From NCBI GenBank assembly GCA_964617475.1, contig CAZTYM010000004.1, positions 2,132-66,131 on the forward strand: a DNA stretch of 64,000 bases. The letters are read 5' to 3'. This stretch comes from an uncultured Thiotrichales bacterium (lineage in GTDB: Bacteria; Pseudomonadota; Gammaproteobacteria; GCA-2400775). Both the position numbers and the translations under genes were made by a program. Shown in pieces: positions 1-64,000 of this stretch (position 1 is the first letter of the stretch; each line of letters starts with the position of its first letter). The notes under the pieces were generated by a model. That model saw only the letters and a list, made by a program, of their open reading frames with translations. It made no database searches and was not told where the DNA came from.

Positions 1-2
1 CG

Positions 3-779
3 CTGATACACGCTGAATTTGCCAAACAAACCTGCGAAAAAATTGACTACACAGCAATACAAGTCGATATTGGTGGATTCGAACAGGCAGTAGGTAACTT
101 TCATGCTAATGGCGGCGCTGGCCTAAATGTCACTGTGCCATTTAAGCAAGATGCATTCGCTTACGCGACGCAACATAGTGAACGAGCGAGCACCGCACAA
201 GCGGCGAATACCTTGGTGCTAAAAGGCCAGGAAGTATTCGCAGACAATACCGATGGTATTGGGCTAGTGCGTGATTTAACGACAAATAAAAACATTGTGT
301 TGACGCAAAAACGGCTACTTATTTTGGGTGCTGGCGGTGCAGTACAAGGTGTGCTGGGACCACTGTTTGAAGAGCAACCGACGAGCGTGACAATTGTAAA
401 CCGCACAGTAGATAAAGCTTTTGCTCTTAAAAAACGCTTTAGCCATTTTGGCGAAATTAAAGCTTGTAGCTATGAAGAGTTAGCACAACATCCATCATAT
501 GATGTGGTGATTAATGCCACGTCAGCCGGAATAGGCGGTGAGCTACCACCAATAAGAGCTAATATAGTGAGCAGTAACAGCGTGTGTTATGACATGTTTT
601 ATGCAGCACAAGATACTGCTTTTGTTGCATGGTCTAAGCAGCAAGGAGTTGCCGCAGCGTATGATGGATTGGGTATGTTGGTTGAACAAGCGGCAGAATC
701 TTTTTTTCTTTGGCGAAATAAAACACCCGATACTCAGCCTGTGATTGATTTTGTCCGACAGACGATTCGCGCAGCGTGA
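3..779 (+). CDS. aroE: Shikimate dehydrogenase, 5'-truncated by the window edge
   Basis: Frame is open from base 3 (LIHAEFAKQT...GLNVTVPFK). Motifs NTDGIG, GAGGA, NRT, NATS, YDMFY and DGLGMLVEQAA. Confidence 0.95.
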   Translation: MIHAEFAKQTCEKIDYTAIQVDIGGFEQAVGNFHANGGAGLNVTVPFKQDAFAYATQHSERASTAQAANTLVLKGQEVFADNTDGIGLVRDLTTNKNIVLTQKRLLILGAGGAVQGVLGPLFEEQPTSVTIVNRTVDKAFALKKRFSHFGEIKACSYEELAQHPSYDVVINATSAGIGGELPPIRANIVSSNSVCYDMFYAAQDTAFVAWSKQQGVAAAYDGLGMLVEQAAESFFLWRNKTPDTQPVIDFVRQTIRAA

Positions 780-1549
780 CCGAAGCTGTCATTGCCGTTA
801 AGCAACTCAGCAAGGTCTACGGCGATGTTACCGCTGTTGATCGGCTGAGTTTCGAAGTGGAACGTGGCAGTATCACCGCCTTATTAGGTGGTAACGGTGC
901 TGGCAAAACCACTACCTTGTCTATGCTGCTAGGCCTACTGTTACCTACTAATGGCACAATTTATCTTTTCGGCGTTGATATTGCCGAGGATAGGTATCAA
1001 GTATTACACCGACTCAACTTTTCTTCGCCCTATGTTGATTTACCACAACGCCTCACTGTCACTGAAAACCTACTTGTGTATGCGCGTCTGTATGGTGTAA
1101 GAAATCAGCAGGCACGTATTGATGAATTGCTTGATGCTTTAGACCTTAAAGCCATGCGCAAACGCCGCTACGGTACATTATCTGCCGGCCAAAAAACGCG
1201 CGTCGCGGTTGCCAAAGCCTTATTGAATAAGCCAGAACTATTATTGCTTGATGAACCTACCGCGTCGTTAGATCCAGATAGTGCTGATCGTATTCGCCAG
1301 TATTTAGTTGACTACAAAAACAAAACTAACGCGACTATATTAATGGCCTCGCATAATATGGCTGAGGTAGAACAATTATGTGATCAGGTCATGATGTTGT
1401 ATCGCGGTAATATTGTAGCCAATGGTGCACCTAGCGAATTGATCGATCGTTTTCAGCGCTATTCAATGGAAGAAGTGTTTATTGATATTACTCGCGAGAC
1501 CTCACGTTTTACTCGTACCGGCGAAGAGGTTGATAGCATTGAAAGCTGA
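776..1549 (+). CDS. ABC-2 type exporter ATP-binding subunit
   Basis: Walker A GGNGAGKTT, signature LSAGQ, Walker B LLLLDEPT, H-loop SH. GTGA overlap with aroE. Confidence 0.9.
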   Translation: MTEAVIAVKQLSKVYGDVTAVDRLSFEVERGSITALLGGNGAGKTTTLSMLLGLLLPTNGTIYLFGVDIAEDRYQVLHRLNFSSPYVDLPQRLTVTENLLVYARLYGVRNQQARIDELLDALDLKAMRKRRYGTLSAGQKTRVAVAKALLNKPELLLLDEPTASLDPDSADRIRQYLVDYKNKTNATILMASHNMAEVEQLCDQVMMLYRGNIVANGAPSELIDRFQRYSMEEVFIDITRETSRFTRTGEEVDSIES

Positions 1550-2363
1550 GTATGCTTCTTCTTATGACGACAGTTCTGCTCGGCGTATCTATGCTATGTG
1601 TTTGCGTTATTTGTATCTGTTGCGTAGTTCCTGGCCGCGCATTATTGAATTGGCATATTGGCCGACGGTACAAATGATTTTATGGGGCTTAATTAGCCAG
1701 TTTTTTGTTGAAAACAGTAGCTGGTTAGCGCAGGCAGCAGGCGTATTAATTGGCGCGGTATTGTTATGGGATGTGGTGTTTCGTGGCCAACTCGGTGTCT
1801 CACTGGTATTTTTTGAAGAGTTGCACGCGCGTAACTTAGCACATTTGTTTGTTAGTCCATTACGGCCATTAGAATTAATAGGATCTTTGTTACTGATTAG
1901 TTTTATTAGAACATCTATAGGTGTTGGCGTGGCGGCCTTGCTGGCAATACCTATGTATCACTTTTCAATCTTCGAACTTGGCTTGCCCTTAATCGCCTTT
2001 TTTATGAACCTGCTTGTTATGGGTTGGGCAATGGGATTAATTGTTGCGGCCTTGGTGTTACGTTTTGGTGTCGGTGCGGAAAGCCTAGCTTGGGTAGTAG
2101 TGTTTGCTATTGCGCCTTTAAGCGGCATTTTTTATCCAATAGAGATACTACCGCAGTGGGCACAGTACTTAGCCTGGTTACTACCGGCAAGTCACGTGTT
2201 TGAGGGGTTGCGTGCGGTGATGTTTGATGGCCAGTTTCCTTTGTCATTGTTCTATACTGCCACATTGTTAAACTGTGTTTATCTGCTGGGTTCAATTGCG
2301 GTTTTTCTTTCTGTATTTGCGCTAGCGCGAAGATATGGTTTGCTAATGCGCATAGGAGAGTAA
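1539..2363 (+). CDS. ABC-2 type exporter permease
   Basis: About six hydrophobic helices and the FYPIEILPQWAQ motif. TTG start at 1539 follows GAGG, so it is preferred over 1482. Confidence 0.85.
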   Translation: MKAEYASSYDDSSARRIYAMCLRYLYLLRSSWPRIIELAYWPTVQMILWGLISQFFVENSSWLAQAAGVLIGAVLLWDVVFRGQLGVSLVFFEELHARNLAHLFVSPLRPLELIGSLLLISFIRTSIGVGVAALLAIPMYHFSIFELGLPLIAFFMNLLVMGWAMGLIVAALVLRFGVGAESLAWVVVFAIAPLSGIFYPIEILPQWAQYLAWLLPASHVFEGLRAVMFDGQFPLSLFYTATLLNCVYLLGSIAVFLSVFALARRYGLLMRIGE

Positions 2364-2365
2364 GC

Positions 2366-3256
2366 GTGGCGCAAGACTTTGTTCGTCGTTTTATGTTTGA
2401 AAAGCTAGCGGTGCGCGGCGAGATAGTGCGTTTAGAGCATAGCTATCAGTCAGTTCTTGAACGTCATCCTTATCCACCTGTTTTGGCTGCCTTATTGGGT
2501 ACTGCTATGGCAGCAGTAAGTTTGTTGGGAACCACAATTAAGTATCAGGGTAAGCTGATATTGCAAATACAAGGCAAGGGGCCCGCCAATTTATTGGTTG
2601 TAGAATATGATAGCGAAGGTCATATTCGTGGTCTTGTAGATTGGCAACAGCAGCAGCTTTTAGATTCAGACATTCGATCTTTATTTAGCCAAGGTCATAT
2701 GGCAATTACCGTTGTTCCTACTGGATCAGATAGCGCGCAAGATAAAGCCAACCGTTATCAAGGGATAGTAGAACTGGATGATGCAAGTTTGGCAGGATGT
2801 TTAGAGCATTACTTTAGACAGTCTGAACAATTGGCGACGAGTTTGTATTTGGTTGCAGACGAAAATAAAGTTGCCGGTTTTATGCTTCAGCAAATGCCAT
2901 CTTCACCTTTAAACGATGATGATTGGCAAAGACTTAAGTTGCTTACCGAAACCTTAAGTGATGAAGAATTGTTCAATCTAGACGTTGAGCAGCTATTGCA
3001 TCGTTTGTATGGTGAGGATGATATTCGTCTATTTGAAAGCGAGCCAGTTAATTTTCAGTGTACATGTTCGATTGAACGAATTGAAAATATGTTGCGAAGC
3101 CTGGGTAAAGCAGAAGTCGAAGATGTCTTACAAGAACAAGGTAAAATAGAAGTGGCTTGCGAATACTGTAACAAAAAATATCAGCTAGATGCGGTTGATG
3201 TCGCGCAATTGTTTACTGAGGTGGAGAGTGGGTATCACTCCACAACTCGTCATTGA
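2366..3256 (+). CDS. hslO: Hsp33 redox-regulated chaperone
   Basis: VRGEIV, YQGIV and YFRQSEQL motifs. C-terminal CTCS...CEYC zinc switch. Confidence 0.95.
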   Translation: MAQDFVRRFMFEKLAVRGEIVRLEHSYQSVLERHPYPPVLAALLGTAMAAVSLLGTTIKYQGKLILQIQGKGPANLLVVEYDSEGHIRGLVDWQQQQLLDSDIRSLFSQGHMAITVVPTGSDSAQDKANRYQGIVELDDASLAGCLEHYFRQSEQLATSLYLVADENKVAGFMLQQMPSSPLNDDDWQRLKLLTETLSDEELFNLDVEQLLHRLYGEDDIRLFESEPVNFQCTCSIERIENMLRSLGKAEVEDVLQEQGKIEVACEYCNKKYQLDAVDVAQLFTEVESGYHSTTRH

Positions 3257-3305
3257 TATAGTGGATCTATCAGGCTGATTGTTTCAGCCTATGCAACATG
3301 GCTGT

Positions 3306-3371
3306 ATTAGTTTTCTTAATCCACTAAATAAGTAATTACAATTTCTGTAATCAGGTCTAAACCTCAATAAT
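3306..3371 (+). promoter_or_regulatory. OxyR/LysR-type 37-bp box plus -10 hexamer upstream of secreted repeat protein 1
   Basis: ATTA-N7-TAAT-N7-ATAA-N7-CAAT (3306-3342), then AATAAT (3366-3371). Same geometry as the boxes at 4841-4877 and 5370-5406. Confidence 0.6.
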
Positions 3372-3422
3372 AGATAGCAACAAACATTTACTTATCTCGC
3401 AGAAATATGCCGAGGAGTTGCT

Positions 3423-3818
3423 ATGAAAAACTTGAAGTTAACCGCCACAGCAGCTGCGCTAGTCTCAGCTTTAATATTATCACTTGGTATCGCTCACGCA
3501 GATAACCTAGGTCGTTTAAATGGCTATGCAAAAGTACCAGGTAGTAATAAAACTGCCTTGCCAGTCTCTAATGCGATAGTGGTTGATAAAAGTAGCAAAA
3601 GCACCAGTCATGGTCGTTTAAGCGGTTATGCTGAAAATTCATATGATGCCGCGAGCCAGCTAGAAACGATTCCCGTATTAGCAGGTATGCATGACATAAA
3701 GCCGGTTAAAGAGAGCATTGGTTATGGTCGTTTAGACGCTTACAGCGATCATCAATCAGATGAAAGCGCTACTTATTTTCAAATCTTAGATTCGACCAAT
3801 ACGGCAGTTTGGTACTAA
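3423..3818 (+). CDS. Small secreted protein with three GRLx[GA]Y motifs (paralog 1), function unknown
   Basis: GAGGAG SD, Sec signal ending IAHA, motifs GRLNGY, GRLSGY and GRLDAY. Confidence 0.85.
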   Translation: MKNLKLTATAAALVSALILSLGIAHADNLGRLNGYAKVPGSNKTALPVSNAIVVDKSSKSTSHGRLSGYAENSYDAASQLETIPVLAGMHDIKPVKESIGYGRLDAYSDHQSDESATYFQILDSTNTAVWY

Positions 3819-4351
3819 TAATTTTTACCTAGGTAGTCATTTTTCAGCTCAATATAATGTTGGGCTGAAAACTCCAAGTAGTCTAGTTCCACTTGTTTTA
3901 ACGGCCGTGCTTGTTTTGCTGGCGCACCTACATAAAGAAAACCACTTTCCAAAACTTTACCTGGTGACACTACACTGCCTGCTGCAACCATACAGCGTGA
4001 ATGAATAATGGCACCGTCTAAAACGGTCGCGTTCATTCCAATTAAACAAAACTCTTCTATCGTACAAGCATGTAAAACCGCGCTATGACCTATGGTGACA
4101 TTTTCGCCTATTAACAGTGGTTTACCGCCAGGGACAAATTGGCTATCGCAAGTAACATGTAGCACCGCACCATCTTGAACATTGGTTCCAGCACCAATAG
4201 TTATTGAATTAACATCTCCGCGAGCTACCGCCATTGGCCAAAACGAAACATCTGCACCTATGTTGACATCACCAATTATGCAGGCTGCTTCATCAATATA
4301 AGCAGTATTATCAATGCGAGGTAAAGAAGTTTTATAAGGGCGTATATTCAT
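3815..4351 (-). CDS. yrdA: Gamma-class carbonic anhydrase family protein (YrdA-like)
   Basis: Hexapeptide repeats. RGDVN, NVQDG.VLH and TIGH..VLHAC metal-binding histidines. Confidence 0.9.
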   Translation of the reverse strand: MNIRPYKTSLPRIDNTAYIDEAACIIGDVNIGADVSFWPMAVARGDVNSITIGAGTNVQDGAVLHVTCDSQFVPGGKPLLIGENVTIGHSAVLHACTIEEFCLIGMNATVLDGAIIHSRCMVAAGSVVSPGKVLESGFLYVGAPAKQARPLKQVELDYLEFSAQHYIELKNDYLGKNY

Positions 4352-4372
4352 TAATTAATTATATCAGGCAAT

Positions 4373-4404
4373 AAAAAAGGTGGCAGTGTTAACACTACCA
4401 CCTT
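4373..4404 (-). terminator. Rho-independent terminator of repeat protein 2
   Basis: Hairpin AAGGTGGCAGTGTT/AACACTACCACCTT next to A6 on the plus strand (a U-tract on the minus strand), 20 bp after the stop. Confidence 0.8.
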
Positions 4405-4424
4405 GGTTTGGTTTAGTAAGACAA

Positions 4425-4778
4425 TTAACGAGTTGCGATAGTAGTTTCGTTATCGACTACTTCAGGCGTACCGTAACCGCCTAAACGGCCATATTGACCA
4501 ATATTCGCATAAACACCGCTGCTTACATTATGCTCTTTGTTAATTTCGTTTCCGTAAGCAGCAATGCGACCAAACTGACCAGCATCGGCATACTGTCCTT
4601 TAGCAGCAGCTTCTACTGACCGGTTAAAGGGAACTGTATAGCCATGTAGTCGGCCGTTGTTGCTGCTAGCAACAGGAACAGTGGCACTATCGTTAGAATT
4701 ACCAAAGTCATGTGCTTGCACAAAAGCAGAAGAACTAGCACCAATCAATGCAGCAATTAAAGCAATATTTTTCATCAT
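4425..4778 (-). CDS. Small secreted protein with three GR[LI]x[GA]Y motifs (paralog 2), function unknown
   Basis: GGAG SD, signal peptide MKNIALIAALIGASSSAFVQA, motifs GRLHGY, GRIAAY and GRLGGY spaced 28 and 27 aa. Confidence 0.88.
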   Translation of the reverse strand: MMKNIALIAALIGASSSAFVQAHDFGNSNDSATVPVASSNNGRLHGYTVPFNRSVEAAAKGQYADAGQFGRIAAYGNEINKEHNVSSGVYANIGQYGRLGGYGTPEVVDNETTIATR

Positions 4779-4840
4779 ATATCTCCAATAATTAAAATCA
4801 TTACGTTATTAATTATTGGGCTGATCAATGAAAAACAGAA

Positions 4841-4877
4841 ATTGATTATATTTAATAGTGTATTAGTGAAAGGCTAT
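4841..4877 (-). promoter_or_regulatory. OxyR/LysR-type 37-bp box upstream of repeat protein 2
   Basis: Minus strand reads ATAG-cctttca-CTAA-tacacta-TTAA-atataat-CAAT. AATAAT follows 23 bp later. Confidence 0.65.
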
Positions 4878-4924
4878 TGATGGTTTGATTGTTGTAGAAA
4901 TAATAATTTAAAAAAGACGGATAT

Positions 4925-4958
4925 AAAAAAAGCAGTGAAGCATATGCTCCACTGCTTT
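4925..4958 (-). terminator. Rho-independent terminator of repeat protein 3
   Basis: Hairpin AAAGCAGTGaAGCAT/ATGCTcCACTGCTTT with a plus-strand A-run (U-tract on minus), just after the stop at 4975. Confidence 0.8.
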
Positions 4959-4974
4959 ATGGGTTGCCGTTCAA

Positions 4975-5298
4975 TTAACGAGCAGCAACTTTAGTGTCAT
5001 CAGCAGCATCAGTGATAAGTGAGGGGCTATTGCCGTAACCACTTAAACGACCGAACTCACCTACGTTAGCGTATATGCCTTTGCTAACTTCGAACTCTTC
5101 GTTGATAGCATTACCGTAACCGCTAAGGCGACCAAATTGAGCAACATCTGCGAGCTGACCTTTGTTTTCAACAACGTCTGCTTGTTGAAATGGCACGGTG
5201 TAACCATGAAGACGACCATGGCTATCAATGCTTTCAGCTTGAACAAAAGCGGAAGAGCTAGCGCCAATCAATGCCGCAATTAAAGCAATATTTTTCAT
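4975..5298 (-). CDS. Small secreted protein with three GRLxGY motifs (paralog 3), function unknown
   Basis: AGGAG SD, signal peptide identical to paralog 2, motifs GRLHGY, GRLSGY and GRLSGY spaced 28 and 27 aa. Confidence 0.88.
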   Translation of the reverse strand: MKNIALIAALIGASSSAFVQAESIDSHGRLHGYTVPFQQADVVENKGQLADVAQFGRLSGYGNAINEEFEVSKGIYANVGEFGRLSGYGNSPSLITDAADDTKVAAR

Positions 5299-5369
5299 AA
5301 CATATCTCCTAAAAACTAAATTAAAAACTTTACGGTTTTGATTATGGAGACGATGTCTTGATTAGTAAA

Positions 5370-5406
5370 ATTGATTATTTTTAATATCGCTTTAGTTTGT
5401 TTCTAT
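5370..5406 (-). promoter_or_regulatory. OxyR/LysR-type 37-bp box upstream of repeat protein 3
   Basis: Minus strand reads ATAG-aaacaaa-CTAA-agcgata-TTAA-aaataat-CAAT. CATAAT follows 23 bp later. Confidence 0.65.
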
Positions 5407-5461
5407 AGGGCTCTAATTAAAGTTATCTATTGTATTAATAGTCAATCTCAATGGGCTTTTG

Positions 5462-6808
5462 TTAGCGTAACGTCACGACTTCTTCTGCTGTTGTGGGATG
5501 TATCGCTACCGTATTATCGAAGTCTGCTTTTGTCGCTCCCATTTTAATGGCTACAGCAAAGCCCTGTAATAATTCATCCGAACCTTCGCCTATTGCGTGC
5601 AGGCCGACGACTTTTTCTTCATCACCTACAACTACTAATTTAATTGTGCATTTGGGTTTGTGTTCGGTAATACCATTACGTAATGGGGTAAATGTAGAAG
5701 TATAGGTTTTTACATCATCAACAAATTGTTCACGTGCTTGTGCTTCGGTTAAGCCCACGGTACCAATAGGCGGATGACTGAAGATAACAGTGGGTACAGT
5801 GTTGTAATCCAATTTGGCTCCGCTTTGACTGTTAAACAAACGATCAGCAAGTCTGCGGCCAGCAGCAATAGCAACAGGTGTTAAGGCGATACGCCCGGTC
5901 ACGTCACCGACGGCATAAATATTATCGGCATCTGCATTTTGATATTCGTCTGTTTCAATAAAGCCGCGCTGGTTTGTGCTAAGCCCAGCTTTTTCTAATG
6001 CTAGCTTATCAGTAGCCGGACTGCGGCCAATTGCCCAAATTACCTGGTCTAAACTACCCAGCGTTCTGCCATCTTCTAAATATAGGTTTAATCCTTGATC
6101 AGATTGTTCTAATTTTTTCGGTGTCGCCTGAGTGACCAATTCTATACCTTGATCGTCTATCGCTTTTACTAAAGCTTCACCAATGGTGTGATCAAAATTA
6201 CGAAGAGGCGCATTACGGCGCACGAGTAGTTGTACTTTGCTGCCGAGGCCTTGCAGTACGCCAGCAAGTTCAACAGCGATATAACCTGCGCCAACCACGG
6301 CAACATTTTTTGGTTGAGTTTTCAGTTCAAAAAAACCGTCGGACGTAATACCTAGCTCGGCACCTTCAATATTCGGTACGGTAGGGTAGCCGCCGGTAGC
6401 AATTAAAATATGTTCGGCTTGATAGTGATGATCGCCGACAACAACGGTATGTGCGTCTACAAACCGGGCCATGCCTTGTATAATTTCAACCTTATTATTG
6501 CCGAGGTTGGTTTCGTAAATGCCATTAAGTCTGTGTATATAGGCCTCGCGGTGTGCAACGAGTTTTGCCCAGTCAAAATCAACGGTTTGGTGAGAAAAAC
6601 CGTAATCGCCAATATCATGAAAACTCTCTGCATAATTGGCTGCATACCACATGATTTTTTTTGGCACGCAGCCGCGATTAACGCAGGTGCCACCGAGGCG
6701 ATTGTTTTCAATAACTGCCACTTTTGCACCGTAAGATGCAGCACGATTCGCCGATGCTATGCCACCGCTACCACCGCCGATTACCAAATAGTCATATTGA
6801 TTACTCAA
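5462..6808 (-). CDS. gor: Glutathione-disulfide reductase
   Basis: GGGSGG FAD motif, [13 protein letters not shown] redox disulfide, GAGYIAVE, C-terminal IHPT..EE. Confidence 0.97.
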
Positions 6809-6829
6809 AGTTTTTCCCTATCTAAATAA

Positions 6830-6854
6830 TTGAAAAGTATGATTTTAGCCATAT
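6830..6854 (+). promoter_or_regulatory. Possible sigma32 promoter for prlC
   Basis: TTGAAA...agCCATAT upstream of prlC. prlC is sigma32-controlled in E. coli. The match is imperfect. Confidence 0.3.
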
Positions 6855-6904
6855 GCTACGATAAGTTATTATCAAGTTTATGACATTATCCGGTATCAGT
6901 CGCT

Positions 6905-8944
6905 ATGAATAACCCTTTACTTACAGAGCAACACCTGCCCCGTTTTGCGGACATTAAGCCAGAACATATTGAGCCCGCTATAGATCAGCTTCTGGCCGAG
7001 CAAAGACAGCAGATCGACGACTTGTTAAATCGTAAGCAGTCGCCAAGTTTTGACAACTTTGTGCTGGTGATGGACGCCATGTCAGAACGATTAAGCCGTA
7101 TTTGGTCACCAGTTAGCCACATTAATTCCGTGCTCAATAGTAAGGAAATGCGCGAGGCTTATAATAATTGTCTGCCCAAGATCAGCAAGTTTTCCACCGA
7201 GCTAGGTCAGAATGAGAAGCTGTATCAGGCTTATAAAACTGTTGCTGAGAGCGACGAATATCAGCAGCTTGATACTGCAGCGCGCAAGATGGTGGATAAT
7301 GCTTTGCGTGATTTCCGTTTATCTGGTGTTGCCTTAGAGGCAGATAAAAAAGAACGTTACAAAGAAATCAAAGCGGAATTATCACGCTTAGCATCCAAGT
7401 TTGAAGAAAATGTCCTCGACGCTACCGGAGCGTGGAAAAAAGGCATTACCAATGAAAACGAGCTGCGTGGCTTACCGGACAGCGCTAAAAGCTTAGCCAA
7501 ACAAGCTGGTGAGCAGGCGGGTATGGAAGGTTGGCAATTGAGCTTAGAAATGCCGTCTTATTTTGCCGTCATGACGTATGCTGATGACAGAGCTTTACGC
7601 CGCGAAGTCTACGAAGCCTATACCACGCGTGCTTCTGAGCTCGGGCCACATGCGCGTCATTGGGATAATAAAAGTAATATGAATCAGCTGCTGGCTTTGC
7701 GTCATGAACAAGCTCAGATACTGGGTTTTGACAATTATGCTGAATATTCTCTTGCTACTAAAATGGCTGAAACGCCGGAAGAAGTGGTTGGCTTCTTAAA
7801 AGACCTCGCACAACGTTCTAAATCAGTGGCGGAAACCGAATTCGCTGAGTTAGCCGAATTCGCCAAAGAGCGTGATAATATCCATGACCTATCCGCTTGG
7901 GATGTCATGTACTACAGCGAGAAACTACGCCAAGCGCGTTATGATATTTCACAAGAAGAACTTAAACCGTATTTCCCAGTGCCTAAAGTGCTATCAGGGA
8001 TGTTCGCCGTGGTTGAGCGTTTATATGGTTTGCGTATCGAAGAAAAAGCTGGTGTTGCTATCTGGCATGATGATGTGCGCTTTTTTGAAATACGTGATGA
8101 GCAAGACGACGTCCGCGGTGAGTTTTATCTCGATCTTTATGCGCGAGCACATAAACGTGGTGGTGCCTGGATGGATGAGTGTGTCACACGCCAGCGTCAT
8201 AATGAGGGCGTTGATACGCCGGTAGCTTACCTAACCTGTAATTTTACTCCCCCTATTGGCAGTGATCCTTCGTTGTTAACGCATACAGAAGTAATTACTT
8301 TGTTCCACGAATTTGGCCATGGTTTGCATCATATGCTGACAAAAGTAGAGTATTCCGGTGTGGCGGGTATTCGCGGTGTTGCTTGGGATGCAGTCGAACT
8401 ACCTAGTCAATTTATGGAAAACTGGTGTTGGCAGCGCGAAGCCTTGGATTTAATTTCCGGTCATTATCAAACTGGCGAATCAATACCGGATGAGTTGTAT
8501 AACAAACTCAATGCCAGCAAGAATTTTCTATCTGGTATGCATATGGTCAGACAATTAGAGTTCGCTTTATTTGATTTTCGTATTCATAGCGAATATTCAC
8601 CTGATGCAGGCCTAGATATTGAAAAGGTGTTATCAGAAGTGCGAGCCGAAGTCGCTGTTGTACCGACACCTTCGTTTAACCGCTTTGCGAATGGTTTTTC
8701 ACATATTTTTGCAGGGGGTTATTCAGCCGGTTATTACAGCTATAAATGGGCTGAAGTTTTATCGAGTGATGCTTTTTCTAAATTCGAAGAGAACGGCATC
8801 TTCGATCGTGTTACCGGCAAACAGTTTTTAACTTCTGTTTTAGAGCAAGGCGGATCACGCGAACCTATGGAATTGTTTGTAGAATTCCGGGGCCGTAAGC
8901 CTAGCATCGACGCCTTGTTACGTCATAGCGGGTTGGCAGCTTAA
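6905..8944 (+). CDS. prlC: Oligopeptidase A (M3 family)
   Basis: MNNPLL start, KRGGAWM, HEFGHGLHH zinc motif, VELPSQFMENW and GYYSYKWAEVL. Confidence 0.97.
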   Translation: MNNPLLTEQHLPRFADIKPEHIEPAIDQLLAEQRQQIDDLLNRKQSPSFDNFVLVMDAMSERLSRIWSPVSHINSVLNSKEMREAYNNCLPKISKFSTELGQNEKLYQAYKTVAESDEYQQLDTAARKMVDNALRDFRLSGVALEADKKERYKEIKAELSRLASKFEENVLDATGAWKKGITNENELRGLPDSAKSLAKQAGEQAGMEGWQLSLEMPSYFAVMTYADDRALRREVYEAYTTRASELGPHARHWDNKSNMNQLLALRHEQAQILGFDNYAEYSLATKMAETPEEVVGFLKDLAQRSKSVAETEFAELAEFAKERDNIHDLSAWDVMYYSEKLRQARYDISQEELKPYFPVPKVLSGMFAVVERLYGLRIEEKAGVAIWHDDVRFFEIRDEQDDVRGEFYLDLYARAHKRGGAWMDECVTRQRHNEGVDTPVAYLTCNFTPPIGSDPSLLTHTEVITLFHEFGHGLHHMLTKVEYSGVAGIRGVAWDAVELPSQFMENWCWQREALDLISGHYQTGESIPDELYNKLNASKNFLSGMHMVRQLEFALFDFRIHSEYSPDAGLDIEKVLSEVRAEVAVVPTPSFNRFANGFSHIFAGGYSAGYYSYKWAEVLSSDAFSKFEENGIFDRVTGKQFLTSVLEQGGSREPMELFVEFRGRKPSIDALLRHSGLAA

Positions 8945-9711
8945 TGAAGATAGTCAGTTGGAATGTTAACTCGCTACGTGTCAGATTACCGCATGTCTTG
9001 GATTGGTTGGCTTCAGCCGAGCCTGATGTCTTGGCCTTACAAGAAACCAAAATGACTGACGAAGAGTTTCCTGCTGAAGCGATTCGAGAGGTAGGTTACA
9101 ACGTCGTTTTCTCTGGTCAGAAAACGTATAACGGCGTCGCCATTATCAGCAAAGCAGAAGCCAGCGATTTCGTTACCGATGTACCTGACTTAGATGATCC
9201 ACAACGCCGGATATTAGCAGCAACGATTGATGGCGTACGTATCATTGATTTATATGTGCCAAATGGCCAAAGTGTCGAATCAGAAAAATACCCTTATAAA
9301 CTTGATTGGCTAGGCAAAGTTACTGCTTATGTTGAAGAGCAGCTCTCTAAATATAAGGAACTGGTAGTGCTAGGCGATTTTAATATCGCGCCAGAAGATA
9401 GAGATTGCTATGACCCCGAGGGTTGGGGTGAAGAAGTATTATGTTCCAAACCGGAACGCGCGGCATATCAAAAATTGATAGATTTGGGTTTGGTCGATAC
9501 CTTTCGTTTGTTTGAGCAAGAAGACCGTTCATTCAGTTGGTGGGATTATCGACAAATGGCGTTTAGACGCAAACGTGGCTTGCGTATCGATTTAGTCCTG
9601 GCTAGCACTGCCTTGGCAGATAAATGTATCGAAGGTTCCATAGACATAGGACCGCGGAAATTAGAACGTCCGTCCGATCATGCACCAGCCATAGCCGTGT
9701 TTGACCGCTAA
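8944..9711 (+). CDS. xthA: Exodeoxyribonuclease III
   Basis: SWNVNS, LQETK, YNGVA, GDFNIAP, WWDYR, LRID and SDHAP motifs. Confidence 0.96.
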   Translation: MKIVSWNVNSLRVRLPHVLDWLASAEPDVLALQETKMTDEEFPAEAIREVGYNVVFSGQKTYNGVAIISKAEASDFVTDVPDLDDPQRRILAATIDGVRIIDLYVPNGQSVESEKYPYKLDWLGKVTAYVEEQLSKYKELVVLGDFNIAPEDRDCYDPEGWGEEVLCSKPERAAYQKLIDLGLVDTFRLFEQEDRSFSWWDYRQMAFRRKRGLRIDLVLASTALADKCIEGSIDIGPRKLERPSDHAPAIAVFDR

Positions 9712-9752
9712 GAAAGAATGTATACTACTATCAAAAAGATCGGGGTTTTTTA

Positions 9753-9965
9753 ATGGCCACTCAAGAAGAGATATTAGAGCAAGCAATTGCTTTAAGCCCT
9801 AAGGAAAAGGCAAAGCTTGTTGATCAATTGATAGCAACATTGGATTGCCCAGATAAAGCGCTCGATCAATTATGGCGCGAAGAAGCGGAATCTCGTTTGG
9901 CTGCTTATCAACGTGGTGAGCTTCAAACCGTTACGGTGGAAGAAGTATTATCGAAATATAAATGA
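9753..9965 (+). CDS. Putative addiction-module antitoxin (TIGR02574-like)
   Basis: 70 aa with LSPKEKAKL...W.EEAESRL.AY..G pattern. ATGA overlap with the downstream toxin. Confidence 0.85.
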   Translation: MATQEEILEQAIALSPKEKAKLVDQLIATLDCPDKALDQLWREEAESRLAAYQRGELQTVTVEEVLSKYK

Positions 9966-10255
9966 AGATTGAATTCTTGCATCAAGCTCAAAAAGAGCTT
10001 GATGAGGCGATGGAATTTTATCGAAATGAACGTCAAGGCTTAGAGAAGTTATTTCTACAGGAAATGCTCAATGCTTTAGATCGTATATGTCAATTTCCGC
10101 AAGCATGGCATCCACTGTCAAGTAATACGCGTCGTTGTCAATTTAGACGGTTTCCTTATGGAATCATTTATTCAGTTGCAGAGAATGAAATAATAGTTAT
10201 CGCCGTTTCTCATTTGCATAGAAAACCTAATCATTGGCGAAAAAGAGTAAATTAA
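9962..10255 (+). CDS. Type II toxin, RelE/ParE family
   Basis: A..EL.EA..FY, RR...RRFPYGIIY and IAV.H.HRKP..W pattern. Confidence 0.88.
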   Translation: MKIEFLHQAQKELDEAMEFYRNERQGLEKLFLQEMLNALDRICQFPQAWHPLSSNTRRCQFRRFPYGIIYSVAENEIIVIAVSHLHRKPNHWRKRVN

Positions 10256-10630
10256 TTGGCAAGACTTAATAGCATCACAAGCGCTTATTCTGAGATAGTG
10301 GCGTTCACTACCAAAGATGGATCAACGATTCGCGAGCTCATGCATCCAGAGCATCATTCAGCGGAGAAGCAAAGTTTAGCCGAGGCCATTGTGCCAGTGG
10401 GTACCACTACCTTATTACATCAACACCACAAGACAGAAGAGTTTTACCATATCCTTGAAGGTGAGGGAGAAATGGTTTTGGGGGAAAAGTTATTCACGGT
10501 CAAACCTGGTGATACAGTTTGTATTAAACCGCATACACCGCATCAAATAACGGCTACTGGGGATCAAGATCTGCGTTTCTTATGCTGTTGTAGCCCCGCT
10601 TATTCGCATGAAGACACCGAACTTCTCTAA
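10256..10630 (+). CDS. Cupin domain protein
   Basis: H.H..TEEFY..L.GEG and PG....I.P.TPH.I cupin motifs. Ends CCCSPAYSHEDT. Confidence 0.85.
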   Translation: MARLNSITSAYSEIVAFTTKDGSTIRELMHPEHHSAEKQSLAEAIVPVGTTTLLHQHHKTEEFYHILEGEGEMVLGEKLFTVKPGDTVCIKPHTPHQITATGDQDLRFLCCCSPAYSHEDTELL

Positions 10631-11133
10631 TGTCTATAGTCATGCTAGAAGTCGAAGTTAGATTTTACCAATCACATGATTTAGCTTCGACGGTTGATTG
10701 TTTTGCTCAACTATTAAGCCATTATTCGCCGAAAAAAATCTTCATTAAAAGCGTGCTTAAAGAAAAAATTGATGAACAGTTCGCAGATGATCATTCTACA
10801 CTTAAGCTAATCGTAGCCTTAGATCAGAAAAAAGTAATCGGTCTAGCGACAACAGCGGAGCTATTCCCGGCCATGGATGATACAACGCAGCTCTTTATAA
10901 AAGAACTATTTGTCAAAGAAAGCTATAGGCGTAGAGGCGTCGCGACTACGATGATGAAATTTATTGCTCATTATGCGCTCGAAAATGGGATGAATCGAAT
11001 AGATTGGTTAGTAGATAGCGATAATGAGGCGGCGATGTCTTTTTATAGGCGATTTGCAGGTGACCCGATTAGTAATAAATCAGTATTTCGCTTGGAAAAT
11101 GAAGCTTTACAGAAATTTAATTACTCGCAATGA
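10630..11133 (+). CDS. GNAT family N-acetyltransferase
   Basis: LFVKESYRRRGVAT acetyl-CoA motif and N.AA..FY. Confidence 0.85.
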   Translation: MSIVMLEVEVRFYQSHDLASTVDCFAQLLSHYSPKKIFIKSVLKEKIDEQFADDHSTLKLIVALDQKKVIGLATTAELFPAMDDTTQLFIKELFVKESYRRRGVATTMMKFIAHYALENGMNRIDWLVDSDNEAAMSFYRRFAGDPISNKSVFRLENEALQKFNYSQ

Positions 11134-11177
11134 AAATTATGAGTAAGTTTCTATAACTTAATAACTTTTGATTTCTT

Positions 11178-11699
11178 ATGAATAAAATTTCAATTTGTTA
11201 TTATCGCACCAAGATTGGTGAGCTGTTATTAGGAGAATATCAAAATAAAATTTGTCTTTTGGATTTTCGCCATCGCAAAATGCGCTCTACTGTAGATAAG
11301 CGAATCCAGCAAGGTCTGCAAGCTGAATATACTGTTGAAGAAACTCCACTTCTACAAGGTTTAAAATCCGAAATAAATGCTTATTTGGCTGCTGAAATAA
11401 GGAAATTTTCATTACCAATATTTACTGTTGGCACAGAATTTCAAAAGCGTGTTTGGCAAGTACTTCTACAAATACCCTATGGAAAAGTCATCACCTATGC
11501 TGATTTGGCGGAAAAAGTTGAAAACCAAACTGCTGTCAGGGCGGTCGCCACAGCCAACGGTGCAAATGCCATGAGTTTAATCATACCTTGTCATCGCGTC
11601 ATTGGTAGTGATGGTGAATTACGTGGCTATGCGGGTGGCTTAAAGGTCAAGCAGCGATTATTAAATTTGGAGAGCCGTCAAGCAGTATTAGATATATAG
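11178..11699 (+). CDS. ogt: Methylated-DNA--protein-cysteine methyltransferase
   Basis: GTEFQ..VW, IPYG..ITY, PCHRV active site and GYAGG. Confidence 0.93.
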   Translation: MNKISICYYRTKIGELLLGEYQNKICLLDFRHRKMRSTVDKRIQQGLQAEYTVEETPLLQGLKSEINAYLAAEIRKFSLPIFTVGTEFQKRVWQVLLQIPYGKVITYADLAEKVENQTAVRAVATANGANAMSLIIPCHRVIGSDGELRGYAGGLKVKQRLLNLESRQAVLDI

Positions 11700-11772
11700 T
11701 CATCTCGGTTTAGTAATCATTCACAGGTAGTATTACATAATCGGCAGTAAGTTTTATATAAATGGAATAATT

Positions 11773-12195
11773 ATGAAATTAGACGGTTTTTCCATCGTGT
11801 TGGTAGTAGGCTTTATGTTGTCATCAACTTATGTTTTCGCCTCAGACATCAGCACATCTGTAATTCGTTTTGATGAATCGCCCTTTATTGCCGAAACGGT
11901 GTTTTGTGAAGAAGACCAAGAGTTAATTCCCGAAGATAATGACTTTGAAATTCTTAACTACGCGTTAATGAGTTCAGAGCAAGGAAATCGTTTTGTTTTA
12001 GCAAATATTAAAAATAAATCAGCTGGCCAAAGAATTCTAAGGCGCGAGCATTTAGTCGCAATCTTTGCCGATTGTTCTCAACGTCATCCTATTAATATTG
12101 AATATAAATTTGATGGTGGCGAAGTGGTGACGCGAGAGATCAACTTTGGTAATAATCGTTTTCCGATTATTAAAGTGATTTCGGAACTGGAGTAA
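11773..12195 (+). CDS. Hypothetical secreted protein
   Basis: 140-aa ORF with a signal peptide ending VFA and two cysteines. No motif recognised. Confidence 0.65.
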   Translation: MKLDGFSIVLVVGFMLSSTYVFASDISTSVIRFDESPFIAETVFCEEDQELIPEDNDFEILNYALMSSEQGNRFVLANIKNKSAGQRILRREHLVAIFADCSQRHPINIEYKFDGGEVVTREINFGNNRFPIIKVISELE

Positions 12196-12254
12196 CTATT
12201 TGCTTGATTAGTTGCAGCTGGGGAAAGATTACTTGGTAACTGAAGCATGGTTTG

Positions 12255-12409
12255 CCCTTCGACAGGCTCCCTTCGATAAACTCAGGGCAAGCGGTGTGAG
12301 GCGGATATACAGAAAAATCCAACTTTAATATACAGAATATACAGAAAATTCAAACGTTAATATGCAAAGATCTGTACCCCAATCACCCTGAGCTTGTCGA
12401 AGGGTGATT
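12255..12409. repeat. REP/BIME-like composite: inverted CCCTTCGACAAGCTCAGGG-type units around a 2x32-bp direct repeat
   Basis: CCCTTCGACAGGCTC (12255), CCCTTCGATAAACTCAGGG (12269-12287) and inverted CCCTGAGCTTGTCGAAGGG (12386-12404). Direct repeat at 12305-12336 and 12337-12368. Confidence 0.75.
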
Positions 12410-12497
12410 GTCGAATGAAGATTGTAAAGTAAAATTAATGCTTTTAAATATCTATCTGGATATCTACTAGGGTATTTGACTTTATAGCGGTGATTAT

Positions 12498-13028
12498 TCA
12501 GTTATCTTGTCTCTCTTCCTCTTCAGCCACTTTTTTTAAATTACCCATAACAACACCTAATTCTTTTTTAAACGTGCCGGCTAATAAGGCATAGTAAATA
12601 TGCCTTAAGCCACCACGAAAGTTTACTTCGTGGACGAAGGTGGTGAGGCCGTTTTCGTTTTCTTCGAAATAGCGCTGTAATTTGATGGTTTGATAAAGCG
12701 GGACTTTAAGTTCCTCGATAAACGAAACCCCGTCATTGACTTCTATCAATTCAAATTTAGTTTTCGGTGCGCCTTTGGCTTTCAAGTAGCCAATGGCGCC
12801 TTCGGTGAATTCGGCGTTATCTTTCAAATAAGAGTATTGCAAAATAGTATCGAATTTTTTCCAGTTTTCGACATCGGACCAAAGCCGCCAAATTGTCTCT
12901 TTGCTAGCAGTGGTTTCTACCGCGAGTTTTAACGAGCAATTGGGTAATACTTCAACTTCATTACTGGCTATGCTCATAGTGCTCAGAGAAAGTAATGTGG
13001 CGAGCACTACAATTGTCGCTCTTAACAT
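12498..13028 (-). CDS. SRPBCC/START-fold protein with N-terminal signal peptide
   Basis: AS.ETIW.LWSDVENW..FD pattern and C-terminal helix LKKVAE. Confidence 0.7.
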   Translation of the reverse strand: MLRATIVVLATLLSLSTMSIASNEVEVLPNCSLKLAVETTASKETIWRLWSDVENWKKFDTILQYSYLKDNAEFTEGAIGYLKAKGAPKTKFELIEVNDGVSFIEELKVPLYQTIKLQRYFEENENGLTTFVHEVNFRGGLRHIYYALLAGTFKKELGVVMGNLKKVAEEEERQDN

Positions 13029-13673
13029 TTAGACCGATTCGAGAATGATGTCGTAATGCAAAACCGGGATGCCATCTATCTTCTCACCCTGATTCTTGGC
13101 AATCATTAAGGGCCGTAGATTTTCTGCTTGGCGTAGTAAAAGACGGTCGACATTATTGAGTTCTTGGTCAGGGAAATACATTTGCGTGGTAAGGTCGACA
13201 TAGCCGCGTTTTGACACTTTAAAATGAATATGTGGTGGTCTTGTCCAGTCTGGTCTTGCCGGATAGGCGCCGGGAATAATCGTTTTAAAGCGAAAACTCC
13301 CGTCAGTGCCAGATTCAACTATTGCCCAACCTTCAAAGTGTGGATCCAGCGGTGCAGGGTTGGGATCAACAGGGTGTGTATAGCGGCCATGAGTATTGGC
13401 TTGCCATAAATCAACCAAGGCAGATTCGATAGGCTGGCCATCGGTATCGAGCACTCGCCCGCTGATAATTATTTGTTCGCCCTGAGCTTGCTCGCTATGA
13501 CCGTCAATTTGCGTCAAATCGAAATCTTTGTCTTTTAGTGCGACGACCGGGTAAAAAGGGCCTTCAACCTCGCTAGGTGTATGTGTTATTGAAGCAGTAC
13601 TATCCGTACAGGCAGTGCTTATACTAGCCAAACCGGCAATAGAGCTGGTTTTAATGAATTCGCGTCTTTTCAT
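13029..13673 (-). CDS. Intradiol ring-cleavage dioxygenase family protein (protocatechuate 3,4-dioxygenase beta-like) with Tat signal
   Basis: EGPFYP, WQAN..GRY, PGAYP, RPPHIHF and TTQMYF motifs. N-terminal KRREFIK. Confidence 0.88.
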   Translation of the reverse strand: MKRREFIKTSSIAGLASISTACTDSTASITHTPSEVEGPFYPVVALKDKDFDLTQIDGHSEQAQGEQIIISGRVLDTDGQPIESALVDLWQANTHGRYTHPVDPNPAPLDPHFEGWAIVESGTDGSFRFKTIIPGAYPARPDWTRPPHIHFKVSKRGYVDLTTQMYFPDQELNNVDRLLLRQAENLRPLMIAKNQGEKIDGIPVLHYDIILESV

Positions 13674-13721
13674 AGTAGGCGTATTATACGCTTAAGCCAA
13701 AGATAACAGTTTGACAATTCC

Positions 13722-15170
13722 ATGATAAAAAATTCAGCGATATTCTTGGGGCCGCTTGGCGCAATACTGATACCGAGCTTGATCGAGATAGAAGCACATC
13801 CACAAGCGCCGTTTATGCTGGGTATTGGTTTTTGGATGGTGTTGTGGTGGATCACTGAGTGCGTGCCGCTCGCCGTTACCGCTTTGATCCCATTGATTGC
13901 ATTTCCTTTTACCGGTATTGCGACAGCAAAAGAAATTGCGCCGCGCTATATGACCAGCATTATGTTTTTATTTGTTGGTGGTTTTTTAATTGCACAGGCA
14001 ATGGAACGCACAGACTTACATAAGCGTATCGCTTTGGCTATATTGTCTCGTTGGCATGCGACACCTATGCAGTTAATCACTGGCTTTATCATTGCCACTG
14101 CATTTTTATCGATGTGGGTATCTAATACCGCAACGGCTATGTTGATGTTAACGATTGCCTTGGCTGTTTTATCTCGCATAGATGGCATTAATATTGGAAA
14201 AGCATCTACCACCGTATTTGCTACGACCTTATTATTACTTATTGCCTATTCTGCCAATCTAGGTGGTATGTCGACACCAGTTGGTACGGTGCCGAATTTA
14301 GTCTTTATAGAGTTAATTGCAGAACAGAATGAAGCTCTACGGCCGACGTTTTTACAATGGATGTTGGTAGGAGTACCACTAACGATTGCTGGCTTAGTGC
14401 TGCTATTTTTCTTAGCAAAGTACAAACTGCGCAACATAGCCTGGTCAGCTGGGTCTGAGCTTAATGTAGCAGAAGACTATAGCGCCTTAGGCAAAATGCG
14501 CAAAGAAGAAAAAATTGTTGCCTGGGTATTGGGTTTAGCGGCTTTAGCATGGGTAACGCGCAAAGGCATTGTGTTGGATAGCTTTACATTGCCAGGTTGG
14601 TCTTCCCTATTGCCTTATCAAGGCGTTGACGATGGTACGGTTGCTGTAGTTGCTGCGTTCACTTTATTTATTTTTCGTGGTGGTGATGGCAAGGCGATTT
14701 TAGGTAAAGAAGCGTTTTCTCGTTTGCCTTGGGGTGTACTACTATTGTTAGGGGGTGGTTTTGCCTTAGCGACAGGTGTGCAAAAATCAGGACTTTCAGC
14801 ATGGATAGGTAGCAGTTTACATTTCTTTTCCGATATATCGCTGCTCTGGGTACTGATCGTCGTTGCGTTATTCATGATATTTTTAACAGAAATGACCAGT
14901 AATACCGCTATTACCCAGGTGATGTTGCCGATCTTGGCTGCCCTGGCCTTGGGCGCGAATTACGACATGATGATACTGATGCTCACAGCGACCTTTGCTG
15001 CGTCTTGCGCGTTCATGTTGCCGGTGGCGACGCCGCCTAATGCGATTGTGTTTGCTTCAGAGCGTATTCCTATGCAGAGCATGGTTAGAACGGGGCTGAT
15101 ACTAAACCTTTTGATGCCCTTCGTTATTGTTGCTGTGCTCTCCAGTCTAAGGACTTTACTGCCTGCTTAG
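13722..15170 (+). CDS. SLC13/DASS sodium:dicarboxylate or sulfate symporter
   Basis: LSMWVSNTAT, TPVGTVPN, TEMTSNTA and MLPVATPPNA motifs. Confidence 0.92.
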   Translation: MIKNSAIFLGPLGAILIPSLIEIEAHPQAPFMLGIGFWMVLWWITECVPLAVTALIPLIAFPFTGIATAKEIAPRYMTSIMFLFVGGFLIAQAMERTDLHKRIALAILSRWHATPMQLITGFIIATAFLSMWVSNTATAMLMLTIALAVLSRIDGINIGKASTTVFATTLLLLIAYSANLGGMSTPVGTVPNLVFIELIAEQNEALRPTFLQWMLVGVPLTIAGLVLLFFLAKYKLRNIAWSAGSELNVAEDYSALGKMRKEEKIVAWVLGLAALAWVTRKGIVLDSFTLPGWSSLLPYQGVDDGTVAVVAAFTLFIFRGGDGKAILGKEAFSRLPWGVLLLLGGGFALATGVQKSGLSAWIGSSLHFFSDISLLWVLIVVALFMIFLTEMTSNTAITQVMLPILAALALGANYDMMILMLTATFAASCAFMLPVATPPNAIVFASERIPMQSMVRTGLILNLLMPFVIVAVLSSLRTLLPA

Positions 15171-15226
15171 CTGTGAACTTGATAGGGTGCCGGTGAGTCG
15201 AATCAGCGGTATGTTAATATAACCCT

Positions 15227-16018
15227 ATGATTAATCAATTCTCAAATACAGAATTGCTCAGCGATATTGAGTTGGCGCGTTTTCAAAGAGACGGCTACCT
15301 CATTGTTCGTGGGATCGTTGATCCTTCAACCATTGAGCAAATGTCGGCCTATGTTGACGAGGCGTTGTCGCCATTGATGGCGCCGGTGGAGTTTGAAGTA
15401 GATGTTAAATATCCTGGCGCGCCTATAGATCGTGACGCACCAGGTGGTGCAACGCCACGGCGTTTGTTTAATGCCTATACGCGCGATAGAGTATTTCGTG
15501 ATTGGGCGCGTTCACCAGCGATTACCAAGCGTGTAGGCAGATTATTAAATAGTCAACATATTGTCTTGTCGCAAAACCACCATAACTGCATTATGACCAA
15601 ACATCCTGGTTATAGTAGCGCGACTTCCTGGCATCAAGATATTCGCTATTGGTCGTTCGATCAGCCACGCTTGGTTAATGCCTGGTTGGCCATTGGCGAA
15701 GAGACTGTAGAAAATGGTTGTATGTCAGTATTGCCAGGCTCGCAAAAATTAAATTTGGACCGAGGCCGGTTTGATAGTGAATTATTTTTGCGGACTGACA
15801 TCGAAGAAAACCAAGAGCTTTTAGCAACACAAATACCATTGAGCTTGCAGTCTGGCGATGTATTGTTTTTTGATTGCAAAGTGTTCCATGCGGCAGGTCG
15901 TAATACGACTCAGCAAGTAAAAAAATCCTTAGTGTTTACTTATCACGATATTAATAATCATCCTATTCCCGATACACGATCTAATAATGCACCAGGCATT
16001 GCTATTCCATTAGCATAG
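15227..16018 (+). CDS. Phytanoyl-CoA dioxygenase (PhyH) family Fe(II)/2OG oxygenase
   Basis: F..DGY, WHQD, ENGC..VLPGS and GDVLFF....FH motifs. Confidence 0.88.
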   Translation: MINQFSNTELLSDIELARFQRDGYLIVRGIVDPSTIEQMSAYVDEALSPLMAPVEFEVDVKYPGAPIDRDAPGGATPRRLFNAYTRDRVFRDWARSPAITKRVGRLLNSQHIVLSQNHHNCIMTKHPGYSSATSWHQDIRYWSFDQPRLVNAWLAIGEETVENGCMSVLPGSQKLNLDRGRFDSELFLRTDIEENQELLATQIPLSLQSGDVLFFDCKVFHAAGRNTTQQVKKSLVFTYHDINNHPIPDTRSNNAPGIAIPLA

Positions 16019-16045
16019 CCCGGCGCATAGAAAAAAGAACACACT

Positions 16046-17062
16046 ATGTCTTATACCATTACGCTACAAGGTGGCGATAAAAATTTTATTGCTAATGAAG
16101 GCGAATCATTAGTTGATGCGGCGCATAGACAGGGTATTCATTTGCCTTATAGTTGTCGTGATGGCTCATGCGGTACCTGTAAAGCCAAACTAGTTTCAGG
16201 TGAAGTCAAACATGACCATTACAGTAAACAAGCGCTCAGTGATGAAGAGCGTGAGCAAGGCCTAATTTTATGTTGCCAAGCTAGCGCATGTTCAGATGGC
16301 GAGTTAGAAGTAGACTTATCCAACCCCAACATTCAACGCCTGCCTAGTCGCGTCGATCAAATCGATCATCTGGCGCATGATGTCATGCGTTTATTTTTAA
16401 AACTGCCGGAAGGTAAAAAGCTTAATTATATTGCTGGTCAGTATATTGATATCATCATGAGTGATGGTCGTCACCGTACGTACTCAATCGCTAATGCGCC
16501 ACGCGAAGACGGGATGATTGAATTGCATATTCGAAACGTTGAAGGCGGTGAATTTTCCGATTTTGTTTTTCATCACCTTGAACAAAAAACCATATTACGT
16601 ATAGAAGGGCCGATGGGTGCTTTTTATCTTCGCGAAGAGTCGCAGCGGCCTATGTTGCTGATAGCAGGCGGCACCGGTTTGGCACCCATCAAAGCGATTG
16701 TAGAAGCTGCGCAGCAAAGTGGTGATAAACGAGAAATTATTTTGTATTGGGGTGTGCGTTCTAAACGTGATTTATATTTCCAGGACACCATTGAACAATG
16801 GGCGCAGCAAGCACATATAAATTATATACCGGTGTTATCTGAGCCAGATAGAGACTGGCAGGGCCGCACAGGTTTTGTCCATGAAGCGGTGTTAGCGGAT
16901 ATCACTAACATAGCGGCGCATGATGTTTATGCTGCTGGACCGCCGATTATGGTCAGTTCCGCGCGATCAAGCTTTTTAGCTGCGGGCTTGCCCGAGGATC
17001 AGATTTTTCATGATGCGTTTGAATGGGCCTTGGATACCCAGGCAGCAATCAAAGAAAAGTAG
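16046..17062 (+). CDS. 2Fe-2S/FAD/NAD oxidoreductase (CDP-6-deoxy-3,4-glucoseen reductase / Fre-like)
   Basis: CRDGSCGTC...C ferredoxin, RTYSIAN, GGTGLAP and AGPP.MV. Confidence 0.88.
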   Translation: MSYTITLQGGDKNFIANEGESLVDAAHRQGIHLPYSCRDGSCGTCKAKLVSGEVKHDHYSKQALSDEEREQGLILCCQASACSDGELEVDLSNPNIQRLPSRVDQIDHLAHDVMRLFLKLPEGKKLNYIAGQYIDIIMSDGRHRTYSIANAPREDGMIELHIRNVEGGEFSDFVFHHLEQKTILRIEGPMGAFYLREESQRPMLLIAGGTGLAPIKAIVEAAQQSGDKREIILYWGVRSKRDLYFQDTIEQWAQQAHINYIPVLSEPDRDWQGRTGFVHEAVLADITNIAAHDVYAAGPPIMVSSARSSFLAAGLPEDQIFHDAFEWALDTQAAIKEK

Positions 17063-17072
17063 TTTTAATATA

Positions 17073-18281
17073 CTAAATATTGCTTGGTAAGGACGAGTTA
17101 GTAGCGCTTTCAAGTCCTAGTTTATAAGCATTATTTGCCGCTTCTTCTTCACCAAGCTCTAGAAATACTTTGGCTTGTAATTGATAAGCTTCTGGTCCGG
17201 CACCTTGGTCAATGCCGCGTTGTAAATAATCTTTAGCTTTGCCCCACATTTGATTGGCGATCGCAAGTCTAGCTAAAGTAACAAACAGCTCGGGCGTTTC
17301 GTGTTCATCATTGAGCCACTTCTCAGCATGAACCATCTGCGTTAACACTTCAGAGCCATGTAATTGACCGTAAAGTTTTAGCAATTGGTTGTTACTGCCA
17401 TTATGGCTAATATGATAATCAATGTGATGAATGGCCTCATCAGTTTTTCCGCAAGCCGCTAAATGCTGAGCATAGGTAGCGGCGAGCACGTCATCTTTTT
17501 TGAGCGCTTTCGGTAGCCGCTCCCAAGTGCTATTCAGGTGATCACCATCACGGGTAGTGCCGGCGTTAATGAGTAACTGTTTATACGCTTCTTTTTGCCA
17601 GCCATCACAATCACGTTTTTCCATAACGCGATATTTTCTTACTAGCGGTAAGATTTCAATTAAACGTTCCCAGTCTTTTAGTTCAATATAGAGGCGAGCC
17701 AGTAGTCTAATAATCAGACTATTTTTAGGTGATTGATTATGTAGGCGCTTTAAGGTGGCCAGTGCTTGTTCGTATTGGCCTTGATTGATTTGCAGTTCGG
17801 CTTGTGTGATGCCGACAGTCATATCGACACTACTGTCCATCTCGTGGGCAATTTTCAAATAACGATCACGGCGTTCATGAGCGCCTTGCTGCTGTGCCGC
17901 GCGGGCAGCAGAAATATAATTAAGTGCTGGTTTATCGCAATCGCTGACATTGCTTAGTAAAAGTTGTTCGGCGGCTTCCCATTGACCAGAATTTAAGGCG
18001 ACCAGGCCTCGAACCATACAGCTATTGGCTTTATCGTGTTTGCGTTGTTCTGACCATTTACCAATTTTTTTAGGTGCTCGGCGGGTTATGCCAATAGCGC
18101 GAAATAAATAATACAAGACTATAAATAACAAAATTAGGATGACTACCAGTGAAGCCAGACTGGTTTCGATAGTGTGGTTTTGAAAGCTTAATATGACATG
18201 ACCAGGGTCGTCTTTGGCAAAGATTGCTATAGCAACACCGAGCGAAAGAACAACTAAAGCGGTAATTAACAACTTCATCAC
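17073..18281 (-). CDS. hemY: HemY-type membrane-anchored TPR protein
   Basis: DPG.V...IETS N-terminus, AARAAQQQG...RRD.YL and TPR repeats. Follows hemX. Confidence 0.9.
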   Translation of the reverse strand: MMKLLITALVVLSLGVAIAIFAKDDPGHVILSFQNHTIETSLASLVVILILLFIVLYYLFRAIGITRRAPKKIGKWSEQRKHDKANSCMVRGLVALNSGQWEAAEQLLLSNVSDCDKPALNYISAARAAQQQGAHERRDRYLKIAHEMDSSVDMTVGITQAELQINQGQYEQALATLKRLHNQSPKNSLIIRLLARLYIELKDWERLIEILPLVRKYRVMEKRDCDGWQKEAYKQLLINAGTTRDGDHLNSTWERLPKALKKDDVLAATYAQHLAACGKTDEAIHHIDYHISHNGSNNQLLKLYGQLHGSEVLTQMVHAEKWLNDEHETPELFVTLARLAIANQMWGKAKDYLQRGIDQGAGPEAYQLQAKVFLELGEEEAANNAYKLGLESATNSSLPSNI

Positions 18282-19487
18282 TTATTCCCCGCTGTTACTT
18301 TGCTCTCGTTGCCATGTGCGTAGTGCGTCTAAAGATCCAGTGATATCAGGTAAGCTGATACTAAGATTTATAGACTCTAGTTCATTGAGTGTTTGCTTAA
18401 GTGCACTGCGTTTACTATTGTCGTCAAAATAAGTGTTCAACCATTGCTTGCTAATATCGAGACTTTGCTTGTAGGTCACTGTATCTCGCTGTATTAGCGA
18501 CAACCTGGCACTTTCAAGTTTTAAGCGCAGGTTTTGATAAATCAGCGCACGTTGGTCTGGCGTCAGTAATGGGTTGCCTGCGCTGCTATCTCCTCGTTCT
18601 CTAACCTTGATTGATAGTAAATCTTTAATCGATTGCAATGCCGTATTGAGACCTTGGCGAACCGGGTTGTTGCTTGTTGTCTCTTCTTTACTATTATCGG
18701 TTGTTGTTTGTGGTGTTTCTTCAGTGCTATCAAAACCGGCGAGAGTGAGTTCATTTACACGTGTTTGTAAGCTTGCAAGCGTGAGTGCGGCGCCGGCTAC
18801 ATCGACGATAACAACAGATTGTAGTTGTGTTATTTCATCAGCAATTTGAGCTCGGATATCTAGCAGTGTCGGATCTCCGGTTTCTCGCAGGCGCTGATCG
18901 GCATTGCGTAAGGCGGCGATTCCACTATCGATATTTGCAGTTAGCAGCAATTGTTGGTTAGCGAGTGATAACAGATATTCAGCCTCAGCAACCAGCCAGC
19001 CAGTCTTAGGGTTGATCTTTAGTTTGCTATGTAAGGCAGTCAGTGTTTCGGCAACTTGCTCAGTGCCACTAACTGCGTTATCGACGTCGCTTTTTAAGGT
19101 GTCAAATTGCTGGTTTTGCTGGTCAATTTTTTCACCTAAATCCGTATTGACGTGGTTGAGCTCATTCATCAATTTACGAATTTCAGTTTGTGCCGACTCG
19201 CTCTGCGTGTTAATGGCGCTATTGACGGTATTTTTTAAGTTCGCTTCGCTGCTTTGTAATTGTTGCCATAACCACCAAACACCAACGCAAGCGGCGATTG
19301 CGACAATGAGGGCAAGCAGAGCAATAAAACTTCCCTTAGAAGTAGATTTTTTAACGTCACTGTCTTTATTTTTAGATTCAACATTGTTGCCAGTGTTGCC
19401 AGTGTTGCCAGTGTTGCCAGTGTTGGCAGGGTTTTTCTTTTCCGCTGCCTTGCTGGCGTTTTTTCCGTTTTCTTTGTTGTCAGTCAC
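18282..19487 (-). CDS. hemX: HemX family protein
   Basis: Transmembrane segment plus coiled coil, W.VAEAEYLL.LANQQL, PLL.P.Q....QNLRL.L and W...YFD. GTG start at 19487 follows GAGG. Confidence 0.9.
   Translation of the reverse strand: MTDNKENGKNASKAAEKKNPANTGNTGNTGNTGNNVESKNKDSDVKKSTSKGSFIALLALIVAIAACVGVWWLWQQLQSSEANLKNTVNSAINTQSESAQTEIRKLMNELNHVNTDLGEKIDQQNQQFDTLKSDVDNAVSGTEQVAETLTALHSKLKINPKTGWLVAEAEYLLSLANQQLLLTANIDSGIAALRNADQRLRETGDPTLLDIRAQIADEITQLQSVVIVDVAGAALTLASLQTRVNELTLAGFDSTEETPQTTTDNSKEETTSNNPVRQGLNTALQSIKDLLSIKVRERGDSSAGNPLLTPDQRALIYQNLRLKLESARLSLIQRDTVTYKQSLDISKQWLNTYFDDNSKRSALKQTLNELESINLSISLPDITGSLDALRTWQREQSNSGE
19385..19425. repeat. 9-bp tandem repeat (TGTTGCCAG)x4.5 in hemX, encoding NTG repeats
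   Basis: Directly visible, in frame, in the low-complexity N-terminus. Confidence 0.9.
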
Positions 19488-19489
19488 GC

Positions 19490-20272
19490 TTACTGCCTCA
19501 ACTCGTTGGTACCACGTCGCCAATTTACTATTGCTGCTTTCATAGCTTCATCACCAGGCTCTAAGCTGGTGACAATATCACGGCGAAAACCTAGCTCCTC
19601 TGCCAGTTTGGCAGTGCGTTGGCTATTACAAGCCAATGCGGTAGTAAAAAGCCACGCTTTGTCGTCACATAGCGTGATCAGGTTTCGCAAGCCTTCTTGG
19701 CTGGTTACTGCAATGATATCGCAGTTTTGGTAGTCGATGACATCAACCAAACGCTGTTTGGGTAAATGCCGTTGATAAACCTCAATATAATCGACTTGTG
19801 CACCGCGATCGGTCAGTGTTTGTGCTAGTGTTTCTCGGCCACCGACACCGCGAATAATAGCTATGCGTTTATCAGCGACGCATTGTAATAACGGTAGCGC
19901 AAGTAGCGCTTCCGTGTTGAAGCCTGATTTTGGCAATATACTGACAGCAATGCCATGGGCGCGTAAGCTGGCTGCTGTTTTGTTGCCGACAGCAGCAATT
20001 TTTAAACCCTCAGATTGGTCGCTAAAACCGCACGCTAAGGCGTGTTTGACCGCATTTGCGCTAATAAAAATAGCGATGTTATAGCGACTCAAGTCTTGTA
20101 ACCGCTGCTCGATCATCGCTTTGTCTGATGCGGGTGCCACTTCGATTACTGGAAAGCGGATTGCTGTACCGCCTTCCGCTTCGATCATGCGACAAAACTC
20201 TTCTGCCTGGTGAGCGGGTCGCGTCACCAGAACCGAAGTATCAACTAAGGGTGGGTGCTCAGTGCTCAGCAT
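19490..20272 (-). CDS. hemD: Uroporphyrinogen-III synthase
   Basis: VLVTRP, FISANAV, AVG.KTA, RG.GGRE.L and EVYQR. ATG at 20272 overlaps the hemC end. Confidence 0.93.
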
Positions 20273-21188
20273 GCAGCTGTGCAAGAATTTCCTTGGCTCC
20301 GCGTGAAAGCAGATCATCGGCAAGCTCAACACCGAGTTTTTCAGCTTCTTCGCGTGATCCGCTGATGCTGCCACTAATGATTTCTGAGCCGTCATTACGA
20401 GCGACCAGGCCGCGCAGCGTTAGCTCGTCATCGGCAAGCGTGGCATGGCCGCCGATTGGGACCTGACAACCACCTTCTAGCCGATGGTTCATAGCGCGCT
20501 CGGCGCGTACACGTACAGCAGTATCATCGTCGTTCAGTACCGCTATCAGTTGTTCAACTTCGTTATCGTTTTGGCGACACTCAATACCGATCGCGCCCTG
20601 GCCAATGGCAGGTAAACTGATTTTGGTATCAAGATACTCAGTAATACGTTCGCCAAGCTCGAGGCGAGTTAAGCCCGCGCTGGCTAGAATAATGGCATCG
20701 TAATCGCCGTTATCGAGTTTGCCTAGCCGGGTGCCAACGTTGCCACGTAGGTCTTTGATGACTAAATCCGGTCGTTTTGCTAACAACTGTGTTTGTCGTC
20801 TAAGGCTGGATGTGCCGACACATGCGCCTTCGGGTAATTCGGCGAAGCTCTTGTAATTATTGGAAACAAAGGCATCTCTTGGGTCTTCGCGATCGAGAAT
20901 AACCGGCATATGCAGGCCTTCGGGGAATTCTACTGGAACATCTTTGATGGAATGAACGGCGATATCGGCATTGCCTTCGAGCAGACCGACTTCTAATTCT
21001 TTTACAAATAATCCTTTGCCACCGACTTTAGCCAGCGGTGTATCGAGAATTTTATCACCCTGGGTGACCATGCGGACTAATTCAACTTGCAAGCCCGGAT
21101 GCGCTTCGCGCAGTCTTGCGCTGACATGTTCTGCTTGCCACAAGGCTAGCGGGCTCTTGCGAGTCGCAATTTTAAGATTCTTTTTCAT
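20259..21188 (-). CDS. hemC: Hydroxymethylbilane synthase
   Basis: [34 protein letters not shown] and GGCQVPIG. Confidence 0.97.
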
Positions 21189-21240
21189 GTGATTTACCAA
21201 ACTGGGCGTAGCCCAAATACTAAAAATTAACGCCTTTTGA

Positions 21241-21984
21241 TTAGGCAGTCAGTGATTTTAGCATTTTGCGCACTTCGGCGAGGTGGCGGCGGCTAATCAG
21301 CAAGGCGTCTTCGCAATGTTTTAGCAAAAGATGATGGCGACCTTCGGTATGGCGCTCCATGCCTCTGACATATTTCAGTGCTACTAAGGCATTACGATGA
21401 ATGCGGAAAAAGTCTCCGGCAAACTCCTGTTCCAGTCGTCGAAGTGAATCTTCGATTAAAACCTTGCCTTCACGATGGCAAACGGTAATGTATTTTTGAT
21501 CAGCCTGAAAATAGACAATGTCAGACACATCGATTAGGTCAATATGGCCTGCATTTGAGGCACTGATATGGCTGCGTTGGCGAGGCGGTGTTTCGCTGCT
21601 GTTATTGAGTTTTTGCAGCTGGGCTTTGTTGAGTGACTGTGCACGTGCCAAAGCTTGTTCCAGATGCGCTGATTTAATCGGTTTTAGCAAATAGGCAGCG
21701 GCCTGAGCACTGAATGCGGCAAGTGCATGTTCATCGTAGGCAGTAGTAAAAATGATCGCGGGTGGATTTCTTAATTTGCACAGGTGTTCCGCTACCTCTA
21801 GCCCATCCATGCCAGGCATGCGAATATCAAGTAACAGAATGTCAGGATCATGCTGTTCGGTTTTAGCAATAGCTTGCTTACCGTTGTGGGCAATATCCAC
21901 AACTTGATGTTCTTTTTGCTCAGCAAGCATTCGCTGCAGGCGATCACATGCTAGAGGTTCGTCGTCGACAATGATAATTTTCAT
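21241..21984 (-). CDS. algR: LytTR response regulator (AlgR-like)
   Basis: REC domain ([12 protein letters not shown]) plus LytTR ([13 protein letters not shown]). Conserved position upstream of hemC. Confidence 0.88.
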
Positions 21985-23063
21985 GATGAATTCACGCGTT
22001 CGTACGGTAAGGACAGGCTCACCTTGAAATATTGATCATCCTGGTAGATTTGTAACTGAGCTTCACCTTCATACCAGCCGGCAAGCCGTTGTTCTGTATT
22101 CTCTAAGGCAATGCCTGAACCTTTTTTCGACTTATCACTATTATCGGGTAGTGGGTTGCTGATAGTTAATAGCAGGGTTTTTTGATCAAATTGACCTCTG
22201 ATCTCGATACAGCCTCCTTGAGATCGCGGTTCGATGCCGTGGTAAACAGCATTTTCAACCAAGGGTTGAATGAGTAATGCAGGTACCAAAGCGTCGTTTG
22301 GTAATGCGTCAATATCCCAGTCTATTTCCAGTCGAGAGCCTAGCCTGAGTTGTTCAATTCTCAAATAGCGTTTCGCTAGAGTGATTTCTTGTTCCAGGCT
22401 GCGGTTATTTTCATGTTCGCTGAGGCTGTCGCGAAACAGGTCTGCAAGGTCTTCTACTACTGTTTCTGCTAGCTCAGGGTCACTGCCAGTCAAGCTGGCG
22501 ATGGTATTCATACTATTAAACAAAAAATGGGGCTGGATTCGCGCCTGCAAGGCGTTTAGATTTGCTCGAGCTTCAGCTTGAATTGATAGCCGCGATTGAT
22601 GTTGTACGTAAAAATAGCGTAGCGCGACTATGCTGATAATAAGTGCTATCGCGCTGTTGCGTAAAACAAAGCCAAGTTCTGAGGTCAGGTTTGCAATTGG
22701 CCACTGTGCATCGCTGAGAATCCAGTGATAGGTAACCAACGATACCAGACACGTCATACCTAAAATAATAGCCAAGCTGATAATAACGGTAGCAGCGACC
22801 TTGTGATGACCAAACCAGGGTTTACATAAACAGAGAATTGCGGTGCTACTTAAGGCGATCCACTGTACAAACAAGGAAATGAGTCCTAAATTGCTCCAGC
22901 GTTGAGTACTATTGCTTAAGGGTGCAAGCGTTAGTACAAATGCGAGTAACTCAGCGATGATGACAATAATGAGAAGCGCCCGGATTTGACAAAAATCAGG
23001 TAAAAAGCTGCTGGCATATTTCGATGCAGCGCCGTCTGTCAATGATTTGGTTTGGCTGGGCAT
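21981..23063 (-). CDS. algZ: LytS-type sensor kinase (AlgZ/FimS-like)
   Basis: FLPDFC N-terminus, ALQARIQPHFLFNSMN and QPLVENAVYHG. Confidence 0.88.
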   Translation of the reverse strand: MPSQTKSLTDGAASKYASSFLPDFCQIRALLIIVIIAELLAFVLTLAPLSNSTQRWSNLGLISLFVQWIALSSTAILCLCKPWFGHHKVAATVIISLAIILGMTCLVSLVTYHWILSDAQWPIANLTSELGFVLRNSAIALIISIVALRYFYVQHQSRLSIQAEARANLNALQARIQPHFLFNSMNTIASLTGSDPELAETVVEDLADLFRDSLSEHENNRSLEQEITLAKRYLRIEQLRLGSRLEIDWDIDALPNDALVPALLIQPLVENAVYHGIEPRSQGGCIEIRGQFDQKTLLLTISNPLPDNSDKSKKGSGIALENTEQRLAGWYEGEAQLQIYQDDQYFKVSLSLPYERVNSS

Positions 23064-23210
23064 GTAGGTTTTATTGTATGGTTGGTCTCTCTATATAGCG
23101 GCCAAAAAGACAACGTCTTTCAGAATGCCATTATAAGTCGAGTAGAATGAATTAACCGAAGTTTGCAGCAAGATTGTTATACTCCATTTCGGTATATATG
23201 AGGATAAATA

Positions 23211-24596
23211 GTGAGTAGTAACGATAAATTATGGGGTGGGCGTTTTAGTGAATCCACCGATGCCTTCGTCGAAGCATTTACTGCTTCCGTGTCTTTTGAT
23301 CAGCGGCTTTATCGTCACGATATAGCGGGGTCACGAGCGCATGCATGTATGTTGGCAAAATCTAATATTCTGACCGACGCTGAGTGTCAACAAATTCTAG
23401 ATGGACTCGATAAAGTACTCGCTGAGATTGAGAACGGTGAATTTAACTGGAGCATAGGTTTAGAAGACGTGCACATGAATATAGAGTCACGTTTGACGGC
23501 CTTAATTGGTGATGTCGGTAAAAAGCTGCATACAGGTCGTTCAAGAAATGATCAGGTGGCAACGGATATTCGTCTTTACCTTCGTGATGAAATCGATGCC
23601 ATAGTTACAGAACTTAACCGTTTACAGCTGGCCTTGATCGACCTGGCCGAAGCACAAGCAGAAACCATCATGCCTGGTTTTACCCATTTACAAACAGCTC
23701 AACCGGTTACTTTTGGTCACCATATGTTAGCGTGGCAGCAGATGTTAAGTAGGGATGCAGGGCGGATGTTAGATGCGCGTAAGCGGGTAAACCAATTGCC
23801 GTTAGGTGCAGCAGCATTGGCTGGTACCAGTTATCCTATCGATCGTCATTTTGTCGCTGAACAGTTGGGCTTTGATGGCATTTGTGAAAATTCCTTAGAT
23901 GCCGTTTCTGATCGGGATTTTGCTATAGAGTTTGTTGCTGCCTCTTCTTTGCTGCTAATGCATATGTCGCGCTTTTCTGAAGAATTGATTTTGTGGGCTT
24001 CCGCGCAATTTGATTTTATTGATTTGCCCGATCGTTATTGCACGGGTTCTTCCATCATGCCGCAAAAGAAAAACCCGGATGTTCCTGAGTTAGTGCGAGG
24101 CAAGACGGGTCGTGTGAATGGACATCTAGTGGGGCTGTTAACGTTAATGAAGTCACAGCCTCTTGCCTATAACAAGGATAATCAGGAAGATAAAGAACCT
24201 TTGTTTGATACCGTAGACACAATTCGCGCCTGCTTACGAGTGTATGCTGATATGATGCCGACGTTAAAAGTGAAGTCGGGAAATATGCGCGCTGCGGCGC
24301 TGAAAGGTTATGCGACGGCAACAGATTTAGCAGACTATCTTGTACGTAAAGGCATCGCTTTTAGAGACGCGCATGAGGTGGTTGGTCGCAGTGTTGCATT
24401 TGCCGTTGATCAAGGTAAAGACCTGGCCGAGCTAAGTTTGAGTGAGCTACAACAGTTTCATGCTGCTATAGACGATAGCGTATTTGATGTATTAACACTG
24501 GAAGGCTCAGTTAATGCGCGAAACCACATTGGCGGCACGGCGCCTGAAGTAGTAAGACGAGCAGCGCAACAGCAACGCAAAAATTTAGATAGTTAG
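23211..24596 (+). CDS. argH: Argininosuccinate lyase
   Basis: [26 protein letters not shown] and [12 protein letters not shown]. Confidence 0.97.
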
Positions 24597-24599
24597 ATT

Positions 24600-25463
24600 C
24601 TAAGCGCTACCGGTTTTACTTAGGTTGTCTACTGTATGCGCGAGTAGTTCGTGCTCTGCTTTTCGTATTAGGCGTTTTGCATCATCGCCATTAGACCAAG
24701 TTGCCGTGCCAATATGTAGTTCTACTTTGTCACGGCGTTGCTCTTTTGATGCGATAGCTTCAGCTTCATCTATGTGCTGCGTTAGCTTGTCGACAAGTGT
24801 GCATGCAGCTTGGGCATCGGTTTCAGGTAATACCATGAGTAATTCACCATAACCAATACGACCGATATGGTCTGCCCAGCGTGTTTGGTCTCTCAAACTC
24901 TGAGAAATGCTTGTAATTATTTGGTCTGCCGCAGCTGGACCGAATTTTTGTGCTAGTAAGGCGATATTTCCTAGGTTAATTCTGATTACTGATAATGCAT
25001 TGAGATAGCGGCGGCTACGCGCGACTAGTGGTTCGAGCAAGTGCAATAAAGCGCGGCGATTAGGCAGCCCTGTTAGCGGGTCACGCAAACTGACCTCTTC
25101 GAGTTCGTTATTGAGTTTGTCGCGCTCCTGGCGGACATGTTGTTCAGTGCTGACGTCGATGTAGTAATGAACGCAAGCAGTGACTTGAGGTAAATGCAGC
25201 GTTCGGTTGATTGCTTTTATCCAGCGAGGACGGCGGTGCTGATTAGCAGGCAGGAAGAAGCGTTTTTCAGGGTTAAATAACCAATCGAATTCGGCTGGCA
25301 AGGTCATACGGCTACGTCCGATTAGCTCATCGGCCGGTAAGCCAACATAGTCTTCAATCACATCGTTTAGCCAAATCAATTTGGCTTGGTAGTCAAGAAT
25401 GACTACACCGAAAGGTGCATCCCCAAGTGCATGTTTTATAAGAGAAAACTCATCTTTCCCCAT
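24600..25463 (-). CDS. PAS plus degenerate GGDEF domain protein
   Basis: PAS-like N-terminus, DPLTGLPNRR and LMVLPET. The signature position reads GYGEL. Confidence 0.85.
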   Translation of the reverse strand: MGKDEFSLIKHALGDAPFGVVILDYQAKLIWLNDVIEDYVGLPADELIGRSRMTLPAEFDWLFNPEKRFFLPANQHRRPRWIKAINRTLHLPQVTACVHYYIDVSTEQHVRQERDKLNNELEEVSLRDPLTGLPNRRALLHLLEPLVARSRRYLNALSVIRINLGNIALLAQKFGPAAADQIITSISQSLRDQTRWADHIGRIGYGELLMVLPETDAQAACTLVDKLTQHIDEAEAIASKEQRRDKVELHIGTATWSNGDDAKRLIRKAEHELLAHTVDNLSKTGSA

Positions 25464-25509
25464 GACGCAACTCCCACAGATTCTTGTTAGCCGATGTGTG
25501 TATTAAGAG

Positions 25510-25536
25510 TTAACGGCAGGCTTTTAAAGTGCTTGA
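25510..25536 (-). promoter_or_regulatory. Sigma28 (FliA) promoter of the PAS-GGDEF gene
   Basis: Minus strand TCAAG-N14-GCCGTTAA, about 46 bp upstream of the ATG. Confidence 0.65.
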
Positions 25537-25685
25537 GAGATATTTTGTAAAGTTGACAAGCTGCAGGAAACACTGTTCTGGCCGCTATGTTTAGTATGGA
25601 ATGGCATTGAGTTTGCCAGGCATTTTTTGATCTATTTTCGCCTATTTTTTGAGATTTTCTTTACTTTTTAGAGGCCCGTTCGCGC

Positions 25686-28517
25686 GTGAATGTTAAAGCG
25701 ATAAAGCGACGATTTTTAGCACTAAACCATGATCGTATTGAACGCACACGGGACTCGTTGCGTGAGCATCAGCGTGATGTTTTAGATTTGTTGCCTTTAT
25801 TCTTCCATGTCAACCACCCCTTGTTACCAGGTTTCATCTCAAAAGATGTGCCCTTTGGTATTGCCGACTATCAGCCAGGAAAAGCGGTTAAGGAAGCCGC
25901 TATACGTCTGAGTAAAGGTTTTGAATATAAGCGGCGACCTTTGATTCAGTATGGAATTACCTCAGTATTTTTAATGGGCAGTAGTGGCACGGTTGCCTAT
26001 TCCGACAAAAGTGATTTCGATGTTTGGGTTTGTCACCAGCCTAGCTTAAGCAAAGCAGCATTAGCCTTGCTATCGCAAAAAGCAGAAGCGATAGAAGCAT
26101 GGGCTGATAGCATCGGAATCGAAATAAATATTTACCTGATGAACCCCGAGCAATTTCGCAAAGGACAAATGAGCGATCTGTCAGGTGAAAGTAGTGGTAG
26201 TGCTCAATACCATTTATTGCTTGATGAGTTTTATCGAACCAGTTTGTTGTTAGCAGGTTGTTACCCATTGTGGTGGTTAGTGCCACCTGAGGAAGAGCAT
26301 GATTACGAAGCGGTAGCGCATAAATTAAAGCATCATCGTTTCGTTAAGGAAGGCGAATGTATAGATTTCGGTGGCTTGTCATCGATTCCCTTGCAGGAAT
26401 TTTTTGGTGCTTCTTTATGGCAATTATTTAAAGCAATAGACTCACCTTATAAGTCAGTATTGAAATTGTTGCTGATGGAAGTATATGCAAAAAATAACTC
26501 TGATGCCGATCTTCTTTCCAGACGTTATAAGCAAGCGGTTTATGAGGGTGCAAGTGATCTAACAAAATTAGACCCTTATGTCATGCTTTATGCCAAGCTA
26601 GAGGAATACTTACTAACGTTTGGCGGAGAAGAACGAATTGATTTACTGCGTCGTTGTTTCTATTTTAAAGTTAATTTGCGGCTTAGCTACTACGGTAGAA
26701 TTCGACGATTGAACTGGCGTTGGGAATACATGGCAGAAGCAGTTAAATCATGGGGATGGGATGAGAGATATTTAAAAATTCTCGACGCGCGTAATGACTG
26801 GAAGATGCATCGTGTGATGGATGAGAGAAAAATACTCATCAATGAATTAACGCATTGTTATCGCTTTATTTCTGATTTCGTCCGTAACAATGAGGTTACA
26901 TCTAGCATTAAGCAACAAGATTTAAATTTATTGGGACGTAAGTTATTTTCAACATATGAGCGCAAAGCCGGAAAAATTGAAATCATCAACCATGGCATCA
27001 GCGCTAATCTATGGGAAAGAAGATTATCATTGCACTGTAGTATCAATAAGGCTGGCACAACCATCTGGTCACTTTATGCTGGGACAGTGGATATGTCACA
27101 AGTAGCCACTGTTCTTCCGGTAAGGAGTGCGTCTACAGTCCTTGAGCTTGTCGCTTGGGCATATTTTAATAAGATTTTAGATGCTAGTTCTGGCATTAGT
27201 GTTTACTCAGGGGCAAGCGGCTTAACGATTCGAGAGCTATCAGCCATTATTGACGTAGTCCATACAACATTCTCCAGTTTTAGTCTTTCCTCCAGCAGAA
27301 CCAGCGAGTATTCACAGTCTTCTCATATTGTCGATGCAATAGTTGTAGCGAATGTTGGTATAGATCCGATGACCTCGATTACAGGCGAAGGCAAACAACT
27401 GATGACCAATCAGACTAATGCACTTTGTTATAGTGGTATGCATCACAATTTGGTAAAAAGCTTGGATATGGTGGTGACAACCAGTTGGGGTGAAGTACTC
27501 ACTCATCATTTTTCTGGTCAAAGTGGCGTATTGGATTGTCTGTGTGAGTATGCGCGATTAGCCGTTCCAGCAAGATATTCAGCGCTGCCTTTTAGTTGCC
27601 GTAGTTTTTCCTCAGCTCGCGGAATGATGATTGGCCTGCGAATAGAGCGCTTGTTTAAAGACGTGATCAATTGTTTTTATGCAGATAAGAAGGCGCCTAA
27701 AAGACAATATATTATTGTCATTGCAGATGATTACTATGCTTTAACTATGAAAGAAGATGTGCTCAGTTATGATCATATTGGTGATTTTAATAAACTAATT
27801 GAACATCTGGCCACGGTACATACTGAATTTGTTGAAACAATAATAGATAGGTTTAGCTTAAACGGCACACTGCTGCCACTGATTTATAAGCAAAACCGTA
27901 GTGACGAAATTCAATTGTTTTACTCCATACGCGGCGAGCAAGCCGACGTATATGTTATTGATGAGTTAGGTGCTTTATTCCATCAACGTGTCGAATGTTC
28001 CAGCAGCCAGTTTCTGTTAAGACACTTTAGTGAGCTATTTGAGGCGATTGAACAGAGGAATCTTGCTCATCGAGATGCTATGCGAAAAGCTATTGTTGTT
28101 AGCTATCATGAAATTGTTGGTGGTGGTGCTTCTTCTAGAAAATTAGTGAAAAAGCATTATATGCGCCAATCTGGTGACGACAGCGTAAAAGCTTCATTGC
28201 AAGTTATCGGTAACCGTATAGGCGATACTGATTTGCAGCTTCGAGTCTTTTGTGGTGGCAGGGAGTTTAGTACGTTGGATTCGGGTGAGAATTTATTTCA
28301 GGACGTTGCAGATCACATTGTCGCGATTCGTAAACCGAGTAAATTGTATCCAATTCATATCTCTGATCTCGATATGCCGGCGTCGGTGTTATTGGCGAAA
28401 GAAAACCTCAAGTACCCTGCAACTTCACATTACTTAGTGTACAAAAAGCAGCTTGAGCAGTCGCTTAATGACGCCTTAGCGTCGGCGCATCAACAAGCTT
28501 TACCTTCTTCTGCATAG
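25686..28517 (+). CDS. cyaA: Class I adenylate cyclase
   Basis: LLP..FH.NHP.LPG, MGS.G......SDFD.W, GSAQY.LLLDEFYR, SPYKSVLKLLL.E.Y and RRCFYFK. Confidence 0.93.
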   Translation: MNVKAIKRRFLALNHDRIERTRDSLREHQRDVLDLLPLFFHVNHPLLPGFISKDVPFGIADYQPGKAVKEAAIRLSKGFEYKRRPLIQYGITSVFLMGSSGTVAYSDKSDFDVWVCHQPSLSKAALALLSQKAEAIEAWADSIGIEINIYLMNPEQFRKGQMSDLSGESSGSAQYHLLLDEFYRTSLLLAGCYPLWWLVPPEEEHDYEAVAHKLKHHRFVKEGECIDFGGLSSIPLQEFFGASLWQLFKAIDSPYKSVLKLLLMEVYAKNNSDADLLSRRYKQAVYEGASDLTKLDPYVMLYAKLEEYLLTFGGEERIDLLRRCFYFKVNLRLSYYGRIRRLNWRWEYMAEAVKSWGWDERYLKILDARNDWKMHRVMDERKILINELTHCYRFISDFVRNNEVTSSIKQQDLNLLGRKLFSTYERKAGKIEIINHGISANLWERRLSLHCSINKAGTTIWSLYAGTVDMSQVATVLPVRSASTVLELVAWAYFNKILDASSGISVYSGASGLTIRELSAIIDVVHTTFSSFSLSSSRTSEYSQSSHIVDAIVVANVGIDPMTSITGEGKQLMTNQTNALCYSGMHHNLVKSLDMVVTTSWGEVLTHHFSGQSGVLDCLCEYARLAVPARYSALPFSCRSFSSARGMMIGLRIERLFKDVINCFYADKKAPKRQYIIVIADDYYALTMKEDVLSYDHIGDFNKLIEHLATVHTEFVETIIDRFSLNGTLLPLIYKQNRSDEIQLFYSIRGEQADVYVIDELGALFHQRVECSSSQFLLRHFSELFEAIEQRNLAHRDAMRKAIVVSYHEIVGGGASSRKLVKKHYMRQSGDDSVKASLQVIGNRIGDTDLQLRVFCGGREFSTLDSGENLFQDVADHIVAIRKPSKLYPIHISDLDMPASVLLAKENLKYPATSHYLVYKKQLEQSLNDALASAHQQALPSSA

Positions 28518-28584
28518 TAAAGGTGCGGGCATTACCGTAACTAACCCTTTATACTAAGGGTTTGTCATTCATAGAGTATTCTTA

Positions 28585-28704
28585 ATGAAGATCCTTTTTA
28601 GCGTATTGCTTGTCGCGCTGCTACTAGCGAGTTGTGGTCAAAAAGGTGCTTTGGTGCTCCCCGATAACACACAAAATGATAATGAAAATAGTGAGTATGA
28701 ATAG
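28585..28704 (+). CDS. lptM: Small lipoprotein LptM/LppL (39 aa, not in the ORF track)
   Basis: MKILFSVLLVALLLAS-CGQKGALVLP, a lipobox plus the CGxKGxLxLP motif. Its stop overlaps the lysA start, the conserved position. Confidence 0.88.
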   Translation: MKILFSVLLVALLLASCGQKGALVLPDNTQNDNENSEYE

Positions 28705-29951
28705 TGGATTATTTTTCCGAGCGTGATCAAAGTCTTTATTGTGAAGACGTTGCGCTGAACCACATCGCTGAAGAGTTCGGTACACCTTGCTTTGTTTATT
28801 CGCGAGCGACTATAGAGCGCCATTGGCATGCTTTTGACCAGGCATTCTCTGATGCAGATCATTTGGTTTGCTATGCAGTAAAAGCAAATAGCAATCTTGC
28901 AATATTAAGTTTGTTAGCTAAGCTGGGTTCGGGCTTTGATATTGTCTCTGGAGGTGAGTTAGAGCGAGTTAAAGCAGCAGGTGGTGATGTCGGCAAAGTT
29001 ATTTTTTCCGGGGTGGGCAAGCGTAGAGAAGAGATTGAATTTGCCCTCGAGCAGCGTATTTTTTGCATTAATGTCGAATCGCGTTCAGAACTGCAGCGTG
29101 TTCAGGATGTTGCTAAAAACATGAACGTGCAAGCCCCCGTGTCACTGCGCGTCAACCCTGACGTCGATGCTAAGACTCACCCTTACATATCCACTGGCTT
29201 AAAAGAGAACAAGTTTGGCATCGATTTTTCTGAGGCGATCGATGCTTATCGTCAAGCTAAGCAAATGAGTCATATAGATGTTCAGGGTGTAGATTGTCAT
29301 ATAGGTTCGCAGTTAACTGATGTCGCACCTTATGTTGATGCCATGAAACGTATGGTATCGCTAATAGAGTTGTTGGCATCGGAGGGTATTCATCTTAGCC
29401 ATATCGATATTGGCGGCGGCTTAGGCGTGCGTTATCAAGATGAACAGCCGCCATTGCCGGATGACTATGCGGAGCAAATTCTTGCTGCATTACAGCCTGT
29501 TTCTGGTATGAAAGTATTACTAGAACCTGGGAGGGCGATTGTCGCCAATGCAGGGGTATTGCTGACTCGCGTCGAATATCTAAAACATAATCCACATAAA
29601 AATTTTGCTGTGGTTGATGCAGCAATGAATGACTTGATACGTCCTTCTCTGTATCAGGCTTGGCAGGACATCGTCCTGGTTAACGCTGCTGAAAGTGAAA
29701 ATGCGCGTCACTATGATATTGTTGGGCCAGTATGTGAGACGGGTGATTTTCTTGGTAAGGATAGACTGCTTGCGCTCGATGAAGGTGATTTATTAGCGGT
29801 TCGCTCGTCTGGAGCTTATGGTGCGAGTATGAGTTCTAACTATAATTCTAGACCACGCGCTGCGGAAATACTAGTTGACGGTGGTCATATTCATCTTGCA
29901 CAAGCAAGAGAAACCGTTGCTGATTTGATGCGTGGTGAGTCAGTGATATAG
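28704..29951 (+). CDS. lysA: Diaminopimelate decarboxylase
   Basis: YAVKANSN, HIGSQ, EPGRAIV, GPVCETGD and SNYNSRPR. Confidence 0.96.
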   Translation: MDYFSERDQSLYCEDVALNHIAEEFGTPCFVYSRATIERHWHAFDQAFSDADHLVCYAVKANSNLAILSLLAKLGSGFDIVSGGELERVKAAGGDVGKVIFSGVGKRREEIEFALEQRIFCINVESRSELQRVQDVAKNMNVQAPVSLRVNPDVDAKTHPYISTGLKENKFGIDFSEAIDAYRQAKQMSHIDVQGVDCHIGSQLTDVAPYVDAMKRMVSLIELLASEGIHLSHIDIGGGLGVRYQDEQPPLPDDYAEQILAALQPVSGMKVLLEPGRAIVANAGVLLTRVEYLKHNPHKNFAVVDAAMNDLIRPSLYQAWQDIVLVNAAESENARHYDIVGPVCETGDFLGKDRLLALDEGDLLAVRSSGAYGASMSSNYNSRPRAAEILVDGGHIHLAQARETVADLMRGESVI

Positions 29952-29960
29952 AATAATACT

Positions 29961-30416
29961 TTATGCAAAGTCGTGTTGGCGCCACGCTTCATACAGTATG
30001 ATGGCGACAGAATTTGATAAATTGAGGCTTCTACTCTCTGCTTTCATCGGGATACGAATAACTGAGTCCATTTGTCGAGAATGCAGGACGTCTTCCGGTA
30101 AGCCACGAGTTTCAGGTCCGAAAATTAATGCATCGCCTGATTCAAACTGATAATCAGAATACGACTGCGAGCCTTTGGTTGAGCAGGCAATGAGACGCGA
30201 AGGCGAGATAGCATCAATAAATTCTTGTAGAGAGTCATATTCAGTTACCCTGGCTAGGTCGTGGTAGTCAAGACCGGCGCGGCGCACTCGTTTTTCATCA
30301 AGCTCAAAGCCTAAAGGTTTTATCAAATGTAATGTCGCCCCGCAATTGGCGCATAACCGTATAATATTGCCGGTATTGGGTGGAATTTCGGGCTCAAATA
30401 AAACAATATGAAACAT
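29961..30416 (-). CDS. trmL: tRNA (cytidine/uridine-34-2'-O)-methyltransferase
   Basis: PEIPPNTGNIIRLC, RRAGLDY, FGPETRGLP and RSLNLSN. Confidence 0.95.
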   Translation of the reverse strand: MFHIVLFEPEIPPNTGNIIRLCANCGATLHLIKPLGFELDEKRVRRAGLDYHDLARVTEYDSLQEFIDAISPSRLIACSTKGSQSYSDYQFESGDALIFGPETRGLPEDVLHSRQMDSVIRIPMKAESRSLNLSNSVAIILYEAWRQHDFA

Positions 30417-30436
30417 CGTAATCGCGGGTAGATTGA

Positions 30437-31369
30437 ATGACTGATAAGCGCTTAGCTTTAGAGTTTTGTGGTTTGAACTTTACCACACCACTGGTTTTAC
30501 TTTCGGGTTGTGTCGGTTTTGGCGAAGAATATACGCGTGTGGAGGGTTTTTCAAACCGTGACGTCGGTGCTGTTTGCTTAAAGGGAACGACAAAAGCGCC
30601 TCGTTTGGGCAACCCACCACACCGTGTCTATGAAACCGATATGGGCATGCTCAATGCCATCGGTTTACAAAACCCCGGTACTCAATATGTGGTTGAAGAT
30701 ATTTTACCTAAGTTAGACTTCGAAGAAACTCGATTTATCGCCAACGTCTCCGGTTCAACTCTGGAAGAATACGCCGAGGTGACGCGCTTATTTGATGATT
30801 CTCCTATTGATGCCATAGAAATTAATATTTCCTGTCCTAATGTCAAAGCCGGCGGCGTTGCTTTCGGTAACGATCCGGATATGTCGGCCCGCGTGGTCGA
30901 AGCCTGTCGTGCGCAGACCAATAAGCCTATCATTACCAAATTATCACCGAATCAGACCGATATCGCCGAAAACGCGCGACGTTGTATCGAGGCGGGTACC
31001 GATGGCTTTGCAGTGATTAATACACTCATGGGGATGGCGATCGATGCGGAAAAAAGAAAAACAATAATCGGAAATAATCAGGGCGGCCTGTCTGGGCCGG
31101 CTATTAAACCTATTGCTTTGTTAAAGGTGCATCAGGTTTATCAAGTATGCAAAGCACATGGTATTCCCATTATTGGTCAGGGTGGTGTAGTCAGTGCGAC
31201 TGATGCAATCGAATTTCTCATTGCAGGCGCATCGGCTGTTGGCGTTGGCACGGCGCTGTTCTATGATCCACTAGCGTGTAGCAAAATCAATGAAGGGATT
31301 GTTGATTATTTACAGCGCCATAGAATGGACTCAATTAATGAGTTGGTTGGGTCGTTGGTATTGAATTAA
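30437..31369 (+). CDS. pyrD: Dihydroorotate dehydrogenase, class 1 (soluble)
   Basis: MLNAIGLQNPG, EINISCPN (Cys nucleophile), KLSPN, INT and GGLSGPAIKP. Confidence 0.9.
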   Translation: MTDKRLALEFCGLNFTTPLVLLSGCVGFGEEYTRVEGFSNRDVGAVCLKGTTKAPRLGNPPHRVYETDMGMLNAIGLQNPGTQYVVEDILPKLDFEETRFIANVSGSTLEEYAEVTRLFDDSPIDAIEINISCPNVKAGGVAFGNDPDMSARVVEACRAQTNKPIITKLSPNQTDIAENARRCIEAGTDGFAVINTLMGMAIDAEKRKTIIGNNQGGLSGPAIKPIALLKVHQVYQVCKAHGIPIIGQGGVVSATDAIEFLIAGASAVGVGTALFYDPLACSKINEGIVDYLQRHRMDSINELVGSLVLN

Positions 31370-31461
31370 GTCAGGGTTAATTTGACCTGGCTAAAATTAT
31401 TGTTATAAATCTCGCCTAAATTCAACTGGCGACAATTGAAAAAAACGGATCATCAGGAAGT

Positions 31462-32217
31462 GTGTCTGTGAATAAGAGCAAAGCACTCACTAGTCTCTTT
31501 GTCTTGTTTGTACTTGTAGCAAGTGCGGGGTGCTCAGAAATAGATTCCAGAAATATAAGAACAGCTGGAATCAATGCTGATATGGAAGCGGGAGTGGATG
31601 GTAGTTCAAGGACAGAGGTAGAAGTTAGACTTACTACGGATTCTACGTTGTTCGCCGATCAAATCGACTTGTCTCGGGGAGACAGATTGTTTGCGACGAT
31701 CAATGGTGTCACCCAGAGATTAGGTCGTAGCGGATCTCGTTATAGAACCACTTTTAATTTCGATGCTGGTGGTATGGTGTTGATTGTCGAGCTTGATCGA
31801 GATAATGATCGCAATGCGCGAGATTCACGAATTACCATTCCCGACGCTTTCGATATTTTAATGCCTGCTGCTAATACCGTTTTTGAGGCCGCTGAAGAAG
31901 TCACGGTTGTTTGGGATCCGCCTGCAAACGGTAATACTATTGAGTTGATATATAGCGGCCAGTGCATGAATATGCAATCGAATGAGTCCGAAGGATTTTT
32001 CAGGTCATTTAACATTTCTGATAGTGGCATGCATAGTGTTGTCGTTGAGAATTTACTCAACTCATCTGATCAAAGGCAAAATTTTGATCCGATGATGGCC
32101 TGCCCAACAACGGTAACATTGCGTAGAAGATCGACAGGAACAATCGATCGTGAATTTGATGGTGGTCGCTTTAGAGCACTACAAGAACGAGAATTGGTAT
32201 TTATTATTAATCCTTGA
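31462..32217 (+). CDS. Hypothetical lipoprotein
   Basis: Signal with lipobox SAGC and a beta-rich mature region. Confidence 0.7.
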   Translation: MSVNKSKALTSLFVLFVLVASAGCSEIDSRNIRTAGINADMEAGVDGSSRTEVEVRLTTDSTLFADQIDLSRGDRLFATINGVTQRLGRSGSRYRTTFNFDAGGMVLIVELDRDNDRNARDSRITIPDAFDILMPAANTVFEAAEEVTVVWDPPANGNTIELIYSGQCMNMQSNESEGFFRSFNISDSGMHSVVVENLLNSSDQRQNFDPMMACPTTVTLRRRSTGTIDREFDGGRFRALQERELVFIINP

Positions 32218-32547
32218 GTCGTCGGCCAGGCATCACGGTAACAAAATCATACTTTCGTTATAAAAAAATAATTTCCCTATCAAACATTACTCACTGAGAT
32301 AGTGAGAAAATGTACCTACTAGCAGTTCAGTTTCAATGAGAAATGTGTGAGGCATAGCTTGCTCGCCCGCTATATAAAGGCATTTTTACTTTTCGTAAAC
32401 TGAGGCAGTGCGAAAGAGCTAGCCTAGTTTATTTAATATATAGGAAAATAACGAGTTTTAACCGGCTCTTTGGTCAGAGTATTTACTTAAAGCTCTGACT
32501 TTTGAGATTGCGTGGCCCTCATTTGCCGATGTCTAGGGTCACGCATT

Positions 32548-33738
32548 TTAATTTACATTCCGACCCGCGACGTAGCCGGATGACCAGGCCCACTGAAAGT
32601 TAAACCCTCCTAGATGGCCAGTTACATCAACGACCTCGCCAATGAAATACAAACCACGATGTTTATTGCTCTCCATTGTCTTTGATGATAAATGATGAGT
32701 ATCAACCCCGCCTAGTGTGACTTCCGCTGTTCGGTAACCTTCTGTTCCTGAGGGTGAAATTTGCCAGCACTCGATTTTTTCAGCGATCGATTTCAATTTG
32801 CTATTCTTCCAATCGGATAATGCAGTTTCCCTAAGCTCTAACCACCATAAATTTTCTAACTGAATAACCAACGCTTTGGGTAAGAGGGTGCTTAATTGTG
32901 TTCTCAGTAAAGACTTTGGGTGAGCTTGTTTTGAGCCGAGCAGTTTTTCTTCTACATTGGTATTGGGTAGTAAATTTAAGTTAACGGGCTCGGATAATTG
33001 CCAATAGCTAGATGCTTGTAGGATGGCTGGTCCGCTCAAACCGCGGTGAGTAAAAAGTATGGCTTCTTTAAAGCTCGTGTTATTGACGGAAACGTTGGCA
33101 TCGATCGACAGTCCTGATAATGTTGAAAAAATCGATAAATAGGGATCACCGAAAGTAAGCGGAACCAAAGCAGCACGAGGGGGAATCACGGGGATCGAAA
33201 ATTGTCGGGCGATTTGATAGCCATAGTCAGAGCCGCCCAGTTTAGGGATGCTCAGTCCGCCACTAGCGATGACGAGTGAGTTACAAGAGTAAGTACCTGT
33301 ATCGCTTATGACGGCATAACCAGTCTCTGTTTTCCTTGTTTGCTCGATTTGGCTGTGTGTTTTTATTTCTACCTTAGCCTCATTGCACTCGTGCAACAAC
33401 ATATTAAGAATATCTTTTGAGGATTGATCACAAAATAATTGACCGTGGGTTTTTTCATGGTAGGCAATATGATGTTTCTCAACTAACTGGATAAAATCCC
33501 ATTGGTTATATTGACTAAGAGCAGATTTACAAAAGTGTGGGTTAGTGCTGATAAAATTAGTAGGCTCGGTAAACAGGTTGGTAAAGTTACATCTGCCGCC
33601 GCCGGACATAAGAATTTTCTTGCCGACTTTGTTCGAGCGCTCTATTAGTAGCACTTTTTTGCCACGCTGTGCGGCAGTAAACGCGCACATCAATCCTGCG
33701 GCACCAGCGCCTATAATAATGACATCGTAGTGGATCAT
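32548..33738 (-). CDS. HI0933/YhiN family flavoprotein
   Basis: GAGAAG, GKKILMSGGGRCNFTN, LFTHRGLSGP and GGFNFQWAWSSG. Confidence 0.93.
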   Translation of the reverse strand: MIHYDVIIIGAGAAGLMCAFTAAQRGKKVLLIERSNKVGKKILMSGGGRCNFTNLFTEPTNFISTNPHFCKSALSQYNQWDFIQLVEKHHIAYHEKTHGQLFCDQSSKDILNMLLHECNEAKVEIKTHSQIEQTRKTETGYAVISDTGTYSCNSLVIASGGLSIPKLGGSDYGYQIARQFSIPVIPPRAALVPLTFGDPYLSIFSTLSGLSIDANVSVNNTSFKEAILFTHRGLSGPAILQASSYWQLSEPVNLNLLPNTNVEEKLLGSKQAHPKSLLRTQLSTLLPKALVIQLENLWWLELRETALSDWKNSKLKSIAEKIECWQISPSGTEGYRTAEVTLGGVDTHHLSSKTMESNKHRGLYFIGEVVDVTGHLGGFNFQWAWSSGYVAGRNVN

Positions 33739-33862
33739 TGAGTGAACTGTATGAATTAGTCGTTTAAGTCTTTGATTATGTAGTGAACTATAACCATGTT
33801 TTGGCCAAATAAATTTGCTAGCATAAACAAATTACATTGCCACAATAGCTGGGTACACTTTT

Positions 33863-35053
33863 TTGAGACGTATTCCATTCATATTCTTTCTCATATTCAC
33901 TTTGTCCGCCTGTGGTGGTAGCGACAGTACTTCACAGATTGAGAGTGAGCAGCCTTCACCTATTACCGTTACGCTACAGCAGGTATTTTCTGGCCTAGAT
34001 TTTGAGCAATTACTAGGCCTGGTGCAAATACCAGGTGATGATAGTAAATGGTATGCAGTTGAACGAACAGGTCGTATTTGGGAGTTTGACAATAATGATT
34101 CGGTAACTCAACGGAGATTATTTCTTGACCTGAGTAATGTGGTTAATGCCGATGCGCAAGAAGCCGGTTTACTAGGGTTCGCATTTCACCCCAATTATCT
34201 CACTAATGGCGAGGCGTTTGTTTCATTTGTCCGCGGTAGTTCAGAGCTTACATCCACACTTTCTCGATTTCGAACGTTGAATAATGGTCAGACTCTGGAC
34301 GTATCAACAGAAGAAGTGATTTTAACTATTGCACAGCCTTTCGCCAATCATAATGGAGGCCATGTTGTATTCGGTCTAGATGGGTTGCTTTATATGTCAT
34401 TTGGTGATGGTGGTAGTGCTAATGACCCCCTAAATAATGCACAGGACAAAACAAATCTTCATGGATCGATTATTCGCATTGATGTCGATAATGGTACGCC
34501 ATATCAAATACCATCGACTAACCCGTTTTCAATGAATGCATTATGTACGCAAGGAGTAGGCGTAGTTGCATGTCCTGAAATATTTGCTTATGGCCTAAGA
34601 AATACCTGGCGCTTTAATTTTGATATAAGCGATGCTCGTATCTGGGGAGCCGATGTCGGTCAGAGTCTATATGAAGAAGTAAATATTATTGAGCAGGGAA
34701 ATAATTATGGTTGGCGTATAAGAGAGGGTGCGCGCTGCAATGCAGTGGTAAATAGTCAATGTGACCTCATGGGCTTGGTTGACCCTGTTTGGGAATATGG
34801 TCGTAGTCTTGGTCGGTCAGTCACTGGTGGCTATGTTTACCGCGGTGAGAATATAGCCAGTTTGCAGGCTACTTACGTGTTTGGTGATTTCGTCTCAGGA
34901 ATGATATGGGGTTTTCCTATAGAGGCAACACAGGATGCGTTTCCATTGATAGATTCAAACGTCTTGATATCATCATTTGCGCAAGCCAATAATGGCGAAC
35001 TATTTGTGTTAGATCTTGGTGGTGATATTTTTCAGATTGTTGCTGAAAACTAA
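33863..35053 (+). CDS. PQQ-dependent sugar (glucose/sorbosone) dehydrogenase family lipoprotein
   Basis: LSAC lipobox, GLLG.AFHP, NHNGG, GDGG, YGLRN.WR, GNNYGW and SVTGGYVYRG. Confidence 0.88.
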   Translation: MRRIPFIFFLIFTLSACGGSDSTSQIESEQPSPITVTLQQVFSGLDFEQLLGLVQIPGDDSKWYAVERTGRIWEFDNNDSVTQRRLFLDLSNVVNADAQEAGLLGFAFHPNYLTNGEAFVSFVRGSSELTSTLSRFRTLNNGQTLDVSTEEVILTIAQPFANHNGGHVVFGLDGLLYMSFGDGGSANDPLNNAQDKTNLHGSIIRIDVDNGTPYQIPSTNPFSMNALCTQGVGVVACPEIFAYGLRNTWRFNFDISDARIWGADVGQSLYEEVNIIEQGNNYGWRIREGARCNAVVNSQCDLMGLVDPVWEYGRSLGRSVTGGYVYRGENIASLQATYVFGDFVSGMIWGFPIEATQDAFPLIDSNVLISSFAQANNGELFVLDLGGDIFQIVAEN

Positions 35054-35163
35054 TAGTCACTCTTTTTTAGAGTATAGATAGAGATTAATCTTCGCTTAGT
35101 GGAATTAAATATATAAGAAACTATTAGTAGTTAGTTAAACGGGTGTAATTACGGAAATTAACA

Positions 35164-35544
35164 ATGAAAATCACATTAGAAACGGAACCACATTTGCTTA
35201 GCATATTAGCCGAGCTGAAAAATTTGGAAATTGGCTTGCACTTTCCTAATCAAGGTAAGAGTAACAATGAACTAGATGACATGATGCTAGCGTCTTTTTG
35301 GGAGGTCGGTGCATCAGGCGGATGTTATGACAAAGAGTTTGTTTTGGCTTGTCTAGCTGAGCGCGCCAAGGAGCAGCCTAAAGTCGAGTTTAGTGATTTT
35401 TTCTGTAGTCAGATTGAGGGTGAAAGTTATTTATTGGCATATACTCAAAAAGAGCCTAAGCGCATTACACGACGCAGCGCGATTTGGCAACGAACTGACA
35501 ACGGCTGGAAAAACCACTATCACCAGGGAACAGTGGTTGTCTAA
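35164..35544 (+). CDS. DUF4440/SnoaL-like (NTF2-fold) protein
   Basis: FWEVGASG, RRSAIW....GW...YHQGT. Confidence 0.8.
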   Translation: MKITLETEPHLLSILAELKNLEIGLHFPNQGKSNNELDDMMLASFWEVGASGGCYDKEFVLACLAERAKEQPKVEFSDFFCSQIEGESYLLAYTQKEPKRITRRSAIWQRTDNGWKNHYHQGTVVV

Positions 35545-35556
35545 TAGAAAGTCATT

Positions 35557-35802
35557 ATGCGCCGATGGTTGAAGCTAGCTGCCCAACCTAGGGTGGTACA
35601 AAACGCAGCTAAAGTGGCATTACTTGTAGGCTCTATATTAGCCTTGATCAATCATGGCAGCGCGATATGGCAGCTATCACTGAGCCCGATAGCAATGCTA
35701 CAAATCGTGGCGACGTATTTCGTGCCTTATTGCGTAGCAACTTATTCTTCCGTCTCGATGCTACAAAGCCAGGCACTTAAAGAGAAAGATTCAACTCCTT
35801 AA
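35557..35802 (+). CDS. nrtS: NrtS-family small nitrate/nitrite transporter
   Basis: VALLVG..L..INHG...TY.VPYCVATY motif in 81 aa. Confidence 0.75.
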   Translation: MRRWLKLAAQPRVVQNAAKVALLVGSILALINHGSAIWQLSLSPIAMLQIVATYFVPYCVATYSSVSMLQSQALKEKDSTP

Positions 35803-37186
35803 TTTTACGCGTTAGAGTGTTGCGGCCCCAGCCTAACAACTGCGCGGCAATTTGCCGTTTGCCACCGGTATGTCTTAGCGCAGTTTCTATCATAATACGC
35901 TCAAACTCAGGTGTGGCTTCCGAAAGTATTTGGCGTTCGCCTTGCGAGAGCTTCAATTCCGCCCATCGACGAAGTACTTGTTGCCAGTCTTGATCGTTGC
36001 CACCGGCTGACTCTATCTCAGTATCTTTTTTCAGTTCTTGAGGCAGGTCTTCAACACGAATATGCTGGCCTGGAGTCATCACTGTAAGCCAGCGACAGGT
36101 ATTTTCAAGCTGACGCACGTTACCGCGCCAGTCAAGCCGTGATAAAAGTTCGCGTGCGTCCTTCTCCAATACTTTGCTTTCGACTTCTAATTCACGAGCA
36201 GCATTTTTTAGGAAAAAATCAAGCAAAAGCGGTATGTCTTCACGGCGTTCTCTTAGAGCTGGAATATGAACACGAATGACGTTGAGGCGGTGAAACAAGT
36301 CTTCACGAAAATGGCCATCGTTGACCAGGTTTTCTAGGTTCTGATGGGTTGCTGCGATAATGCGTACGTCTACTTTAATCGGAGTATGGCCGCCAACACG
36401 GTAAAACACACCATCCGCCAGTACTCTTAATAATCTCGTTTGTAACTCCGCAGGCATATCACCAATTTCATCGAGAAATAAAGTACCGCCATCAGCTTGT
36501 TCAAAACGACCTTTGCGCTGGGTGTTGGCACCAGTGAAGGCGCCACGCTCATGGCCAAATAATTCTGATTCGAGCAAGTCTCGTGGAATAGCAGCCATGT
36601 TGAGTGCAATAAAGTCGCCACTGGCACGTGGGCTGTGTCGATGCAGTGCAGCAGCGACTAACTCCTTCCCGGTACCGGTTTCTCCGTTAATCAGTACGGT
36701 CACATTCGAACGTGATAAGCGACCGATAGCGCGAAAGACTTCTTGCATGGCGGGTGCTTCGCCAATGATTTCGCTAGGGCGGTTTGTTTCAGCTTTTAGT
36801 TTTAACGGCTTCGAGAGGTTTTGCTGTTGCTCGACAGCATGTTGTACCAGCTCAATGGCATCATCAACATCAAAGGGTTTGGGTAAATATTCAAACGCAC
36901 CCCCCTGGTAGGCTGATACAGCGCTGTCTAAATCAGAATGTGCAGTCATAATAATAACAGGCAGTTCTGGGTGGCTGGTATGGATACCTTCAAGCAGTTC
37001 CAGGCCATTGATACCCGGCATACGAATATCTGCGAAAATCGCGTCTGGTGTTTGCTGTGAAAGCTTGTCCATCACACCGTTAGCATTCTCAAAAGTCGTC
37101 ACGCCCATTTGCGCGCGTGTCAGTGCTTTTTCTAGCACCCAGCGGATCGACCTATCATCGTCGATTACCCATATATTATTCGTCAC
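35777..37186 (-). CDS. ntrC: Nitrogen regulation protein NR(I)
   Basis: REC domain, GETGTGKE, GAFTGA, WRGNVRQLEN and HTH LLGWGRNTLTRK. Confidence 0.97.
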   Translation of the reverse strand: MTNNIWVIDDDRSIRWVLEKALTRAQMGVTTFENANGVMDKLSQQTPDAIFADIRMPGINGLELLEGIHTSHPELPVIIMTAHSDLDSAVSAYQGGAFEYLPKPFDVDDAIELVQHAVEQQQNLSKPLKLKAETNRPSEIIGEAPAMQEVFRAIGRLSRSNVTVLINGETGTGKELVAAALHRHSPRASGDFIALNMAAIPRDLLESELFGHERGAFTGANTQRKGRFEQADGGTLFLDEIGDMPAELQTRLLRVLADGVFYRVGGHTPIKVDVRIIAATHQNLENLVNDGHFREDLFHRLNVIRVHIPALRERREDIPLLLDFFLKNAARELEVESKVLEKDARELLSRLDWRGNVRQLENTCRWLTVMTPGQHIRVEDLPQELKKDTEIESAGGNDQDWQQVLRRWAELKLSQGERQILSEATPEFERIMIETALRHTGGKRQIAAQLLGWGRNTLTRKIKELNLSL

Positions 37187-38268
37187 TATTCATCTCCATT
37201 AGGGTTCGCCAACGGTAAAACGATGCTAAAAACGGTATTGCCTGGTTCGCTCTCGCATTCAATAACACCGCCATGCTGGTGCAGTAAGGATTGAGCAATG
37301 GCTAGCCCTAAACCGCTGCCATTAGCACGCATACTTACCATTGGATAAAATATTTTTTCTATCATTTCTTCAGGAATACCTGGGCCGGTATCGCGAATTT
37401 CCAGTCTCAGAGCCAAATTATGGCGTTGTCCGCCAATGTTGATATAACGCTCTGCGCGAGTACGTAAGGTAATAGTGCCAACACCGTTTAACGCTTGAGC
37501 AGCATTACGCGTAATATTAAGCACAACCTGAACTAACTGATCTGCGTCGGCATTCAGCAGCGGTATGCTGGGGTCATAATCGCGTTTTAGCACTAAGGTG
37601 TCTTCAGCTTCTGCCAACACCAGTGTACGCACATGCTCTAACACCTGGTGAATATTGATTTCTTCATTGTGAGGCAGGGTGTTGGGCCCAAGCATTTTAT
37701 TCAACAGATTTTGTAAGCGATCAGCCTCGCTGATAATAACGTCGGTATATTCCTTGAGGCTGATATCAGGTAATTCGGCTTCAAGTAACTGCGCCGCACC
37801 GCGCAGTCCGCCCAAAGGGTTTTTTATTTCGTGCGCAAGACCGCGAACCACTTCGCGTGATATTTCGTATTGCGACAAACGCTGCTCTTCACGAGTGATA
37901 TGCACGTGATTATCGATATCCTTCATTTCCAACAATAAACATTGTTCATCTACCGACTGACCAAATGGTGTCACTGTATAGTCCACAGTGATTTCTCGTG
38001 AACCGTTAACAGGTAAGCTGATTTGATACTCTGTAAACATATGTCCCTTATCCAAGGCACCCTCGAGTTTTTCGACCAATTCAGCAGCGCGCGGCATAAG
38101 CTTGCTAAGCAACACGCCCTCGGCCTGCTTGCGGCTCATTGCCAACAGGTTTTCCCCCGCTGGGTTGATAAACATGAGTCTTAGCTCGCTATCAAACGCC
38201 AATACCGTTGTACTGAGGTTGTCTAAAATCGGCCAAGGCAAGTTCAGCGCGGTCTCTGATCTGGGCAT
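37186..38268 (-). CDS. ntrB: Nitrogen regulation protein NR(II)
   Basis: PAS domain, LAHEIKNPLGGLRGAAQLL, DYDPSIP and GSGLGL. ATG 38268 is preferred over TTG 38352 because the promoter elements lie between them. Confidence 0.95.
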   Translation of the reverse strand: MPRSETALNLPWPILDNLSTTVLAFDSELRLMFINPAGENLLAMSRKQAEGVLLSKLMPRAAELVEKLEGALDKGHMFTEYQISLPVNGSREITVDYTVTPFGQSVDEQCLLLEMKDIDNHVHITREEQRLSQYEISREVVRGLAHEIKNPLGGLRGAAQLLEAELPDISLKEYTDVIISEADRLQNLLNKMLGPNTLPHNEEINIHQVLEHVRTLVLAEAEDTLVLKRDYDPSIPLLNADADQLVQVVLNITRNAAQALNGVGTITLRTRAERYINIGGQRHNLALRLEIRDTGPGIPEEMIEKIFYPMVSMRANGSGLGLAIAQSLLHQHGGVIECESEPGNTVFSIVLPLANPNGDE

Positions 38269-38279
38269 GTCAGAACTAG

Positions 38280-38472
38280 TGCAATTTGGGAACCAACTTA
38301 TCTCGCTTTGCCGTTGTTTTTCGAGATTGGGCTTATTTCGCTTTATACTCAAAATAAATACTTAAATGTTTTTTTAAATCAATGACTTAAAAATCTTTGG
38401 CTGTGAGGACTTTATTCCGTAAATGAATGGCTGAATAGCCAAGCATAGCAATTTATGCACAATAATAGTGCA
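38280..38472 (-). promoter_or_regulatory. Sigma54 promoter, IHF site and NtrC site upstream of ntrB
   Basis: Minus strand TTGG-ttcccaaatt-GCA (38280-38296). IHF site AATCAAtgacTTA (38377-38389). NtrC site TGCACAATAATAGTGCA (38456-38472). Confidence 0.65.
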
Positions 38473-38538
38473 TTATTGAGTTCGGGTAAAAATATTTGCC
38501 CAAAAATGGGAGTGGGGCGGAGCGACCTTATGATTTGC

Positions 38539-39129
38539 TTACGGTGCAGCGAATGGCGAATTGTTATTCGGGTTTGCCGGTGCTAATACAGAAGAGCGTT
38601 TAACATGAAGGGTAACGCTGTTATCGGAAAGTTGAATGATATCACCGCTCTTATTAACGACAACGGCCTTGATGCTATGGCTACCACGATGAATATCATT
38701 GAGTGAAATTCGATTGCTAGAGGTGACATAGTCCAACTGAGTGCCATCAACTAATGCAGTTAAGCGATGCCCGGCTTTTACGCGCAAAACTGGGTCTAAC
38801 TGCACTTGCACCGTGGTATTACCGGCTTCTCCAGTTTGCAAGGTAGAATCGTTGGCTGGGCTCACTATAGTAAAAAGCTTGTAGCGGCCACCGACATCTT
38901 CCTCTTCTTCTTCCGCCAAGTTAGCGCCGGGTTTGCTTTCCTTTTTTAAGCCTGCTTCTTCGGGGTTATAGATGGTAATCGGCTTAAGCTTGATTTCTTT
39001 GGCCCCTTTCACAGGCTGATCGGTAAACTCAACTGAGCCATCAGGGCCAACAGTTTGGTAGATGGTATCTGCTAGTGCTACTGAGCAGGCTAGCAATAAT
39101 ATGAGTTTGATGGATAAAAATAGTCTCAT
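38539..39129 (-). CDS. DUF4124 domain secreted protein
   Basis: Signal peptide, IY....DG.V.FTDQP and a C-terminal Ig-like region. Usual position between glnA and ntrB. Confidence 0.82.
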   Translation of the reverse strand: MRLFLSIKLILLLACSVALADTIYQTVGPDGSVEFTDQPVKGAKEIKLKPITIYNPEEAGLKKESKPGANLAEEEEEDVGGRYKLFTIVSPANDSTLQTGEAGNTTVQVQLDPVLRVKAGHRLTALVDGTQLDYVTSSNRISLNDIHRGSHSIKAVVVNKSGDIIQLSDNSVTLHVKRSSVLAPANPNNNSPFAAP

Positions 39130-39200
39130 AAATCAAAGATTACGCGAGTGTTTCGCCAGTCTCAAGGAGAGAATTCACAATTTACAAAAGCTTTAGGCAT

Positions 39201-39233
39201 AAAAAAACCCGCCTGGTTCAACCGGGCGGGTTT
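39201..39233 (-). terminator. Rho-independent terminator of glnA
   Basis: AAACCCGCCTGGTT/AACCGGGCGGGTTT hairpin with A7 on plus (U7 on minus). Confidence 0.9.
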
Positions 39234-39253
39234 GAGGTCGAGCAATTAAACGA

Positions 39254-40663
39254 TTAAACGCTGTAATACATATCGTATTCGATTGGGTGGGTAGTCATAC
39301 GCATACGTGTGACTTCTTCCATCTTCAACTCAATGTAACCATCAATCGCGTCATCAGTGAATACACCGCCAGCAGTCAAGAAGCCACGGTCGGCATCAAG
39401 AGCGTCAAGCGCTTGATCCAATGAATGACAAACTGTTGGAATTTCGGCTTCTTCCTCTGGTGGTAGGTCATAAAGGTCTTTAGATGCTGCTTCGCCTGGA
39501 TGGATCTTGTTCTTAATACCATCGATACCGGCCATTAACATGGCTGAGAACGCCAAGTATGGGTTAGCAGTTGAATCAGGGAAACGTAGCTCAATACGAC
39601 GTGCTTTAGGGTTAGAGACATAAGGCACACGAATCGATGCAGAACGGTTTTTAGCGGAGTAAGCCAATAGTACGGGTGCTTCGAAACCTGGCACCAAGCG
39701 CTTGTAACTGTTGGTTGAAGCGTTAGCAAAAGCATTAATGGCACGAGCGTGTTTGATCAAACCACCAATGTAGTAAAGCGCGTTGTCTGACAAACCGGCA
39801 TATTTGTTACCGCTAAAAATGTTTTTACCAGCTTTAGCAATAGATTGGTGAACGTGCATACCACTACCGTTATCACCAACTAGAGGCTTCGGCATAAAGG
39901 TCGCTGTTTTGCCATAGCTGTGAGCAACGTTGTGTACAACATATTTAAGCATTTGTACTTCGTCAGCTTTTTGTACCAAAGTGTTAAACGCAACACCAAT
40001 CTCACACTGACCCGCTGTTGCCACTTCGTGGTGATGTACTTCCGTTTTAAGGCCCATTTCTTCCAGGCATAAGCACATGGCTGAACGTAGGTCTTGTAAA
40101 GAATCGACTGGAGGAACTGGGAAATAACCGCCTTTAACACCAGGACGGTGACCGAGGTTACCGCCTTCAAAAACTTTCTCTGATGACCAAAAAGCTTCTT
40201 CAGAACCGACTTTATAGAAAGCGCCGCTCATGTCGGCGCCCCAACGAACGTCGTCGAGCACAAAGAATTCGTTTTCAGGGCCGAAATAAGCAGTATCACC
40301 AATCTTAGTAGACTTAAGATAGCCTTGCGCACGAGCAGCGATTGAACGTGGGTCACGCTCATATCCTTGCATGGTGGCGGGCTCGATGATGTCACAGCGC
40401 AGGTTTACGGTGATTTCATCCATAAACGGGTCGACAACAGCAGTAGAAGTATCTGGCATCAAGATCATGTCTGATTCGTTGATACCCTTCCAACCAGCGA
40501 TTGAAGAGCCATCGAACATTTTGCCTTCTTTAAAGAAGCCAGCATCGATTTCGTGAGCAGGCACAGAAACGTGTTGCTCTTTACCGATGGTATCAGTGAA
40601 ACGTAGGTCTACGAATTGGGCGTTGCTATCTTTAATCAGCTTTTGCACTTTAGTTGCGGACAT
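39254..40663 (-). CDS. glnA: Glutamine synthetase type I
   Basis: [37 protein letters not shown], adenylylation site KDLYDLP and YYSV end. Confidence 0.98.
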
Positions 40664-40752
40664 GTCTCCTCCAGAGTGGACATTTATGTTTATTGAAAGC
40701 CTGCCGTGCCAGCACGGCAGATGCTACTTTTCCAGCAGAGTGAATGGCTAAA

Positions 40753-40878
40753 AGCATTTACTATGCCACGGATATAACTCTTTACTAATCAATAGCTTAG
40801 TTCATTTTTTGGCTAGAGCAAGTACCCATAATTGCACAATATTAGTGCAAAGAAATTTTAATGCACTAAAATAATGCA
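40753..40878 (-). promoter_or_regulatory. glnA sigma54 promoter with IHF site and tandem NtrC enhancer sites
   Basis: Minus strand TGGCATAGTAAATGCT (40753-40768). AATCAAtagcTTA (40787-40799). TGCACAATATTAGTGCA (40833-40849) and TGCACTAAAATAATGCA (40862-40878). Confidence 0.85.
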
Positions 40879-41017
40879 CCCTAAGCTAATACGAGGGATT
40901 AGTTCGCGTCTGGGCAGAGCTCTATCTCAGCTCCACGGTGAGCGAGACGCTTTGCGAATCATAGCGATTTTAGACGAGCGGCTCTAGTGTTTTTCGCCAG
41001 AAGTAGACTTAACGCAG

Positions 41018-41605
41018 TTAATGCAGTGATGATGGCTGTTGCAGGTCGATAATGACGCTGTCCGGGTCATCAAAATATTGATGTAGTGCGGCTTTGGCGG
41101 ATTCGCTATTGTGGGCTTGTTTAAGGTCATAAGCACTGAGTGGATCAGGCAATACTGCTTCGTTATGGTTAATTAAGCGTATGGCCATCAATACGTCCAT
41201 AGCTTTGATAAAGCTCTGTGCCAAGGTTAAAAATAAAGGATGGTCGTCTGTATCAAGATGATTAGCTGCTTCGCCATAAGCCGATTGGCCCAAGCCAATA
41301 TAATAATCAGTGTTTACTGCAAGTGCTTGCGTTCGGCCTGGAAATAAGCCAGATAATAACAAACAGGTGTCGCCAACATCACGAAGCCCCCGTGGCCGTT
41401 TTTGGCCTTCCGCGCTCATTGCCTGAAGGTAATTGGGTGCCACCGCCTGGCATAAAGATTCTGCGCGGTGAGTAAAGCGCATCAGTAACATCACTAAGTA
41501 ATGCTCTAGCATCTCACTGAGGTGCTGGTGCGAGCGAGTCTGCGCTTCATTGAGCAGACTATGCCACTGTGCCTCAGTGCTTAGTGGTTGGAACATCTTG
41601 TTCAT
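41018..41605 (-). CDS. Hypothetical protein
   Basis: Conserved-looking motifs EHYLVMLLMRF, LRDVGD.CLL.SGLFP and YYI.LGQSAY. GAGG SD before ATG 41605. Confidence 0.75.
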   Translation of the reverse strand: MNKMFQPLSTEAQWHSLLNEAQTRSHQHLSEMLEHYLVMLLMRFTHRAESLCQAVAPNYLQAMSAEGQKRPRGLRDVGDTCLLLSGLFPGRTQALAVNTDYYIGLGQSAYGEAANHLDTDDHPLFLTLAQSFIKAMDVLMAIRLINHNEAVLPDPLSAYDLKQAHNSESAKAALHQYFDDPDSVIIDLQQPSSLH

Positions 41606-41626
41606 AGGCACAACCTCTATCTTAAG

Positions 41627-41654
41627 CTAACGGCAGTTTGCAGGGAAATCTTGA
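41627..41654 (-). promoter_or_regulatory. Possible sigma28 promoter
   Basis: Minus strand TCAAG-N15-GCCGTTAG. Spacer is one base longer than the site at 25510. Confidence 0.45.
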
Positions 41655-41752
41655 TGCCCTCTGGCATAGCGCCAAGCAAAAAACATGACATCGACGACAT
41701 GAAAGTGCTCTGAGCCGCTATAATGCGCGCTGTTTTAAGCCGTTCTGTAGTC

Positions 41753-42700
41753 ATGACAAGCCTCGAAAAACCGAATAACTCAAGCCCGTCTGCATCATTT
41801 CAGGGCATGATTCTCACGCTGCAAAACTATTGGGCCGAAAAGGGCTGTGTTTTGTTGCAACCCTATGATTTGGAAATGGGCGCGGGTACCTTTCATTCCG
41901 CTACTTTTTTGCGTGCCATAGGCCCAGAGCCTTGGGCAGCGGCTTATGTGCAGCCTTGTCGCCGCCCCACCGATGGCCGCTATGGTGAAAACCCCAATCG
42001 CATGCAGCACTATTATCAGTTTCAGGTTGTCATCAAGCCGTCACCCTTAGATATACAAGAGCTGTATTTGGAATCATTGCGTGTACTAGGCGTCGATCCG
42101 CTTGAGCATGACGTGCGTTTTGTCGAAGACGATTGGGAGTCACCCACCTTAGGTGCCTGGGGCTTAGGTTGGGAAGTCTGGTTAGACGGTATGGAAGTCA
42201 GTCAGTTTACCTACTTCCAGCAAGTCGGTGGCTTAGATTGTAAGCCCGTTACCGGAGAAATTACCTATGGCTTAGAACGCATTGCCATGTACCTGCAAGG
42301 CGTGGAAAGTGTTTACGATCTTACCTGGTGTGAAGATGGGCCAGCGGGCCGTGTTAGCTATGGCGATGTATTTCACCAAAACGAAGTGGAAATGTCTGCT
42401 TATAACTTTGAGCACGCAGACGTTGAAAGCTTGTTTAAAAACTTTGACCAATGCGAGGCTGACAGCCAACGCTTGGTAGAAAAAGACTTGCCATTACCTG
42501 CTTATGAAATGGTGTTAAAAGCATCGCACTACTTTAATTTGCTCGATGCACGCGGTGCGATCAGTGTGACAGAAAGGGCGCGTTTTATAGGTCGCGTTCG
42601 TAATCTGGCGCGTGCTGTGGCCAGTGCTTATTACGAACGAAGAGAAGCTTTGGGTTTTCCCATGTGTGAAACGCCAAATAAAGCAGGAGATCAATCATGA
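41753..42700 (+). CDS. glyQ: Glycine--tRNA ligase alpha subunit
   Basis: [35 protein letters not shown] and TYGLER. The ATG at 41723 overlaps a TATAAT, so 41753 is preferred. Confidence 0.97.
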
Positions 42701-44805
42701 GTCAACATGATGATTTGTTGTTTGAAATAGGTACCGAAGAATTGCCGCCTATGGCGTTGTCACGTTTGGCAAAGGCATTGGCCGACGGGGTGAAAAATGG
42801 TTTGGAACAAGCCAAACTCAATTTTGATGAGATCAGTTGGTATGCCTCGCCAAGGCGTTTAGCGTTTATCGTTTCACAATTAGAAAGCGAACAACCGGAT
42901 GTTGATAGCGAACGCCGTGGTCCTGCGGTTGCCGCGGCTTTCGATGAAGACGGTAATCCTACTCGCGCTGTGCAAGGTTTTGCTAAATCTTGCGGTGTGG
43001 AAGTCGAGGCGCTAGAAAAAATAGAAACCGATAAAGGTGCGTGGTTGGTACATCGCAGTGTAGTGAAAGGTAAGCCGTTAGTAGAATTATTGCCTGATAT
43101 TCTTAATCAGTCGATTGCTAAGTTACCTATACCGAAACGCATGCGCTGGGGAAATTTAGATGAGAGCTTTGTTCGGCCGGTACATTGGTTGGTATTACTC
43201 TATGGTGATCAGGTTTTACCGTTTGAGCATTTCGGCCAAAGCACGAGTAATCAAAGTCGTGGCCATCGTTTTCATTATCCGCAGGCGGTCACCATCAATA
43301 AGCCTAGCGACTATCTGCCTGCCTTAGAAAAAGCGTTTGTATTAGCGGATTTTGATATGCGCAAACAACGTGTGGTAGCGGCCATAGATTCGGCTGCCGA
43401 GCAAGCTGGTGGTAAAGCGGTAATCGATGATGAACTATTAGAGCTGGTGGTGAGTATTGTTGAGTGGCCGTCACCCATCCTGGGTCGTTTTGACGAAGCC
43501 TATCTTCAAGTGCCAGAGCCGGTCATTGTTTCGGCATTAAAAGGTCATCAAAAATGTTTTCATGTAAAAGATGGTGAAAAATTACTGCCGTATTTTATCA
43601 GCGTTAGTAATGTTGATAGTAGCAACCCACAAGTCGTAGCCTCAGGCAATGAGCGCGTAGTAAAAGCCAGATTGGATGATGCTGCTTTCTTCTTCAAAAA
43701 GGATTTAGAGGCACCATTAGCTAACTTAGTCGATGGTTTAAAAAATGTAGTGTTCCAAAATAAATTAGGGTCAGTCTACGATAAAGTGCAGCGTATTAAT
43801 ACCTTGGCTGGCCACATAGCAAGTAATCAGCGGTTCAGTGAGGATGTGGTTGCTGATGTAGAAACTGCAGCCAGTCTCTGCAAAGCAGATTTACAAAGCG
43901 CCATGGTTTTTGAATTTCCAGAGCTGCAAGGTGAAATGGGCTATCAGTATGCGCAGCGCGAACCCAATCAGCTCAGCGATAAAGTTGCACTAGCTTTAAA
44001 AGAATATTACTTCCCAAGGTTTGCCGGTGATAATTTGCCATCAAGCGAAGTATCGCAAAGTTTGGCCTTGGCTGATCGTATCGATTCCATTGCGGCCTTA
44101 TTTTCTATTGGTCAAATTCCAACAGGTGAACGGGATCCTTTTGCCTTGCGTCGTGCTGCGCTGGGTGTAATACGCATTTTAGTTGAGAAAGCAGTCGCGC
44201 TAGATTTAGATCAGCTATTTCAAACGGTGCTTCAACAGCTGGCCAGCGATGCGGATGTAGATGTAGATGTAGATATTGAAAAGACCATGGCAGAAATTAA
44301 TAGTTTTGTCCGTGGTCGCTTGCGTGGTTACTACTTAGATCAAGGTATCAGCCACGATACTTTTGATGCGGTAGATAGGGTTACTACTCTAAAACCTAGC
44401 GATATCGATCAACGCATTAAAGCCATTAATATATTCAGAGAGCGACCAGAGGCTGCGAGTTTGGCGGCAGCGAATAAACGTATTGCCAATATTCTCAAGA
44501 AAAACGACATAGATTCGGAGCACGCATTGACTATAGAGACGGCTTTGTTTGAATCTGGTGCGGAGAAATCATTAGGCATAGCGTTGGCTAACATTAGAGA
44601 TGAGTTGGAGCCTCTATTTACCGAAGGCAACTACTCGGCAGTATTGTCAAAGCTGTCGACATTAAAAGATGATGTTGATGCCTTCTTTGATCAAGTTATG
44701 GTGATGTGCGATGATGAAAAAGTACGTAATAATCGCATTGCCTTATTGTCGCAGTTAAGAAATTTGTTTTTACGCGTTGCGGATATTTCATGCTTACAGT
44801 TATAA
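42697..44805 (+). CDS. glyS: Glycine--tRNA ligase beta subunit
   Basis: [38 protein letters not shown] and NKRIANIL. Confidence 0.97.
44254..44274. repeat. (GATGTA)x3.5 in-frame microsatellite in glyS (DVDVDVD)
   Basis: Directly visible. Confidence 0.85.
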
Positions 44806-44819
44806 AGGGTTTGTAGCCT

Positions 44820-45377
44820 ATGAAGCTGGTTATTCTTGATCGTGATGGAGTGATTAATCACGAGTCAGATCGGTTTATAAAATCGCCAGTTGAATGGGAA
44901 CCTATTCCTGGCAGTATTGCCGCTATCGCGCGTTTGAACCGCGCTGGTTATAAAATAGTAGTGGCAACTAATCAATCGGGCATTGCCCGGGGTTTGTTTG
45001 ATATCACCATGCTTGGCCGCATCCACGAAAAAATGCAGCGCCACGTTAGTGATGCTGGTGGCAGTATTGAGGCAATCTTTTTTTGTCCACATGGTCCCGC
45101 AGACCAATGTCAGTGTCGTAAACCCAAGCCAGGCTTATTTCATGATATTGCTGAGCGAATGCATATATCACTAGAAGGCGTGCCGGCAATTGGTGATTCC
45201 TTGCGAGATTTGCAGGCGTCAGCCGCCGCTGGTGCGGCACCGATACTTGTTAAAACTGGACGCGGTGAACAAACCATAGAAAGTGCTGAGGAAATAGCAG
45301 GTATACCTGTCTATGATGATTTGGCCAATGCCGCTGATGCTATCATCGATGGTAGTTTCGCTGCTAGTAGCGCATAA
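44820..45377 (+). CDS. gmhB: D-glycero-beta-D-manno-heptose 1,7-bisphosphate 7-phosphatase
   Basis: LDRDGVIN, TNQSGIARG, CPH....C.CRKP and IGDS.RD. Confidence 0.93.
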   Translation: MKLVILDRDGVINHESDRFIKSPVEWEPIPGSIAAIARLNRAGYKIVVATNQSGIARGLFDITMLGRIHEKMQRHVSDAGGSIEAIFFCPHGPADQCQCRKPKPGLFHDIAERMHISLEGVPAIGDSLRDLQASAAAGAAPILVKTGRGEQTIESAEEIAGIPVYDDLANAADAIIDGSFAASSA

Positions 45378-45396
45378 CTAGATTTAACCTTATTCG

Positions 45397-46116
45397 ATGA
45401 TTTGGATTCGTTCACTGCTGTATTCAATTTTTTCTACTATCACAATTATCATTTTTGGTGTGGCATGTTTATTTACCTTCCCACTGCCGTTTAAATATCG
45501 CTATGGTTTTATACGCCAATGGTCACGTATCAACCTATGGTGGTTAAGGGTTTGTTGTGGCTTAAAATACCGTGTCATTGGCAAAAAAAATATTCCCGAG
45601 AGTAATGGGATTATTTTTTGTAAACACCAATCCACCTGGGAAACCTTGGCACTACAAAGCATATTTCCACCACAAATATGGGTGATGAAAAAAGAATTAT
45701 TAAAAGTGCCTTTTTTTGGTTGGGGTTTAGCCTTGCTTGAACCCATAGCCATTGACCGCGATGCAGGCAGAAAAGCACTTAAACAACTTTGCGACCAAGG
45801 CAAACAACGCCTAGACAACGGTCGTTGGGTAGTGATTTTTCCAGAAGGTACACGCATGGCACCAGGTGAGAAAGGTCAATATCAAATCGGTGGTGCCATG
45901 TTAGCCTCAAGTTCTGGATATCCTGTAGTACCCATGGCACATAATGCTGGCTATTTTTGGCCGCGCCGACAATTTTTAAAACACCCTGGCACAATAGAAG
46001 TGCGCATCGGTAAAGCTATAGATACAAAAGGTTTATCTGCACGGGACATTAATAAACTTGCCGAGCAGCACATTGAAGCAATGATGGCTGAAATTGGCGA
46101 GCCGGAATTACATTAG
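45397..46116 (+). CDS. plsC: 1-acyl-sn-glycerol-3-phosphate acyltransferase
   Basis: KHQSTWET and IFPEGTR motifs. Conserved glyS-gmhB-plsC order. Confidence 0.9.
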   Translation: MIWIRSLLYSIFSTITIIIFGVACLFTFPLPFKYRYGFIRQWSRINLWWLRVCCGLKYRVIGKKNIPESNGIIFCKHQSTWETLALQSIFPPQIWVMKKELLKVPFFGWGLALLEPIAIDRDAGRKALKQLCDQGKQRLDNGRWVVIFPEGTRMAPGEKGQYQIGGAMLASSSGYPVVPMAHNAGYFWPRRQFLKHPGTIEVRIGKAIDTKGLSARDINKLAEQHIEAMMAEIGEPELH

Positions 46117-46125
46117 GAGACTTTA

Positions 46126-46599
46126 ATGGCTATAGCGGATAAATCTGTAGTGGGAATTCACTACTTATTAAAAAGTGAGCAGGGTGAGCTACTCGACGGT
46201 TCAGACGAAGGTGAACCACTGTTATATCTACATGGTTTTAATAACATCGTGTCTGGTTTAGAAGAAGCGCTTACCGGTAAAGAAGTCGGTGATCAAATCA
46301 ACGTCGTTGTGCCACCAGAAAAAGCCTACGGGGAGATAAAACAAGAAATGATGGGCAAGGTTCCTTTGAGTGCGTTTGAAGGCATGGGTGAACTAAAACC
46401 CGGTATGCGTTTTGATGCTGAAGGTGAAGAAGGTCGCCGTATCATGGTTGAGATAGAAGAGATCGGTGAAGAAGAAGTTACCGTTAATGGTAATCATCCT
46501 TTGGCTGGTGAAACTTTACACTTTGATGTCACAATAGATTCAATCCGCGAAGCAACACAAAAAGAACTGGATCATGGGCATGTACATAAGACTGGATGA
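46126..46599 (+). CDS. slyD: FKBP-type peptidyl-prolyl isomerase (SlyD-like, short tail)
   Basis: PL.YLHG, GLE.AL, PEKAYG, NHPLAG..L.F and ELDHGHVH. Confidence 0.9.
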   Translation: MAIADKSVVGIHYLLKSEQGELLDGSDEGEPLLYLHGFNNIVSGLEEALTGKEVGDQINVVVPPEKAYGEIKQEMMGKVPLSAFEGMGELKPGMRFDAEGEEGRRIMVEIEEIGEEEVTVNGNHPLAGETLHFDVTIDSIREATQKELDHGHVHKTG

Positions 46600-46600
46600 T

Positions 46601-46822
46601 GTGGGCATAGCCATTAGTGTTTAAGGGGTCAGTTTGTAGCCTGGATGAAGCCAAAGTGGAATCCAGGTATATGAAATATAATAGGTATTCTAGAATAAAA
46701 ACTAACATAAGTAGGATGTATGGATGCATCGTTTTTCGCCTTCATGGCGACCGACTTTTTTCTTGGAAAAAGTCGGCAAAACCGCTTTCTCCCGATCAGC
46801 CGTACCTACGGGGATACTCTCG
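46601..46822. repeat. Mosaic of REP/MITE-like fragments
   Basis: TTTAAGGGGTCAG (46620), GTAG-led palindrome GTAGCCTGGATgaagc..ggaATCCAGG (46636-46667), hairpins TCGCC/GGCGA and CCGACTTTT/AAAAGTCGG. Confidence 0.65.
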
Positions 46823-46848
46823 ATGATTTTCTTAGAATGAATTAGATT

Positions 46849-47706
46849 ATGGTTAGACTAGATGACATAGAAGAGAATGAGTTTGATACCGTAGAAGATT
46901 TTTTCGAATTTATATCCCAACACTTGGTAACCAGAGATTGTAACTATGGCTTTCGTGGGGTTTCGAGCGAAGCCTATAGGCTTGAGCCAACTTTTACGCG
47001 TTATCTTAGGGAAGTTGAACAAGCTCATTATAAGGTTCGACATGGAAACTATAGGGAATCAGTTTTAAGACTTTTGTATCATACTTTTAAAAAGAATATT
47101 GTCGTAAATAATGATATTGCGCCCGAAAATTTAGATAAAACAGATTTATGGCAGTATGGGCAGCACTTTGGGTTACCTACACCCTATCTCGATTGGTCGT
47201 ATTCTCCTTACATTGCTTTGTTTTTCGCTATAAGGAACAAGGTCGATGACAACAGGCGTAGATGCGTTTGGTCTATAAACCTAGATTTAGTTGATCTGCT
47301 AAATACTGCTATAGTTGAGGAGGTTAGACCTAGAAAACAAGAATTCATCTTGTCGGAAGAAACGCTCAATAACCAGTTTCCAATATTAGAAATAGTAAGT
47401 GAGTTGAATGAATACAATAAAAGAATAGCTTTTCAGCAAGGTTTTTTCGCCAAGCAACACTACTATGCTTCACTGGAGATTTGGTTGGCGAGGATAGTAG
47501 AGCAATTGCATTATCCTCTTTCAGGTTCACCTGTATTGAAGAAATTCACGTTTGGTTGTGAAGAAACCTCAAGGTTTAATGTGTTGGATAAATTGAGTTT
47601 AATGAATATTAATCATAGAACACTGTTTCCTGATATATATGGGTCCGTTTATGATGCAATAGATTCTACTTTGAGAAGCTATGGGGCTCCGTTTAGGGCC
47701 GAATGA
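46849..47706 (+). CDS. FRG domain-containing protein
   Basis: FRGVS, QHFGLPTPYLDWS.SPYIALFFA, N.RI..QQG.F and INHRTLFPD. More AT-rich than its flanks. Confidence 0.88.
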   Translation: MVRLDDIEENEFDTVEDFFEFISQHLVTRDCNYGFRGVSSEAYRLEPTFTRYLREVEQAHYKVRHGNYRESVLRLLYHTFKKNIVVNNDIAPENLDKTDLWQYGQHFGLPTPYLDWSYSPYIALFFAIRNKVDDNRRRCVWSINLDLVDLLNTAIVEEVRPRKQEFILSEETLNNQFPILEIVSELNEYNKRIAFQQGFFAKQHYYASLEIWLARIVEQLHYPLSGSPVLKKFTFGCEETSRFNVLDKLSLMNINHRTLFPDIYGSVYDAIDSTLRSYGAPFRAE

Positions 47707-47729
47707 TATTTTGAAAATAAGATTATACG

Positions 47730-47786
47730 ATTTAAGGGGTGCAGACCCGTTTTCTTGGGCGAAAACGATGTGCTGACCCCTTAAAT
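47730..47786. repeat. Palindromic element ATTTAAGGGGT...ACCCCTTAAAT
   Basis: 11-bp perfect terminal inverted repeat with an inner CGTTTTC/GAAAACG stem. Confidence 0.8.
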
Positions 47787-47792
47787 ATAGTT

Positions 47793-48239
47793 ATGTTATC
47801 TATACTCAAACTCCTTCTCCCTGCTCTGCTACCTTCCTGGCGTTTTTTTGATGTTATCGCGCCATCGCCGAGAATTCATTACACATTTATAGAAAATAAA
47901 GATGATACTCCGAGTGAATGGGTTGAGTTTCGGCCGCGTCCTGCTCGTTTGTCTTTTCCTGTCATGCTTAAGCGGATGATGTGGAACCCTGAATGGAATG
48001 AGTCTTTGTTTATGGTCAGTTGTGCTGAGCGAATTATGGAAGCACCAACTCAGCATAGTGAAGATGAAATTCTAAAACGTATTATTAATGATTTAGAGCC
48101 CAGTGATCTGAATGCTTCGGGTTATATTCAATTTCGTTTGATGGTTATCGAGCGTGTTGAGGGAGAGTTAGAACAACAATTGGTTTTTGAGTCTAGAATC
48201 GAGCCGTTGCAGCAATGGCTGCGAGTGAGTAATCAGTGA
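47793..48239 (+). CDS. Hypothetical protein, partner of the HTTM protein (SdpA-like PSWRFF motif)
   Basis: LLPSWRFFD..PSPRI and WNP.WN..LF..SCAER. GTGA coupling to the next gene. ATG 47793 lies just outside the palindrome. Confidence 0.7.
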   Translation: MLSILKLLLPALLPSWRFFDVIAPSPRIHYTFIENKDDTPSEWVEFRPRPARLSFPVMLKRMMWNPEWNESLFMVSCAERIMEAPTQHSEDEILKRIINDLEPSDLNASGYIQFRLMVIERVEGELEQQLVFESRIEPLQQWLRVSNQ

Positions 48240-48919
48240 GCCTTGATGACGCCATTAGGCTAACCGAAGTATTGCTGGGTTTTGCGTTTATTTTACAAAG
48301 TATTGAACACTTAAAAACATTTGCCAATGAACGTTGGTTGTTTGGTGTTCGGCTTGTTTTTTCCGCTTGCCTGATTGCAGATGTTTATAGTCAATGGGTG
48401 TTGTTGGGTTTATTTGTTCTCGCCTTGTTTATTCTTCAACGTTTTCAGGGACCTTATAATGGCGGTGCTGACCGCATGGGTTTATTGGTTCTGGTGTGCC
48501 TAACTTTGTCGCATTTTGCGCCTACATTGTATTGGCAGGAAATAGCCTTTGGTTATTTGGCGCTGCAGTTGGTGCTGTCTTATTTTATTTCCGGTTGGGT
48601 AAAGATTGTAAATCCAGACTGGCGTAAGGGTCGTGCTTTGCGGGATGTATTTCAGTATTCAGCCTATCCTGTGAGTGAATCACTACGTAATTTTGCTAAC
48701 TCACCAAAGCTATTATTAGTGATGTCGTGGGCAGTGATTTTATTTGAATTATTATTCCCGCTAAGTGTGTTTTCACAAGTAAGTTTGATTATGGCGTTAG
48801 TGATTGCGGCGACATTCCATTTTGCCAATGCTTGTATTTTTGGTTTAAACCGTTTTTTCTGGATTTGGCTGGCTGCCTATCCGTCTATTATTTGGCTACA
48901 GCAAAGAGTGTTTGTTTAG
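48236..48919 (+). CDS. HTTM domain membrane protein
   Basis: FQGPYNGGADRM, SYF.SG.VK....W..G.AL and FH..NA..FGLNRF.W.W. Multiple transmembrane segments. Confidence 0.8.
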   Translation: MSLDDAIRLTEVLLGFAFILQSIEHLKTFANERWLFGVRLVFSACLIADVYSQWVLLGLFVLALFILQRFQGPYNGGADRMGLLVLVCLTLSHFAPTLYWQEIAFGYLALQLVLSYFISGWVKIVNPDWRKGRALRDVFQYSAYPVSESLRNFANSPKLLLVMSWAVILFELLFPLSVFSQVSLIMALVIAATFHFANACIFGLNRFFWIWLAAYPSIIWLQQRVFV

Positions 48920-48931
48920 GGTGACAGTAAA

Positions 48932-49381
48932 ATGAGAATTTGGATGCTAATCTTTATTTTACTTGCTTTAGGTAGCTGCGATAATAACGGTTCTGATGGC
49001 TCTATAGAGATAGAATTATTGACTAAAAACCAGAATGGTCAAGCGGTTAATGAGTTTGCTCTCGGAGAGAATATCAGTTTTGAATTAACACTAAGGAACA
49101 AAACCAAAAATGATTATGTAATGAACTTCGCGGATGGAGGGCAGTTTGGTTTTCACGTGTTAAATGATGCGAGGTCTCATGTCTGGTTATGGGGGGCAGA
49201 TATCAATGTCATAGCTGCGTTTACGCAAATCATTGTGCGTCCAGATGATTTGGTCCAAAAAACTATTGTTTGGGACCAGATGTTGAGCAATGGTGAAAAT
49301 ATACCACCGGGTAGGTATATAGTTGAGGGGGCTTTCAAAGATCAATCACCTAAGATGGAAGCTAGTTTTATAATTAAATAA
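48932..49381 (+). CDS. Lipoprotein with BsuPI-like (proteinase-inhibitor-like) Ig domain
   Basis: LGSC lipobox, F..G.QF.F.V......VW.W and WDQ....G...PPGRY. Confidence 0.65.
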   Translation: MRIWMLIFILLALGSCDNNGSDGSIEIELLTKNQNGQAVNEFALGENISFELTLRNKTKNDYVMNFADGGQFGFHVLNDARSHVWLWGADINVIAAFTQIIVRPDDLVQKTIVWDQMLSNGENIPPGRYIVEGAFKDQSPKMEASFIIK

Positions 49382-49389
49382 TGTTAAGT

Positions 49390-50178
49390 TTATTTGCCGG
49401 AATTTTTCGGGTTCGGTATAAACCGCATCAGTTTTTGCAGTAAGGGCATATCCACATCAAGATCGCTTGCTAATTGATTGACGTCTTCTTCGCTAATCGG
49501 TGTAGGAGGTTGTTTTGATAAAAATAAAATGATATTTCTGTCTTCAGGCACATCTAACAAAGCCATCGTATCGAAGTGTGGATAGACGGCCTGTAAAATT
49601 TTGAGTAGTTCCGTACCATCGTTCATAATGAGATTAATAGCAGCAATACCGTCATCGGATAACGCGTTTGCCAAATTCTGATAGAAGGAGCTATTGATCA
49701 AGCAATCGGGCGTGCCATCCTGACCAAAAATGTCACAATAAATTGTATCGTATAGTTCACGGTTGTGAGCCAGATAGACTTCGGCGTCATTGCAAATCAC
49801 GTCATATTCTTCGTGATTAATATGGAAGTATTCTCGACATACTTTGATCACCAATGGGCTGAGTTCGATAGAGCGTATTGATGTTTCTGGCCGTTTTTTC
49901 TTAAAAAACCGTTCCATCGCTCCGCCGCCTAGGCCAAGACTTAGTATTTTGGTTGGTGATGTCTGGAACATGAAAGTCGCCAGCAGCGTTTTTGAATAGG
50001 GAAGAATCAGTAGTTCGGGTTCATTTATAAGCATTGCGGATTGAATAGCCAGGCTATTAAAGTGAAACCAGCGAATGCCATTTATTTCACGTACTTCGAT
50101 GTATTCACCGTCCTGTTCAAGCGTATCGAGTAATTCGCCACTTTTTAAATTGAAGTTTGAAAGGTCAATTGTTGTCAT
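49390..50178 (-). CDS. Spermidine synthase-like SAM-dependent transferase
   Basis: QSAM....P..L..PY, LGLGGG, IELSP.VI, DA..Y and D.I..D.F. Confidence 0.8.
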   Translation of the reverse strand: MTTIDLSNFNLKSGELLDTLEQDGEYIEVREINGIRWFHFNSLAIQSAMLINEPELLILPYSKTLLATFMFQTSPTKILSLGLGGGAMERFFKKKRPETSIRSIELSPLVIKVCREYFHINHEEYDVICNDAEVYLAHNRELYDTIYCDIFGQDGTPDCLINSSFYQNLANALSDDGIAAINLIMNDGTELLKILQAVYPHFDTMALLDVPEDRNIILFLSKQPPTPISEEDVNQLASDLDVDMPLLQKLMRFIPNPKNSGK

Positions 50179-50310
50179 CGAAGTTCAGCCTGGTTTTCCC
50201 GGGTCGCTATACCTTTCTAATAAGGCAAATTTCGTCAAGATCGGGCGTCTGTGTTAGTATCGCAGCCCTTTTGCCTCTATTCTCATAGAATTCTCTGTTA
50301 CGAGATTAAC

Positions 50311-51825
50311 ATGTTTTATCACTATTTAGCCGGACAAGGCAGCCCGAAAAACGACATATTGTCAGGTCTTACCGTGGCGTTAGCGCTCGTTCCCGAAGCG
50401 GTAGCGTTTGCCTTTGTCGCCGGTGTTGAGCCTTTGGTGGGTCTCTATGCGGCGTTTTTGGTTGGTTTAATCACCGGTTTGTTCGGTGGCCGTCCAGGCA
50501 TGATCTCTGGTGCTACGGGTTCAATGGCGGTAGTCATGGTTGCCTTGGTAGCACAGCATGGTCTGGAATATTTGTTGGCGGCAGTTGTGTTAACTGGGAT
50601 TATCCAAATAGTCATCGGTTTGCTCAAACTAGGAAAGTTGATTCGAATCGTGCCGCATCCGGTGATGCTAGGCTTTGTAAATGGCTTGGCCATTGTGATC
50701 TTTTTGGCACAGTTAAAGACGTTCCAGATCGATGGTGATTGGATTGAAGGTCAGGCACTATGGATTATGTTGGGGCTGGTTGCTTTAACGATGGCCATCA
50801 TCTATTTCTTACCTAAGCTAACTAATGCTATCCCCTCATCGTTGGCGGCTATTATTACCGTATCGCTAATTGTAATTGTGGTTGGTTTAGATAGCCGCAC
50901 CGTTGGTGATTTAGCGTCAATAAAAGGCGATTTACCCAGCTTTCATATTCCCATGGTCGAACTAAGTTGGGAAACATTTAAAATAATCTTGCCCTACGCG
51001 ATAGTGCTGGCATTAATTGGCCTAATAGAATCATTGTTAACGCTAACCGTGATCGATGAAATGACCGACACGCGCGGTCGCGGTAATGTCGAATGCGTGG
51101 CGCAAGGTGGCGCTAACTTAGTTACCGGCTTTTTTGGTGGCATGGGCGGTTGCGCCATGATTGGTCAAAGCATGATCAATATCGAATCTGGCGGTAGAGG
51201 GCGCTTATCATCAATCAGTGCTGCGTTATTCTTGCTTGCCTTTATACTGTTCGCCTCAGGCTTAATCGAACAGATTCCACTTGCCGCCTTAACCGGCGTG
51301 ATGTTTATGGTGGTCATCGGTACGTTTGAGTGGTCGAGTTTCCGAATCTTAGGAAAAATTCCCAAATCAGATGCTTTTGTATTAATACTGGTATCCGGTG
51401 TTACCGTGTTTACCGATCTAGCTGTGGCGGTAATCGTTGGTGTGATCGTCTCTGCGTTGGTATTTGCTTGGGAGCACGCCAAACATATTGGCGTAAAAAG
51501 CTATATCGACGAAAAGGGTTCCAAAGTCTATGAGTTAAGTGGTCCTCTGTTTTTCGCTTCAGTGAAAAATTTTCAAGATTTATTTAATCCTAAAGATGAC
51601 CCAGAAGATGTGATCATCGAGTTTCAAAACTCAAGGGTAGTCGATCATTCAGCAATTGAATCTATAGATACCTTAGCAGAGCGCTACTTAAAACTGGACA
51701 AACGTCTGCATTTACGTCATCTCAGTCCAGAGTGCAGGTTGCTATTGAAAAAGGCGGGTGATCTGGTGGAAGTCAATTATTTAGAAGATCCTAAATACCA
51801 TGTAGCAGATAATGAACTAAACTAG
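50311..51825 (+). CDS. SulP family anion transporter with STAS domain
   Basis: [30 protein letters not shown] and GPLFFAS. ATG 50311 preferred. Confidence 0.93.
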
Positions 51826-51962
51826 TTTCAAAACTACTGCGCTTGTTGATGCTGCGTTAAAAATAATCTCAAAATACTCATTTACTAACGTGTAAACTCC
51901 GTTTCCTCGATTATTTTTGCCTTGTCTCAACTGCGCTCGTAACGTTTTGAATACAGACCTAA
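51822..51962. repeat. About 140-bp nested palindromic element (MITE/RPE-1-like)
   Basis: Outer TTCAAAAC/GTTTTGAA, inner AAAAATAATC/GATTATTTTT, CTGCGTT...GCCTTG arms and core CTCATTTAC..GTAAACTCCG. Confidence 0.7.
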
Positions 51963-52022
51963 TGTTAGCGATAAAACGATCCGATAACTGCTTTAACATT
52001 GGTTGAGCGAAAGGAGGTGCTC

Positions 52023-52118
52023 ATGAATTCGAATAATCCGTTTGCCAGTTTGCCTTTTGTAGCTTGTCTCTTTCTCATCGCTATGATTGGCTTGCATTTG
52101 TTGCAAGCGTTAGGCTAA
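52023..52118 (+). CDS. Small hydrophobic peptide, 31 aa (MNSNNPFASLPFVACLFLIAMIGLHLLQALG), not in the ORF track
   Basis: AAGGAGGT SD at 52011-52018, one transmembrane-length hydrophobic stretch, stop 2 bp from the convergent gene's stop. Confidence 0.6.
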   Translation: MNSNNPFASLPFVACLFLIAMIGLHLLQALG

Positions 52119-52120
52119 TT

Positions 52121-52735
52121 CTAAAGATCGCGCTGGCTGAGGTAGTCCAGAATCTCTTCTATCGAGGCGAGATCGCCTTTTTTATTGTATTTTTCCATGC
52201 GTTCCAGTTCAGAGTAAATAAATTCTTCGCGGTTGCCATATAAGGTACCTTGAGAATGCGAGACGTTTTCTTGCCATGATAAAGCGTGCCCGGGCTGGCT
52301 ATAGACTTTTAACTCTGGGTATTGCCTTAAAGCAGCGGTCACTACTGTTGAGAAAGCACGTAACTGATGGAAGGGCGCTGAAACGATTAATAACCGAGCG
52401 ATATTATTTTTCTTAGCATAACGTATGATTTCAAAGGCTTCGATGTAAGTATTAATCATATCGAAGTGATGAATATCGATGCCTTTGATTTTGTCTTCTG
52501 GCACGCCGCGTTTATCTAATATGTCGAGCCATTTATCGATACCAATATACCCAGATTTTGGTCCGCTATCCGCAATCCAAAGTTGCTGAATAGTGTCAGT
52601 TTCAAGAAGCGCTATACCTTTATCAATAACAGAATCTTGGTTACCTTCCGTCATCGCATAAAGGTAGGCGGCCTGACAAGGCGGATAAGGGTCAGAGAAA
52701 ACTTTAAACAATAGTTCTGGAATGAGTTTATGCAT
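52121..52735 (-). CDS. YdcF/DUF218-like protein
   Basis: GVP...I, NT..EA, LLIVSAPFHQLRAF and EL.R...Y..KGDL. Confidence 0.75.
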   Translation of the reverse strand: MHKLIPELLFKVFSDPYPPCQAAYLYAMTEGNQDSVIDKGIALLETDTIQQLWIADSGPKSGYIGIDKWLDILDKRGVPEDKIKGIDIHHFDMINTYIEAFEIIRYAKKNNIARLLIVSAPFHQLRAFSTVVTAALRQYPELKVYSQPGHALSWQENVSHSQGTLYGNREEFIYSELERMEKYNKKGDLASIEEILDYLSQRDL

Positions 52736-53732
52736 CGCAATAGTCTGTTTGCCATTCGTCATTTTGTAAGCTTAACTCTTCTTTAAAGCGCGAACCTGGG
52801 TTGTCAATCCAGCTAATTAAATCTTTATAGACATTCTCGGCTTGCAAATCTCGGCTAAGCATGTGGTAGCCTTGAGAATAGAGTACAAAGCGCCAGTTAT
52901 TATCTACTTTTTTTGCATTGGCTAGTAATCGGCAAGTTGGTTTTTTAGTGATAAGTTCATCTTTGTCGCCATAGAGAATTAGACCTTTGGTGGAGATACG
53001 TTTTGCGGCTTGCAGAGCTTTATCCATTAAGTTGTTTAATCCGTGTAAGGTGTCAATGCGAGTGCCTTTTATCACCAATGGGTCTTTCGAGAGCGCGCGT
53101 AGCATATCGTAGTTATCAGTAACAACACGTTCAAAGCCTTTGCCCGTTGGTTTCCAGCCGGGAGCAATGCGCACCGTTAGCCATAATGCGAGCCGCTGGT
53201 ACCAGGGTTGGGTATGCCTTGCCCAGACAGCGGGCGCTAAGGCAGCGATGCCTTCTACATGTGGCAGTGCGTGTTCTGCAAATGTCGTGAGGACAACGGC
53301 GCCACCCATGCTCTCACCAATGACATACAGTGGTAGATTTGGATATTGTTGTTTTACCAGTTTCGTTAGTGTTGCCAGGTCATGTTGCAATTCATTGTTG
53401 CGTGGCCATAGCCCTCGGTGTTCTGTTTCACCAAAACCACGTTGATCGTAACGAATACAATGGATCTGTCGCTCAGACAAATAATCACATAATGGTGTGA
53501 ACGCATTGCGGTAATCATTAAAGCCATGTAGCGCAATAATGACCGCTTTAGGCTGATTTGCTTTGTGTTGGTTGAGTGTTAAACGGTAGCCGTCTGACAT
53601 AACGGCGCTATGTTCGCTAAGGTAAGGGGTTTGTTGTGTCTTTGAAATTGGTTGGTACTGCGGAGCGCTACATGCAGATGCGAGCAATACACTTAAAAAA
53701 AGAGCTAACGAAATAAGGAATTGTTTTTTCAT
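52728..53732 (-). CDS. Alpha/beta hydrolase (lysophospholipase-like) lipoprotein
   Basis: ASAC lipobox, LHGFNDY, DQRGFG, GESMGG nucleophile and catalytic YH. Confidence 0.88.
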   Translation of the reverse strand: MKKQFLISLALFLSVLLASACSAPQYQPISKTQQTPYLSEHSAVMSDGYRLTLNQHKANQPKAVIIALHGFNDYRNAFTPLCDYLSERQIHCIRYDQRGFGETEHRGLWPRNNELQHDLATLTKLVKQQYPNLPLYVIGESMGGAVVLTTFAEHALPHVEGIAALAPAVWARHTQPWYQRLALWLTVRIAPGWKPTGKGFERVVTDNYDMLRALSKDPLVIKGTRIDTLHGLNNLMDKALQAAKRISTKGLILYGDKDELITKKPTCRLLANAKKVDNNWRFVLYSQGYHMLSRDLQAENVYKDLISWIDNPGSRFKEELSLQNDEWQTDYCDA

Positions 53733-53765
53733 GCCTAGAGAGTTTTATCGTTAGCTTATGGCAGT

Positions 53766-54548
53766 TTAAGTGGTACAGGAATACAGTCTCGCAAATTCTT
53801 CCAGGCTCAGTGTCTCGGCTCGTCTGCCAGGATCAATTTCAGCGTTTTCGAAAATATTTATATCCAACCATTCTTTGAGGTTATTACGAAGGGTTTTACG
53901 TTTTTGCATAAATGCGGCTTTGACAAATTGATGAAATTTATTCTTATCTTCGAGATCTACAGGTAAAGTTTGGTGCGGGCGTAAACGAATAATTGATGAT
54001 TCTACTTTAGGTGGTGGTGTAAAAGCGGAGGGTGCAATGTTGAAAAGCAATTCGACCTGATAGTGTAATTGCAGCCACACTGATAGTTGACCATACGATT
54101 TTTCACCGGGTTGTGCGGCAAGACGCTGTGCGACTTCTTTTTGCACCATAAAGCACATCTCGGCGATGACATCATAAAACTCTATTAAATAAAAGAATAA
54201 AGGCGTTGAAATGTTATAAGGCAGGTTGCCGATTAAATATATCGGTGTTTGCTTTGAACCGAGCTGATTAAAATCAAACTTCAACACATCACTCTCATGG
54301 ATGCGTAGTTTCAGGCCTTGCGTTTGTTTATCTTGCCACCACGCTATCAGATCACGATCAATTTCTATGACATCGATGTTTGCACCGTAATCTAATAAAG
54401 GTAGTGTCAAAGCACCGCGTCCAGGGCCTATCTCAACCAGGTCAGAATTTTCAGTCGGATTGATAGCGGAGACGATAGCGTGGATAACACTGTCATCGCT
54501 TAAAAAGTGTTGGCCAAATCGCTTGCGTGGAATATGTTTATCAGGCAT
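53766..54548 (-). CDS. rsmA: 16S rRNA dimethyladenosine transferase
   Basis: RKRFGQHFL, EIGPG.GALT, GNLPYNISTP and F.PPPKVES. Start at ATG 54548. Confidence 0.96.
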   Translation of the reverse strand: MPDKHIPRKRFGQHFLSDDSVIHAIVSAINPTENSDLVEIGPGRGALTLPLLDYGANIDVIEIDRDLIAWWQDKQTQGLKLRIHESDVLKFDFNQLGSKQTPIYLIGNLPYNISTPLFFYLIEFYDVIAEMCFMVQKEVAQRLAAQPGEKSYGQLSVWLQLHYQVELLFNIAPSAFTPPPKVESSIIRLRPHQTLPVDLEDKNKFHQFVKAAFMQKRKTLRNNLKEWLDINIFENAEIDPGRRAETLSLEEFARLYSCTT

Positions 54549-55533
54549 CGCTAATGAGTTCGGCGGCGACGTTGATCGCAGCTTGTAAGCTGCCACTATC
54601 GGCTTGGCCACTTCCAGCGAGATCAAGCGCAGTGCCATGATCAACAGAGGTACGAATAATGGGTAAACCTAACGTGATGTTGACTGCTTCACCAAAGGCA
54701 TGATGTTTTAGCACGGGCAAGCCTTGGTCATGATACATGGCGACAATGACATCAAATTGCATCATATAGCCGGGTGTGAAAATGGTGTCAGCGGGTAATG
54801 GGCCAACAATATTAAACCCGCTTTGCTGTAGTTGCCTGATTACCGGCGTGATAACCGCAATTTCCTCGGTGCCTAAGTGGCCGCCTTCGCCAGCATGTGG
54901 ATTCAGCCCGCAGACGCCGATTTTTGGCGAATCAATTTTAAAATGGTTTTGCAAATCTTGTTGAACAATGCGCAGTGTTTGCTCTAAGCGGTCTGTGCTG
55001 ATCGCGTTACTCACCTTGGAGAGAGGTAAGTGCGTAGTGACTAATGCGACTCGTAAATCGTTACCTGCGAGCATCATAACGGGCAATGCAGCTTTAGTTC
55101 TCTCTGCTAAATACTCGGTATGCCCCTGAAAGGCCGTACCAGCGTCATTAATGATGCCTTTGTGTATCGGGCCTGTCACTAACGCTTGATAGTGATTATT
55201 AAGGCAGCCATCAACCGCTTGATCTAGGCATGCCAATACATAGCCAGCATTAACCGTATTTAACTGCCCTGCTTTGACTGGCTCATTTGAGGATACGTGG
55301 TGCACGCGAATAACATTGGCTGTATGTGCTGTAGCGCTTGCAGATGTGTCTACGTGCTGAAATGTCAGTTGTTGGCTTAGGCCAAGCGCCGTTGCCCTGG
55401 CGCGAAGCATATCGATATCTGCTATAAAAATAAGTTCATGAGCAAAATTGTTTTTAGCAATGTCTAAACAAATATCGGGGCCAATACCCGCAGGCTCGCC
55501 AGGTGTAATAGCAATACGTTTTATTGTATTCAC
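54541..55533 (-). CDS. pdxA: 4-hydroxythreonine-4-phosphate dehydrogenase
   Basis: GEPAGIGPD, GHTE, GLNPHAGE, MYHDQGL and RTSVDHGTA. Confidence 0.96.
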   Translation of the reverse strand: MNTIKRIAITPGEPAGIGPDICLDIAKNNFAHELIFIADIDMLRARATALGLSQQLTFQHVDTSASATAHTANVIRVHHVSSNEPVKAGQLNTVNAGYVLACLDQAVDGCLNNHYQALVTGPIHKGIINDAGTAFQGHTEYLAERTKAALPVMMLAGNDLRVALVTTHLPLSKVSNAISTDRLEQTLRIVQQDLQNHFKIDSPKIGVCGLNPHAGEGGHLGTEEIAVITPVIRQLQQSGFNIVGPLPADTIFTPGYMMQFDVIVAMYHDQGLPVLKHHAFGEAVNITLGLPIIRTSVDHGTALDLAGSGQADSGSLQAAINVAAELISDA

Positions 55534-55569
55534 GGTGAAGTGAGAGAAAGAACTGCTAAGACCTTTTAC

Positions 55570-56877
55570 TTAGATGCGTACTTCAACGTAGGCATCATCA
55601 CGTAATCGGCGGAGTTCGGTTCTTCTTTCCTCGCCGATACGCTGTTCGAGCAACGCTTGACGCGCTTCGTTTCGTTTTACATTTTCGGTTGCATCGAAGT
55701 CACGCCGTTCCATGACTTCGATAATATGCCAGCCGAAACGACTTTCTACGGGTTGACTGATTTCGCCGGCTTGCAAGGTATTCATCGCGCTTTCAAATGG
55801 CGCTACCGTTTGACCTGGGCTGATCCAGCCTAGATTACCGCCTTCTTTACCTGAGCCTAAGTCATCAGAGTGTTCTTTTGCCATCTCGGCAAAGTCACCG
55901 CCTTCGATAATATCCTCCCGCATTTCATCAGCTAGCGCTTTTGCTTCATCACTGCTGCGATCCGTGGTCGCGACAAGTATATGACGCGCTTTTGTTTGTT
56001 GGACAATTTTTGTATCGCCATCACGGGTATCAAGTAGCTTGACGATGTGAAAGCCACTAGTACTTTTAATAACCTCACTTATCTCGCCTTTGTCCAATAC
56101 AGGTATCACATTGGTAAAAAGCGTTGGTAGCTCGTTTGCATTACGCCAACCAAGATTACCACCATCGAGTGCACGTGAATCATTAGACTCGGCTACGGCA
56201 ATTTCGGCAAAATTCTCGCCATCATTCAGGCGTACTACAATGTTCTCTGCTTTACCGCGCGCAGCACTGACTTCTTCACCGCTGGCATTCTCAGGTACCG
56301 CAATAAGGATATGTCCGATTTCATATTCTATATTGACATTGCCTTGAGTTCTTTGGGTTTCAAGAAATGCCGATATATCTGCTTCACTGATGTTCACTCG
56401 GCGGTCAATCTGACGCTGATAGAAACGATTCAGGGTAACTTCATCACGGATATTTTCGCGAAAAGTTTCGAAACTGACGCCGTCACGAACCAATACTTGA
56501 CGAAATTGTGCCAGCGTTAAGTTACTCTCAGCAGCGATATTCTTCAAAGTGCGATTAAGCGTTTCGTCATCTACAGCGATATTAGCGCGACGAGCAGTTT
56601 GCAGTTGTATCTTGCGATTTATCAGGCGCTCTAATACCTGCTTTGCCAGCACATCTCGTGGTGGTGCTTGCGTGTTGCGTCGGCTAAGTTCACTGGCAAT
56701 ACGTTTTACCTCGGCGTCTAATTCTGTGTGAGTAATAATGTCATCGTTAACCACGGCGGCAATACCGTCGAGTTCGATATCACCTTCTTCTGCGAAGCCA
56801 GGTGAATGTAAGCTAGCCAGGCTTAGGCTAAATAGCAGAGCGCTAAAGCTAAGTTTGGAAAAAACAGATTGTGTCAT
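55570..56877 (-). CDS. surA: Periplasmic chaperone/PPIase SurA
   Basis: AVVNDDII and two parvulin domains (HILI, GGNLGW, FGWH). Confidence 0.94.
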   Translation of the reverse strand: MTQSVFSKLSFSALLFSLSLASLHSPGFAEEGDIELDGIAAVVNDDIITHTELDAEVKRIASELSRRNTQAPPRDVLAKQVLERLINRKIQLQTARRANIAVDDETLNRTLKNIAAESNLTLAQFRQVLVRDGVSFETFRENIRDEVTLNRFYQRQIDRRVNISEADISAFLETQRTQGNVNIEYEIGHILIAVPENASGEEVSAARGKAENIVVRLNDGENFAEIAVAESNDSRALDGGNLGWRNANELPTLFTNVIPVLDKGEISEVIKSTSGFHIVKLLDTRDGDTKIVQQTKARHILVATTDRSSDEAKALADEMREDIIEGGDFAEMAKEHSDDLGSGKEGGNLGWISPGQTVAPFESAMNTLQAGEISQPVESRFGWHIIEVMERRDFDATENVKRNEARQALLEQRIGEERRTELRRLRDDAYVEVRI

Positions 56878-56888
56878 AGTAAAAACTC

Positions 56889-59114
56889 TTATCTTCGAAA
56901 GCCAAGAATACCATTTTCCAGTAGAGCATCGATGGGGCTACCAAGGCTAGTTAGCCCCTTAAGCTCAACTTGTGCCAGCCAGGCGCGGTTAGTCCTGCCG
57001 TCGGTGAGATCGTCATCGTTGACAAATTCACGGTAAACCACGGACAGTCGCCAGCAACATTGCTCGTATTCCAGGCCAAAAAATGATTCTAATGTTTGAT
57101 CTTCTTCGATGGAATAGTTCCAGCGCCCAACAGTGCGCCAGCGCTGGCTAAGTGGCCAGAAAAATGATAAGTCAGCCTGTTCAATGTTCTGCGTGCGTCG
57201 CGACCGATAAGATAAATTCAGCCCGCGATCATCTTTCGGTGAGTAGCGCAGGCTGGCAACGGTGAGCACCGAATTTTCATTGTCTGGGTCCCATTGCCAC
57301 TCACCGCTGAAGCTGAATTGATCACTAGGATTAATACTTAGGCGGGAGACGAAATCTGAGCTGTTTCTGGTATCTGGTCCAGCGTTTCCTGCTTGTACGC
57401 GGCGGTCGCGAAAATGACGAATTTGGCCGATGGCGATTTGCGCCAGTTCTCGACCGTCACGATCATCGAGCAAGCGAGAGGTCAGCGCGATACTGACCTG
57501 ATTAGCGTCGCCAATGCGGTCTGCGCCTGAGAAGCGGTTATCTCTAAATAATTGGCCAAAGTTAAAGTCGTTAGCGCCGGTATCAAACAACGGAATGTCG
57601 CTTTGATCTCGAAAAGGTACATATAGGTAAAATAGCCTCGGCTCCAGTGTATGAACATATTCTCCCTGGTTAAGCGAAAACGCTTTATCAAAGAATAATC
57701 CGCCATCTAGACTGCTGATGGGTACGGTTCTGGATTGGTTGGCATCCACCCCATCGGCCTGGTCGTCAAGTCGGTATTGGGTATGTTGAAGCTTGAATCT
57801 GGGTTCAAAAAAGCCCCAACTACGTTCAAAGCGTCGGTTTAATGTTGGTTGCAGATCAAAGCGCTGGCCGGTAACACTATTGTCTCGATCAAACTGTACC
57901 CATTCGCTACGCAGTCGCTGGTTAATATCAAACCAAGGCCTGAATCGCGGCGAGTTGTAAAGGATTTGCGGTAAGCGTTTAAAAGGGCCAACACTGGCGT
58001 CCAAGACCTGGAAATCTTGGACTCGTGTGAGCAAAGTACCGGCCTTGCCTGAGTAACTAAGATCTGCTTTACGCTCGAGATTGGCAATGGAAGCAACAGC
58101 TAAACTATTACCCAGATCCTCGAAATATTCAGAGTCAGAAACTTCTGAAAATAGCAGCTCGCCACGCCAGTTGCTGGAAAAATTGGAATTATGTTTTAGG
58201 CGCAATAAATTTCTATCGTCTTCAAATACACTGTCATCTGGTAGGTATTCCGCTTCGATTACACCATTATGATTTTTGCTTAAATAGCGAAACTCATTTT
58301 GTAGTTGCACACCGCGTCTTTCGATAAATCTTGGTGCAATTGTGGCGTCGTAATTAGGCGCAAGATTGAGATAATAAGGTAGTCGAAATTCGAAGCCAGA
58401 TTCATCAGAACTACCAAAGCTGGGCGCTAAAAACCCTGATTTTCGCTTATCAGTGATAGGGAAATTGAGATAAGGTGTATATAACACAGGTATTTTCTGA
58501 ATACGTAATACGGCATGGTAGGCTTCGCCTAGATTTTTGGCGCGATTAAGCTTGATGCGTGGTGCAGTTAGTGACCAGCTGTTATCGCCTTCATCACACG
58601 TGGTATAGGCACCGCTAACCAAACGAATTTTATTTCGCCCCTCAAGTATTACTTTGCCTGCGCTGGCGCGGGCATGTTGTAGAGGAAAGCGTACATCAGC
58701 TTTATCGATATCGCCTTCAAAGGTTTCAACATTAATGTCGGCTTTGTCACCGAGTAAAGTGAAATCCTTCTCCCGATAAGTAATATTACCCTCTGCCTGA
58801 ACGCGGTCTTGAGAGCGCGTATAGCGTGCTCTGTCCGTGATTAAAAGCTGGCTACCCCGCTTGATATTGACATTACCGACAAACTCCATCGTTTCCTGCT
58901 GAATACTTTCGCCAGAGTCAGCAGTAATTTCCAGTGGCGCTAGTGCATCGTTGGTTGCTACAGAGTTGTCCAGAGAGAGTTGTGGAAGCGAGAGTGATTC
59001 GTCAATTGCACGGCATAAGGCGGCGCTATTGGCATTGTTTATTGGCATGATCAGCAAAAACACAAAGATCGGCCAATAAAATGCGAATAAATTGTTAAAT
59101 TTATAATTTTGCAC
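56889..59114 (-). CDS. lptD: LPS assembly protein LptD
   Basis: YTTC, RKSGFL.P, PYYLNLAPNYD, LEPRLFYLYVP, DRIGDANQ and CCW. Confidence 0.95.
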   Translation of the reverse strand: MQNYKFNNLFAFYWPIFVFLLIMPINNANSAALCRAIDESLSLPQLSLDNSVATNDALAPLEITADSGESIQQETMEFVGNVNIKRGSQLLITDRARYTRSQDRVQAEGNITYREKDFTLLGDKADINVETFEGDIDKADVRFPLQHARASAGKVILEGRNKIRLVSGAYTTCDEGDNSWSLTAPRIKLNRAKNLGEAYHAVLRIQKIPVLYTPYLNFPITDKRKSGFLAPSFGSSDESGFEFRLPYYLNLAPNYDATIAPRFIERRGVQLQNEFRYLSKNHNGVIEAEYLPDDSVFEDDRNLLRLKHNSNFSSNWRGELLFSEVSDSEYFEDLGNSLAVASIANLERKADLSYSGKAGTLLTRVQDFQVLDASVGPFKRLPQILYNSPRFRPWFDINQRLRSEWVQFDRDNSVTGQRFDLQPTLNRRFERSWGFFEPRFKLQHTQYRLDDQADGVDANQSRTVPISSLDGGLFFDKAFSLNQGEYVHTLEPRLFYLYVPFRDQSDIPLFDTGANDFNFGQLFRDNRFSGADRIGDANQVSIALTSRLLDDRDGRELAQIAIGQIRHFRDRRVQAGNAGPDTRNSSDFVSRLSINPSDQFSFSGEWQWDPDNENSVLTVASLRYSPKDDRGLNLSYRSRRTQNIEQADLSFFWPLSQRWRTVGRWNYSIEEDQTLESFFGLEYEQCCWRLSVVYREFVNDDDLTDGRTNRAWLAQVELKGLTSLGSPIDALLENGILGFRR

Positions 59115-59219
59115 GTAACGTATTGTAACGGTTGGCCAGGTATTATGCCGATTTGCTGGAGAGATTCCTTATAAATGACATAAAATGAACCACCAATGAA
59201 ACTTATAGACTAATGCATC

Positions 59220-60386
59220 GTGGCCGCACGCAAGATCTCCTCATTTTTCACTTTATTGCTCATCGTTGTTGTTGCGTTCGTTGCTTATTATTTGATCGAA
59301 ACCAAGCCAGAGCCACAGGCTGCTATCGAAGTACGTCAACCAGTCAGTGTCACAGTTGTACCTGTTCAAAAGCGCGATATTCTACCTACTAAAACCGTCA
59401 GTGGCCGCTTACAAGCAGCGAAAAAGTTGGGTTTGCATTTTGAGGTCAGTGGCAGAGTAGCATCACGTTGGGTTGAGCCGGGGCAGCGCATAGCTTCGGG
59501 CGAGCCTTTGTTGGCACTAGAAAAGGGCGACTACCAAGATAGTGTGATTGATGCTAAAGCGCAGCTGGAACAAGAGCAGTCTGCGGTTGAACGGGATAAG
59601 CGTCTACTTGAAATTGCAAGTCGAAATACAGAATTGCAAGTAGCTGAAGTCAGTCGTCTTGAGCGTTTATCAAGTAATTCATTAGCAGCGCAATCACTGC
59701 TTGACGAAGCTCGTAAGTTATTGCTGCAATTGCGATCAGAGCAAGAAAGTTTAAGTTTTAGTGTCAATAGTGCGAAATCACGTATTGCCCTGCGTCAATC
59801 AGCATTACGCCGAGCACAGCGTAGCCTTGATCGCACCCGCCTTACTGCTCCGTTTAACAGTGTCATCAACAGCGTAGCTGTAGATGTAGGTGACTATATG
59901 ACAAGCGCAGAGGTGGCTATCGAATTATTTGAGCAAGATAAGTTCGACTTGTCTGTAGAAATTGATGGTGAAACTGCGCGTTCATTGCAGCTCGATCAAT
60001 CTGTGCCGGTTAATATCAATGGTTCAAGTCAAATCGGTACAGTGGTCGCTTTGCAAAGCGATCCAGATAGTGAAACGTTTACGCATGCCTTGCGTGTCCG
60101 CATACAAGGTGATGACTTATTGCCAGGGATGATTGCCAGTACCGAGCTACCTTTGCGTGCTCTGAACGAAGCGCTGGTTGTGCCAGTTACCGCCATTTTG
60201 CAAGAAGACGGTAGTGCTTATCTCTTCAAAGTGGTCAATGATAATTTGCAGCGCGTTTCTGTTACTGCTGGTCTGCGTGATGCCGATGATCAAGTAGTCA
60301 CGGGTGATATTGTAGCTGGCGATCTCATTGTTAGTCGCGATGTAGCTGCGCTTAGCGATGGCCAGACAATAGTTGTATTTCCCTAA
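59220..60386 (+). CDS. RND efflux periplasmic adaptor (MFP)
   Basis: N-terminal transmembrane segment, EVSGRV lipoyl half, coiled coil, TAPF, LPGM and VVP..A. Confidence 0.9.
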   Translation: MAARKISSFFTLLLIVVVAFVAYYLIETKPEPQAAIEVRQPVSVTVVPVQKRDILPTKTVSGRLQAAKKLGLHFEVSGRVASRWVEPGQRIASGEPLLALEKGDYQDSVIDAKAQLEQEQSAVERDKRLLEIASRNTELQVAEVSRLERLSSNSLAAQSLLDEARKLLLQLRSEQESLSFSVNSAKSRIALRQSALRRAQRSLDRTRLTAPFNSVINSVAVDVGDYMTSAEVAIELFEQDKFDLSVEIDGETARSLQLDQSVPVNINGSSQIGTVVALQSDPDSETFTHALRVRIQGDDLLPGMIASTELPLRALNEALVVPVTAILQEDGSAYLFKVVNDNLQRVSVTAGLRDADDQVVTGDIVAGDLIVSRDVAALSDGQTIVVFP

Positions 60387-60389
60387 GCT

Positions 60390-63300
60390 ATGTTTCTTGT
60401 CCGCTTTGCGATAAATAACCCGCTAATCACTAATCTGTTTTTATTATTGGTGATTACCATTGGAGTGATGTCCTGGCAGGCTATGCCGGAAGAGCTGTTC
60501 CCTGAAATTGTTACAGATAATGTATCTATTAGCACAATTTATGAAGGCGCTTCGCCTGAGGAAGTCGAGCGACAGATTACCCTACCAATCGAAGAAGAAT
60601 TTGATGGCTTGGCAGATATTGATGTCATTCGCTCAACCAGTATCGAAGGTAGCTCTGAGATTATTATTGAGCTGAAACCGGACTCTGACATCGAAGAATT
60701 CATGCGTGATAGCCAAACCGTGCTTGATCGTATAACAGAATTACCCGATGAGGCAGAAGAGCCCGAGCTGAGAAGATTCAAGCAACGTTTTCCCGTAATA
60801 AGCGTGGCCTTGTTTGGCGAAGTTAGCCGCAGCTATTTGATTGAGCTAGCTGATGATGTCAAACGACGCTTGCTGAGTATTGATGATGTTTCAAGTGCCA
60901 ACGTTAGTGGCCATCGAGACTGGGAGCTTTGGGTTATTGTTGACCCAGAGAAATTAGCCAGCTCCAAGACATCGCTATCGCAAGTCATCTCCGCGCTAAG
61001 AGATAATTTGCGTGATTTGCCTGGCGGCTCTATCGAAGCAAGAGAAGGTGATATTTTACTAAGAGGTAAGGGCATTAACCCGGATCCTGATAGTGTTTCA
61101 CGTCTGGTCATTGCTGCTAATGAAAATGGCGGTAATCTTGAGTTAGGACAATTAGCAGATATTGAAAGGCGTCTCGAAGAAAAAACAACATTAGGCCGAT
61201 TCAATGGCCAGCCTTCGGTCAATATTACTGTGACGAAAACTTCAGAGGGTTCATCTACCGATATTGCATATGACGTAAAAGAGCTAGTCAAAGAACTGAG
61301 TACGGAGTTGCCAGATAATATTAGCGTAGCCGCATTTAGTGACTTATCAGTTTATATTGAAACCCGTTTAAATACGGTCAAATCTTCGGGCATCGTTGGT
61401 TTAGCCCTGGTCTTATTGTCTCTATATTTGTTTTTAAATTTCCGCGTTGCCTTGATTACCGCCTTTGGTATCCCGGTTTCATTTTTGTTCGCGGTAATAT
61501 TAATGAATTACTCCGGCCAAAGTATCAACATGGTATCGATGTTTGCGTTCTTATTGGCTTTGGGAATGATTGTTGATGATGCCATTATTGTCACAGAGAA
61601 CATTTATCGCCATATGGAAATGGGTAAGTCACCGAGAGACGCAGCTTTAATCGGTGCAAGAGAAGTATTTTGGCCAGTGATCGCTGCAACTACTACCAGT
61701 GTGGCAGCGTTTTTACCTATGTTTGCGATAGGTGGAACGATGGGGCAATTTATTCAAGTTATTCCAATTGTCGTTAGCGCATGTTTGATTGGCTCCTTGC
61801 TGGAAGCATTTGCTGTTTTGCCCTCGCATGCGAGACAGTTTTTACGCGTTAAGCAGAGAAAAGAAGGGAAGCGTAATTATTGGTCTTTATTGTTAGAACA
61901 TTATGTCAAAGTTTTACGCTGGTGTGTCTTTAACCGTTATTTTGTCGCTGTAGCAACTGTTGGCGTATTAGTGGTTGTGGGCATATTTGCTTTTACTCGC
62001 ATGCCTTATATTATGTTTGGAAAACTAGACACAGGACAATTCTTTGTCAATATAGAAGCGCCAAATACTTACAGTCTGGAAGATACAACTGAACTAGCCA
62101 AGCGAGTAGAAAAAGCGATATTAGGCGTTGTAGAAGAGCGTGAACTTAATAGCATGCTGACAAATGTTGGTGTCAGTTTCATAGATTTTTCGGTATTTAA
62201 ATTTGGCAATAACTATATTCAGTATATTGTTGATCTTAATAAACGAAAGCCAGAGGGTTTTATCGAAACCTGGGTTTCACCATTAATTAGTTTCAAGTTT
62301 GATAATGAGGGAACTAGAGAGCGTACGACAACTACAGTATCAAATGCTATACGGGAGTGTTTAGAAACAGAACCAGGTATTCGTCGAGTTTCCATTGTTA
62401 GTACACAAGCAGGTCCGGCCGGAGCAGACATCGAAGTGGGTATTGCCAGCGAAACTGTTGAAGGCCTTCGAGGCGTCAGTGTCGAGCTTCGGGATTATTT
62501 GCGCCAGCTTCAAGGTGTTAAAGACGTTAATCAGGATTTTGAGCCTGGCAAACTTGAGTATCAATACAGTCTCAATGAACGTGGTCGGCAACTGGGCTTA
62601 ACACAAGTACAGTTGGCAGAAGCGGTACGTAGCGGTTTTCAAGGTTTAGAGGTAACCGAAGTTACTGTTGGCGATAAGCGTATGCCGGTAAGAGTCATTT
62701 ATCCAGAGTCAGTGCGCACCCATGCCGAAGATTTAGCATCGCTACGTATAGTTTTGCCGGGTGGTAAATCCGTATTTTTAGGTCAGGTTGCTGATATTGA
62801 AATTGGCCGTGGTTTTAATCAGGTTAAGCGACGCGACTTGAGACGGCTGGCGACAGTCACAGCCGAAGTCGATACCGACGTGACGACACCGCTGGATGTT
62901 ACAGCGCTTATAGATAAAGAGTTTGCAACAAGGTCAGACTTGCCTGAGTTTGAGCTTTTTTATCTCGGCGAAAAGCGCGAGGCTAATCGCTCTGTGGAAG
63001 ACATGCTGGATGCTTTGGTAATTGCATTGATCATTATCTTTTTTATTCTTGCGGCATTATTTAAGTCTTTGCTTGATCCGTTTGTGGTAATTGTTGCGAT
63101 TCCTTTTGGGTTGATCGGTGTGGTGATAGGTCATTTTGCGCTTGGTTTTCAGTTGCAATTTCTTTCACTTATCGGATTTTTGGCTTTATCTGGCATTGTG
63201 GTTAATGATTCATTGATTCTGATTGACTTTGCTAAGAAGCGCAGACAGGAAGGAATTGAGCGTATAGCAGCGGTAATAGAATCGGGTAGAGTGAGAACAC

Positions 63301-63533
63301 GGCCAATCTTACTTACTAGTATTACGACTTTTCTCGGCGTCTCACCGTTAATCTTTTTTGCGACAGGGCAAACGAAGATTTTGTCACCGATGGCAGTGAG
63401 TTTAGGTTTTGGACTGTTGTTTGCTACAGTTTTAATCTTGCTGGTCTTGCCTTGCTTTTATTTGATAGCTGACGATATGCGTAGTGCGGTGTTTCGTTTA
63501 TTTGGCTATAAAGTTTCTCCTGCAAAAGCGTAA
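60390..63533 (+). CDS. RND efflux permease (AcrB/AcrD/AcrF family)
   Basis: GASPEEVE, GMIVDDAIIV.EN, GIVVNDSL and R.RPILLTS.TT. Confidence 0.94.
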   Translation: MFLVRFAINNPLITNLFLLLVITIGVMSWQAMPEELFPEIVTDNVSISTIYEGASPEEVERQITLPIEEEFDGLADIDVIRSTSIEGSSEIIIELKPDSDIEEFMRDSQTVLDRITELPDEAEEPELRRFKQRFPVISVALFGEVSRSYLIELADDVKRRLLSIDDVSSANVSGHRDWELWVIVDPEKLASSKTSLSQVISALRDNLRDLPGGSIEAREGDILLRGKGINPDPDSVSRLVIAANENGGNLELGQLADIERRLEEKTTLGRFNGQPSVNITVTKTSEGSSTDIAYDVKELVKELSTELPDNISVAAFSDLSVYIETRLNTVKSSGIVGLALVLLSLYLFLNFRVALITAFGIPVSFLFAVILMNYSGQSINMVSMFAFLLALGMIVDDAIIVTENIYRHMEMGKSPRDAALIGAREVFWPVIAATTTSVAAFLPMFAIGGTMGQFIQVIPIVVSACLIGSLLEAFAVLPSHARQFLRVKQRKEGKRNYWSLLLEHYVKVLRWCVFNRYFVAVATVGVLVVVGIFAFTRMPYIMFGKLDTGQFFVNIEAPNTYSLEDTTELAKRVEKAILGVVEERELNSMLTNVGVSFIDFSVFKFGNNYIQYIVDLNKRKPEGFIETWVSPLISFKFDNEGTRERTTTTVSNAIRECLETEPGIRRVSIVSTQAGPAGADIEVGIASETVEGLRGVSVELRDYLRQLQGVKDVNQDFEPGKLEYQYSLNERGRQLGLTQVQLAEAVRSGFQGLEVTEVTVGDKRMPVRVIYPESVRTHAEDLASLRIVLPGGKSVFLGQVADIEIGRGFNQVKRRDLRRLATVTAEVDTDVTTPLDVTALIDKEFATRSDLPEFELFYLGEKREANRSVEDMLDALVIALIIIFFILAALFKSLLDPFVVIVAIPFGLIGVVIGHFALGFQLQFLSLIGFLALSGIVVNDSLILIDFAKKRRQEGIERIAAVIESGRVRTRPILLTSITTFLGVSPLIFFATGQTKILSPMAVSLGFGLLFATVLILLVLPCFYLIADDMRSAVFRLFGYKVSPAKA

Positions 63534-64000
63534 TGATGATGGATCAAGAAGATCGATTTGTTCGCTTGAGTCAATGGTTGCGAGAAGACCTCGGTATCGT
63601 ATTTTCCAAGTTAGTGCCGGCGTCGTCAGATGCAAGTTTTCGTCGTTACTTCCGCTTAATGACGAACGATGGCCCTTATGTCGTGATGGATGCGCCACCA
63701 GGTCGAGAAGATAGTCGGCCTTTTATTGAGATTGCCAAAACACTAAAGCGTTATGGTCTACATGTTCCAGAAGTGTTTGCAAGCGATCTTGATAATGGTT
63801 TTTTGCTTTTGACGGACATGGGTGAAACAGACTACCTATCTATGCTCAATAGTGACAACGCTGATCGTATGTATAAATCAGCGATTGATAGTTTGATCAC
63901 AATGCAAAGCGCTGGCAGTTCGCAAGGTTTAATATTGCCGAAATATGACCAGGATTTATTGTTGTCAGAGATGGCTTTATTTCGTGATTGGTTATTGCAA
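63533..64000 (+). CDS. amgK: AmgK-like anomeric MurNAc/GlcNAc kinase (aminoglycoside phosphotransferase fold), 3'-truncated
   Basis: Open frame from ATG 63533 to the window end: PASSDASFRRYFR, VVMDAPP, PF..IA..L and GFLLLTDMG. Confidence 0.88.
   Translation, partial: MMMDQEDRFVRLSQWLREDLGIVFSKLVPASSDASFRRYFRLMTNDGPYVVMDAPPGREDSRPFIEIAKTLKRYGLHVPEVFASDLDNGFLLLTDMGETDYLSMLNSDNADRMYKSAIDSLITMQSAGSSQGLILPKYDQDLLLSEMALFRDWLLQ

Follow-up and report, generated by a model that had tools for sequence, protein, structure and literature searches.

A predicted OxyR operator upstream of genes for secreted GRLxGY-repeat proteins in an uncultured Thiotrichales genus

Which regulator, if any, acts on three clustered genes (P1, P2, and P3) that encode members of an orphan family of secreted GRLxGY-repeat proteins? 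The genes lie in a 64,000-nucleotide stretch of DNA from an uncultured Thiotrichales bacterium (hereafter, the window), which belongs to contig C4 of genome G000. The initial annotation noted that the same 37-bp box precedes all three genes and proposed that they form a mini-regulon activated in trans by a LysR-type regulator (LTTR), with OxyR as the best guess. Sequence comparisons within the genus make it probable that the box is an operator of the genome's own OxyR, a trans-acting peroxide sensor whose gene lies on contig C16.

The box in the window

The three boxes, the TT that follows each of them, and the -10 hexamers exactly 23 nt further on were all found in the sequence where the initial annotation had placed them (Table 1). 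Boxes were scored over the 16 tetramer positions of ATAG-N7-CTAT-N7-ATAG-N7-CTAT, the published OxyR consensus. The annotation had also stated that a good TTGACA is lacking; this holds for P1 and P2, where the hexamer at 17-bp spacing is TTCTGT (2/6), but not for P3, where it is TTTACT (4/6) and where a simple sigma-70 scan detects the promoter at 9/12. A terminator-like hairpin parts the P3 gene from the P2 promoter, and P2 and P3 are thus separate transcription units. A sigma-32 reading of CCCAATAAT was rejected by eye, as a conserved CTTGAA-like -35 is absent and promoters of the B- and D-types have no CCC. The genes are flanked by hslO (Hsp33), gor (glutathione reductase), and prlC-xth. 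DNA of window positions 3200-5500 was found in four DNA runs of one biofilm-metagenome sample, possibly the one from which the genome was assembled, and in none of the RNA runs.

Table 1. Positions of boxes, promoter elements, genes, and hairpins in the window; scores refer to the OxyR consensus
Feature	Position	Strand	Description
P1 distal OxyR-like site	3256..3292	+	ATAT-N7-CTAT-N7-ATTG-N7-CTAT; 14/16, second-best match in the genome
P1 proximal box, 37 bp	3306-3342	+	ATTA-N7-TAAT-N7-ATAA-N7-CAAT, then TT; 10/16
P1 predicted -10	3366..3371	+	AATAAT, 23 nt 3' of box; nATAAT in 4/4 B-type promoters
P1 gene (B-type)	3423..3818	+	131-aa secreted GRLxGY-repeat protein
P2 terminator-like hairpin	4404-4377	-	
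P2 gene (A-type)	4425..4778	-	116/117-aa secreted GRLxGY-repeat protein
P2 predicted -10	4812..4817	-	AATAAT, CCC just before; 23 nt 3' of box
P2 box, A-type	4841..4877	-	ATAG-N7-CTAA-N7-TTAA-N7-CAAT, then TT; 12/16
P3 terminator-like hairpin	4929..4958	-	between P3 gene and P2 promoter
P3 gene (A-type)	4975..5298	-	107-aa secreted GRLxGY-repeat protein
P3 predicted -10	5341..5346	-	CATAAT, 23 nt 3' of box
P3 possible -35	5369-5364	-	TTTACT
P3 box, A-type	5370..5406	-	ATAG-N7-CTAA-N7-TTAA-N7-CAAT, then TT; 12/16
P3 second OxyR-like match	5416..5452	-	upstream of box; 13/16
prlC-xth OxyR-like box	6807..6843	+	gor-prlC intergenic; AAAG-N7-CTAT-N7-ATTG-N7-TGAT; 12/16
prlC-xth -10-like hexamer	6867-6872	+	TATTAT, 23 nt after box

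Matches of this quality are rare in G000. At least 12/16 positions are matched by 36 of the 185,263 fully intergenic 37-mers (1.9e-4), and the P2 and P3 boxes, at a position fixed relative to the -10, are clearly beyond chance. The P1 box, at 10/16, reaches a level attained by 620 of the same 37-mers (3.3e-3); on its own it is therefore marginal and needs comparative evidence. Within 300 nt upstream of genes, matches of at least 13/16 occur at only 9 of 2198 genes, including ahpC, P1, and P3, and 12/16 matches at 55 further genes, P2 among them.

Conservation of the box and its spacing

GRLxGY-repeat genes from nine genomes of one uncultured genus fall into three diverged paralog classes, and the box is retained in 27 of their 29 promoters. 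It stands exactly 23 nt from the -10 in 10/12 A-type, 4/4 B-type, and 13/13 D-type promoters, that is, in every one of the 27 that carry it; in genome G007, two A-type promoters either have no box or have one shifted by 11 nt. The A-type pattern, ATAG-N7-CTAA-N7-gTAg-aaatatt-CAAT, is found in 10/12 promoters, and its consensus (ATAG/CTAA/GTAG/CAAT) matches that of OxyR at 13/16 positions. The B-type pattern, ATtA.t.TTCTTAATg..cT..ATaaGTAAttACaATTT, is present in 4/4 promoters, with proximal boxes scoring 9-11/16 across the four genomes; the tetramers of the P1 box are similar to those in front of rubrerythrin. D-type boxes in genome G002 reach 14/16, their first dyad being a perfect ATAG-N7-CTAT.

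When the classes are weighted equally, conservation amounts to 1.22 bits in the tetramers versus 0.51 bits in the spacers, and a 4x4 comb with an 11-nt period peaks at offset 0 (1.22 bits) and falls to 0.45-0.55 bits out of phase, which bears out the tetramer register originally assigned to the boxes. Spacers are wholly unlike between classes. In the A-type, the first two vary freely and the third (AAATATT) is conserved together with a TCAATTT block; D-type spacers are likewise conserved. The upstream dyad of the A-type is conserved better than the promoter-proximal one. As the paralog classes are homologous to one another (hhalign 93% and 96.6%, the latter for P1, of the B-type, against the A-type), the 27 promoters are not independent and their similarity is partly inherited.

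Such inheritance is central to the proposal that the block is not an LTTR site but an AT-rich UP element with a weak -35, or a site of an unrelated factor (of Fur/PerR-type, or a nucleoid protein), kept by common descent. The AT-richness of the region, the resemblance of the A-type AAATATT and TCAATTT to a proximal UP subsite and a -35, and the conserved D-type spacers are in its favor. It does not account for a comb of 4 nt on and 7 nt off with an 11-nt period that drops to background out of phase, for the freedom of the first two A-type spacers, or for the sharing of the comb and the 23-nt spacing with the non-homologous ahpC, rubrerythrin (rbr), ECF sigma factor, and prlC promoters (see below), and is considered unlikely. 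Fur/PerR sites are contiguous 15-19-bp repeats; a site of this type was rejected since conservation is comb-like rather than contiguous.

Further OxyR-like sites are found upstream of two of the boxes. The second match at P3 is not conserved: genomes G006, G003, and G008 have no room or no match there. The distal site of P1, which begins directly after the hslO stop codon and holds a 7-bp inverted repeat, recurs in 4/4 B-type promoters at 50 (G000), 51 (G008), 61 (G001), and 61 nt (G007) from the proximal box, with scores of 14, 12, 13, and 10 of 16, respectively. Its score exceeds that of the proximal box (14/16 versus 10/16 in P1), the two distances of 50/51 and 61 nt differ by about one helical turn, and AT-rich hexamers lie 22-23 nt past the distal boxes. 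OxyR might therefore bind without the proximal box being the activating site everywhere: in P1 the distal site would be primary, with the proximal box serving as a weak auxiliary or belonging to a different promoter, or else OxyR would repress some promoters, as is described for certain genes in the available text of PMC5002191. This arrangement is judged quite unlikely, given that the proximal layout of P1 (box, TT, 23 nt, -10) matches that of 23 A- and D-type promoters without a conserved distal site and that the distal site shares sequence, in G000 and G001, with an inverted repeat that may just mark where the hslO transcript ends.

Recurrence at other genes and the candidate regulator

The initial annotation proposed to check genes such as katG and ahpC for the same box, and ahpC carries it. 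In G000 and G008, ahpC is preceded by a 13/16 box, 23 nt, and TAATAT; in G001 the box scores 11/16, and the layout is present in all three genomes with upstream sequence. The upstream region of katG, which is a classical OxyR target, offers only 9-11/16 matches and no clear box and is uninformative as a positive control. At rbr, which adjoins oxyR, the box, 23 nt, and TATTTT are found in 4/5 genomes; the box of the fifth contains a 1-nt indel. An ECF sigma factor gene carries a 15/16 box, 23 nt, and TAATTT in 2/2 genomes. The prlC-xth box points towards prlC-xth and overlaps the start codon of gor together with its ribosome-binding site. Box and spacing are conserved in 4/4 genomes, although this may derive in part from the gor start region. 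Upstream of oxyR itself, G000 has matches of only 9-10/16; an autoregulatory site was rejected, no convincing box being found across genomes (9-13/16, at positions that are not conserved).

Matrices trained on one group of promoters recover the other, with ranks that refer to gene sets from a crude ORF caller. A matrix from the A- and B-type promoters only places ahpC 19th of 4,711,844 positions and 7th of 2198 genes and rbr 17th, and it revealed an unlinked fourth paralog on contig C38, with a 12/16 box. Conversely, a matrix from ahpC and rbr only (three and four promoters, respectively) ranks P3 2nd (via its distal site), P1 11th, the C38 gene 12th, and P2 18th among 2198 genes, with a cytochrome c peroxidase gene 6th; with the -10 included, prlC-xth ranks 3rd. 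The proposed mini-regulon is larger than three genes: it extends to the C38 paralog, with similar boxes at prlC-xth and the ECF sigma gene.

As the initial annotation had observed, the window contains no LysR gene: the four PF03466 matches in G000 are on contigs C32, C15, C16, and C22. The best NCBIfam match of the C16 protein is OxyR (246 bits, under the equivalog cut-off of 329). It aligns with P. aeruginosa OxyR (4x6g) at an E value of 1.4e-105, has a nearly identical helix-turn-helix, and retains the C-x8-C redox cysteine pair in the motif GNCFRDQVLAAC. An OxyR orthologue was found in 6/9 genomes of the genus, including 3/3 that are at least 90% complete. Together with the ahpC and rbr boxes and the reciprocal ranks, this orthologue supports the earlier choice of OxyR as the best guess.

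The other three LTTRs of the genome are CysB, a CbbR-like, and a YafC-like protein, and any of them might bind the box in response to sulfur, carbon, or some signal other than peroxide. T-N11-A dyads near -65 and -35 are common to all LTTRs and are present here (aTag-N7-ctAa and gTag-N7-caAt in the A-type; aTta-N7-taAt and aTaa-N7-caAt in the B-type); moreover, a divergent region associated with CysB contains a 12/16 match to the OxyR consensus, and the B-type box strays from ATAG/CTAT (10/16). Yet the box and its spacing recur at ahpC, rbr, and the ECF sigma gene (15/16), and near the cytochrome c peroxidase gene, and two dyads at 22 bp with ATAG/CTAT-type tetramers are the signature of OxyR in the portions of PMC5002191 and PMC5720770 that deal with its sites. 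No sulfur or carbon-fixation genes stood out among the top-ranked genes, most of which are unannotated. Binding by one of these other regulators is accordingly regarded as very unlikely.

In the OxyR model, the four degenerate ATAG-like tetramers with their 11-bp period would pair into two dyads of ATAG-N7-CTAT type with 22 bp between their centres. With its end 23 nt before the -10, the box would abut a weak -35, and if transcription starts approx. 7 nt past the -10, the dyad centres would fall near -65 and -43. A tetramer of oxidised OxyR on the box would recruit RNA polymerase to promoters without a good -35, and peroxide would thereby turn on the GRLxGY-repeat genes together with ahpC and rubrerythrin.

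Comparison with known operators and the GRLxGY-repeat family

The predicted architecture resembles that of established OxyR operators. As far as the accessible sections of PMC5002191 and PMC5720770 describe them, the sites of E. coli (oxyS, katG, ahpC) and P. aeruginosa (katB, ahpB, ahpC, phnW) likewise place an ATAG-like tetramer in each of four successive major grooves. The dyad centres of E. coli oxyS, at -66 and -44 (part of PMC5002191), are close to the positions predicted here, and the boxes of this genus would abut the -35 as known sites do. Confirmed P. aeruginosa sites match the consensus at 12-13/16 positions and include TAAT and CAAT tetramers (Table 2 of PMC5720770), the same range as the 12-14/16 matches in this genus. 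The candidate regulator is encoded elsewhere, as is that of the known operators. In contrast to these, the consensus in this genus has moved to AT(A/T)(G/A)-N7-CTA(A/T)-N7-(A/G)TA(A/G)-N7-C(A/G)AT, and the predicted targets are orphan small secreted repeat proteins in at least four copies per genome. Features shared with generic LysR-type RBS/ABS promoters are the T-N11-A in each dyad, the better-kept upstream dyad (in the A-type), and the weak -35; the promoters differ from these in their contiguous dyads at 22 bp centre to centre, their OxyR-type tetramers, and a regulator that is not a divergent neighbour.

The four GRLxGY-repeat genes of G000 (three in the window and one on C38) encode small, signal-peptide-bearing proteins with short repeats containing Gly and Tyr, which are apparently disordered. 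AlphaFold2, applied to the A-type alignment, gave no usable model (mean pLDDT 43, pTM 0.12). Pfam and NCBIfam contain no family match, and only 28 relatives, all labelled 'hypothetical', were found among 5.8 billion clusters. A HMMER search over 1.84 billion representatives returned six real representative clusters, none outside the family; a further match, P0029 (704 aa), was rejected as a perfect sushi-like repeat protein matched through summed repeats. The ESM Atlas yielded only unnamed 'hypothetical' or 'lipoprotein' clusters with scores of at most 0.90, and literature searches on OxyR binding sites, on comparative genomics of its regulon, and on OxyR with dityrosine and secretion brought up nothing about this genus or its repeat proteins.

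Resilin-like proteins are Gly/Tyr repeat proteins that form dityrosine. The GRLxGY proteins are like them in being secreted, in their short Gly/Tyr repeats, and in their predicted disorder; the analogy concerns these features, and what it suggests about function is speculation only. As a tentative suggestion with a rather low probability, the family might represent a new, OxyR-induced class of extracytoplasmic proteins for defence against peroxide: short, disordered repeat polypeptides with Tyr and Gly, exported and present as several paralogs, which might serve as sacrificial oxidant sinks or as a tyrosine-cross-linked protective layer of the biofilm. It would then be the largest component of the OxyR regulon of this uncultured, sulfur-oxidiser-like genus, next to other genes of an 'oxidative-stress island' comprising hslO, P1, P2, P3, gor, and prlC-xth.

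The operator itself is textbook biology; what is new is its placement before an orphan protein family. The GRLxGY genes stand with ahpC, rubrerythrin, and the ECF sigma gene among the highest-scoring OxyR targets predicted for this genus and are the largest group by copy number (at least four per genome). If the prediction is true, the OxyR operator has drifted from ATAG/CTAT to ATTA/TAAT/ATAA/CAAT while its distance from the -10 stayed fixed at 23 nt, and drift at fixed spacing would be useful for reconstructing regulons in uncultured bacteria. It would also provide the first functional handle on a family without a known domain, namely, that its members are peroxide-induced and exported.

Operator-like boxes at the repeat-protein promoters

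In the window genome (2.36 Mb, 71 contigs, 44% G+C; the window is C4:2132-66131), the genes for the secreted GRLxGY-repeat proteins P1, P2 and P3 are found between hslO and gor. Synteny of the locus is kept across the genus: gor is followed by one to three A-type (P2- and P3-like) copies, and hslO has a single B-type (P1-like) neighbour. In one genome (G008, locus L023), hslO is absent between ABC-transporter genes and P1, yet a distal OxyR-like site is retained; in another, only 77% complete (G005, L024), neither hslO nor P1 was found, and the gene for the hexapeptide-repeat protein is apparently truncated. Since a terminator-like hairpin separates P3 from the P2 box, P1, P2 and P3 each appear to have their own promoter.

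Coordinates of the genes and candidate operators (window positions unless a contig is given; all in the window genome)
Feature	Location	Strand	Remarks
hslO (Hsp33)	first gene of 2366-9711	+	
Distal P1 site	3256-3292	+	
P1 proximal box	3306-3342	+	
P1	3423-3818	+	B-type
Hexapeptide-repeat protein gene	3815-4351	-	
P2	4425-4778	-	A-type
P2 box	4877-4841	-	
P3	4975-5298	-	A-type
P3 box	5406-5370	-	
gor (glutathione reductase)	5462-6808	-	
prlC-xth box	6807-6843	towards prlC-xth	12/16; 23 nt, then TATTAT (to 6872); 4/4 genomes
prlC	6905-8944	+	
xth (exonuclease III)	8944-9711	+	
ECF sigma site	C6:50614-50650 (L005 2115-2151)		15/16, best match in genome; 23 nt, then TAATTT
D-type gene and promoter	C38:11310-11671 (L030 1811-2175)		revealed only by promoter-motif scan

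The initial annotation had proposed that each gene is preceded by a 37-bp OxyR/LysR-type operator of four tetramers, and re-reading the sequence recovered all three boxes exactly as described, each followed by TT and, 23 nt past the box, by AATAAT (P1 and P2) or CATAAT (P3). Its statement that no good TTGACA is present holds for P1 and P2 (weak TTCTGT) but not fully for P3, where a moderate TTTACT (4/6) is listed by a simple promoter scan. The published consensus sequence for OxyR, ATAG-N7-CTAT-N7-ATAG-N7-CTAT, is matched at 10/16 positions by the P1 box and at 12/16 by those of P2 and P3. Among fully intergenic 37-mers of the genome, 12/16 is reached by 36 of 185,263 and 10/16 by 620; because 12/16 matches are so rare, the P2 and P3 boxes, at a position fixed relative to the -10 hexamer, are unlikely to be due to chance, and the P1 box taken alone would not be convincing. 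A separate 13/16 match (5416-5452), lying past the gor stop codon and ahead of the P3 box, is not conserved in other genomes, where the gor-to-box gap is only about 20-40 nt.

The distal site upstream of P1 directly follows the hslO stop codon and, at 14/16, is the second-best consensus match in the genome and stronger than the P1 proximal box. In the four B-type promoters, its counterparts precede the proximal box by 50, 51, 61 and 61 nt, an 11-nt step that suggests helical phasing. In two genomes, however, an inverted repeat lies at the hslO end and overlaps the site (which contains AGGCTGA-ttgtt-TCAGCCT in the window genome); the site may be the primary operator, an additional one or, in part, a coincidence.

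Conservation in the genus and a further paralog

When aligned on the box, 10/12 A-type promoters read ATAG.ttt.c.CTAAt......gTA.aaAtAtTCAATTTct and, 23 nt on, (CCC)AATAAT, the first two spacers being freely variable, and all four B-type promoters read ATtA.t.TTCTTAATg..cT..ATaaGTAAttACaATTT and, 23 nt on, nATAAT. Both A-type exceptions belong to one genome (G007; L025 5408-5827 and 4950-5297) and have in common an altered upstream region that shares AATCTTCAGAGTGTATTCAGACAC. One keeps box remnants, CTAA-N7-GTAA-N7-TCAT, displaced by 11 nt and thus 34 nt (23+11) from CATAAT; the other has no recognisable box upstream.

A position matrix derived solely from these 14 box-bearing A- and B-type promoters (covering the -10, TT and all 16 tetramer positions) and scanned over the whole genome revealed an unlinked, unannotated 82-aa gene outside the window (C38 11426-11671). 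Its product has a signal peptide and the repeats GNFGGY, EGRLNVY and EGRLSGY, and its upstream region reads ATAA-N7-CTAA-N7-ATAA-N7-CAAT, then TT, with GATACT 23 nt past the box. Of the nine genomes of the genus, eight carry this D-type class, as one to three tandem copies each, and the box and 23-nt spacing recur in 13/13 D-type promoters with upstream sequence; in G002, the box scores 14/16 and opens with a flawless ATAG-N7-CTAT dyad.

When each of the three classes is given equal weight, conservation amounts to 1.22 bits at tetramer positions, 0.51 in spacers and 0.28 in the upstream flank. A four-by-four comb with an 11-nt period scored best exactly at the register of the initial annotation and at one period's distance from it. 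It is this pattern of conservation that carries weight, since the 27 promoters cannot be counted as 27 separate cases: profile comparison makes A, B and D remote homologues (93% and 96.6% probability), so the operator was probably passed down along with the gene and then retained.

The same layout at unrelated genes

Judged by sequence, this architecture is common to four independent, non-homologous candidate promoters: those of ahpC, rubrerythrin, an ECF sigma gene and prlC-xth. Two genes named in the initial annotation as possible further carriers differ: ahpC of the window genome has the box (ATAG-N7-CTAT-N7-ATTA-N7-CGAT, 13/16, then TT, and TAATAT 23 nt past the box), with equivalents in G001 (11/16) and G008 (13/16) and a contig end inside the box in G004, whereas katG gave no convincing match (9-11/16). 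The rubrerythrin gene lies directly downstream of oxyR, which itself has no convincing box upstream. In 4/5 genomes, the rubrerythrin box reads ATTG/ATTA/TTAG-N7-CAAT/TAAT/CTAT-N7-ATAA-N7-TAAT, followed after 23 nt by TATTTT, its tetramers being nearly those of the B-type box; the fifth carries a 1-nt indel within the box.

The ECF sigma site is also conserved in G002, where its spacers differ. A longer palindrome, TTCCATAG...CTATGGAA, encloses it, and it is flanked by a YceI-like gene and the ECF sigma/anti-sigma pair. Just 5 nt separate the end of its hexamer from the sigma gene ATG, and the transcript may therefore lack a leader. The left half of the prlC-xth box extends over the start region of gor, with its ribosome-binding site and TTG codon, and this overlap may account for part of the conservation of the box; prlC and xth are probably co-transcribed, since xth starts at the prlC stop codon.

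Two further elements were observed. C(C/T)GTA is conserved 4-5 nt past the -10, about where transcription should start, in A-type (e.g., 4807-4803 and 5336-5332) and ahpC promoters, and is absent from B- and D-type promoters. Directly before the -10, ATAGATTTTAT is common to ahpC (L026, L027, L029) and D-type promoters with a 1-nt offset, outside both the 37-bp box and its 11-nt register.

With the repeat-protein-promoter matrix, the ahpC site ranked 19th of 4,711,844 genome positions; by gene, among 2198 upstream regions, ahpC came 7th and rubrerythrin came 17th, exact ranks here and below being approximate because the gene set came from a crude longest-ORF caller. Reciprocally, a matrix of only ahpC (3) and rubrerythrin (4) sites, restricted to tetramer positions, placed P3 2nd (via the 13/16 site), P1 11th, the C38 gene 12th and P2 18th of 2198. 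It also placed a cytochrome c peroxidase gene 6th, through a 12/16 site (C9:2588-2624) that lies between this gene and a divergent Rrf2-family regulator gene and has no good -10 at 23 nt. By the published consensus alone, 13/16 is reached by only 9/2198 genes, including ahpC, P1 and P3.

A candidate regulator and its putative orphan targets

The genome encodes four LysR-type regulators (CbbR-like, CysB, YafC-like and OxyR-like); the initial annotation saw none in the window, and none is even on its contig. The OxyR-like protein (contig C16) aligns full-length with Pseudomonas aeruginosa OxyR (4x6g, E 1.4e-105), with a near-identical helix-turn-helix and both redox cysteines kept, and scores under the NCBIfam equivalog cut-off. 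It occurs in 6/9 genomes of the genus, the three without it being 75-89% complete. In the Escherichia coli oxyS promoter, as described in PMC5002191, the pair of ATAG-N7-CTAT dyads has its centres at -66 and -44; the predicted centres here are about -65 and -43 if transcription starts ~7 nt after the -10. The confirmed P. aeruginosa OxyR sites in Table 2 of PMC5720770 match 12-13 of 16 positions and include TAAT and CAAT tetramers, e.g., at ahpC. Regulation by another LysR-type protein is excluded only indirectly. The OxyR interpretation is supported with fairly good confidence, and the boxes are regarded as putative OxyR operators; where transcription starts, that OxyR binds, whether it activates or represses, and which signal induces the genes are all inferred.

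P1, P2 and P3 are short proteins, each bearing a signal peptide for export and three or four conserved Gly-Arg-Leu-x-Gly/Ala-Tyr repeats, and are probably disordered. They match no Pfam or NCBIfam family, Atlas and HMMER searches found no related family, and no fold was predicted from the A-type alignment (mean pLDDT 43). Matches to P3 occur in 6/8 other genomes of the genus and in 0/52 from other families of the class, and within that sample the family was found only in this genus; only 28 relatives, all "hypothetical", appear among 5.8 billion clusters. That they serve as extracytoplasmic oxidant sinks or as cross-linkable matrix is speculation, drawn only from how the genes are predicted to be regulated, from the export signal and composition of the proteins, and from the DNA's having come from a biofilm. 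The operator type is already known; the target genes it precedes are new, an orphan set.

What the first reader, a model, noticed from the sequence alone, without database searches (positions are those of the whole stretch)
3423..5298. Family of three small secreted proteins, each with three GR[LI]x[GA]Y repeats: candidate undescribed system
Seen: ORFs 3423-3818(+), 4425-4778(-) and 4975-5298(-) all have strong SDs, Sec signals ending AHA or VQA, no Cys, and exactly three copies of one motif. The nine copies are L-GRLNGY, H-GRLSGY, Y-GRLDAY; N-GRLHGY, F-GRIAAY, Y-GRLGGY; H-GRLHGY, F-GRLSGY, F-GRLSGY. In paralogs 2 and 3 the period is 28 then 27 aa, with an extended unit G.YA...[QE][FY]GRL.GYG. 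In paralog 1 the linkers are 34 and 38 aa and unrelated, so selection appears to keep only the motif and its count. I do not recognise this motif from any family. Inference: largely disordered exported proteins presenting a trivalent short linear motif. Options are a binder or inhibitor of a trimeric periplasmic or outer-membrane target, a self-assembling (amyloid or granule-coat) subunit, or a multi-core peptide precursor.
Basis: partly seen in the sequence, partly recalled or inferred. Interest (0 to 1): 0.85.

Follow-up and report, generated by a model that had tools for sequence, protein, structure and literature searches.

The report
Small secreted three-motif protein family
Four small exported proteins, probably abundant and each carrying three copies of a Gly-Arg-Leu-x-Gly-Tyr motif, occur only in one genus of uncultured carbon-fixing gammaproteobacteria, fit no described protein family, and have no known function.

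Summary
ORFs 3423-3818(+), 4425-4778(-) and 4975-5298(-) each encode a Sec-type signal peptide followed by exactly three GR[LI]x[GA]Y motifs. These nine copies are 9 of only 16 in all ORFs of the genome.

A fourth paralog lies on another contig. The four lines (A, B, B, C) are homologous by profile comparison and share a promoter layout found at no other gene start. Their codon usage is at or above ribosomal-protein level. They evolve under purifying selection.

Across the lines only the motif G/R/L/Y columns are invariant. Within a line the linkers, and above all the spacing (28/27 residues in 19 of 19 B proteins), are conserved.

The family has no Pfam, NCBIfam or PDB match. It gave 11 strong hits among 1.84 billion representative proteins, and it was found in only one genus.

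Structure prediction gives no confident fold. A RiPP-precursor reading and a sulfur-globule reading are both disfavoured. The nearest resemblances are motif-level only: an atypical YD-repeat protein and an unrelated-looking [FY]GRDSVYA x3 family.

Best guess, at low confidence: abundant trivalent envelope or matrix cross-linkers. The function remains unproven.

The parts
3423..3818 (+). Paralog A (131 aa; mature about 105 aa, 11.3 kDa, pI 5.5). Signal peptide ends AHA. Motifs GRLNGY, GRLSGY, GRLDAY.
   Evidence: Orthologs in 6 other records conserve the three motifs plus the PVLAGM..KPVK and AVW[YH] blocks.
3510..3527 (+). A motif 1 (GRLNGY)
   Evidence: read directly from the sequence.
3612..3629 (+). 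A motif 2 (GRLSGY)
3726..3743 (+). A motif 3 (GRLDAY)
3336..3371 (+). Shared promoter core upstream of A: TTACAATTTC, then 20 nt, then AATAAT.
   Evidence: Conserved in 5 of 6 A orthologs, although synonymous sites are saturated.
4425..4778 (-). Paralog B1 (116-117 aa; likely start 4775). Signal peptide ends VQA. Motifs GRLHGY, GRIAAY, GRLGGY.
4638..4655 (-). B1 motif 1
   Evidence: coordinates computed from start 4775.
4554..4571 (-). B1 motif 2
4473..4490 (-). B1 motif 3
   Evidence: checked against the printed sequence.
4812..4866 (-). Shared promoter layout upstream of B1: CTAAT, then N17, then AATCAATTTC, then N20, then AATAAT.
4377..4404 (-). Intrinsic-terminator-like hairpin (12 pairs plus a T run) directly after B1.
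4975..5298 (-). Paralog B2 (107 aa). Signal peptide ends VQA. Motifs GRLHGY, GRLSGY, GRLSGY.
5200..5217 (-). B2 motif 1
5116..5133 (-). B2 motif 2
5035..5052 (-). B2 motif 3
   Evidence: checked against the printed sequence.
5341..5376 (-). Shared promoter core upstream of B2.
4929..4958 (-). Intrinsic-terminator-like hairpin (13 pairs plus a T run) directly after B2.
3815..4351 (-). Hexapeptide-repeat (gamma-carbonic-anhydrase-like by its sequence pattern) gene lying between A and B1. It has no signal peptide. It is listed only as the conserved neighbour and is not proposed as part of the system.
   Evidence: same gene order in G002. The family name rests on my reading of the sequence; it was not scanned.

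Best explanation
SHOWN: This is a genus-restricted superfamily of four paralogous lines (A; B1 and B2; C on another contig). The proteins are small (mature 6-11 kDa), acidic, hydrophilic and of the Sec-exported type. Each has exactly three copies of G-[R]-[LIM]-x-[GA]-Y at a spacing fixed within each line. The genes are under purifying selection. Each is a stand-alone gene. They share a promoter layout found at no other gene start in the genome, and their codon usage is ribosomal-protein-like.

INFERRED (low confidence): They are abundant structural proteins of the periplasm or cell surface. The three Arg/Tyr motifs would act as 'stickers', possibly YD-like beta-hairpin turns that order only on contact. 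Each molecule could then make three contacts, with itself, with its paralogs or with a repeating envelope or matrix partner, and so build a cross-linked network in the envelope or biofilm matrix. From polymer theory as I recall it, three is the smallest valence that can give a network rather than a chain.

My confidence that this is a real, exported, motif-constrained new family is about 0.85. My confidence in the cross-linker mechanism is about 0.25-0.3.
For: - **Reality and export type:**
- **Motif frequency:** 9 of the genome's 16 strict motif copies are in these three ORFs.
- **Homology of the lines:** hhalign gives A~B 97%, C~B 95% and C~A 95%.
- **Invariant columns:** apart from M1 and K2, the only invariant columns across 31 sequences are the motif residues G, R, L and Y.
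- **Copy number:** all 32 sequences have three aligned copies. By regex, 31 of 32 have exactly three; the one extra hit is GNLGNL in a low-complexity stretch.
- **Selection:** synonymous sites are saturated and dN is 0.19-0.54. In the 7 of 10 pairs where dS could be computed, dN/dS is 0.07-0.23. Motif dN is below the rest in 10 of 10 pairs.
- **Predicted abundance:** CAI against 25 ribosomal-protein genes is 0.72-0.75 for all four genes. The ribosomal median is 0.70, and all four are at or above the 99.7th percentile of 1192 long ORFs. Strong terminator-like hairpins follow B1 and B2.
- **Co-regulation:** the promoter boxes are conserved across A, B and C and across species. The core pattern has 13 genome-wide hits, 4 of them at the four family genes.
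- **No confident fold as a monomer:** AF2 pLDDT is 47.8 for B and 51.4 for A, with no secondary structure. The Atlas model of A has pLDDT 0.45.
- **Hairpin lead:** the family profile aligns pairs of its motifs, at the same spacing, to G[RQ]IxGY...YDExGRMxGY units of a YD-repeat protein.
- **Source:** the DNA comes from a biofilm metagenome (weak).
- **Recalled, not tested:** that Arg and Tyr act as stickers, and that valence 3 is the threshold for a network.
Against: - No experiment and no expression data exist.
- No partner, secretion channel or assembly genes lie nearby. The neighbours are Hsp33, a hexapeptide-repeat protein, glutathione reductase and oligopeptidase A. For C they are a DUF3179-like ORF (named from my reading) and mnmG.
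- CsgG was found in 0 of 9 genomes of the genus, so a route across the outer membrane is unknown.
- The strictly fixed spacing and the conserved linker blocks fit a defined fold or a fixed-geometry ligand at least as well as a loose sticker-spacer polymer.
- CAI for genes of 250-400 nt is noisy.
- The shared promoter may simply be inherited from the duplications.
- AF2 disorder calls on alignments of 22-32 close relatives are weak evidence.
Confidence: 0.3

Rival explanations
1. Ligand or metal 'sponge': a small periplasmic protein that wraps around a metal ion, oxyanion or mineral surface. It would use one Arg and one Tyr from each of three motifs, working like PcoE/SilE, which are disordered until loaded.
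For: - The best named look-alike by language-model features is PcoE for both B (rank 20, 0.85) and A (rank 1, 0.85, 154 shared features). Both scores are below the tool's own bar, so this is a lead only.
- The proteins are acidic, hydrophilic and without a confident fold.
- Fixed spacing would suit a fixed coordination geometry.
- His is nearly invariant in B motif 1.
- The host has many periplasmic haem proteins, including a 10-CXXCH cytochrome.
Against: - There is no Pfam PcoE match.
- There are no Met/His clusters in the sequence.
- No metal-resistance or transport genes are adjacent.
- The x position of the motif, including His, is not conserved across lines.
- Four abundant paralogs with spacings ranging from 23 to 38 are odd for a single ligand geometry.
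Confidence: 0.17
2. Trivalent binder or regulator of an oligomeric (for example trimeric) envelope protein such as a porin, TolC or a periplasmic protease. One motif would bind per protomer.
For: The copy number is exactly three in all four lines and in 32 of 32 aligned sequences. The motif is the only element shared between the lines.
Against: - No candidate partner is encoded nearby or co-varies.
- Ribosomal-level codon usage suggests bulk amounts rather than a regulator.
- The distantly similar GRDSVYA family has 3 or 4 copies.
- No test against any partner was run.
Confidence: 0.13
3. Small folded beta-hairpin protein derived from or convergent with YD/Rhs repeats. Three hairpins would form one compact sheet with a specific, for example carbohydrate- or protein-binding, surface.
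For: - The family profile hits a 784-aa protein (E 3.4e-6 over 1.84 billion proteins, 4 stretches).
- That protein passes NCBIfam YD_repeat_2x (27.2 bits, cut-off 15.8).
- The alignment puts GRMxGY on GRLxGY and keeps the inter-motif spacing.
- Spacing within each line is fixed.
- In line C the motif is preceded by an alternating I-A-I-S pattern.
Against: - The family's own proteins match neither RHS_repeat nor YD_repeat_2x, even at E up to 10.
- They have no 'YD' before the GR.
- AF2 predicts no strands.
- A single repetitive hit can be inflated by composition bias (bias 11.8 of 43.4 bits).
Confidence: 0.12
4. Coat proteins of a periplasmic or extracellular deposit, working like sulfur globule proteins (Sgp).
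For: - There are several small Sec-signal paralogs.
- They are stand-alone genes with their own terminators.
- Predicted expression is very high.
- They contain Gly and Tyr.
- The host is an autotroph with form-I RuBisCO next to a CsoS2-like gene.
- The relatives' records carry Thiotrichales and 'Beggiatoa' labels.
Against: - The 97.7%-complete genome has no SoxY or SoxZ, no DsrC above cut-off, no FccB flavin domain and no AprA above cut-off.
- The mature proteins are hydrophilic (GRAVY -0.36 to -0.60). Sgp proteins are called 'extremely hydrophobic' in the abstract of PMC10386293 (seen in the listing only).
- SQR and sHdr were not tested.
Confidence: 0.07
5. Multi-core RiPP precursor: three core peptides cut out and modified.
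For: - The short motif is repeated.
- The distantly similar GRDSVYA protein lies 625 bp from a GrrM/OscB cyclophane-forming radical SAM gene in the one context I read (TIGR04261, 418 bits).
- Tyr-x-x cyclophanes are known chemistry (passages of PMC11002830).
Against: - TIGR04261 gave 0 of 9 genomes of the genus at E <= 1e-5, while cross-hitting other SPASM enzymes in 6 of 14 control genomes.
- No maturase, protease or exporter gene is adjacent.
- The N-terminus is a classic Sec signal, not a leader peptide.
- The residues after Tyr are not conserved.
- Linkers and spacing are conserved.
- In the GRDSVYA context, another ORF directly upstream of the radical SAM gene ends in two W-x-[DN] motifs and is the likelier substrate.
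Confidence: 0.03

Closest known systems
YD / Rhs repeat (Pfam PF05593, NCBIfam TIGR01643)
   Same: A G-R-[LM] turn followed by a strand. One atypical YD-repeat protein (P0029) carries GRMxGY units at about 28-34-residue spacing that align to pairs of this family's motifs.
   Different: - The family has no YD dipeptide and no match to either repeat model.
- It has only three copies in a 6-11 kDa secreted protein, rather than dozens forming a shell. The shell description is recalled.
- No strands are predicted.
Functional amyloid subunits FapC/FapB and CsgA (architecture recalled from memory)
   Same: - Sec signal.
- A small number of imperfect Gly/Asn/Gln/aromatic repeats.
- In FapC, as I recall, three repeats separated by linkers of variable length, with paralogs that differ in linker length.
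- Stand-alone structural role in biofilms.
   Different: - No Pfam match to curlin or any other family.
- No CsgG in 0 of 9 genomes.
- No adjacent assembly operon.
- AF2 gives no solenoid.
- FapF was not searched.
Sulfur globule proteins SgpA-D
   Same: Several small Sec-signal, Gly/Tyr-containing paralogs in separate transcription units (the transcription units are recalled). Expected high expression.
   Different: The host lacks the Sox, Dsr, FccB and Apr markers tested. The proteins are hydrophilic rather than 'extremely hydrophobic' (abstract of PMC10386293, seen in the listing).
PcoE / SilE periplasmic metal sponges (Pfam PF27346)
   Same: Small periplasmic proteobacterial proteins with repeated short motifs and no stable fold (the lack of fold is recalled). 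They are the nearest named clusters by language-model features (0.85).
   Different: No Pfam match. No Met/His motifs. No metal-resistance context.
Uncharacterised [FY]GRDSVYA x3-4 family
   Same: Signal peptide plus three (sometimes four) [FY]-G-R-x-S-x-Y copies at similar spacing. It was hit by the family profile at E 6.6e-4 over 1.84 billion proteins and aligned across all three motifs (35.8 bits).
   Different: - hhalign probability is only 52% against line B and 5.8% against line A.
- The composition differs (Ala/Arg-rich, high-GC hosts).
- The family itself has no annotation, Pfam or NCBIfam match, so it adds no function.
Triceptide (three-residue cyclophane) RiPP precursors
   Same: Short aromatic-containing motifs repeated in a small precursor (passages of PMC11002830).
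   Different: No cyclophane radical SAM gene in the genus. The N-terminus is a Sec signal. The X3 residue is not conserved.

Membership tests
YD/Rhs repeat proteins | Match to RHS_repeat (PF05593) or YD_repeat_2x (TIGR01643) above the curated cut-off. | tested here: not met
   0 families for A, B1 and B2 at E up to 10 in Pfam and NCBIfam. HMMER filters drop most hits above about 0.1.
YD/Rhs repeat proteins | Tyr-Asp dipeptide three to four residues before the G-R/N-L turn (consensus recalled). | tested here: not met
   The alignments show Gly, Ser or variable residues there, and no YD.
YD/Rhs repeat proteins | Many tandem repeats forming a large shell (recalled). | tested here: not met
   Three copies in 81-131 aa.
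Sulfur globule proteins | Host oxidises reduced sulfur and stores sulfur. | tested here: not met
   SoxZ, SoxY and FccB: 0 matches. DsrC 21.9 bits, below its cut-off. AprA at most 29.6 bits against a cut-off of 641. SQR and sHdr were not tested. Genome is 97.7% complete.
Sulfur globule proteins | Very hydrophobic small envelope proteins. | tested here: not met
   Mature GRAVY is -0.36 to -0.60, against 'extremely hydrophobic' in the abstract of PMC10386293 (listing).
Sulfur globule proteins | Sequence similarity to SgpA-D. | not testable with these tools
   No Sgp sequence or model was in hand. Pfam and NCBIfam gave no hit of any kind.
Curli / Fap functional amyloids | Match to a curlin or Fap repeat family. 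| tested here: not met
   No Pfam family at E up to 10.
Curli / Fap functional amyloids | Dedicated outer-membrane secretion and assembly genes (CsgG; FapF). | tested here: not met
   CsgG PF03783: 0 of 9 genomes of the genus, while the control rang in 4 of 14. FapF was not searched. No such genes are adjacent.
Triceptide / radical-SAM RiPP precursors | A cyclophane-forming radical SAM/SPASM maturase in the genome, normally adjacent. | tested here: not met
   TIGR04261: 0 of 9 genomes at E <= 1e-5. The control cross-hit 6 of 14 genomes. The neighbours are housekeeping genes.
Triceptide / radical-SAM RiPP precursors | Conserved aromatic-X-X core motif with a defined third residue. | tested here: not met
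   The residues after Tyr vary within and between lines.
PcoE/SilE | Match to PF27346 and Met/His metal-binding motifs. | tested here: not met
   No Pfam hit. The sequences have 0-1 Met and 2-3 His in the mature part. The Atlas score of 0.85 is below its bar.
Sec-exported proteins (general) | N-terminal n-, h- and c-regions with an AxA cleavage site, and no lipobox Cys. | tested here: inconclusive
   Seen by eye in all 32 sequences. No SignalP run and no experiment.

The most novel reading that the evidence does not exclude
These are extracytoplasmic 'sticker-and-spacer' scaffold proteins. Four co-regulated, very abundant paralogs each have the minimal network-forming valence of three Arg/Tyr stickers. 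They would condense or gel in the periplasm or on the cell surface to form a material, a bacterial envelope or biofilm hydrogel. That material might then be fixed by Tyr-Tyr oxidative cross-linking through the host's unusually numerous periplasmic dihaem CCP/MauG peroxidases, working like extensin or resilin matrices. This would be a new class of bacterial matrix protein.
Probability: 0.08. Interest if true: 0.8.

Novelty: new variant of a known kind. Interest (0 to 1): 0.45.

Why it matters
If the proteins are as abundant as their codon usage and gene layout suggest, they are a major, entirely uncharacterised component of the cell envelope or matrix. The host is an uncultured, streamlined (about 2.4 Mb) carboxysome-bearing chemoautotroph that appears in metagenome-assembled genomes.

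The design is very simple: three copies of a six-residue motif at fixed spacing, kept in four paralog lines that otherwise share about 25% identity. That makes it an attractive model for how short linear motifs and valence are selected in exported bacterial proteins.

It also gives a clean target for expression, mutagenesis and biophysics. At present, however, it is a well-defined family of unknown function in one genus, not a demonstrated system.

Tried and rejected
- **Complex prediction**, three copies of mature B1 with alignment A4: 'no answer' (score 0.02, mark 0.42). It counts neither for nor against self-association.
- **The look-up of sequencing runs**: no RNA holder listed. There were only 4 DNA runs from one study, which may be the source sample, so there is nothing on expression.
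- **PDB sequence search** with the family profile: 0 hits at E up to 10.
- **Fold search** was not used, because both models were of low confidence.
- **Atlas**: all scores were 0.90 or below, and structure matches had TM below 0.4. These are leads only.
- **Literature**: of twelve motif strings, none appeared in a relevant paper. One search's 102 hits were author names and an unrelated oyster defensin. One search gave 0 papers.
- **P0030 and P0031** from the big search: I judged them spurious. P0030 is an Ala-rich 1482-aa repeat and P0031 is a coiled coil with QDGRLDA repeats.
- **Tyrosinase** and **AMO**: no match, but the controls rang nowhere, so these are uninformative.
- **NiFe hydrogenase:** present in 4 of 9 genomes of the genus but not in G000. 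The energy source of the organism was not resolved.
- **NCBIfam scans of four multihaem cytochromes** gave only sub-threshold names.
- **The search for related loci with alignment A6** failed because it had no conserved stretch. I repeated the search with the single protein P0040.
- **Gamma-CA-like trimer** encoded between A and B1: considered as a target and rejected, because it has no signal peptide.
- **Wider regulon:** the promoter pattern found only the four family genes at gene starts.
Full report
**The observation.** Each has a GGAG-type ribosome-binding site and an N-terminus of the Sec signal type (MKN, a hydrophobic core, then AHA or VQA). None has a Cys, and each has three copies of GR[LI]x[GA]Y.

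The spacings are 34/38 residues in the first ORF and 28/27 in the other two. The middle ORF more likely starts at 4775, as its orthologs do.

The motif is far from chance. Over all six-frame ORFs of at least 50 aa in the 2.36 Mb genome (1.12 million residues), the strict pattern occurs 16 times. Nine of these are in the three ORFs, and no other ORF has more than one.

**A fourth member and the family's shape.** The genome search found a fourth, shorter member on another contig (G000:C38:11426-11674; 82 aa; GNFGGY, GRLNVY, GRLSGY).

Collecting relatives from the protein database, from genome contigs and from the eight other genomes of the same GTDB genus gives three lines:
- Line A: about 125-131 aa.
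- Line B: 99-120 aa, usually two or three tandem genes.
- Line C: 81-87 aa, one or two genes.

Profile-profile comparison supports common ancestry: A~B 97%, C~B 95% and C~A 95%.

In the joint alignment of 31 sequences the only invariant columns, besides Met1 and Lys2, are motif residues:
- Motif 1: G and Y.
- Motif 2: G, R and Y.
- Motif 3: G, R, L and Y.

All 32 sequences examined carry three aligned copies.

It does not hold within a line. Line A orthologs keep invariant T.PVLAGM..KPVK and D..N.AVW blocks and a C-terminal aromatic or His residue. Line B keeps GQ[YH]AD..[QE]FGR and KGVYAN.G.[YF]GRL. Spacing is almost frozen:
- Line B: 28/27 in 19 of 19.
- Line A: 33-35/38 in 6 of 6.
- Line C: 25-26/23-27 in 7 of 7.

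Frozen spacing argues for a defined geometry, not free spacers.

**Are these real, selected, expressed genes?** In ten ortholog or paralog pairs the synonymous sites are saturated, while dN is 0.19-0.54. In the 7 of 10 pairs where dS could be computed, dN/dS is 0.07-0.23. The dN of the 18 motif codons (0-0.18) is below that of the rest (0.20-0.64) in all ten pairs.

B1 and B2 are each followed at once by a 12-13-bp GC-rich hairpin and a T run.

Measured against 25 ribosomal-protein genes of the same genome, the four genes have CAI 0.72-0.75. That is above the ribosomal median of 0.70 and at or above the 99.7th percentile of 1192 long ORFs. The neighbouring genes sit at the 74th-95th percentile.

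Upstream, all lines in all species share the layout CTAAT, then N14-17, then WWW[CT][AG]ATTT[CT], then N18-21, then a -10-like [ACG]ATA[AC]T, about 35-50 nt before the start codon. In G000 the core pattern occurs 13 times. Four of those are at the four family genes, and my crude rule found no gene start at the other nine.

So these are stand-alone, co-regulated genes that are probably very highly expressed. I could obtain no direct expression data.

**What they are not.**
- Pfam and NCBIfam give nothing, even at E up to 10. The PDB sequence search gives nothing.
- A profile of all three lines, searched against 1.84 billion representative proteins, returned 15 proteins at E <= 1e-3. Eleven had E <= 1e-10. 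I read eight of these and they are family members. I did not read P0022, P0023 and P0026.
- The family was found in 8 of 9 genomes of its genus. The miss is a genome that is 75% complete.
- In a sample of 300 genomes from 270 genera of the class, only the 2 genomes of this genus had a match.
- Record titles name only 'Gammaproteobacteria' or 'Thiotrichales bacterium' MAGs and one 'Beggiatoa alba' label.

**Structure.**
- AlphaFold2 with the B alignment gives pLDDT 47.8 and no secondary structure beyond the signal helix.
- With A as the target and all 32 sequences, it gives pLDDT 51.4 and the same picture.
- The ESM Atlas model of A has pLDDT 0.45.
- The mature proteins are 6-11 kDa, acidic (pI 4.7-5.8) and hydrophilic (GRAVY -0.36 to -0.60), and rich in Gly, Ala, Ser and Asn.

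This fits proteins that are disordered on their own. Shallow alignments make it weak evidence, and the frozen spacing points the other way.

**Leads from the weak hits.** Two of the four non-family hits of the big search are informative.

P0029 is a 784-aa protein that passes NCBIfam YD_repeat_2x (27.2 bits against a cut-off of 15.8). Its units (...YNxLGQIxGY... about 28 residues ...YDExGRMxGY...) align to pairs of the family's motifs at the same spacing. This suggests that each GRLxGY may be the turn and second strand of a YD-like beta-hairpin. However, the family itself has no YD dipeptide and fails both repeat models.

P0032 represents another unannotated family of 37 proteins, with a signal peptide and three or four [FY]GRDSVYA copies. 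It aligns across all three motifs (35.8 bits), but hhalign gives only 52% against B and 5.8% against A.

In the single genomic context I could read, that protein lies 625 bp from a divergent GrrM/OscB cyclophane-forming radical SAM gene (TIGR04261, 418 bits). This briefly revived the RiPP idea. But an ORF directly upstream of that enzyme ends in AWTDWKNE, which is two Trp-x-Asp/Asn units. That is the kind of site OscB is reported to cross-link (passages of PMC11002830), so that ORF is the likelier substrate. More to the point, TIGR04261 finds nothing in any of the 9 genomes of our genus at E <= 1e-5, although it cross-hits other SPASM enzymes in 6 of 14 control genomes. The RiPP reading is therefore disfavoured.

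**The host.** The genome is 97.7% complete, in 71 contigs. It has form-I RuBisCO with a small subunit and a CsoS2-like gene downstream, which points to an alpha-carboxysome autotroph.

It lacks the following:
- SoxY and SoxZ.
- DsrC above cut-off.
- The FccB flavin domain.
- AprA above cut-off.
- A NiFe hydrogenase.
- CsgG.

AMO and tyrosinase searches were also blank, but their controls rang nowhere.

The genome does have a 10-CXXCH cytochrome, other multihaem proteins and six intact CCP/MauG dihaem peroxidase genes. By number of matches that is the most among 41 relatives searched.

I could not settle its energy source. The lack of sulfur-oxidation markers and the hydrophilicity of the proteins weaken the otherwise attractive analogy with sulfur globule proteins.

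**Neighbourhood.** The gene order is Hsp33, A, a hexapeptide-repeat protein, B1, B2, glutathione reductase, oligopeptidase A. It is the same in a relative. C lies between a DUF3179-like ORF and mnmG. Nothing nearby suggests a partner, a maturase or a secretion system.

**Most likely mechanism.** I commit, at about 0.3, to abundant exported structural proteins whose three Arg/Tyr motifs act as contact points. They would cross-link themselves, each other or a repeating envelope or matrix component.

The support is as follows:
- Conservation is limited to the motif across lines.
- The count is fixed at three.
- Predicted expression is high.
- The four paralogs are co-regulated.
- No monomer fold is predicted.
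- There is a hairpin-like resemblance to a YD-repeat protein.
- The source is a biofilm.

The rivals are:
- A ligand or metal sponge working like PcoE/SilE (0.17).
- A binder of an oligomeric envelope protein (0.13).
- A small folded three-hairpin protein (0.12).
- A deposit coat like Sgp (0.07).
- A RiPP precursor (0.03).

**Verdict.** The finding is real and the family is undescribed. It is also confined to one uncultured genus, has no functional evidence, and sits in no 'system' context. I rate it a new variant of the known kind 'small Sec-exported tandem-motif proteins', with interest 0.45.

Noticed in passing
G000:C38:11426-11674 (outside the window; L003:1450-1695): Fourth paralog line (C). 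It is 82 aa with a signal peptide and the motifs GNFGGY, GRLNVY and GRLSGY. It lies between a DUF3179-like ORF and mnmG, and has the same promoter layout and the highest CAI of the four (0.748).
   Followed up: yes
L032:6001-6345(+), L032:4132-5376(-), L032:5452-5742(-): An unannotated family of 37 small proteins has a signal peptide and 3-4 copies of [FY]GRDSVYA. In the one context read, it lies beside a GrrM/OscB cyclophane-forming radical SAM gene. The likelier precursor of that enzyme is a separate upstream ORF ending AWTDWKNE.
   Followed up: partly
window 3336-3371, 4812-4866, 5341-5376; G000:C38:11321-11375: A promoter layout (CTAAT ... WWWCAATTTC ... N18-21 ... xATAAT) is shared by all four family genes and conserved across species, although synonymous sites are saturated. 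The core pattern has 13 hits in the genome, 4 of them at these genes.
   Followed up: yes
G000:C5:75538-76674; C9:410-2483; C54:4283-6334; C16:21848-22816: Six intact CCP/MauG dihaem cytochrome c peroxidase genes, two pairs of them in tandem, in a 2.36 Mb genome. By number of matches this is the most among 41 relatives searched.
   Followed up: partly
G000:C32:7447-8373 and downstream (L031): Form-I RuBisCO large and small subunits followed by a CsoS2-like repeat protein, so the organism is an alpha-carboxysome autotroph. None of the sulfur, ammonia or hydrogen oxidation markers I tested was found in G000, and the energy source is unresolved. Part of the RuBisCO gene reads as masked N.
   Followed up: partly
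G000:C3:19796-21196 and C62:2299-4011: A 466-aa protein with ten CXXCH sites (weak DmsE-family hit) and a 570-aa six-CXXCH protein with a C-terminal thioredoxin-like part (weak ExtKL hit). These may indicate extracellular or periplasmic electron transfer.
   Followed up: partly
window 18282-19523 (-): This ORF carries a short NTGNTGNTGNTGNN low-complexity run near its N-terminus. It lies next to haem-biosynthesis-like genes and was not examined.
   Followed up: no
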